Shown here one piece after another: positions 1 to 30,410 of a stretch of 30,410 nt of DNA; within the stretch, counting starts at the first letter, position 1; each line of letters begins with the position of its first letter. Below the pieces are notes generated by a model that was not told where the DNA came from, searched no databases, and worked only from the letters and a program-made list of their open reading frames with translations. Made by a program: the position numbers and the translations under genes. This stretch comes from a bacterium. GTDB taxonomy: Bacteria > Patescibacteriota > Minisyncoccia > Ryanbacterales > 2-02-FULL-48-12. The stretch lies in the NCBI GenBank assembly GCA_005239605.1, contig SBBS01000016.1, forward strand, positions 1-30,410, read 5' to 3'.

Positions 1-98
1 ATTTTGAAGCGCCAGCAGGGCTCACGCAAGAAATTTTCACCAAGCCCCGGCCGGATTTCGGGAATTTTTAGCCGAAAATTTATTAAGGGACAGGTCTA
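1..98 (-). repeat. Partial copy (cut by window start) of the TAGACCTGTCCC REPIN/MITE-like element
   Basis: Reverse complement of 1-98 aligns to 6624-6721 with 5 mismatches in 98 nt, including the full 24-bp end (75-98). Confidence 0.93.
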
Positions 99-130
99 AA
101 GTTTCTAATTGTTATTTCATAGTGTGCTGT

Positions 131-658
131 CTATATATTCGTATACACTTCTCGCACATCAGGGTGGTCGGAGAGGAATTCTACAAGCTCGTCTATCTGA
201 GCCTGCGTAGTCTCATCCGCTTCCATGGTGGTTGTGGGCGTATACGAGCCGTCCGGATGTTTTTCAAACGCCCACAGCGCTCCGCCCGGGGCCATTTTGG
301 CGTTGTGCTCGCCTAAAATGGCGCGCACCTCGGCAAATGTGCGGTTGTTGTTGTCGGTAATGCCTACAATCACAAGCGCCACACCTCCCGGACCATATGC
401 TTCGTAGATCACCTCCGCAAGCGATTCCTCTTTGTCAGCGCCCTTTTTAATGGCGCGCTCAATGGTGTCTTTGGGAATGTTTGCGGCTTGCGCTTTTTCT
501 ATGAGTGTGCGGAGTGTGGGGTTGAGATCCGTGCTCGGGCCTTTTTCGCGCACGGATAAACTGATAGCTTGGGTGATTTTTGAAAACACCTTGCTTTTTT
601 TAGCATCAGTCGCCGCTTTTTTGTGTTTAATTTGCGCCCACTTGGAATGTCCTGACAT
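131..658 (-). CDS. yebC: YebC/PmpR family protein, short form (175 aa)
   Basis: Diagnostic N-terminus MSGHSKWAQIKHKK, YEAYGPGG and C-terminal DHPDVREVYTN. Confidence 0.95.
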   Translation of the reverse strand: MSGHSKWAQIKHKKAATDAKKSKVFSKITQAISLSVREKGPSTDLNPTLRTLIEKAQAANIPKDTIERAIKKGADKEESLAEVIYEAYGPGGVALVIVGITDNNNRTFAEVRAILGEHNAKMAPGGALWAFEKHPDGSYTPTTTMEADETTQAQIDELVEFLSDHPDVREVYTNI

Positions 659-668
659 AGAGATTAAT

Positions 669-1187
669 TTATAATGTGTGCGCTTGTCTGGAACAGTCCA
701 GAATAATTTTCTTTGCTTCTTCCAAACGCGGGATTTCGCGCACGGTGAAATTTTTATGCCCGGCGGTTTGGATTGTCATGTTTCCAAAACCAAACAGCGT
801 CATAATAATGGTGGGAACTTCTGTTGTTATATCTTGAATATTTGCGACGAGAAATTCTGAGATTTCACGGTTAAAGAGGCCGCGTTGTTCCACATCAATA
901 ACTCGTTTTGTTGTTATAATCCACACATCCAGACGATAGTTAATCCAGATGGCAAACATTAATGCCAGAATAAGCAGTGCGTACAAAGAAAGCAAGAAGG
1001 CGACTACCGGGTCAACAACACCATCATCAACAATCTCATACCAGACGCTTTTTACGGAAAAAACAAGGATTCCCATAATAATCATAAAGATTACAGCAAG
1101 AAGTTCTCGCACTAAAACAAGCCAATGGCGATGCAAGACCAAAAGCACGCGCTCGTTGTGTTCAAGATGAAGTGAAGGTATGGGCAT
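669..1187 (-). CDS. Membrane protein with bacterial PH domain (bPH_2/YdbT-like)
   Basis: Two hydrophobic segments followed by WIITTKRVIDVEQRGLFNREISE...IQD...FGFGNMTIQTAG, typical of bPH_2 proteins. Confidence 0.75.
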   Translation of the reverse strand: MPIPSLHLEHNERVLLVLHRHWLVLVRELLAVIFMIIMGILVFSVKSVWYEIVDDGVVDPVVAFLLSLYALLILALMFAIWINYRLDVWIITTKRVIDVEQRGLFNREISEFLVANIQDITTEVPTIIMTLFGFGNMTIQTAGHKNFTVREIPRLEEAKKIILDCSRQAHTL

Positions 1188-1190
1188 GCA

Positions 1191-1400
1191 TTATGATAAT
1201 AAATTGTTCCACGGGACGCGCAGAAAAAAATACAAGGAAAGGATAATAAGAATTACAGACAGCGCGATAAACGGCACAACGAACGTGTGCAGCGGATCTT
1301 CCGGCACGGCGTATGCGCGGATATGGTAGATAAGCGCGGCGGCAAAAGCGCCATACCCGGCAATAAAGATACTAAAAAGAATGAGCGCCAAGGAAAACAT
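1191..1400 (-). CDS. Small two-TM membrane protein
   Basis: 69 aa with two hydrophobic helices; fills the gap between ruvB and the PH gene with 3-6 nt spacing. Confidence 0.7.
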   Translation of the reverse strand: MFSLALILFSIFIAGYGAFAAALIYHIRAYAVPEDPLHTFVVPFIALSVILIILSLYFFLRVPWNNLLS

Positions 1401-1406
1401 GTCGGT

Positions 1407-2444
1407 TTAAAGCAATGTTTCTTGCATGTTGGCCGGTAATGGAATTTGCAGGTGTTCATAAGCCAAGCGCGTTGCCATGCGTCCGCGCGGCGTGCGTTCC
1501 AAAAAGCCGATTTGAAGGAGATATGGCTCATGCACATCTTCAATGGTCTCTATTTCTTCCGATGTGGAAGCAGCCAAAGTTTGAATGCCTACCGGTCCGC
1601 CGTTGTATTTAGCTATTATTGTTTCCAGAATGCGTCTATCGCCTATTTCAAGGCCTTTTTGGTCCACATCAAGAAGGCGCAAGGCCTCACGGGCAGTGTC
1701 AGCGGTAATGATGCCGTTTCCGCGAACCTCCGCGTAATCACGGCACCGTTTAAGAAAACGGTTTGCCACGCGCGGGGTGGAACGGCTTCGAAGGGAAAGC
1801 TCAGTTATTGCCTCCGGTTCAATGGAAACATTCAACAGGGCGGCTGATCGTTGTACGATGCGTTCTATATCGTCATGGCTGTAAAAAGAAAGGCGGTAGG
1901 TGCCGCCGGAAAACCGCGAGCGGAGCGGCGATGATAAAAGCGCCATGCGCGTGGTGGCGGCAAGAAGTGTAAAGGATGGAAGATCTAATTGCAATACGCG
2001 GGCGGACGGCCCTTTTCCGATTACTATATCAAGCGTGCGCGATTCCATTGCCGGATACAATATTTCTTCCACGAGTTTGTTGAGGCGATGTATTTCGTCA
2101 ATAAAAAGGATATCGCCCGGGGAGAGGTTTGTAAGAACAGACGCAAGATCTCCCACGCGCTCAATGGCGGGACCGGATGTTACGCGGATGGGAGAATTCA
2201 TTTCATGGGCAATAAGATGGGCAAGCGTTGTTTTTCCCAGACCGGCGGGGCCGTAAAACAAAATGTGTTCCAGCGGCTCGCCGCGCTTGCGCGCCGCCTC
2301 CAGAGAAATAGCAAGGTTTTTTTTAATCGCGTCTTGCCCGATATATTCGTCCCATGTGCGGGGACGCAGTGACGCGTCCAATGTTGTGTCTTCTTTTTGT
2401 TCCTTGCTGCTTGCAACGGATATTTCTTTCGTTTGATTGGTCAT
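1407..2444 (-). CDS. ruvB: Holliday junction branch migration helicase RuvB
   Basis: [12 protein letters not shown], Walker [25 protein letters not shown]. Start moved to ATG 2444 because the ORF-track extension to 2525 covers promoter DNA. Confidence 0.97.
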
Positions 2445-2450
2445 GTGTCT

Positions 2451-2459
2451 AGTATACCA
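2451..2459 (-). promoter_or_regulatory. Extended -10 promoter of ruvB (TGgTATACT), 6 nt before ATG
   Basis: Minus strand reads TGGTATACT-AGACAC-ATG. Confidence 0.65.
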
Positions 2460-2511
2460 TTTGAAGCAAGTTTTCAAATGCGCTCTGATTTGTGAGCTCG
2501 TGCGGCGGGAG

Positions 2512-2540
2512 TTGACAACTGCCAAAAAACCTGATATCCT
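2512..2540 (+). promoter_or_regulatory. Sigma70-type promoter for the intergenic RNA
   Basis: TTGACA (2512-2517), 17 nt, TATCCT (2535-2540) with a TGn extension; no credible plus-strand CDS follows. Confidence 0.75.
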
Positions 2541-2571
2541 TTACAGGATTTCAGTTTATCCAGTTTACCCT

Positions 2572-2744
2572 AATTCTTGTTCGCAGCCTCCAGGCGATTA
2601 AGGTTATGAATCCTTATCTGGGCTTTTCCCCCGCGGGAAGTTCGGTTGCCGGCTTATGCCAGGCGTACGGAGCTTTTCCCGAGAAAAGTTCTCAGTCCTT
2701 GTACCTATGCGAGGACAATTACCTGGAGGCTGCGGAAAAGAATT
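2572..2744 (+). ncRNA. Structured ncRNA, 6S RNA (SsrS)-like candidate
   Basis: Closing stem of about 28 bp, 2572-2599/2717-2744 (perfect core GCAGCCTCCAGG/CCTGGAGGCTGC), central bubble, internal stems 2618-2628/2683-2695 and 2634-2643/2670-2681, terminal hairpin 2648-2664. Many non-Watson-Crick pairs are G-U on the + strand. Upstream promoter present. The structure is well supported; the 6S identity is an inference. Confidence 0.6.
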
Positions 2745-4427
2745 TTACTCCTCTTTTGCTTCTCCGGTAACCCGTGTTATTTCTTTAATCGCGGTAATGC
2801 CGTCAAAAACTTTTAAGATGCCGTCTTGCTGCATCGTGAGCATACCCTGATGCTTTGCGGCATTTCGGATATCAGATTCCGAAGGAGTTTGAAGGATAAG
2901 ATGTTCAATTTCATCATTAATCATAAATACTTCAAAAATACTGATGCGTCCTTTGTAGCCGATCCCGCCGCATACATCGCATCCCCGCGCGCGCCATATG
3001 GGTTGTTTTGTGAAATTTGGTTTTATATACGGATGGGGTAAATCTTTCATAACTTCCTGCATATATTGAATTTCAACATGTTCGGGTGTATACATTTCGC
3101 GGCATACCAGGCAAAGCCGCCGCACGAGCCGCTGTGCCAAGGTCAGATTGATCGCGGGCGCGATGATAGTGGGACGCACGCCAAGATCAATCAGGCGCGG
3201 AATGGTTCCCGGAGCGTTGTTGGTATGGAGCGTGGAGAAAACTAAATGTCCGGTAAGCGCGGCATGCATGGCAATTTCTGCCGTTTCTAAGTCGCGTATT
3301 TCGCCGACAAGTATAACGTCCGGATCCTGGCGCACGATAGACCGAAGGCCGTTGGAAAATGTGTATCCCCGTTCTTTGTCCACCTGTGTCTGGTTAATTT
3401 CTTTCAGATGATATTCTATCGGATCCTCAATGGAAACAATGCTGATGTCCGGCGAGTTGATGTGTTTTACAAACGCATAGAGCGTTGTTGTTTTTCCCGC
3501 GCCCGTGGGGCCGGTGGTGAGAATCATGCCATTCGGCTTGTTCAGTTCCGCTTTTACGAGTTCAAGTATGGGCGGCTGCATACCAAGATCTTCCAGGGAT
3601 AACGATATCAATTTTGGGTCAAGAATGCGTATCACTATCGATTCGCCGTATGCCCCCGGAAGCGTGGAAGTGCGCACCTCAATGTCTTCTTTGTCCTCCC
3701 CGCGGATGGTAAACCGGCCGTCTTGCGATTCTTTTTTTATATTCAGTTTAATGCCGGACACAAGCTTGATACGCGAAAGGATTAGATTATATATGCGCGT
3801 TGAAAAAAAAAGCACATCATGTAGAACGCCGTCAATGCGCACGCGAAGCCGCGTGGTTTCTTCTTCCGGTTTTATGTGGATATCGGAGACTTCAAGAATT
3901 CGTGAGGCTTCCAATAGCACTTCCAGCGTGAGCGACACGCGCCGTTCTTCCGTTGACGCGGTGAGCGGCTCAAGTATATCTCGGAGTTGTTGAATCGTTC
4001 GCAGGGTTTTTAATTCTTTCGGCAGTATGTTGTCGTCCAGAATAACAATGCCGCCGGGCAAAGGTTGCGCGCCCGGAGCTTCTTTGTATTTTTCCCAAGC
4101 AAGTTCCAAACTGTTCCGAGAAACCATAAACACCTCCGGTTGGTAGTGTTTTTGCTTGAGTTTTTCAATTATATGCTCGGCGATTTTGGAATTGGGGTTG
4201 CGGATGGCAACTTTAATTTTTTTTCCTACCATTTGAAACACCACAAGCTCTGCTTCCCGCGCTTCCATTTCGGGCACTAATAAAAGGGCGTTTGTATTCA
4301 CGCCAACATCCAGCTTGAGATAAGGCAGGTTGTATTTTTGAGAGAGAATGCGCGCAAGATCTTCTTCTTCCTGCAAGTGAAGAGATTGAAGATGTTTTTC
4401 TACTATTTCATCATCGGGGCGAGTCAT
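2745..4427 (-). CDS. pilB: Type IV pilus assembly ATPase PilB / GspE family
   Basis: SDIHIKP, Walker A GPTGAGKTT, IEDPIEY, RQDPDVILVGEIRD, STLHTN, Zn motif CLVC...CDVC. Confidence 0.9.
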   Translation of the reverse strand: MTRPDDEIVEKHLQSLHLQEEEDLARILSQKYNLPYLKLDVGVNTNALLLVPEMEAREAELVVFQMVGKKIKVAIRNPNSKIAEHIIEKLKQKHYQPEVFMVSRNSLELAWEKYKEAPGAQPLPGGIVILDDNILPKELKTLRTIQQLRDILEPLTASTEERRVSLTLEVLLEASRILEVSDIHIKPEEETTRLRVRIDGVLHDVLFFSTRIYNLILSRIKLVSGIKLNIKKESQDGRFTIRGEDKEDIEVRTSTLPGAYGESIVIRILDPKLISLSLEDLGMQPPILELVKAELNKPNGMILTTGPTGAGKTTTLYAFVKHINSPDISIVSIEDPIEYHLKEINQTQVDKERGYTFSNGLRSIVRQDPDVILVGEIRDLETAEIAMHAALTGHLVFSTLHTNNAPGTIPRLIDLGVRPTIIAPAINLTLAQRLVRRLCLVCREMYTPEHVEIQYMQEVMKDLPHPYIKPNFTKQPIWRARGCDVCGGIGYKGRISIFEVFMINDEIEHLILQTPSESDIRNAAKHQGMLTMQQDGILKVFDGITAIKEITRVTGEAKEE

Positions 4428-4433
4428 GGAGTC

Positions 4434-4442
4434 ATTATATCA
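4434..4442 (-). promoter_or_regulatory. Extended -10 promoter of pilB (TGaTATAAT), 6 nt before ATG
   Basis: Minus strand reads TGATATAAT-GACTCC-ATG. Confidence 0.65.
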
Positions 4443-4468
4443 TGAAACATGAAACATGGAACAAAAAA
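4441..4468. repeat. Short imperfect heptamer tandem repeat
   Basis: CATGAAA CATGAAA CATGGAA CAAAAAA. Confidence 0.6.
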
Positions 4469-4523
4469 CTTTTACTTCCCCACTAAGAAAGCTGCAGCCG
4501 TAAGGGTGTGGATGGTCTACTTT

Positions 4524-5444
4524 TTAATCCATAACACGTTCTATGTTATGTGTTACGTGTTTTAGAAGTTTCCGCATTTCTGTTTCTGCTTCGCTAAAAT
4601 TGGCGAACCCGCGTATGACAAGATTGCCGTTTGCGGCGGGCGTTTCCGCCGCCTGGGCTATTTGTCTAACAGTGTTCGGATCAGTTCCGGAAACTAAAAT
4701 ATGAACATTATTCGCGGCAGAATCCTGATCTTGCCACAAAACAATGCATAATGCCGGCAGTTTCATCGCAACGCGCATGTCCGCGACAAGCGCGGGGAGT
4801 ATGTTTGCGGATTGATTTGTTTTTTCAAAATCCTCTTTAGGAAGAAATGCCCAGAATACCGCGTCTTTGTCTTCCATGTAAGAGCGCAGTAAAGCGCGGC
4901 TCCAAAGTTTCATGGTGTTTATTTCCCACTGATTTATCGGAGAGAGCGATTTTTTTTCTGTTTTTGCCTGCACGTGCGAGAGATGTATAAGGGCGGCCGG
5001 GTTTTTTAAGGGAGTTTCTGTCTCAAGCGTGCGTGTTATATCGGTTTCATCCGCAAATCCAAGAGCAATAATCATGTCGCTGGGGATGTGGCGATGTTCC
5101 AATTCAAACGCGTCTTTGGTGAGTTCATGGCGCGGGGAGAGAAATATACGAAGCTTGCTGCCTTCTTTTTCATACCGCAGTTCGTCCACCGGGTTGGTAT
5201 CTATATCAAGCGCCAGCGCGAACTCTTTTTGCGGGCGTTCTTTTTTAAACATATGGCTCCAGCGGTCTTGCAGGTGCTCGGGTGCGTTTAATATGAAAGC
5301 TTTGTCTCCGAGCCGTTCTTTAAGCGCGTGCGCGGCAAGAAGCTCCGCGTCTCCCGACTCCGGCCCCAGCACAATACCAATACGCGCGCTTTGTTCCGCG
5401 AGGGTTAAAATGTTCAACACGTGTTGTAGATCGCGCATTTCCAT
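4524..5444 (-). CDS. Hypothetical protein (306 aa), possibly a degenerate DHH/DHHA1 (NrnA-like) fold
   Basis: Start at MEMRDLQ; the upstream ORF extension overlaps the opposite-strand gene 5559-6266. Layout resembles DHH-family proteins (IGIVLG...DAELLAAHAL, SDMIIALG) but there is no DHH motif. Family call from memory only. Confidence 0.6.
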   Translation of the reverse strand: MEMRDLQHVLNILTLAEQSARIGIVLGPESGDAELLAAHALKERLGDKAFILNAPEHLQDRWSHMFKKERPQKEFALALDIDTNPVDELRYEKEGSKLRIFLSPRHELTKDAFELEHRHIPSDMIIALGFADETDITRTLETETPLKNPAALIHLSHVQAKTEKKSLSPINQWEINTMKLWSRALLRSYMEDKDAVFWAFLPKEDFEKTNQSANILPALVADMRVAMKLPALCIVLWQDQDSAANNVHILVSGTDPNTVRQIAQAAETPAANGNLVIRGFANFSEAETEMRKLLKHVTHNIERVMD

Positions 5445-5502
5445 AGATTTTTCTTTGTTTATGCAGGCATATCTAGCACATCTGTGGTTGTAAAGGAAGT
5501 AT

Positions 5503-5550
5503 TGACTTTTGACATTTTTTGGTGTACTGTATAGAAAACTTTGAAGGAGG
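5503..5550 (+). promoter_or_regulatory. Putative promoter and strong SD for the secreted-protein pair
   Basis: TTGACT-N17-TACTGT, then AAGGAGG upstream of ATG 5559. Confidence 0.5.
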
Positions 5551-5558
5551 TCTTTGAT

Positions 5559-6266
5559 ATGAAAAAGGTATTGTGTTTGCTTGTTGTTATTTTTTTTCTT
5601 GTCGGCGTTACCACCTCTGCACATGCGCATCGGCGCTACGGAAGAGGTAGGGGGGTAAGTTGGGAGACTGTGGCTGGTATTGGTATCTTTGCGGCTATTA
5701 TTGGTTACATCGCTTCCAAAAAAAGCGACATACAAGAGAAGGGTATTGACGAAGAATACAGGACCCAGCGGTATAAGATTGATGCCGACACAACGTTGGC
5801 TGCTCCGTCGGCGCTTGGAGACAGAGAAAGCTCCGAGTGGGATCGTCCTCAAGAAGGACGGGCACGAATTTATTCGCCATTGCCTGTTGTCAGGCACATA
5901 CAGCGGCGACCAGAACTGGAACAACGCGCGGACGATGGCCCGGAGCCGGGTGAGTACGCGTCGTATGCGCAAAAAAAATCAACAGTGCCGGTGCCGGACA
6001 TTGCTGATTTAGAGAGCCTTTATAGTTCTCTTGGGAAATATCAGGCAACAAGGCGCGAGATTAGCGCGCTCATGTACAGCATAGAAGAAGTGCAAGATAC
6101 GAGCGAGGCGATGTTTTCGCGACGCGAGCTCCGGAGTGATCTGGATTACCTGAATTCACTTCAAGAAAAGGTTTTACAGAAAGGAGCTCCGGTTGCGGAG
6201 ATTGCCGCGCTGGAAAAACTTATTAAGTACATTGAATTGGCCGTTTTTGGAAAGGAGATATCGTGA
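5559..6266 (+). CDS. Hypothetical exported/membrane protein (235 aa)
   Basis: SD AAGGAGGT, signal peptide MKKVLCLLVVIFFLVGVTTSAHA, then an Arg/Gly-rich stretch, a second hydrophobic segment and a helical C-terminus. Confidence 0.8.
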   Translation: MKKVLCLLVVIFFLVGVTTSAHAHRRYGRGRGVSWETVAGIGIFAAIIGYIASKKSDIQEKGIDEEYRTQRYKIDADTTLAAPSALGDRESSEWDRPQEGRARIYSPLPVVRHIQRRPELEQRADDGPEPGEYASYAQKKSTVPVPDIADLESLYSSLGKYQATRREISALMYSIEEVQDTSEAMFSRRELRSDLDYLNSLQEKVLQKGAPVAEIAALEKLIKYIELAVFGKEIS

Positions 6267-6532
6267 AGATGGCAGTGTTTTTTTTCTTATTTTTAACGTT
6301 GGCAACCGCTGCCGCGCCGGCACATGCGTGGCGGGATGATTACTCTTACCACTATCGGGACCGATACCGGCGCTGGTATAGCCGCGATTATTACTATCCG
6401 CGCCGGTACTACGACCGGTACTATGGCGGCCGTTGTTGCAACGACGACCGCTATGAGGTAGGCCGCGAGCGGCCCCGGCAAACCTTCCGGCTTAAAAAAC
6501 CGGACGGGACTGAAATTGAAACCACCAGGTAA
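6263..6532 (+). CDS. Small secreted Arg/Tyr/Asp-rich protein (about 89 aa)
   Basis: GTGA overlap with the upstream stop; signal peptide ending APAHA; mature region WRDDYSYHYRDRYRRWYSRDYYYPRRYYDRYYGG; followed by a terminator. Confidence 0.7.
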   Translation: MKMAVFFFLFLTLATAAAPAHAWRDDYSYHYRDRYRRWYSRDYYYPRRYYDRYYGGRCCNDDRYEVGRERPRQTFRLKKPDGTEIETTR

Positions 6533-6545
6533 AGGCGTTTTGTTA

Positions 6546-6591
6546 CGGCAGAGAGAAGTTTCTATAAAGAATTCTTTTCTCTGCTGTTTTT
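6546..6591 (+). terminator. Intrinsic terminator after the secreted-protein pair
   Basis: CGGCAGAGAGAAG...TTCTTTTCTCTGCTG stem followed by TTTTT. Confidence 0.7.
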
Positions 6592-6623
6592 ATTTGTTAT
6601 GAGTTTTGTTGTTTGTGATTTAA

Positions 6624-6786
6624 TAGACCTGTCCCTTAATAAATTTTCGGCTAAAAATTCCCGAAATCTGGCCGGGGCTTGGTAAAAATTTCTTGCGTGA
6701 GTCCTGCGAGCGCTTCAAAATTTTCACCGGCGCCCCATCTCATATTTCTGAAATTTCACTCTAAAATTTATTAAGGGACAGGTCTA
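6624..6786 (+). mobile_element. Complete 163-bp non-autonomous element (REPIN/MITE-like) with perfect 24-bp terminal inverted repeats
   Basis: TAGACCTGTCCCTTAATAAATTTT at 6624-6647 and its exact reverse complement at 6763-6786; homologous copies at 1-98 and 30262-30303; no coding capacity. Confidence 0.88.
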
Positions 6787-6818
6787 ACGGAACATTTGTA
6801 TATAGAGCAGGAAAATTA

Positions 6819-6864
6819 ATCTAGTGCACATCTTTTTGCTATCGCAAAAAGATGTGCACTAGAT
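6819..6864. repeat. Perfect 21-bp inverted repeat with 4-nt loop
   Basis: ATCTAGTGCACATCTTTTTGC-TATC-GCAAAAAGATGTGCACTAGAT. Confidence 0.9.
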
Positions 6865-6942
6865 ATTTATTATATTGTACTGTTCGTTTGTTTTTCTTTA
6901 TCTTTTTTATTGTTCCGGTTTTTGCTAGTATGACGCTTGCTT

Positions 6943-7428
6943 ATGGAATCGCTAGAAATAACAACTCATTCCGCAAGAGAAACACAAAAAATCGGGCGGC
7001 TTTTTGCGCGGGAGATTTTGCATTCTCACATAGAACACTACGGAGCGCTGGTTGTTGCATTGGAAGGCGACTTAGGCGGCGGCAAAACAACGTTTGCGCA
7101 AGGGTTCGCGCGCGGTTTGGGTGTGCGTGAAAAAGTCGCAAGCCCCACATTTATAATCATGCGCCAGCATAATCTCCGGAAGTCTGACTTCCGGATATTT
7201 GTCCACATTGACGCTTATCGCGTGGAAAAAGTTCATGAGTTACATGTATTGGGCTGGCAGGATATACTAAAAGATGCCGGCGCGATTGTGCTGGTAGAGT
7301 GGGCCAACCGCATCCGCCGCATATTGCCGAAAGAATATATGCGAATTCAGTTTGAATTTGTGGACGAAAAAATAAGGAATATCAAATTATCTCAAAACTC
7401 AAATGTTAAAATTCAAAACCAAAACTAA
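6943..7428 (+). CDS. tsaE: tRNA threonylcarbamoyladenosine biosynthesis ATPase TsaE
   Basis: LEGDLGGGKTTFAQG, SPTFIIMR, HIDAYR, LVEWANRI. Start is ATG 6943 or TTG 6937. Confidence 0.95.
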   Translation: MESLEITTHSARETQKIGRLFAREILHSHIEHYGALVVALEGDLGGGKTTFAQGFARGLGVREKVASPTFIIMRQHNLRKSDFRIFVHIDAYRVEKVHELHVLGWQDILKDAGAIVLVEWANRIRRILPKEYMRIQFEFVDEKIRNIKLSQNSNVKIQNQN

Positions 7429-7488
7429 TTTTTTTAACTTTTTAGTTTTAAGTTATGATTTTGAGCTTTGAGCTTTGCGTTTTGAGTT
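7391..7488. repeat. Inverted arrays of degenerate heptamers across the tsaE end and polA start
   Basis: Left arm TCAAAAC TCAAATG TTAAAAT TCAAAAC; right arm TTGAGCT TTGAGCT TTGCGTT TTGAGTT; CTCAAAAC/GTTTTGAG and AAAACTAA/TTAGTTTT are complementary. Confidence 0.7.
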
Positions 7489-10149
7489 ATGTCGGAAAAA
7501 ACACAAAAAAACGAAAAACAGAAAGTGTTTGTGTTGTTAGACACTCACGCGCTCATTCACCGTGCGTTTCACGCCCTGCCGCCGTTAATGTCGCCGGCGG
7601 GAGAGCCGGTAGGCGCCGTATACGGCGTTGCGAACATTGTGCTGAAAATTTTGAAGGATTTCTCGCCTGACTATATTGCCGCAGCGTTTGATCGCCCGGA
7701 ACCCACGTTTCGCCATGAGGCCTACAAAGAATACAAAGCCCAGCGTGTGGAAGCGCCGGATGATTTGATTCGCCAGTTTGACAGCGTGCGCGAGCTTTTT
7801 CAGGCGTTCGGTATCCGCATATACGACAAGGCGGGTTATGAAGCCGACGACATAATTGGTACGCTTGTTGCCAAAGCGCGGGCGGCCGATAAAAATCTCA
7901 CGATCATTATTGCATCCGGCGATATGGATACTACCCAACTGGTGGATGGTACGCGCACGTCCGTGTTTACCATGCGTAAAGGAATTACCGATACGGTTTT
8001 ATATGATGAAAAAGCGGTGCGCGAACGATTTGGATTTGCGCCTGCATATATGCCTGATTTCAAAGGATTGAAGGGTGATCCATCTGATAATATCAAGGGC
8101 GTACCCGGGGTGGGAGAAAAAACCGCAACAACTCTTATACAAAAATACGGCACGCTTGAAAAAATATATGAATCTCTTTCCAAAAAGAAACTAGATACCG
8201 CCGTTTTCAAGGGCAAGCTGCCGGATATATTGCGTGCGCATAAAGAAGAAGCGTATTCTTCGCGCGACCTTGCGCGTATTCGGACGGATGTGCCGGTTTC
8301 ATTTCAGGCGGCGGATACGGCATGGAAAGGGATTCAATCTTCCGCGTCCGCTCGCGCGTTTTTGGAACGTTTGGGTTTTGCCAGTTTAGTTTCGCGTTTG
8401 TACGCGGCGGGAGAGTCTCGGCTTCCGGCGGCGAATAAAAATAGCGCGCAAATGAGTTTAATGGCGGCGGAAAAAACTCCACGCAAAGCGCGCGCGTTCT
8501 CGGCGGAGTTTTTTTCACGCGCTTTATCCGCCCAGTCTGTTTCGTGGATAGCGGTGGAGGATGCGGCTGTTTGTGCGGGTGTTGCGGGGAATGACGCATG
8601 GAATATTAATGAAGATGACATTCAAAAAAATGCGAAACAATTTCAACTCTTGTTTCAGAGCAACGCGCCGCATATTGCTTTTTGCGGCAAGGAAATACTC
8701 CGGCTTTTTTGGAAAGCGGGAGTTGATTCACCCCGCATGGATTTTGATGTTGGTATCGCGGCGTGGGTTTTGCGTCCGGAGATGAGGAATCCTGATTTGT
8801 TTGATCTTCTGGATGAAAAATTATCTTTTCGCGCAAAGTCGGCAGAAGAAGCGGGCGCGCATATGCCCAAACTCAGAAAGATTCTTGAAAAAGAATTAAA
8901 AGCAAGTAAATTGGAAAAAGTTTTTTTTGACATTGAGATGCCGCTTGTTCCCGTCCTTGCGCACATGGAGAATATGGGCATCCGTATTGATATAAAAATT
9001 CTTTCCGATTTTTCCAAGTCGCTCCAGCATCGCATGGACCAGCGAGAGGCGCGGATATACGAGCTCGCGGGCGCAAAGTTTAACATAAACTCGCCCAAAC
9101 AGCTGGGAGAAATATTATTTGAAAAGTTGGGAATTGCTTCGGACGCTGTTCGCAAAACCGGCGGCGGCGCGCGGTCTACCCGCGCCTCCGAGCTTACGAA
9201 ACTAAAAGGCGCGCATCCATTGGTGGATGAGATTCTTGCCTGGCGCGAGGAAATGAAACTCAAATCAACGTATGTGGATGTTCTGCCGGGGTTGATAGAT
9301 CCTGCGACAAAACGCATTCATACGACATTCAACCAAACAGGCACCGTAACGGGGCGTTTGTCTTCACAAAATCCAAACATGCAGAACATTCCCATACGCA
9401 CGCCGTTGGGGCTGGAAATTCGCCGCGCGTTTGTTGCCGCCCCCGGTTATACATTGGTATCGTTTGATTACTCGCAAATAGAGCTTCGTCTGGCCGCGCA
9501 TTTGTCTGGAGATAAGAATATGATACAGGCGTTTCGCGACGGCAATGCGGACATTCACACACTCACGGCCGCCGCCGTAAACCACGCGCAACCTGCGGAT
9601 GTTACGCCAACCATGCGCCGGGCGGCTAAAGCGATCAATTTCGGCATTTTGTACGGCATGGGCGCGCAAAGTTTGGCGGAATCTTTGGGTATTGGGCGGC
9701 GGGAAGCCGACAGTTTTATACGCGCGTATTTTGAACAGTTTCCCGGCATAAAAACGCTGATGGAGAAATTAAAACGGGACGCGCTGGAACGCGGTTTTGT
9801 GGAAACGCTTTTTGGACGGCGGCGCTATTTTCCCAACATGGCAAATCTTGGTTGGCAGGCGCGGCGGGAAGCGGAACGGATGGCAATTAACGCGCCCATT
9901 CAAGGTTCGGACTCCGATATCATAAAGGTTGCCATGGTGCGCGTATATCGTCAGTTGTCCGAGGATATTCAGCAGGGCGACGTAAAATTGCTGCTGCAGG
10001 TTCACGATGAGCTTTTGTTTGAAGTAAAACAGCCGCTGGTAAAGTCGGTGTCCGAACGGGTACGGAACATAATGGAACATGCTTGCGAACTTGCAGTGCC
10101 GCTGCGAGTTGATGTGCGGACGGGCGCGAACTGGAAGGATATGGTGTAG
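7489..10149 (+). CDS. polA: DNA polymerase I
   Basis: 5'-3' exonuclease (LLDTHALIHRAFHA, EADDIIG, GDPSDNIKGVPGVGEKTA) and polymerase motifs DYSQIELR, RRAAKAINFGILYG, QVHDEL. Confidence 0.98.
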   Translation: MSEKTQKNEKQKVFVLLDTHALIHRAFHALPPLMSPAGEPVGAVYGVANIVLKILKDFSPDYIAAAFDRPEPTFRHEAYKEYKAQRVEAPDDLIRQFDSVRELFQAFGIRIYDKAGYEADDIIGTLVAKARAADKNLTIIIASGDMDTTQLVDGTRTSVFTMRKGITDTVLYDEKAVRERFGFAPAYMPDFKGLKGDPSDNIKGVPGVGEKTATTLIQKYGTLEKIYESLSKKKLDTAVFKGKLPDILRAHKEEAYSSRDLARIRTDVPVSFQAADTAWKGIQSSASARAFLERLGFASLVSRLYAAGESRLPAANKNSAQMSLMAAEKTPRKARAFSAEFFSRALSAQSVSWIAVEDAAVCAGVAGNDAWNINEDDIQKNAKQFQLLFQSNAPHIAFCGKEILRLFWKAGVDSPRMDFDVGIAAWVLRPEMRNPDLFDLLDEKLSFRAKSAEEAGAHMPKLRKILEKELKASKLEKVFFDIEMPLVPVLAHMENMGIRIDIKILSDFSKSLQHRMDQREARIYELAGAKFNINSPKQLGEILFEKLGIASDAVRKTGGGARSTRASELTKLKGAHPLVDEILAWREEMKLKSTYVDVLPGLIDPATKRIHTTFNQTGTVTGRLSSQNPNMQNIPIRTPLGLEIRRAFVAAPGYTLVSFDYSQIELRLAAHLSGDKNMIQAFRDGNADIHTLTAAAVNHAQPADVTPTMRRAAKAINFGILYGMGAQSLAESLGIGRREADSFIRAYFEQFPGIKTLMEKLKRDALERGFVETLFGRRRYFPNMANLGWQARREAERMAINAPIQGSDSDIIKVAMVRVYRQLSEDIQQGDVKLLLQVHDELLFEVKQPLVKSVSERVRNIMEHACELAVPLRVDVRTGANWKDMV

Positions 10150-10150
10150 T

Positions 10151-10179
10151 TTGTAAACACCTTCTCAACCATTTATAGT
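10151..10179 (+). promoter_or_regulatory. Promoter of histidine kinase operon, 6 nt before ATG
   Basis: TTGTAA-N17-TATAGT-GGAAGA-ATG. Confidence 0.65.
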
Positions 10180-10185
10180 GGAAGA

Positions 10186-11301
10186 ATGGAGCAGTTTCCT
10201 AAAAAACAAACAATGCCGTTTTACAGCTCTTTTGCGGCGCGCGTGTTTTTATTTTCATGCGCGGCAATGCTTTTACTGCTTGTTGCCGCAGGATTTCTTA
10301 TGCAAATGACGGCTCGCGAATTCTTTTTGTTTTTTGGTATTGGAGGAATAGGAGCCGCGTTTATCCTTTCATTTTTATTGGCTTACATCATTACGCGTCC
10401 CATTCTCAAGCTTGCCAAAGCGGCGCGGCGCATTGCGGAGGGCGATTCTTCCGTTCCGGTCGACATGGAAAGGAACGATGAAATAGGACAACTGTTTCAT
10501 TTTTTTAGCGGAACTGCTAAGCATGTCCGCGAGAGCAGAGAACGCGAGATTGCGCTTTCCCAAATAAAATCACAGTTTGTTATGGTGGCGGCGCATCAGC
10601 TGCGCACGCCCCTTTCCGCGCTCAAATGGTCGCTGCGCTTGATGCTTGACGGGGACATGGGCGAGATAAACGAAAAACAGCGCGAATTTCTTGAGCAGAG
10701 TTATCAAACAAACGAACACATCATTCGCTTAATTAACGACTTTCTTGACATATCTCGCATTGAAGAAGGCCGTTTCGGGTTCCAGTTTCAAAAAACAAAA
10801 ATTCTTGATAGTATACAAAAAGCTGTTGAGGCGTCTACAGCTCAAGCAGCCATACGGGGAGTGCGCCTTTCTTTTGTGAAGGATATCCCGGCGGAACTTG
10901 AAATTATTGCCGATGAGAGCCGCATATACACGGCGGTTATGAATATACTGGATAACGCCATTCGATATAGCAACGCGGGCGAGGAGGTGGTGGTGCGAGC
11001 GGCGCTGACACAAGGCAAGTTGGAAGTTAGCATTACAGACAAGGGCATTGGCATACCGGAAAAAGAACGGTCAAAAATATTTTCCCGGTTTTATCGCGCT
11101 TCAAACGCCATACGCAAGCAAACGGAAGGATCGGGTTTGGGTCTTTTTATAGCGAAAAACATCATTGAACACCATGGCGGAACGATCGGCTTTACATCAG
11201 AAGAACAAAAAGGCACGAGGGTATTTTTTAACATTCCCGCAGGGGAGGATTTTATAAAAAAGCAAGAGAAGTCTTATCAACCCATTGGAGAAGTTAAATA
11301 G
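10186..11301 (+). CDS. Sensor histidine kinase (2 TM, HAMP, HisKA, HATPase_c)
   Basis: H-box AAHQLRTPL, N-box NILDNAIRY, DKGIGIP, GSGLGL; HAMP ITRPILKLAKAARRIAEGD. Confidence 0.95.
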   Translation: MEQFPKKQTMPFYSSFAARVFLFSCAAMLLLLVAAGFLMQMTAREFFLFFGIGGIGAAFILSFLLAYIITRPILKLAKAARRIAEGDSSVPVDMERNDEIGQLFHFFSGTAKHVRESREREIALSQIKSQFVMVAAHQLRTPLSALKWSLRLMLDGDMGEINEKQREFLEQSYQTNEHIIRLINDFLDISRIEEGRFGFQFQKTKILDSIQKAVEASTAQAAIRGVRLSFVKDIPAELEIIADESRIYTAVMNILDNAIRYSNAGEEVVVRAALTQGKLEVSITDKGIGIPEKERSKIFSRFYRASNAIRKQTEGSGLGLFIAKNIIEHHGGTIGFTSEEQKGTRVFFNIPAGEDFIKKQEKSYQPIGEVK

Positions 11302-11306
11302 ATATT

Positions 11307-11735
11307 ATGGATCAAAAACAAAATTCACTGCCTGTTGCGCGGGCCGTAGAAAAAAATAGCGTGAAACTTGTAATCGTGGAAGACGACAAATTTTTGCGTG
11401 ATTTGATTATCCGCAAGCTTTCTGGCGAAGGGTTTTTAGTGAAGGAAGCCGCGACGGGCGAAGAGGGATTGGAGATAATGCGGGAAGAGGCGCCTCAATT
11501 GCTGCTGTTGGATATTTTACTGCCGGGTCTGAGCGGATACGATGTTCTTGAAGCAATGCAGAAGAGCGAACAGCTAAAAAGCATACCGGTTGTCATGCTG
11601 AGCAATTTAGGGCAGAAAGAAGAGGTGGAGCGCGCGAAATCTTTGGGCGCGAAAGATTTTCTCATAAAAGCAAAATATACGCCCGGCGAGATTGTAACGC
11701 GGATAAAAGAGATTCTTGACGAACTCTACATGTAA
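11307..11735 (+). CDS. Single-domain response regulator (receiver only)
   Basis: IVEDD, LLDILLPG (phospho-Asp), LSN, FLIK; no output domain. Confidence 0.93.
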   Translation: MDQKQNSLPVARAVEKNSVKLVIVEDDKFLRDLIIRKLSGEGFLVKEAATGEEGLEIMREEAPQLLLLDILLPGLSGYDVLEAMQKSEQLKSIPVVMLSNLGQKEEVERAKSLGAKDFLIKAKYTPGEIVTRIKEILDELYM

Positions 11736-11740
11736 CACGC

Positions 11741-12679
11741 ATGCTTTATGTTCTCTCAGGCGAAGATGCATACCGAAGCCGTAAAAAACTGCGGGATATT
11801 GAAGATCGGTTTTATGCGGTGGCAGGGGGCCGCGAAAGCGCGGTGCGCATTGTGTTGTCGGAGAGTTCACGGCTGGAAGTTGAGCAGGTCTTAACTACCG
11901 GTTCCCTTTTTCGCAATAAGCGGCTGTTTATACTTGAAGAGCCGAGCGCGGCGGCCGCGGATGCGGCGGTATATCTGGAAGAAAAACTCCCTTTGCTTGT
12001 CAAATCGGATGATATCTACGTAATATGGGATCGCGTGCCAACGCCAAAACAAGGGTTTTTTGCCGCCGCCGCGTCGAGCGCGGTAAAAGCTCAGGAATTC
12101 AAGCGGCTTACAGCACAAGAATCCGCGCGGTTTTTAGATGAAGAAGCGCGTATGCGCGGCATATCGCCGTCTTCCGTCCAAAAGAGGCGTATTTTGATGG
12201 ATGCCGGGGGAGATTCATGGCGCATGGTGCAGGAACTTGAAAAAGCGGCGATTTCCCCCCCGTCAAAATATTTAACAGGGGAGCTTATTCCCGCAAGCAG
12301 CAACGATGACCGCGCGATATTTAGTCTTATGGATGCGTATGGTTTGTCGCAGCGCGCGAAAGCATGGCAGATTTACAACACATTGGTTCATGCCGGCATG
12401 GAGCCCGAGAAAATTTTTTGGCGGCTTCTTTCTCACACAAGGACACTTCTTTCCATATATTCGCTTATGCAGCGCGGCGCCGCGGCGGCAGATATTCCGC
12501 GCGCCGCGGGGGTGCATCCATTTGTTGCCAAAAAAGCGGCCGTTTTGGCCGCGCGTGTGTCTTTGTCTGATCTTACTGGCAAGCACGCTTCCCTTGTTAA
12601 TCTTGATTTTCAAGCAAAACAAAGCCGAGGGGATGTAGCCCTCGGCTTGGAGCGAATTTTACTGAATCTTTCTATTTAG
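11741..12679 (+). CDS. holA: DNA polymerase III delta subunit (divergent)
   Basis: LYVLSGEDAY start, GSLFRNKRLFIL, ELEK, GVHPFVAKK, and position convergent on rpsT. Confidence 0.85.
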   Translation: MLYVLSGEDAYRSRKKLRDIEDRFYAVAGGRESAVRIVLSESSRLEVEQVLTTGSLFRNKRLFILEEPSAAAADAAVYLEEKLPLLVKSDDIYVIWDRVPTPKQGFFAAAASSAVKAQEFKRLTAQESARFLDEEARMRGISPSSVQKRRILMDAGGDSWRMVQELEKAAISPPSKYLTGELIPASSNDDRAIFSLMDAYGLSQRAKAWQIYNTLVHAGMEPEKIFWRLLSHTRTLLSIYSLMQRGAAAADIPRAAGVHPFVAKKAAVLAARVSLSDLTGKHASLVNLDFQAKQSRGDVALGLERILLNLSI

Positions 12680-12935
12680 GCATTACCACCAACCGCGCCA
12701 TGCGGGATTTTTTTCTTGCGGCTGTGTTTTGTTTGAGAACGCGGGTTTTGGCCGCTTTATCAATTGATGCGTATGCTCGGGGAAGCAAGGCCGCGGCTTG
12801 GGCGTGTTTTCCGGCCTCCACAAGTTTTCGGATTTGCTTTATTGCTTCACCGACAGCACGTTTGCGGCGTGTATTCTGGTCGCGGCGCCGCGCGGATTGA
12901 CGCAGAGCTTTTTTGGCTGATGATGTATTTGGCAT
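12672..12935 (-). CDS. rpsT: 30S ribosomal protein S20
   Basis: MPNTSSAKKALRQSARRR...IDKAAKTRVLKQNTAARKKSR. Confidence 0.97.
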   Translation of the reverse strand: MPNTSSAKKALRQSARRRDQNTRRKRAVGEAIKQIRKLVEAGKHAQAAALLPRAYASIDKAAKTRVLKQNTAARKKSRMARLVVMPK

Positions 12936-12941
12936 GGGTAT

Positions 12942-12970
12942 ACTGTAGATGATTTTTGAAATTATTGCAA
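12942..12970 (-). promoter_or_regulatory. rpsT promoter, 6 nt before ATG
   Basis: Minus strand reads TTGCAA-N17-TACAGT-ATACCC-ATG. Confidence 0.6.
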
Positions 12971-13068
12971 GCTATGTTTGGGTATCGCGCATGCTAGAAA
13001 CCACACAATACACAAAGCGCTATGCACAGTCCCTCATCCCATGGGACTCTTTATTTTTTTACATGCTA

Positions 13069-13074
13069 TATAAT
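13069..13074 (+). promoter_or_regulatory. -10 box of alpha-2-macroglobulin gene, 6 nt before ATG
   Basis: TATAAT-AAAAGC-ATG (13081). Confidence 0.6.
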
Positions 13075-13080
13075 AAAAGC

Positions 13081-16000
13081 ATGGACGAGCAAAAATTGCT
13101 GCCGGCTCCTCGTCGGTGGGAACGAGTGTTTGAATGGGCAAAACCATGGATGACAAAAAAAGTCGCCGTAAGCGGAGCGGTGCTTGGCGCTATTCTTCTT
13201 GCGGTTATATGGCAGGGTTGGCGGGGAGGAAAGTTTGCGCGGCCTGAATTTGAGGAGATGTATTCATTAGTGCCGGATAAAGTTTCTCAAAGCGCGGCTA
13301 TTCCGGTGCGCCTGCCGGAAGGCGTGCGGTTTGCTGTCGCCCAAGCCGCAGAAGCAATTGCGTTTGATCCGGAACTCAAAGGCGATTGGCATGCGGGAGA
13401 CGAAGAAGATAAACTATTTTTTCAACCAGCAAAGAAACTGGAATTAGGATCATACTATGCCGTAACGCTTACAGCGGGAGAAATTACCTTATCTAAAGAT
13501 TTTTTGGTGGATGAAGATCCGCGGATTGTTTCCGTGTTTCCAAATAAGGACAGTGAAGCATCGGAATACTCTCAGATTACCATTGTTTTCAACCGGCCGA
13601 TGGTGCCTTTGACCACTCTGGACGAGTTATCCGACAAAGAGATCCCCGTACAAATATCCCCCGCCACGCCCGGTGCGTTTAAGTGGATAACAACGCGTAA
13701 TCTTCAATTTATACCGAAAGATCGTCTGAAGCGCTCTTCTCATTATACGGTCGCTATACAACCCGGTTTCATATCTATGGATGGCTTGTCTGTTCCCGCG
13801 GTATCTTATGAGTTCACAACTCGCCCGTTGCGTTACGAATATATGTATCCGGACAGCGTTGCCATGCAGGGGAATCCGGTCCGTATTGTTTTTAATCAGC
13901 CGATTGACATCGAACGGACACAACGCGAATTGACGCTCAAAAAAGGGGCGGATGCGGTTGATTTTGCGGTGGGATACGGAAAGCGCGAATTATACAACGC
14001 GGAATCAAAAAAGTACGAAGTTTTTTTGGATAAATCTATTTTAGAAATTTATAACAAGCATGACCAGCATGGCCGTGAAAACGTGTGGGATTTTGAAAGC
14101 CAATATTCGTATACACTTGCAAAAGCGTATCCGGCAGAGGGAGATATGATTTTGGAGCAAGGTTTTAGCGGCACGGTATCCATACCCCCGATTATCGGCA
14201 ATATTACGGCAGAGTCTCCGCGAAGCCGTCATGCGACGCAAGATTTGTTTGATCCCGAGGGGAAATTATGGATTACATTTGCGGAAGACATCAATAAAGA
14301 TGCAAGCAAGATAGAAGCCCCCGCCCGTAAAGAAATAGGGTACGGCGAAAAATGTCGGGAACCTCAAGCGGGCGAGGAGGTTTTTTATGGAGAAGATTGC
14401 CAGAAAGTTCCCGACCAAAAGCGCATATATCTTACGTTTGATCCGTCATCATTTAAGCCGGGCCAGGAGTTTATGGTTACGTTTAAAAAAATTGTAAATG
14501 CGGACGGATTAGTGATGAATGCAAACGATATTATAAAGCCCGTACGCATATACCCGTCGCTTGCGATTTATTCCACTGTGCCGGGTGAAGGAGGAGAGAA
14601 TACTGATTTGACAAAGATGGTTGTCTGCAGTTCCAATCCTTTGCAAATTCCGGATGAGACAGCATTTTATGAACGTGTAAAAAGCAATGTGACAGTAGGC
14701 CTTTGGAATTGGCACGAGCCGTATCGCGTTACGAGAGACAACACCGGCGCTGTGTGCAAAGTGGGGCAGTTTGAAAATACTATTTTGTACGGCTTGGTGC
14801 CCGAATTCTCCTATAAAATTTCTCTATCACTCGTTGATGATTTTGGGCAGAAGGCGGAAAAAACCGTTCATTTCCAGAGCGGGAAACTTTCCTCGTTTGA
14901 TCGTAATTTTTTTCACCTACAGAAAGAATACAATGTTACCTCTCCTGACCGGCTCAAATTTATCTATGGGGTAGACAATATAGAATATGTGAATTTTCAT
15001 ATTTGCGAAGTAACTCCGGAAACCATGCTTCGGTACATGGAAGAACGCCCGGAAATTCAAACGTCTCCAGCTAATTTGGATTGCAGTAACGTTTTTGAGC
15101 GGCGCATTGATTTGCCTAAAACATATTGGTCGCGTTCTTATTTCCAGATCAAGTTGGATGAGTATCTGCCTGATCCAATCGGCCACTATGTGCTGTCATT
15201 TAGCCATCCGGAATATAGACGCATGGAGTGGGAATGGGACGATAATTTAGGGCGGAGTGTTGCTCGTCCGCTGGAGCGCATCTATGAGAGAACGTTTGTT
15301 ACCGTTACCAAACTTGCGGTGCAAGAGAAAAAAGTGGAATGGAAAGATGAATTTTGGGCATCAGCGCCGGCAGAGCAAAAAGAAGTTGTGAGCGATACGC
15401 TGCGTAAAGCGCAGCGTAATGTGTATTGGGTCACCCGTTTTGGTAGTTTGGATCCCGTGCCTGATGCGCGCGTAGAAATATACAAAAAGGGCATACAGCA
15501 TACATCATCCTATGCTACGGGGAACGACGGCATTGCGCTTGCGGGCGCAGAGCCTGATATTGTTGGCGCTATTGTAAGAAGCGGGAAAGATAGCGCTATC
15601 ATTTCCGAGCGTATAGACAAGCTTGCTTGGAATGCTCCGGCGCAAGCAGTGGAGCATGCGTATGTATATACCGATAAACCGATTTATCGCCCCGGCCAGC
15701 AAGTATTTATAAAAGGCATATATCGCCTTGGATTTAATGCGGAGTACCGGCCTATGGAAGGTAAAAAGACTGAAGTCTCAATCCGTAACAGCAAGTACGA
15801 AGAAGTGAGCAAGAAAACACTGCAGCTTAATGAATATGGCACATTCACGACCGACTTTACATTAGACGCAAACGCGCCGTTGGGCACGTACTCTATCACG
15901 GCGCCGGGCGGCACGAGTTATTTTGATGTGGAAGAATATGTTCCAGCCGCATTTAAGGTGGAAGCAAAAGGAGATCGGGAAGAATATATTGCGGGCGATA

Positions 16001-19000
16001 CGATGAAATTGGATGTGGATGCGAATTATTATTTCGGGGTGCCGGTTGAAGGCGGTGAAGTCGAGTACTCTCTAGCGAGCCAAGATTTCTATTTTGATCG
16101 GTACCAGGACGGTTATTTCTCTTTTGGCCGCGGCTGGTACTATAATTTTGACGGCTGGTATGGCGATACGTTTATCCTCCGCGGCAAGACCGTGCTGGAC
16201 ACTCATGGGAAAGCCCGCATTTCCCAGCAACTCGATTTTAATAAATTCTTTAAAGGCGCCGAGGCAGAAAAGAGCAAGATTTTTACGGCGCACATTACCG
16301 TCCGCAACCAAAATGGCCAGTCAATTTCTACCCGCAAGTCGTTTATTGTGCATCGCGGAGAGTTATACGCGGGGGTGAGTTTGGAAAACAATTTTGTTGG
16401 AAAAAATGAGCAGGTGACAGCTCGTATAAAAACAGTTGATACAAATGGGAAAGAAATTTCCCGCCGGAATATCCTGATAGAGGCGCAGAAAATCACCTGG
16501 GAGTCTTTTAAACGCCGCGAGGTGGATGGACAATATTATTACCGTTCAGAAGAAAAACGAGAAACGGTGCGCAAGGAAACAGTATCCACTGATCGGAACG
16601 GCAATGCGCAGTATCAATTTTCCTTGCCTGACGAAGGAGAATACGAAGTTCGCGTAAGCGCTGCGGATGACAGAGGCAATCCTGTCTCAGGTTCCGAAAG
16701 TTTGTATGTATACGGGCAAGGGTCTGTGTCTGTGCGCCCGACTAACAACGAAACGCTTGATTTAGCCACGGACAAGCAGGATGTAAGCGTAGGCGAAAAG
16801 GTGAAGGTTATTATTAAATCGCCGTATGAACGAGCAAAAGCGCTTGTAAGTATAGAAAGGGGCACAATATTCAGCTATCATATTCTGGATGTGCGGGGAG
16901 GCCTTGCTGAATTTCAGTTTGATGTAAAGGAAGAATACATACCGAATGTTTCTGTTTCCATTTTGCTTCTTTCTTCCCAACCGGAAATAAAATACGGTGA
17001 GATTCAATATCGTGTGAATACGAAAGAACGGGATTTAAATATAACGGCGCGATCAGATAAAAATAATTATCTGCCCGGCGAGACAGTCAATTTGGATATG
17101 GCGGTAAAAGACAAACAAGGACGTCCGGTGCAAGCTGAGCTGTCATTGGCGGTGGTGGATATGAGCGTGCTCGCACTGAAAGGAAACCCCAAGAAGAATC
17201 CGGTGCTTTTCTTTTTCGGAGGGACGCCGGTGTCAGTCAGCACCGCTTCCAATATCAAAAACATATTACACGAAGCGGATATTCCTACCGGTACCAAGGG
17301 AGGCGGCGGCGGATCGGATGAGTTGGCTCGAAAAAAACGGGGCGTGTTTAAGGACACCGCATTATGGGAAGGCGTTGTGCAGACTGATGGCGCCGGGAAA
17401 GCTCACGTTTCTTTCCGTCTGCCGGATAATCTCACTACCTGGCAGGTGGAGTCGGTCGGCGTTACGAAGGATACTAAAGTGGGTGTCGGGTATTTGGAAT
17501 TTAAGGCGCGTAAGGAGTTGATGGTGGTGCCGTTAAAGCCTCGCTTTATTATTCCGGGGGATATCTTTTTGATTGGCGGACAGGTATTTAATGAAACAGA
17601 CGCAAAACAAAAAATTTCATTGTCTTTCGCAAGTCAGACACTGCATCTGCAGGATACAGACAAGCAATCTGTAACACTCAATGCTCACGAATCAAAAACA
17701 GTATATTTTTCCGTAGAAGCCCCGCGCGGCATGCGGGAAGGAGAACATGTATTCATGCTTTCTGCTCATGCAGACAGTCGGGAAGATACAGTAGAAGATA
17801 CTATTCCTATAACCAGAAATGATACGTATGAATCGGTAGCCACGGCGCACTATACGGGAGACACCATAAACAAAGAATTTTTGTATGTTCCTTCCAATGC
17901 GGCGCCTGATAGAGGTGGTTTGGTCGTTAAGGCAAATGCAACACTGGCGGTGTATTTGTCGGATGCGCTCACTTATTTGGTAGAGTATCCTTTTGGTTGC
18001 AGCGAACAGATTGCGAGTAAATTAAGCGCGTTGGCTATTGTAAAGCGCGGTTTGGCAGTTAAAAATATTGGCGATGCATTTACTTTGGGCGATGTGGAAT
18101 TTGAAGGAAGGAAGTATTCACCGGATGATGTGGTGCGTATTGGCCTTGCGCGTATCTATCAAAATCAGCTGCCGGAGGGGGGATTTACCTATTACACAGG
18201 CATGCGCGCAGATCCGTATCTAACCATGCATATTATTACCGCTTTGGCCGAGTTGCGCGATGCGGGATATGCCGTTGATGCTGAACGCCTGACCCGAGCG
18301 GCTGACTATCTTTCTCGCGAAGTGAGTTTACAGCCGGCGCTGTCTGTTTCCAAACGCGGTGCGCTGCGTTCCGCAGCGAATTATTTTTTACCCCCCCCGC
18401 CTGTGGGCGCGATGTCTCCCGCCAAGCAATTGGATACGGATTTTGTTATCTTGGCTGCTTATGCATTGTCACGCGTGCCGGGATATGAAAATGGGGGCGA
18501 TATACAGAAGCGTATTTCCGTCATTGCGCAAGATTCCAAGTATATTCGGGAAGACAGTTCAAATGTGAGTCTGGCATATCTAGCGTTGATTCTTGCAAAG
18601 GGCTATCCGGAGGATATAAAAGATACTGTGTACAAACAACTGGAAAACAGGCTCATTATTGATGGGCGCGGTGCGTCGTTATCATTGCAGGGACGGGATA
18701 GATTATATCAATTTTATGAAACGCCGATTAAAGATACGGCTCTCTTCATAAAAGCGCTTGCGGCAGACCGCCGCGATGTTGCGGTGCTTGATAAAGCGCT
18801 GCGCTGGATTTTGGCAAGCCGTTCCAAAGACGGTTCTTGGGGTTCCACACATAATACGGCGGCGGTGATTGATGCGCTAACTGATTTTCTTAATTGGAAA
18901 AAGGAGAGTGAGTCGGCATTCAATCTTTCTCTGGCGCTTGATTCCGAGCAGGTGGGGGAAATTACATTTGATGCATCAAATATCTTGCAATCATTTGAGA

Positions 19001-19755
19001 AGTTTCTGGCGATGGATACGCTGAAGAAGGGTACCATTCAGACATTCACCTTTGCGAAAAGAAACATCAATGACGCGCCGAACAAATACTATTACGATAT
19101 GCTGCTCACATATTTCTTGCCGGTAGAAAAGATTCCGCCGCGAGACGAAGGTTTCGCCATCACGCGCGAATTTTATCAGTTGGATAATGAACAAAATGCC
19201 AAGCCGGTATACGAGGCAAAGCGGGGGGAGGTTCTGCGCGGGCGTCTTACTATCACCGTGCCGGAAGAGAGAAACCTTATGTCGGTAGAAGATTTTATTC
19301 CGGCGGGCATGGAGCTTGTGAACTTAAAACTTTCAACGGAAGATGCGTCGTTGCAGGTACCCGAGGATGACGAGTACCAGGAGTATCCGTACGGAAGCAG
19401 GGAAGGCAGATTAGAAACTCCACGCGGCAAAGTTGCGCAGTTTTTCTCAAAGATTGGATTTTTACCTTTGAGCGCTCGCATCTTGCCTTTTATCGGCATT
19501 AAGGAGCTGGGAGATGAATATTATGGCAAGCGCTTTAAGCCTACGCTTGCGTTTCAGCCGGATGCGGAGGAATTACGGGACGATCGGCTGTTTCTTTTTG
19601 CGGAGCGCGTACCGCCCGGTGTATATCACTATGATTATTTTGTACGCGCTCTGGTTCCCGGCACATTCCATCATCTCCCCGCCATAACCAACGAAATGTA
19701 TTTCCCTGAAAATTTTGGCCGAAGCCGCGGCGAACTCTTCAAGATTACTCAATAA
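13081..19755 (+). CDS. Bacterial alpha-2-macroglobulin (YfhM-like, 2224 aa) with N-terminal TM anchor and Ig-like domains
   Basis: MG2 YTDKPIYRPGQ, LPDNLTTW, thioester motif YPFGCSEQ, DGSWGSTH, C-terminal YFVRALVPG...MYFPE. Start moved to 13081 because 12949-13080 is the divergent promoter region. Confidence 0.93.
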   Translation: MDEQKLLPAPRRWERVFEWAKPWMTKKVAVSGAVLGAILLAVIWQGWRGGKFARPEFEEMYSLVPDKVSQSAAIPVRLPEGVRFAVAQAAEAIAFDPELKGDWHAGDEEDKLFFQPAKKLELGSYYAVTLTAGEITLSKDFLVDEDPRIVSVFPNKDSEASEYSQITIVFNRPMVPLTTLDELSDKEIPVQISPATPGAFKWITTRNLQFIPKDRLKRSSHYTVAIQPGFISMDGLSVPAVSYEFTTRPLRYEYMYPDSVAMQGNPVRIVFNQPIDIERTQRELTLKKGADAVDFAVGYGKRELYNAESKKYEVFLDKSILEIYNKHDQHGRENVWDFESQYSYTLAKAYPAEGDMILEQGFSGTVSIPPIIGNITAESPRSRHATQDLFDPEGKLWITFAEDINKDASKIEAPARKEIGYGEKCREPQAGEEVFYGEDCQKVPDQKRIYLTFDPSSFKPGQEFMVTFKKIVNADGLVMNANDIIKPVRIYPSLAIYSTVPGEGGENTDLTKMVVCSSNPLQIPDETAFYERVKSNVTVGLWNWHEPYRVTRDNTGAVCKVGQFENTILYGLVPEFSYKISLSLVDDFGQKAEKTVHFQSGKLSSFDRNFFHLQKEYNVTSPDRLKFIYGVDNIEYVNFHICEVTPETMLRYMEERPEIQTSPANLDCSNVFERRIDLPKTYWSRSYFQIKLDEYLPDPIGHYVLSFSHPEYRRMEWEWDDNLGRSVARPLERIYERTFVTVTKLAVQEKKVEWKDEFWASAPAEQKEVVSDTLRKAQRNVYWVTRFGSLDPVPDARVEIYKKGIQHTSSYATGNDGIALAGAEPDIVGAIVRSGKDSAIISERIDKLAWNAPAQAVEHAYVYTDKPIYRPGQQVFIKGIYRLGFNAEYRPMEGKKTEVSIRNSKYEEVSKKTLQLNEYGTFTTDFTLDANAPLGTYSITAPGGTSYFDVEEYVPAAFKVEAKGDREEYIAGDTMKLDVDANYYFGVPVEGGEVEYSLASQDFYFDRYQDGYFSFGRGWYYNFDGWYGDTFILRGKTVLDTHGKARISQQLDFNKFFKGAEAEKSKIFTAHITVRNQNGQSISTRKSFIVHRGELYAGVSLENNFVGKNEQVTARIKTVDTNGKEISRRNILIEAQKITWESFKRREVDGQYYYRSEEKRETVRKETVSTDRNGNAQYQFSLPDEGEYEVRVSAADDRGNPVSGSESLYVYGQGSVSVRPTNNETLDLATDKQDVSVGEKVKVIIKSPYERAKALVSIERGTIFSYHILDVRGGLAEFQFDVKEEYIPNVSVSILLLSSQPEIKYGEIQYRVNTKERDLNITARSDKNNYLPGETVNLDMAVKDKQGRPVQAELSLAVVDMSVLALKGNPKKNPVLFFFGGTPVSVSTASNIKNILHEADIPTGTKGGGGGSDELARKKRGVFKDTALWEGVVQTDGAGKAHVSFRLPDNLTTWQVESVGVTKDTKVGVGYLEFKARKELMVVPLKPRFIIPGDIFLIGGQVFNETDAKQKISLSFASQTLHLQDTDKQSVTLNAHESKTVYFSVEAPRGMREGEHVFMLSAHADSREDTVEDTIPITRNDTYESVATAHYTGDTINKEFLYVPSNAAPDRGGLVVKANATLAVYLSDALTYLVEYPFGCSEQIASKLSALAIVKRGLAVKNIGDAFTLGDVEFEGRKYSPDDVVRIGLARIYQNQLPEGGFTYYTGMRADPYLTMHIITALAELRDAGYAVDAERLTRAADYLSREVSLQPALSVSKRGALRSAANYFLPPPPVGAMSPAKQLDTDFVILAAYALSRVPGYENGGDIQKRISVIAQDSKYIREDSSNVSLAYLALILAKGYPEDIKDTVYKQLENRLIIDGRGASLSLQGRDRLYQFYETPIKDTALFIKALAADRRDVAVLDKALRWILASRSKDGSWGSTHNTAAVIDALTDFLNWKKESESAFNLSLALDSEQVGEITFDASNILQSFEKFLAMDTLKKGTIQTFTFAKRNINDAPNKYYYDMLLTYFLPVEKIPPRDEGFAITREFYQLDNEQNAKPVYEAKRGEVLRGRLTITVPEERNLMSVEDFIPAGMELVNLKLSTEDASLQVPEDDEYQEYPYGSREGRLETPRGKVAQFFSKIGFLPLSARILPFIGIKELGDEYYGKRFKPTLAFQPDAEELRDDRLFLFAERVPPGVYHYDYFVRALVPGTFHHLPAITNEMYFPENFGRSRGELFKITQ

Positions 19756-21742
19756 TCTGGTTGACAGAGACATGTATATGCTGGTTTTTTTCGTTTGTTC
19801 GCGCCTCTATGCGATACACGCCGGGTTTTGCGGGTTTCCATGAAATACGGCTTCCTTCGCCTAAGGGAGCGCTGTTGATGTACCACGAAGCTTGTTGTCC
19901 ATTGGTTGAGGCGAGAGGAATTGCCATGCGTGTTTCAAACTCAAACATGTCTCCGTCATGCGGTTCTGCTATCAATTCTTGCTGTAACAAAAGATCGCGC
20001 GCTTGTTCAAAGTTGTCTCCCGCCAACCCGTATTCTATGGTGTTTTCTGTTGGATAGGCTTGCACGCGCGTAAGTTCAAATGGTTTACCTGAATTATATT
20101 TTGAATGTAGCAGTACCTCCATACCGTCGCGCCAAATTTTTCCCGCGCCCATTTGCCCGGATAGTTTGTACATGGGTTTGTTGTCGCTATTGCCCAGCCA
20201 CACGCCCACCAAAAAATCCGGCGTATAGCCAACGGTCCAACTGTCATGATAATCATGCGATGTGCCTGTTTTTACCGCGTAGTTGGAAGCGGATAAATTT
20301 AGACTGCTTGCTGCGCCGAATTGATCAATACGCGCTATATGGTCGGATAAAATAAATGTCACGAGCTCCGTGAACGCGGGATTTAACACTACTTTATTAT
20401 CTGAAATAGGCAGAGACATAGGCGGCGTGATTGAAACAGATGTGCCGATATCAATGGGTTTGAGAATGCCGTTGTTGGGAAAGATTGTGAAATAATGCGC
20501 AAGCGTGAGTAAATCCATCTCCAATACTCCTAATGCGATGCCTAATTCATACGACGGCAAGGGACGCAATGGCTTGAATCCCAGATCCGTTTCCAAAAAT
20601 GCGTAAAAATTATCCAAGCCCGCGTATTCCAGCACTTTCACACTTGGTGCGTTAAGACTGTTTGCAAGCGCTTCGTGAAGCGTAACGATTCCGCGATATG
20701 CGCCGTCGTAGTTTCGCGGGTACAGTTCAAACCCTGTGCCGATTTTAAATTTGTATTCGCGGTCATCCACTTTCGTGTAGGGCCGGGCGCCTTTTTCAAA
20801 CGCTTTAGCATAGATAAACGGTTTTGCGGTAGAACCGATTGGGCGCGGTTCTGTTGCCATATTAATCTGATACCCTTGGCGGGCAGTGTGCGGATAGGGA
20901 GAACCGACAAGCGCCAACAGTTGATTGTGTTCTTCGCCGGTACCCATGCGAATAACAACAATTGCCGCATTTTGCGCGCTTACAAAGGATGTATCGGCCA
21001 TGGTGAACTGGAGTATGCCGCGCAATTTTTCTGTTAGGTCATTATCTATAGTAAGGCGGCATGGTTTTGTGCACATGCGCGAATACGCGGCAAGTTCAAA
21101 CATGTTTTTGTGCGCGCGTTGATACGTCTCTACGGTTGGATAGCGGCCCGGCTTGCTTACATGCGCCAAGATTGCCGCATATTCGGCTGAACCCAAAGAT
21201 TCCGGAGGCAGATTGAAATATACGCGCGCCGCTTCCGCAATGCCTTGCGCTTGATTGCCGAAATAAGCAGTGTTTGCGTACATGACAAGAATTTCTTCTT
21301 TTGTGGAATGGAGCTCTAAACTTACTGCATAGAGTATTTCTTTTATTTTGTTGCCCAGTGTGCGCTTGTTTTCATTGCCAAGAATGTTTTTTACCACCTG
21401 TTGGGTAAGCGTGCTGGAACCTGGGAAATATCCCATAAACGGGTACTGCGCCAAACTGCGCGCTATGCTGCCTATGTTGATGCCCGGATGGAGATAAAAA
21501 TAGTTGTCCTCTTTTGCAATAAGAAGTTTTGCGAATTCTTCCGGCACTGTGTCTACCGGGCGCATGTAATGTCCCTTGCTATTGGGAAGAATGGCAATTT
21601 CTGATTCGTTTCTGTCTTCTACAAGCGCCGATTTTTGTTGTTGGTACATCTCCCGCAGGTGAGAGGATGCCGATGCGGTCATGAAATATACCGCTCCCAA
21701 AAGCATTAATCCGGCGCTATAGCTTCTAGATTTCTTGGACAT
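19745..21742 (-). CDS. pbpC: Penicillin-binding protein 1C-like bifunctional transglycosylase/transpeptidase
   Basis: TG motifs EDNYFYLHPG and GSSTLTQQVVK; TP motifs STAK, SLN, KTG; C-terminal BiPBP_C-like domain; adjacent to the A2M gene. Confidence 0.88.
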   Translation of the reverse strand: MSKKSRSYSAGLMLLGAVYFMTASASSHLREMYQQQKSALVEDRNESEIAILPNSKGHYMRPVDTVPEEFAKLLIAKEDNYFYLHPGINIGSIARSLAQYPFMGYFPGSSTLTQQVVKNILGNENKRTLGNKIKEILYAVSLELHSTKEEILVMYANTAYFGNQAQGIAEAARVYFNLPPESLGSAEYAAILAHVSKPGRYPTVETYQRAHKNMFELAAYSRMCTKPCRLTIDNDLTEKLRGILQFTMADTSFVSAQNAAIVVIRMGTGEEHNQLLALVGSPYPHTARQGYQINMATEPRPIGSTAKPFIYAKAFEKGARPYTKVDDREYKFKIGTGFELYPRNYDGAYRGIVTLHEALANSLNAPSVKVLEYAGLDNFYAFLETDLGFKPLRPLPSYELGIALGVLEMDLLTLAHYFTIFPNNGILKPIDIGTSVSITPPMSLPISDNKVVLNPAFTELVTFILSDHIARIDQFGAASSLNLSASNYAVKTGTSHDYHDSWTVGYTPDFLVGVWLGNSDNKPMYKLSGQMGAGKIWRDGMEVLLHSKYNSGKPFELTRVQAYPTENTIEYGLAGDNFEQARDLLLQQELIAEPHDGDMFEFETRMAIPLASTNGQQASWYINSAPLGEGSRISWKPAKPGVYRIEARTNEKNQHIHVSVNQIIE

Positions 21743-21748
21743 GAATCT

Positions 21749-24700
21749 TTATTGAAGTTTTTGTATCATATCGCGCAATGCTGCCGCTTTTTCAAAATCA
21801 AATTTTGCGGCCGCTTTCCGCATGTCTGCTTCCAGTTCTTTCTTGAATTCCTGCAGAGAACGTTTGTCGTTTTTATGCTCAAGAATTTTTTCTTCCAAGC
21901 GTTGTTCAAGGATGTCTTCTTTTTTGGTGTCGGCGGGGAACCACCCGCGGATTTCTTTTGTAACAGGTGCGGGGACAATACCGTGTTCTTTGTTGTACGC
22001 TTCCTGGATTTTTCGCCGCCGTTCGGCAGTTTCTATTGCTTCTTTCATGGAGCCGGTAATAGTGTCGGCATAGAGAATTACATGCCCGTTTACATGCCGC
22101 GCGGCGCGCCCCATGGTTTGAATCAATGTTATGGCATTGCGCAAAAATCCTTCTTTGTCGGCGTCTAAAATAGCCACCAGCGAAACTTCGGGAATATCCA
22201 ACCCTTCGCGCAAAAGGTTAATGCCCACAAGCGCATCGTACGCGCCTTTTCGCAAGTTTTGCAGGGTTTCGGTGCGCTCAAGCGTTTTTACTTCCGCGTG
22301 GATATAGGCGGTTTTTATTCCTTCGCCGGAAAGATAATCCGCAATGTCTTCGGCAAGCCGTTTTGTGATGGTGGTAACAAGCGTGCGCTCTCCTGCCGCC
22401 GCGCGTTTTTTAATTTCAACCGCCGCGTCATGAATTTGGTTTTTGGCGGGGCGAATTTCAATGTCGGGATCCAAAAGGCCGGTTGGGCGCACCAGCTGTT
22501 CGGAGGCCGGGCCGCTTGAGAGTTCAAAGTGCCCGGGGGTTGCCGATACATACACCACTTGCGGCACGCGGCTTTCAAACTCTTCAAACATAAGGGGGCG
22601 ATTATCCAGCGCGGAAGGAAGGCGAAAGCCGTGTTCTATAAGCGTTTGTTTTCGCGCGCGATCGCCCTGATACATGCCGCGGATCTGCGGCAAGGTCATG
22701 TGCGATTCATCAATGAAGGTAATAAAATCTTTCGGGAAATAATCCAGTAAGGTGGCGGGCGGGTCCCCGGCGTTTCGGAAGGACAGATGCCGTGAATAGT
22801 TTTCAATGCCCGAGCAGTAACCCGTGGTGCGCAGCATTTCCATATCAAAACGGGTGCGTTCCCGAAGGCGTTCGGCTTCCAGCGCCTTGCCGCGGTTTTG
22901 CAGGGTTGCGACATACGCTTCCAGTTCCTGTTCAATGTTTGCGATTGCTTGTTCCAGTTTATCTGATGCGGTTACGAAATGTTTTGCGGGAAAGAGCTGA
23001 ACATTCTTTTCATCTTTGTTTATCTGCTCAATTTCATTCCCGAAGAATTCCACTCGCGTTGTTTCCATGCCGGTAGGGGATACTATTTCCACCATATCTC
23101 CTTTAATACTGAAAGTACCCGCCTGGGGATCGGTGTCGTTTCGTTCGTATTGCAGAGCGGCAAGGGTTTTTAAAAAATCATTTTGTTTTATTTTCTGCCC
23201 CGCGCGGATTGAAACGGCCATACTGCCGTATTCAGCCGGATCCCCCAGGCCGTATATGCACGAAACCGAGGCAACGATAATAACATCGCGGCGCGTCAGA
23301 AGCGATTGGGTGGAGGCGTGGCGCAGGCGGTCAATAAACTCATTTATTTTGGCGTCTTTTTCTATGTAGGTGTCGGTTTGCGGAATGTAGGCCTCCGGTT
23401 GGTAGTAGTCGTAGTAGGAAACGAAATAGCGAACGGCGTTGTCGGGGAAGAACTCTTTGAATTCTTGGTACAATTGCGCGGCGAGTGTTTTGTTGTGTGA
23501 AATCACAAGCGTGGGTTTTTGCACGCGCTCAATAACATTCGCCATAGTAAATGTATTGTGAACAAATAAACCACCTGAGCCCGCAAGAAAGGTCTCATTC
23601 TCTTGTACGGAAAAATCGTAGACATAATCTTCCTTGGGCGCCTCAACAATTTCACGTACCGGTGTCCAATAAAGATTGAGGAGATATTCTTTTGATTCAA
23701 TTTCATGCATGGCCGCGATGTCTTTTTTTGCATAGGCAAATTCTTTTAATGTATTGATGATTTTTTTGAAGACTTCTTGAGAAGGTTTTCTCAAATTATT
23801 TTCAACCATTGATAAGTAGGAACTTTCAACATAGCATGCTTTTGCAACGTCTCTCTGAAAAAGAGAAAGATGTGTGCGTATTGTATGGATCCACCTGCCA
23901 TCGATTGGAATGATATCCACGTTAGTGTTGTAGGATTTGTCGAGTAGTGAGGCAAGTTTAACCTGTTTTCTTTTTAGAGAAAAACCAATCTCTGCTTGAA
24001 AAACTTTTAAAAATTTTTGGCCGGATATATTTACAACCCAATATGTTCGTTTTGTATTCTTGCGGGGCAATTTTACTCTTTTTTCCCTTATTCTCGCTAT
24101 AATACCAAACCGTAACAGCGCATAGGTTAAATCAGAGGCAAGCTCCTCACTTGCCGTGGCGCATGTTATGGCGGCTCCATCTAGACCGCCATCAGCAGAG
24201 AAATAAGCTTTTAAAAGATTACTAAGTTGTTCATTTGAAAGTTGCGGCCAGAAGCTGGGCAGGCGTTTTTTTTGAGATATCTTACCATTCAAGATGCCTA
24301 ATAATTCACTCCAAAAGACTGAAGACACTTGATAATCATACGTTTTATCCCTTTGCCTCCAATGAAGTCCGAGTTGAGCAAAAGTTGCCGTAAAATCAGA
24401 GACAATTTCTTTGTCTGCAGATGAAATAACAAAATATTTGTCTTCAGCATGTCCCTCGGCTACGTAGTAACCAAAAAGGCGCATTATATTATTGTGAAGA
24501 CGGAGTTCCATCGGAAACTGGTAATTTTTTCCGTACACACCAATGGCGGCATTATGAGAAAGACTTGGTGTTTTCTGTGCTAGTTGTTGGTATAAGCCCA
24601 GGGAGATGCGTTCTTCTGTGCGCAGTATGTGGTGAATCTTTGTTGGTGTTAGGAGCGGGCGTAGATTATGTTCATCTGTAGGCCAGAGTGATTTGAATTC

Positions 24701-25312
24701 TGGAATGGCAACGAATAATTTTCTTTGAGGCGGGAAGTAATTATATAAAGGTAGGGTCGTTAGTGTATGTTTTTGAGGAGGGATACCAAGAGGAACGGGG
24801 ATAAAATCTCCCCTTTTGATATTAGTCGTTGTCATCAGCCGAAGCTTGCCATTGCGCAACACAAAAAAGTTATGATTTTTAGTCACAGTTACATTTCGCC
24901 CGCATGTCGTTATTACAGTAGAAGGTTTATCTGTGTACGTATGTCGAATAAACTGAGTGATGGGCTTCCATGAAGGCAGATTGGTTTTAGGATCGAAGCT
25001 ATAGGTTTCAAATTGAGGCAAGGGGAGGTCTCCAGCCAAAATGAGTTTGCTCTCCCCAACTGATTTTATTCTGTCTGGAAAATTTGCAAATAACTTGTCA
25101 ATAAATAAACCAATATTTTCTTGAGTGATTTTTTCTTCTTGCTTAATAAGAACATGTGTTTTACCAACAACACTCTTGCCGCTGCCGGTAACTCCGATAA
25201 GCGTTTGTTCGGGCGTGCCGTTTTTTAAGCGCGCCGAAATTTCCTCAATCGCCTGCGGCTGATCGCCAGTAGGATGGTATTTACTTTTGATTTTGAAATC
25301 CATAACTTGCAC
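21749..25312 (-). CDS. uvrB: Excinuclease ABC subunit B precursor containing an intein
   Basis: [19 protein letters not shown] split by an insertion, [25 protein letters not shown]-terminal FEKAAALRD. Start is GTG 25312 or ATG 25303. Confidence 0.97.
23555..25174 (-). mobile_element. Intein (540 aa) with LAGLIDADG homing endonuclease and XRE-type HTH
   Basis: Begins SVVGKTHVL after GSGK and ends GGLFVHN before Thr. Block [24 protein letters not shown]-like FGYYVAEG and AYFSADG, block [14 protein letters not shown]. Visibly more AT-rich than the exteins; removal restores a UvrB of about 645 aa. Confidence 0.95.
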
Positions 25313-25368
25313 TAATCGCCAGTCGGCTTTTTTCTTTCCTAAACTCCTATTATACTACAAATACCCAC

Positions 25369-25956
25369 ATGATTAGTTACCTTGAAGGAACGGTTATATT
25401 CAAAGGCGAGCGGTTCGCGGTTGTTTCTTGCGGCGGGGTGGGGTATAAAGTGCATTTCGCACCGGAAACTTTGCGAAGTATACCAAGCGCGGGAAGTCCT
25501 TTCAAGACATGGACGCATCTGCGCGTGCGCGAAACCGATATGGAATTATATGGGTTTTCCACCTATGCGGAAATGCAGTTTTTTGAGGTGTTGATTGGCG
25601 TTTCAGGTATTGGCCCTAAGTCTGCTCTGGGTATTTTGGGGGTTGCGCCTCTTGATACATTAAAACGAGCAATTGCGGCGGGAGAGATGAATTATCTAAC
25701 AAAAGTGTCCGGCGTAGGAAAGCGCATGGCCGAAAAAATTATCGTGGAGCTGCGCGACAAGCTGGGTGGAGCGGCGATGCCGGACGGTGTTCGCACTGAG
25801 CTTGCCGCGGACACGGATGTGCTGGACGCGCTTATTGCCATGGGGTATTCTGGGCGGGAGGTGCGCGAAGCCGTAAGCCGCATTCCGGCGAATGTTTCAG
25901 GAACAAAAGAGCGCCTCGGGGAGGCGCTGCGCATGCTTGGGAAAAAAAGCGCATGA
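25369..25956 (+). CDS. ruvA: Holliday junction branch migration protein RuvA
   Basis: MISYLEG, GVGYKV, LYGF, VSGIGPKSAL, VSGVGKRMAEKIIVELRDK. Confidence 0.97.
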   Translation: MISYLEGTVIFKGERFAVVSCGGVGYKVHFAPETLRSIPSAGSPFKTWTHLRVRETDMELYGFSTYAEMQFFEVLIGVSGIGPKSALGILGVAPLDTLKRAIAAGEMNYLTKVSGVGKRMAEKIIVELRDKLGGAAMPDGVRTELAADTDVLDALIAMGYSGREVREAVSRIPANVSGTKERLGEALRMLGKKSA

Positions 25957-27158
25957 TGCATGGTATCAAACAATTTATACCAAAGAGCGTTTTCAATTTT
26001 TTTCAGCCGTTGTATCACCGCTTTCTTGCGTGGTTGGCGGCTGTTTGGTATTTGTTTCCTTCGCAAAAACTCATGGTCATAGGCGTAACCGGCACAAACG
26101 GCAAATCAACTACCGTGGAATTGCTTGCGGAGATCATTGAAGAAGCCGGATATCGCGTTGCGTCCGCATCCTCCATACGTTTCCGCATTGCGGATCATGA
26201 GAAACCTAATGACACTAAAATGACCATGCCGGGCAGGTTTTTTTTGCAAAAATTTTTGCGGCTGGCGGTTCGCCATGGCGTTACACACGCGGTGCTGGAA
26301 GTAACATCCGAGGGTGTCAAGCAGTTCCGCCACGCGCATATCAAGTTTGATGTTGCGGTTATCACGAACATAACCCCCGAACATATTGAATCGCACGGAT
26401 CGTTTGAGGCGTATCGGATTGCAAAAGCGGAGCTCTTCCGCGCAACACCTGTTCATGTGCTGAACAAAGACGATGTTGAAACCTTTGCGTTTCTTTCAGC
26501 TATACCCGCCCAAAAACAAATTGCTTACTCATTAAAAGATTTTCCGCGTGAAATAAAATTGCGCCTGCCCGGAGACTTTAACCGCCAAAATGCGCTTGCC
26601 GCGCTTACAGCGGCCCAAGCAATCGGCATTCCGGTTGAGGTGAGCAAACGCGCGCTTGAACGCATTGATTATATCCCCGGGCGGCTTGAAGTTGTGCAAG
26701 CGCATCCGTTTGGCGTGGTAGTGGATTACGCGCACACGCCCGACGCGCTTGAAAAAGTGTACAAAGAATTGTCTGCCCCGCGCCTTATTTGCGTGCTGGG
26801 CGCCGCAGGAGGCGGGCGCGACAAATGGAAACGGCCGGAGCTCGGAAAAATTGCCGCACGGTATTGCGATTTCATTATCATTACCAACGAGGACCCTTAC
26901 GATGAAAATCCGGAGGATATCATGCATGATATTGAACGGGGATTTTTCGCAAAAAGCGTTAAAAAAATTCAGTACGAAAAAATAACTGACCGCCGCAAAG
27001 CCATTCACGAAGCGCTTGGCCGCGCGAAAAAGAATGAAGTTGTGATTATTACCGGCAAAGGATGCGAACAATGGATGGCGGGGCCGCGGGGGGAAAAAAT
27101 ACCATGGGATGATCGTATGGCAGTGAAAGAGGAATTGGGGAAGATTATTTCAAAATAA
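25953..27158 (+). CDS. murE: Mur ligase, MurE-like
   Basis: GVTGTNGKSTT, LEVTSEG, TNITPEHI, PGRLE, VDYAHTPDAL, GAAGGGRDKWKR, GKGCE. Confidence 0.85.
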   Translation: MMHGIKQFIPKSVFNFFQPLYHRFLAWLAAVWYLFPSQKLMVIGVTGTNGKSTTVELLAEIIEEAGYRVASASSIRFRIADHEKPNDTKMTMPGRFFLQKFLRLAVRHGVTHAVLEVTSEGVKQFRHAHIKFDVAVITNITPEHIESHGSFEAYRIAKAELFRATPVHVLNKDDVETFAFLSAIPAQKQIAYSLKDFPREIKLRLPGDFNRQNALAALTAAQAIGIPVEVSKRALERIDYIPGRLEVVQAHPFGVVVDYAHTPDALEKVYKELSAPRLICVLGAAGGGRDKWKRPELGKIAARYCDFIIITNEDPYDENPEDIMHDIERGFFAKSVKKIQYEKITDRRKAIHEALGRAKKNEVVIITGKGCEQWMAGPRGEKIPWDDRMAVKEELGKIISK

Positions 27159-27164
27159 TTTTCA

Positions 27165-27659
27165 ATGAAAATTAAAGTTATGCGAGTAAAAAAGAACCGT
27201 GTAATTGCAATATGCCACAACATCCGCAGTTTGCACAACGCGGGTTCCATGTTGCGCACGGCAGATGCGGCGGGGGTGGAGAAAATGTTTTTAACGGGGT
27301 ATACACCCGCGCCTGTAGACACATTCGGGAACGTGCGCCCAGAAATTGCCAAGACCGCGTTGGGCGCGGAGAAAACCGTGCCATGGGAAAAAGTAAAAGA
27401 TATCGGCAAACTCATTCGCCAGCTCAAAAACAAAGGCGTGTATGTTGTTGCGTTGGAGCAAGACACGCGCGCGGCAGATTACCGGAAGTTCAAGCCGCGC
27501 TATCCGCTTGCGCTTGTTGTGGGAAACGAAGTCCGCGGACTTTCACCGGCGCTGCTCAAGAAGTGTGATGCCGCTATTGAGATACCCATGCGGGGAAAAA
27601 AGGAATCGCTCAATGTTTCTGTTGCATTTGGGGTAGCGGTATATGGTATTATATTCTGA
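27165..27659 (+). CDS. SpoU/TrmH family RNA 2'-O-methyltransferase
   Basis: HNIRSLHNAGSMLRTADAAG, VVGNEVRG, IPMRGKKESLNVSVA. Confidence 0.92.
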   Translation: MKIKVMRVKKNRVIAICHNIRSLHNAGSMLRTADAAGVEKMFLTGYTPAPVDTFGNVRPEIAKTALGAEKTVPWEKVKDIGKLIRQLKNKGVYVVALEQDTRAADYRKFKPRYPLALVVGNEVRGLSPALLKKCDAAIEIPMRGKKESLNVSVAFGVAVYGIIF

Positions 27660-27664
27660 TATAT

Positions 27665-28150
27665 ATGACCACGGGGCTTATTGTAGGAAAATTCGCGCCG
27701 TTTCATCAGGGGCATGAACATCTGCTCAACTATGCCTATGCCATTGTTGATACGCTTGTGGTGCTGTTGTATGACGTGCCGGATGTAACACGCGTGCCGC
27801 TTTCGGTGCGCGCCGATTGGATACGCGCAAGTTTTTCAAAGGCAATAATATTGGAGGGATACGATGCGCCGCCGCGGGGCGTATGGAATGCCGAGAACAT
27901 GCGCGCGCACGAAGAATTTATTGTAGAGAAAGTGGGGCAGTATGATATAACTCACGTGTTTTCCGGCGAGGAATACGGCGGGCGTTTGAGTGAGATACTG
28001 GGTGCGCAAAACATGCCCATGGAAAAATTGTCGGCGGAACTCCCGCTTTCGGCATCCATGCTGCGGCATAACCCGGCTTTGTACGAGCGCTATGTCGCGG
28101 ATCATATATGCAATGATCTGAAAAGATACGGGGATATTCATGAGGTATGA
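27665..28150 (+). CDS. HxGH nucleotidyltransferase resembling the NadR NMN-adenylyltransferase domain
   Basis: GKFAPFHQGH, VRADWI, VFSGEEYG, PLSASMLR; no kinase domain follows. Confidence 0.8.
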   Translation: MTTGLIVGKFAPFHQGHEHLLNYAYAIVDTLVVLLYDVPDVTRVPLSVRADWIRASFSKAIILEGYDAPPRGVWNAENMRAHEEFIVEKVGQYDITHVFSGEEYGGRLSEILGAQNMPMEKLSAELPLSASMLRHNPALYERYVADHICNDLKRYGDIHEV

Positions 28151-28177
28151 TTTTGTATTCGTGTTATAACTATCCCT

Positions 28178-28753
28178 ATGCAAAACGAACTTGTTTTTGA
28201 TATAGAAACAAAAAACTCATTTCAGGATGTCGGCGGAAAGCAGAACATGCATCTGTTGGGTGTTTCAGTTGTGGGAGTGTATTCATACGCCGATGATACC
28301 TTGCGCTGTTATGAAGAAAAAGATTTTCCGCTGTTGGAAGAAGCATTCCGGAACGCAACCCGCATCATAGGGTTTAACAGCAAACATTTTGACGTGCCGG
28401 TGCTGCAGCCGCATATCCGGGTTCCGCTCTTGGCGCTGGCACATCTTGATCTTATGGAAGATGTAGAAAACTATCTGGGGTTTCGCGTGTCGCTTAATAA
28501 CCTTGCAAAAATGAATTTAGGCGCCCAAAAAAGCGGCCATGGAATGGACGCGATTGCCTGGTGGCGCACAGGAAACATGGAAATGCTTGTCAAATACTGT
28601 CTGGACGATGTCCGCATCACCCGCGATTTATACGAATTTGGAAAAAAGAACAATCATGTGCTAGCCGAAACCCGCACCGATCCCAAAGTTTCCATACCGG
28701 TAAAATGGCACATGCCGGTTAGCGCAAGCGCCGCGCAAACTTCGTTGTTTTGA
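28178..28753 (+). CDS. DEDD-superfamily RNase H-like exonuclease (RNase_H_2/YprB-like)
   Basis: VFDIET, IIGFNSKHFD, SLNNLAK, YCLDDVRIT. Confidence 0.85.
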   Translation: MQNELVFDIETKNSFQDVGGKQNMHLLGVSVVGVYSYADDTLRCYEEKDFPLLEEAFRNATRIIGFNSKHFDVPVLQPHIRVPLLALAHLDLMEDVENYLGFRVSLNNLAKMNLGAQKSGHGMDAIAWWRTGNMEMLVKYCLDDVRITRDLYEFGKKNNHVLAETRTDPKVSIPVKWHMPVSASAAQTSLF

Positions 28754-28775
28754 TTATTATCTCTCTATCAAGAAC

Positions 28776-28803
28776 ATGGCCTCGAGTATATACCCGAGGC
28801 CGT
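28776..28803. terminator. GC-rich hairpin between convergent genes (terminator or REP-like palindrome)
   Basis: ATGGCCTCG...CGAGGCCGT stem; no clear T tract on either side. Confidence 0.45.
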
Positions 28804-28821
28804 GAATGATTTACATGTTGT

Positions 28822-30126
28822 TTAATTCTGTTTTTGGATCTTTCTCCTTGTCGCTACAAGAATCCCAATAATCTCATCTCCGGGGAAAGATGCTTCTTGT
28901 TTTTTTGGATTGATAGAACAAGAAAATCCAGTGCGATGGGGGTTTTCATAAAGCAATACACCTTTCTCACGGAGCCAATCAAAAGCAATTTTCCATTCTT
29001 CTACCCCAAATCCTTCATGCATTACCAACCGTTGTAAATTCTCGTAGCGGCACCGGTGGACTCCAAAATAGGGCGCTTTCCCGCTTCTATTAAGAAGTAT
29101 CCATACTATCGCTTTAACGCACGGCAGAGATATTTCAGGAGGCACAAGATGATCAAACGGCAATATCGGACGTATGTTTTGCTTGCCGGTTTCTATTGGA
29201 GCGGGGGGCGCGCTAGAATTCTCTTTTTCTAAAATCTCAGCATCAACATTTTGCTCCAACAGAGAAGAAATGCGGTGCGTGAGCAGATACCTAAGCCGCG
29301 CGGCGCGCTTTTCACTTTGGGCTTCCCGGCGCATTGCCTGGAGAGAACTCATTAAATCCTCGTTATGTGTTGCGATAAGATCATCCAACGCATTGATAAC
29401 ACGGAGACGCAAAATATCTATATCTTCCTTTATGAATGGCGGCGGTTTTGCGGGGAGATTATACGATGGAATTTCTATTTGTTGGATAGAATTTTTCGTT
29501 GGCTGTGTTATAACCATAGGCGCTTTAGGAAGCCGCGCCGGTTGTCGTTGCCGCCATGCCGTATACAGTATGAACATCCAGTAAAGATATACCGCGGACT
29601 CCGCAACGCCAAAAACATAAAGTATATGTCGCGGTCGCGCTCCCAGCGTTTTGACTTCATTGAAAGGAAAGAGACGTTCTATTTCCTTGTAACAAGAAAT
29701 GGCAAACTCACCTCCTCCAAGCAAATTGAACCATATCTGGCCGCTAGCGGGGACGTATGGTGTCTTGACAAGATTGGGAGCAACTCCTTGCTGCCGCTTT
29801 AGCGAATACACGCGTTTTCCAAACACAAAAATAATATTGTTTTTGTGTTCATAGAACGCAATAATATTTGATTCGCGCAACTTTTCAAAATTATTCCGAT
29901 ACAATTCTTCCGTTTGAACTTCGGGCTTAGTCAATCGGAATCGTTCTATAGCAACAGAAGCATTTTGCTCCCATACAACTGTGTATCCACGCCGCCTAAA
30001 AAGATTTTCTAACCAGCGGCGCTGGCGAAGCGTGTCCCAGTGTTCCCAGTGCATACTCCAAGAAAATCCGTATCCCAAACCCGCGATCGTAAGCATGGTA
30101 ATGAAAAAATAAAATTGACGCTTCAC
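28822..30126 (-). CDS. Hypothetical two-TM membrane protein (about 434 aa)
   Basis: Long AT-rich ORF; SD AAGGGAGG 7 nt before GTG 30126; hydrophobic segments near the N-terminus and mid-protein; no recognised family. Confidence 0.75.
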   Translation of the reverse strand: MKRQFYFFITMLTIAGLGYGFSWSMHWEHWDTLRQRRWLENLFRRRGYTVVWEQNASVAIERFRLTKPEVQTEELYRNNFEKLRESNIIAFYEHKNNIIFVFGKRVYSLKRQQGVAPNLVKTPYVPASGQIWFNLLGGGEFAISCYKEIERLFPFNEVKTLGARPRHILYVFGVAESAVYLYWMFILYTAWRQRQPARLPKAPMVITQPTKNSIQQIEIPSYNLPAKPPPFIKEDIDILRLRVINALDDLIATHNEDLMSSLQAMRREAQSEKRAARLRYLLTHRISSLLEQNVDAEILEKENSSAPPAPIETGKQNIRPILPFDHLVPPEISLPCVKAIVWILLNRSGKAPYFGVHRCRYENLQRLVMHEGFGVEEWKIAFDWLREKGVLLYENPHRTGFSCSINPKKQEASFPGDEIIGILVATRRKIQKQN

Positions 30127-30261
30127 GGTAACCCCTCCCTTCATACAGGATATATTGTCAAATTACATCAAAACATAAATTCCACATGGTTAAGAATAAT
30201 ATAACACATCCTATGCTTTCCCAAAAATGTTCGAGCAGAGTTCTGTATTGGCGGCCTATAA

Positions 30262-30303
30262 TAGACCTGTCCCTTAATAAATTTTCGGTTAAAAATTCCC
30301 GAA
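30262..30303 (+). repeat. Third copy of the element end (24-bp end plus subterminal hairpin)
   Basis: TAGACCTGTCCCTTAATAAATTTTCGGTTAAAAATTCCCGAA matches 6624-6665 at 41 of 42 nt, then diverges. Confidence 0.92.
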
Positions 30304-30315
30304 CGTAAAACAGTG

Positions 30316-30408
30316 TCAGGAGCGCTTTTTTGCAAAAAGGATATAATCTTTATCAGCATCAAATATCCGCATCCGCGCGTTTGCGCGGTTTATGACATGA
30401 TAGATAAT
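30316..30408 (-). pseudogene. Truncated Y1/HUH (RAYT-like, IS200-fold) transposase fragment, 5' end beyond the window
   Basis: Frame missing from the ORF track: IIYHVINRANARMRIFDADKDYILFAKKRS*. YHVxNR...IF...DY..F is the typical N-terminal motif of REP-associated tyrosine transposases; it stops before any HUH or catalytic Tyr motif. Confidence 0.7.
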
Positions 30409-30410
30409 CC

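Follow-up and report, generated by a model that had tools for sequence, protein, structure and literature searches.

A decayed, internally deleted TIRtron probably adjoins a truncated copy of an unrelated 163-bp inverted-repeat element at a Patescibacteria contig end

Elements of the IS200/IS605 type are small, about 0.7 kb, and carry a single gene whose product, TnpA, belongs to the Pfam family PF01797 (Y1_Tnp). They do not have terminal inverted repeats, their ends carry subterminal hairpins, and the target of IS200/IS605-type enzymes is one-sided. Homologous Y1 enzymes are found in REPIN-RAYT systems, in which a single-copy, vertically kept gene is flanked by its own abundant REP or REPIN, a short palindrome, usually GTAG-tagged, present in tens to hundreds of copies (Nunvar 2010; Bertels & Rainey 2011, PMC3116915; Bertels 2017, PMC5581495). 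Abundance of the 16-mers flanking a gene is a criterion for recognizing such REPIN-RAYT pairs (Bertels 2017, PMC5581495). RAYT-like genes that lie between terminal inverted repeats instead of GTAG REPs have been named TIRYTs and the units that contain them TIRtrons, with a motif, GGGGWSAS, that fits most members (Di Nocera, De Gregorio & Rocco 2013, BMC Genomics 14:522, PMC3733652). The same work reports that the 3′ repeat often overlaps the gene end, that the repeats are low in copy number and sometimes occur as gene-less dimers, and that the class predominates in species without REPs. Most TIRYTs fall in subclass 2.1 of Quentin et al. (2018, PMC6006769), for which C-terminal HTH-like Pfam matches were reported.

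The window, the whole stretch of DNA considered here, is 30,410 nucleotides long and is an entire contig (C5) of the assembly G000, which comprises 723 kb in 105 contigs, is 90.8% complete and derives from a groundwater sample (two runs). The contig ends at 30410, and the frame of interest is thus open at its 5′ end. It reads IIYHVINRANARMRIFDADKDYILFAKKRS on the minus strand from 30408 to 30319, followed by a TGA stop at 30318-30316, giving an open frame of 30 codons plus stop (30316..30408). Twelve bases (30315-30304) separate the stop from a repeat end at 30262-30303, which is identical at 41 of 42 positions both to the left end of a 163-bp element located at 6624-6786 and to an inverted copy at 1-98. 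Frame, stop, 12-nt gap and 42-nt repeat end are all present as the original prediction had described them. Neither the peptide similarity nor the repeat end is due to chance, because the peptide matches Y1 genes of relatives at E values of 9e-10 and 3e-9 and the 723 kb of the assembly contain the 24-bp terminal repeat 171 times.

Using tblastn genome by genome, the 30-residue fragment was found to be 73% identical over 26 aa (E 9e-10) to an intact ORF of G001, a member of the same genus (Candidatus Ryanbacteria RIFCSPHIGHO2_02_FULL_45_17b, contig MHNO01000010.1), and 77% identical over 26 aa (E 3e-9) to an intact ORF of G003, a member of the same family. G000 encodes, at another locus, a Y1_Tnp ORF whose N-terminus it also matches (12/24 identical, E 2e-6). 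The G001 and G003 ORFs, of 224 and 236 aa, have the motifs MPNHWHLV and YQGRYKS, and their last residues before the stop are RPKKRP. They score 67.6 and 64.1 bits against PF01797 (cut-off 23), and their 73-77% identity to the fragment bears out the claim of a RAYT-like Y1 remnant. The proposed PF01797 check thus came out in two parts, positive for the intact homologues (64.1-67.6 bits) and negative for the 30-aa fragment alone, which is too short for its lack of a Pfam or NCBIfam match to be informative. Against the NCBIfam model for REP-associated tyrosine transposases, NF047646 (REP_Tyr_transpos), the two ORFs align end to end at 67.6 and 72.8 bits, below the 80-bit equivalog cut-off. Against the IS200 equivalog NF033573 they reach only 23.4 and 17.6 bits (cut-off 55), and the family protein is about 70 aa longer than IS200/IS605 TnpA. 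A PDB sequence search with the intact homologue as query returned no match. A Pfam search of the intact homologue revealed no C-terminal HTH, unlike the HTH-like matches reported for subclass 2.1, although we consider that the family probably belongs to that subclass.

The fragment is what remains after an internal deletion. In the DNA alignment, the minus strand of the window tracks the 5′ coding region of the homologues, at about 78% identity across a 78-nt N-terminal block, as far as CTTTTTG and then passes directly into CAAAAAAGCGCTCCTGACACTGTTTTACG. This second block aligns with the last codons of the homologues, their stop and the bases downstream (CCAAAAAAGCGTCCCTGACCCCGTTATCG), with 23 of 30 columns identical to G001 and G003 and with homology extending about 13 nt beyond the TGA. 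Codons 1-25 of the frame line up with residues 12-37 of the 224-aa transposase, the only residues that tblastn locates in the window, and codons 26-30 (AKKRS) line up with its final five residues. The DNA alignment and the tblastn coordinates place the in-frame junction within codon 26, between its G and its CA (30332..30334, minus strand). Between the two blocks the ancestral gene has lost about 182 codons (546 nt). Two elements of the original prediction hold up here, namely the internal deletion itself and the reading of AKKRS as the original basic C-terminus, joined in frame, where the homologues end in PKKRP. The regions of the HUH motif (HWH) and of the catalytic tyrosine (GRYKS), present in the intact G001 and G003 homologues, are gone. 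Because neither motif survives, the copy in the window cannot encode an active enzyme; it is the relic of a TIRtron/TIRYT member and not a functional one. An exact 38-mer spanning the deletion junction had no match in metagenome contigs, and a search of the contig index for the neighbouring 440-aa protein found no record of it.

The family to which the relic is assigned carries terminal repeats of its own. Intact homologues are bounded by 19-25-bp terminal inverted repeats with the core GGGGTCAGG, a feature that separates them from IS200/IS605 elements, and these repeats overlap the stop codon. In G001 and G003, inverted pairs of AACGGGGTCAGGGACGCTT lie 717-738 bp apart around the gene, the right copy overlapping the stop. 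Eight metagenomic loci encoding P0001, an 87%-identical protein, have the same AACGGGGTCAGGGACGCTT-bounded layout, while five loci encoding P0059, a 66%-identical protein, have a co-varying repeat, GTAAAAGGGGTCAGGAGCCTTTTTT, of the GTAAAAGGGGTCAGGAGCC type; the stop codon falls inside the right repeat at all 13 metagenomic loci inspected. Thus all 15 intact homologues (G001, G003 and the 13 metagenomic loci) are enclosed by inverted repeats of the GATAACGGGGTCAGGGACGCTT or GTAAAAGGGGTCAGGAGCC type, and not one has TAGACCTGTCCC, with which the 163-bp element ends, in its flanks.

The relic has kept one of these repeats. The right terminal inverted repeat of the Y1 element, GTAAAACAGTGTCAGGAGCGCTTTTTT on the plus strand, occupies 30305..30331 (minus strand), takes in the stop together with the greater part of the last five codons, and resembles the P0059-type GTAAAAGGGGTCAGGAGCCTTTTTT. 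Nothing is lost up to the canonical terminal G, and the core, AGTGTCAG, is degenerate and agrees with GGGGWSAS at six of eight positions, whereas the homologue core, GGGGTCAG, fits the motif exactly. Both repeats are seen at G001, G003 and the 13 metagenomic loci; in the window only the right one is, as the contig stops at 30410, short of where the left repeat and the start codon would be. Among 400 genomes of the class, the repeat variant of the window was found only in the window itself. An exact 19-mer of the family repeat, searched in species-representative genomes, retrieved the G001 record and four single matches, which by our own estimate is about what chance would give.

The arrangement in the intact homologues corresponds closely to the TIRtron: a RAYT-like Y1/HUH gene, with HUH motif and tyrosine in G001 and G003, lies between terminal inverted repeats that are not GTAG REPs, the gene ends within the 3′ repeat, and the repeats are low-copy and sometimes form gene-less dimers. 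The window copy departs from it in being gutted, with 182 codons, the HUH motif and the tyrosine lost and the core degenerate. The host also differs, since the Patescibacteria/CPR are a group not covered in the TIRtron papers (PMC3733652, PMC6006769). The original prediction had regarded a cognate pair with a non-GTAG end as notable, but RAYT-like genes with non-GTAG inverted repeats are the very class that was named TIRYT (PMC3733652). REPIN-RAYT systems share with the family a homologous Y1 enzyme, the placement of the gene between inverted repeats and the occurrence of gene-less inverted doublets (in G000:C81, G005 and G003). They differ in that the repeats of the family are not GTAG-tagged palindromes, TAGACCTGTCCCTTAATAAATTTT and GATAACGGGGTCAGGGACGCTT lacking GTAG and showing no self-complementary hairpin by inspection, and in that the family score stays below the NF047646 equivalog cut-off. 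The family repeat is present in 3-9 copies per genome (its core 5-9 times), not a REPIN-sized population of tens to hundreds, and none of the intact homologues examined is flanked by an abundant REP or REPIN of its own; the abundant 163-bp repeat beside the relic is not the repeat of the family.

More than 7,000 homologues were recovered at E<=1e-10, nearly all of them 224 aa long, many on contigs of 0.7-2 kb, and annotated at source as 'transposase' in Paceibacterota/Patescibacteria MAGs. An identical protein is found in several different neighbourhoods. The Y1 family therefore behaves like an insertion sequence and is apparently mobile, unlike a RAYT gene kept vertically in single copy. Derivatives without a complete gene accompany it. 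G005 has a gene-less 133-bp doublet of family repeats, and G003 has two derivatives of about 230 bp, L025 (C6:152274-152502) and L026 (C6:156956-157184), located 4-9 kb from the intact G003 copy. These two share one internal deletion, which joins the left repeat to the last ~190 nt of the gene and the right repeat, and they differ at two positions within unrelated flanks; the pair looks like the copying of a non-autonomous derivative.

In G000 itself all assembled copies of the family are broken, at five loci including the window. The other four are a fragment with residues 102-136 joined directly to the right repeat (G000:C3:17318-17422), a fragment with residues 190-224 (G000:C1:153-257), a fragment with residues 1-16 (MPRNQRTDVGGIIYHI) that has kept its left repeat and is followed by a 54-bp mini version of the 163-bp element (G000:C1:1490-1538, within the region C1:1436-1592), and a gene-less doublet of family repeats (G000:C81:175-302). 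Past the 54-bp mini copy in C1:1436-1592 the sequence is unrelated to the Y1 element, which suggests rearrangement at copies of the 163-bp element. Short-unit arrays of variable unit number adjoin Y1 element ends (G000:C1:263-397, C81:79-170, L014, L025, L042); they repeat the outermost bases of the terminal repeat, as GATAACG / CCCCGTTATC or, in another subfamily, as CCCCTTTTAC. Two intact, more distant Y1_Tnp-like ORFs of 236 and 283 aa are present at G000:C20:9061-9771 and G000:C104:3119-3970, with PF01797 scores of 41 and 28 bits. They sit tightly between housekeeping-type genes with no visible end-repeats, similar ORFs occur in many relatives, and it is possible that they are domesticated.

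The element on the other side of the junction has a quite different character. Its complete reference copy (6624..6786, plus strand) is 163 bp long with perfect 24-bp terminal inverted repeats, and a partial inverted copy lies at the other end of the contig (1..98, minus strand; 94.9% identical over 98 nt). At 30262..30303 (plus strand) only its first 42 nt are present, the 24-bp terminal repeat at 30262-30285 followed by TTTCGG...CCGAA, corresponding to 6624-6665. The outer tip of this copy points toward the unique flank and its cut inner side toward the transposase relic. Across G000 the 24-bp end has 171 matches on 92 of the 105 contigs, and the copy at 30262 is the only one whose interior leaves the consensus for unique sequence. 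Of the 171, 137 are no more than 200 nt away from where a contig stops; this repeat family fragmented the assembly into 105 contigs. We count about 80-90 copies, with 12 complete, 7 mini (53, 54 or 67 bp) and about 80 split across contig ends. Together they make up 2.1% of the assembly at a median of 95.9% identity to the reference copy, and the element looks recently amplified, or young. It is ~72% self-complementary over its full length. Two independent truncations, in the window (30262-30303) and at G000:C56:2868-2934, fall at nt 41-42, where the subterminal TTTCGG...CCGAA hairpin has just ended; these breaks may mark a structural hot spot or be coincidence. A weak resemblance between the two kinds of repeat (CCTGTCCC vs CCTGACCCC) was judged not significant.

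Short, non-coding, bounded by terminal inverted repeats and present in many copies, the 163-bp element has the properties of a MITE. In general plan, as distinct from sequence, it would resemble the Correia elements of Neisseria and IS630-derived MITEs. These are non-coding elements of 100-170 bp with 24-26-bp terminal inverted repeats and TA at the tips in a palindromic AT-rich context; they reach about a hundred copies in a small genome, have shorter deletion variants (53, 54 and 67 bp here) and can lack a cognate transposase in the same genome. The flanks of the 163-bp element are symmetric at both ends, A-W-TA...TA-W-T, and 143 of 150 ends have A at position -2. Flanks of this kind point to a cut-and-paste enzyme that targets TA, one not present in the bin, as against the one-sided target of a Y1 enzyme. 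TA is present at both tips, and the syntenic spacer in G001 is too diverged to align, so it provides no empty site for a TA duplication. No parent element combining the same ends with a DDE gene came to light: DDE_3, DDE_Tnp_1, rve and mariner domains (PF13358, PF01609, PF00665 and PF01359) are absent from the 90.8%-complete MAG, an exact search for the ends of a parent gave 0 in genome, metagenome and viral contig collections, and a search of the MAG with relaxed ends, for inverted pairs at a spacing of 0.3-4 kb, gave none either. PF00872 is represented in the MAG by IS256-like scraps of 41 aa (G000:C57:101-200) and 68 aa (G000:C64:8008-8199), and among the assembled transposase-like genes only those for Y1 proteins are intact. 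Binning often leaves out contigs of high copy number.

How did the relic come to adjoin this element? The best explanation of the whole, and one we regard as probable, is a decayed, internally deleted TIRtron beside a truncated copy of an unrelated 163-bp MITE. Positions 30305-30410 would be the right-hand ~106 nt of a non-autonomous TIRtron copy, whose parent would have measured about 740 bp, with one RAYT-like Y1/HUH gene (a TIRYT of 224 aa) between 19-25-bp terminal inverted repeats. In the window the relic abuts nt 42 of one copy of the MITE, separated from it by a single base, C at 30304, that can be assigned to neither element; the 163-bp consensus has A at this position and the Y1 repeat starts at 30305. 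Most likely the (mini-)TIRtron, already gutted, inserted into a copy of the 163-bp element; alternatively, the two may have been brought together by an element-associated deletion in scarce non-coding DNA. We favour insertion over random deletion because the junction is within 1 nt of the canonical tip of the TIRtron and the inner side of the 163-bp copy faces it.

The adjacency by itself carries little weight, since non-coding sequence is 10.6% of the assembly by a crude ORF mask and 29% of it lies within 100 nt of a 163-bp element end. Two other dead transposase pieces are cut by 163-bp ends, one from the same family (C1:1538/1539) and one IS256-like, exactly at the end (C57:101-200). A statistical association of family relics with 163-bp ends in G000 was considered and rejected in view of this 29% null and of the IS256-like scrap that is likewise cut.

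The way the contig ends fits a TIRtron origin. Logan contigs of the sample, none of which reaches past 30406, rise in depth from ~30 to ~500 across 30350-30410, and a 99-nt contig at ~4x genome depth matches 30357-30406 and then continues as an undeleted gene (...KDYQLFEA). Both observations explain the end at 30410, where the contig would stop because the 5′ part of the TIRtron is repeated in the sample, and they show that intact relatives are present there. At position 30246 the Logan contigs of the sample have C where the window has T, and the contig over 30008-30287 has ~2x the depth of its neighbour; variant and depth hint at two co-existing strains.

The same contigs raise the possibility that the juxtaposition is an assembly artefact, the MAG assembler having joined relic and 42-nt repeat end at the repeat. 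The junction between relic and 163-bp element is not reproduced in this independent assembly: no listed Logan contig bridges 30303/30307, and the depth at 30314-30349 is that of a 474-nt contig alone, which holds 30307-30406 including the deletion junction, with 2 mismatches, and whose remaining 374 nt differ from what the window has to the left of 30307. However, Logan uses words of 31 nt, which cannot span a 42-nt segment at ~16,000-fold depth, and weak links beside such nodes are typically pruned. The MAG contigs, on the other hand, enter repeats by ~97-99 nt, which implies long words or reads that would need unique flank, 42 nt and relic together. Given the two-base difference, the 474-nt contig may represent another copy of the mini-element or another strain, and because short assembly words cannot span the high-copy segment we lean to that interpretation over a chimeric MAG junction. 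We therefore consider an artefact unlikely.

A further reading, the one advanced by the original prediction, makes the 163-bp element a REPIN-like cognate repeat, spread by a TIRYT/RAYT acting on its hairpin ends, with the relic as the original RAYT locus. It draws on the 3′ flank of the relic, where a 16-mer class found ~170 times in the genome meets the abundance expected of a REPIN-RAYT pair, on the REPIN-like self-complementarity of the element, on the two truncations ending at the foot of the subterminal hairpin, and on the lack of a DDE transposase in the MAG. The 163-bp terminal repeat also contains AGGGACAG, a 7/8 match to the TIRYT motif GGGGWSAS, but in the opposite orientation, and by a rough count such a match has ~8% probability by chance. 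Against the pairing speak that the relic has kept a different terminal repeat of its own, which lies between its stop and the 163-bp element, and that the 2 genomic homologues and 13 metagenomic loci likewise have their own repeats and none the 163-bp end. No match to the element was found in any homologue locus examined, nor by BLAST in 60 relatives, which include the TIRtron carriers G001, G003 and G005. In G000 every assembled family copy is broken, yet the 163-bp element looks recently amplified; the Y1 genes on C20 and C104 have no 163-bp copy within 3 kb; and the symmetric flanks are unlike an IS200/IS605-type target. The original prediction had itself set two outcomes against the pairing. 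The first, full-length homologues never flanked by this repeat, is what we observe at the 15 loci examined; the second, a DDE transposase with these 24-bp ends, was not encountered in the MAG or in the collections searched. We consider the element very unlikely to be the cognate repeat of this family, with the relic as its source locus, and amplification of the ~80-90-copy population as a REPIN-like family by a Y1/HUH TIRYT instead of a DDE transposase seems to us improbable to a similar degree. Should it hold, no large repeat population driven by a Y1 enzyme would have been described before in a reduced CPR genome. A more modest variant, in which only internally deleted mini-TIRtrons moved in trans, is suggested by the two near-identical G003 derivatives and by the second flank seen in the sample contigs.

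That the frame arose by chance and no transposase relic is present, which the missing Pfam or NCBIfam match of its own 30 residues might encourage, merits next to no credence and is effectively refuted by the tblastn matches to intact PF01797 genes and by the DNA alignment, in which the N-terminal block and the following 30 nt independently match the 5′ and 3′ ends of the same genes.

The end of the window is thus a decayed member of a class known from the literature, not a new pairing of repeat and enzyme, and recognizing this decayed TIRtron corrects an attractive but wrong match between a transposase relic and an abundant repeat. Where repeat ends are so close to so much of the non-coding DNA, adjacency is not evidence of belonging together. 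About 2% of this 0.72-Mb genome is a single, young-looking 163-bp inverted-repeat family without a visible transposase. In Patescibacteria, the RAYT-like Y1 elements with flanking TIRs that received their name in 2013 are very common and, apparently, mobile. The derivatives that they give off, gutted or without a gene, retain both ends, which bears on how REPIN-like doublets may arise from tyrosine-transposase elements.
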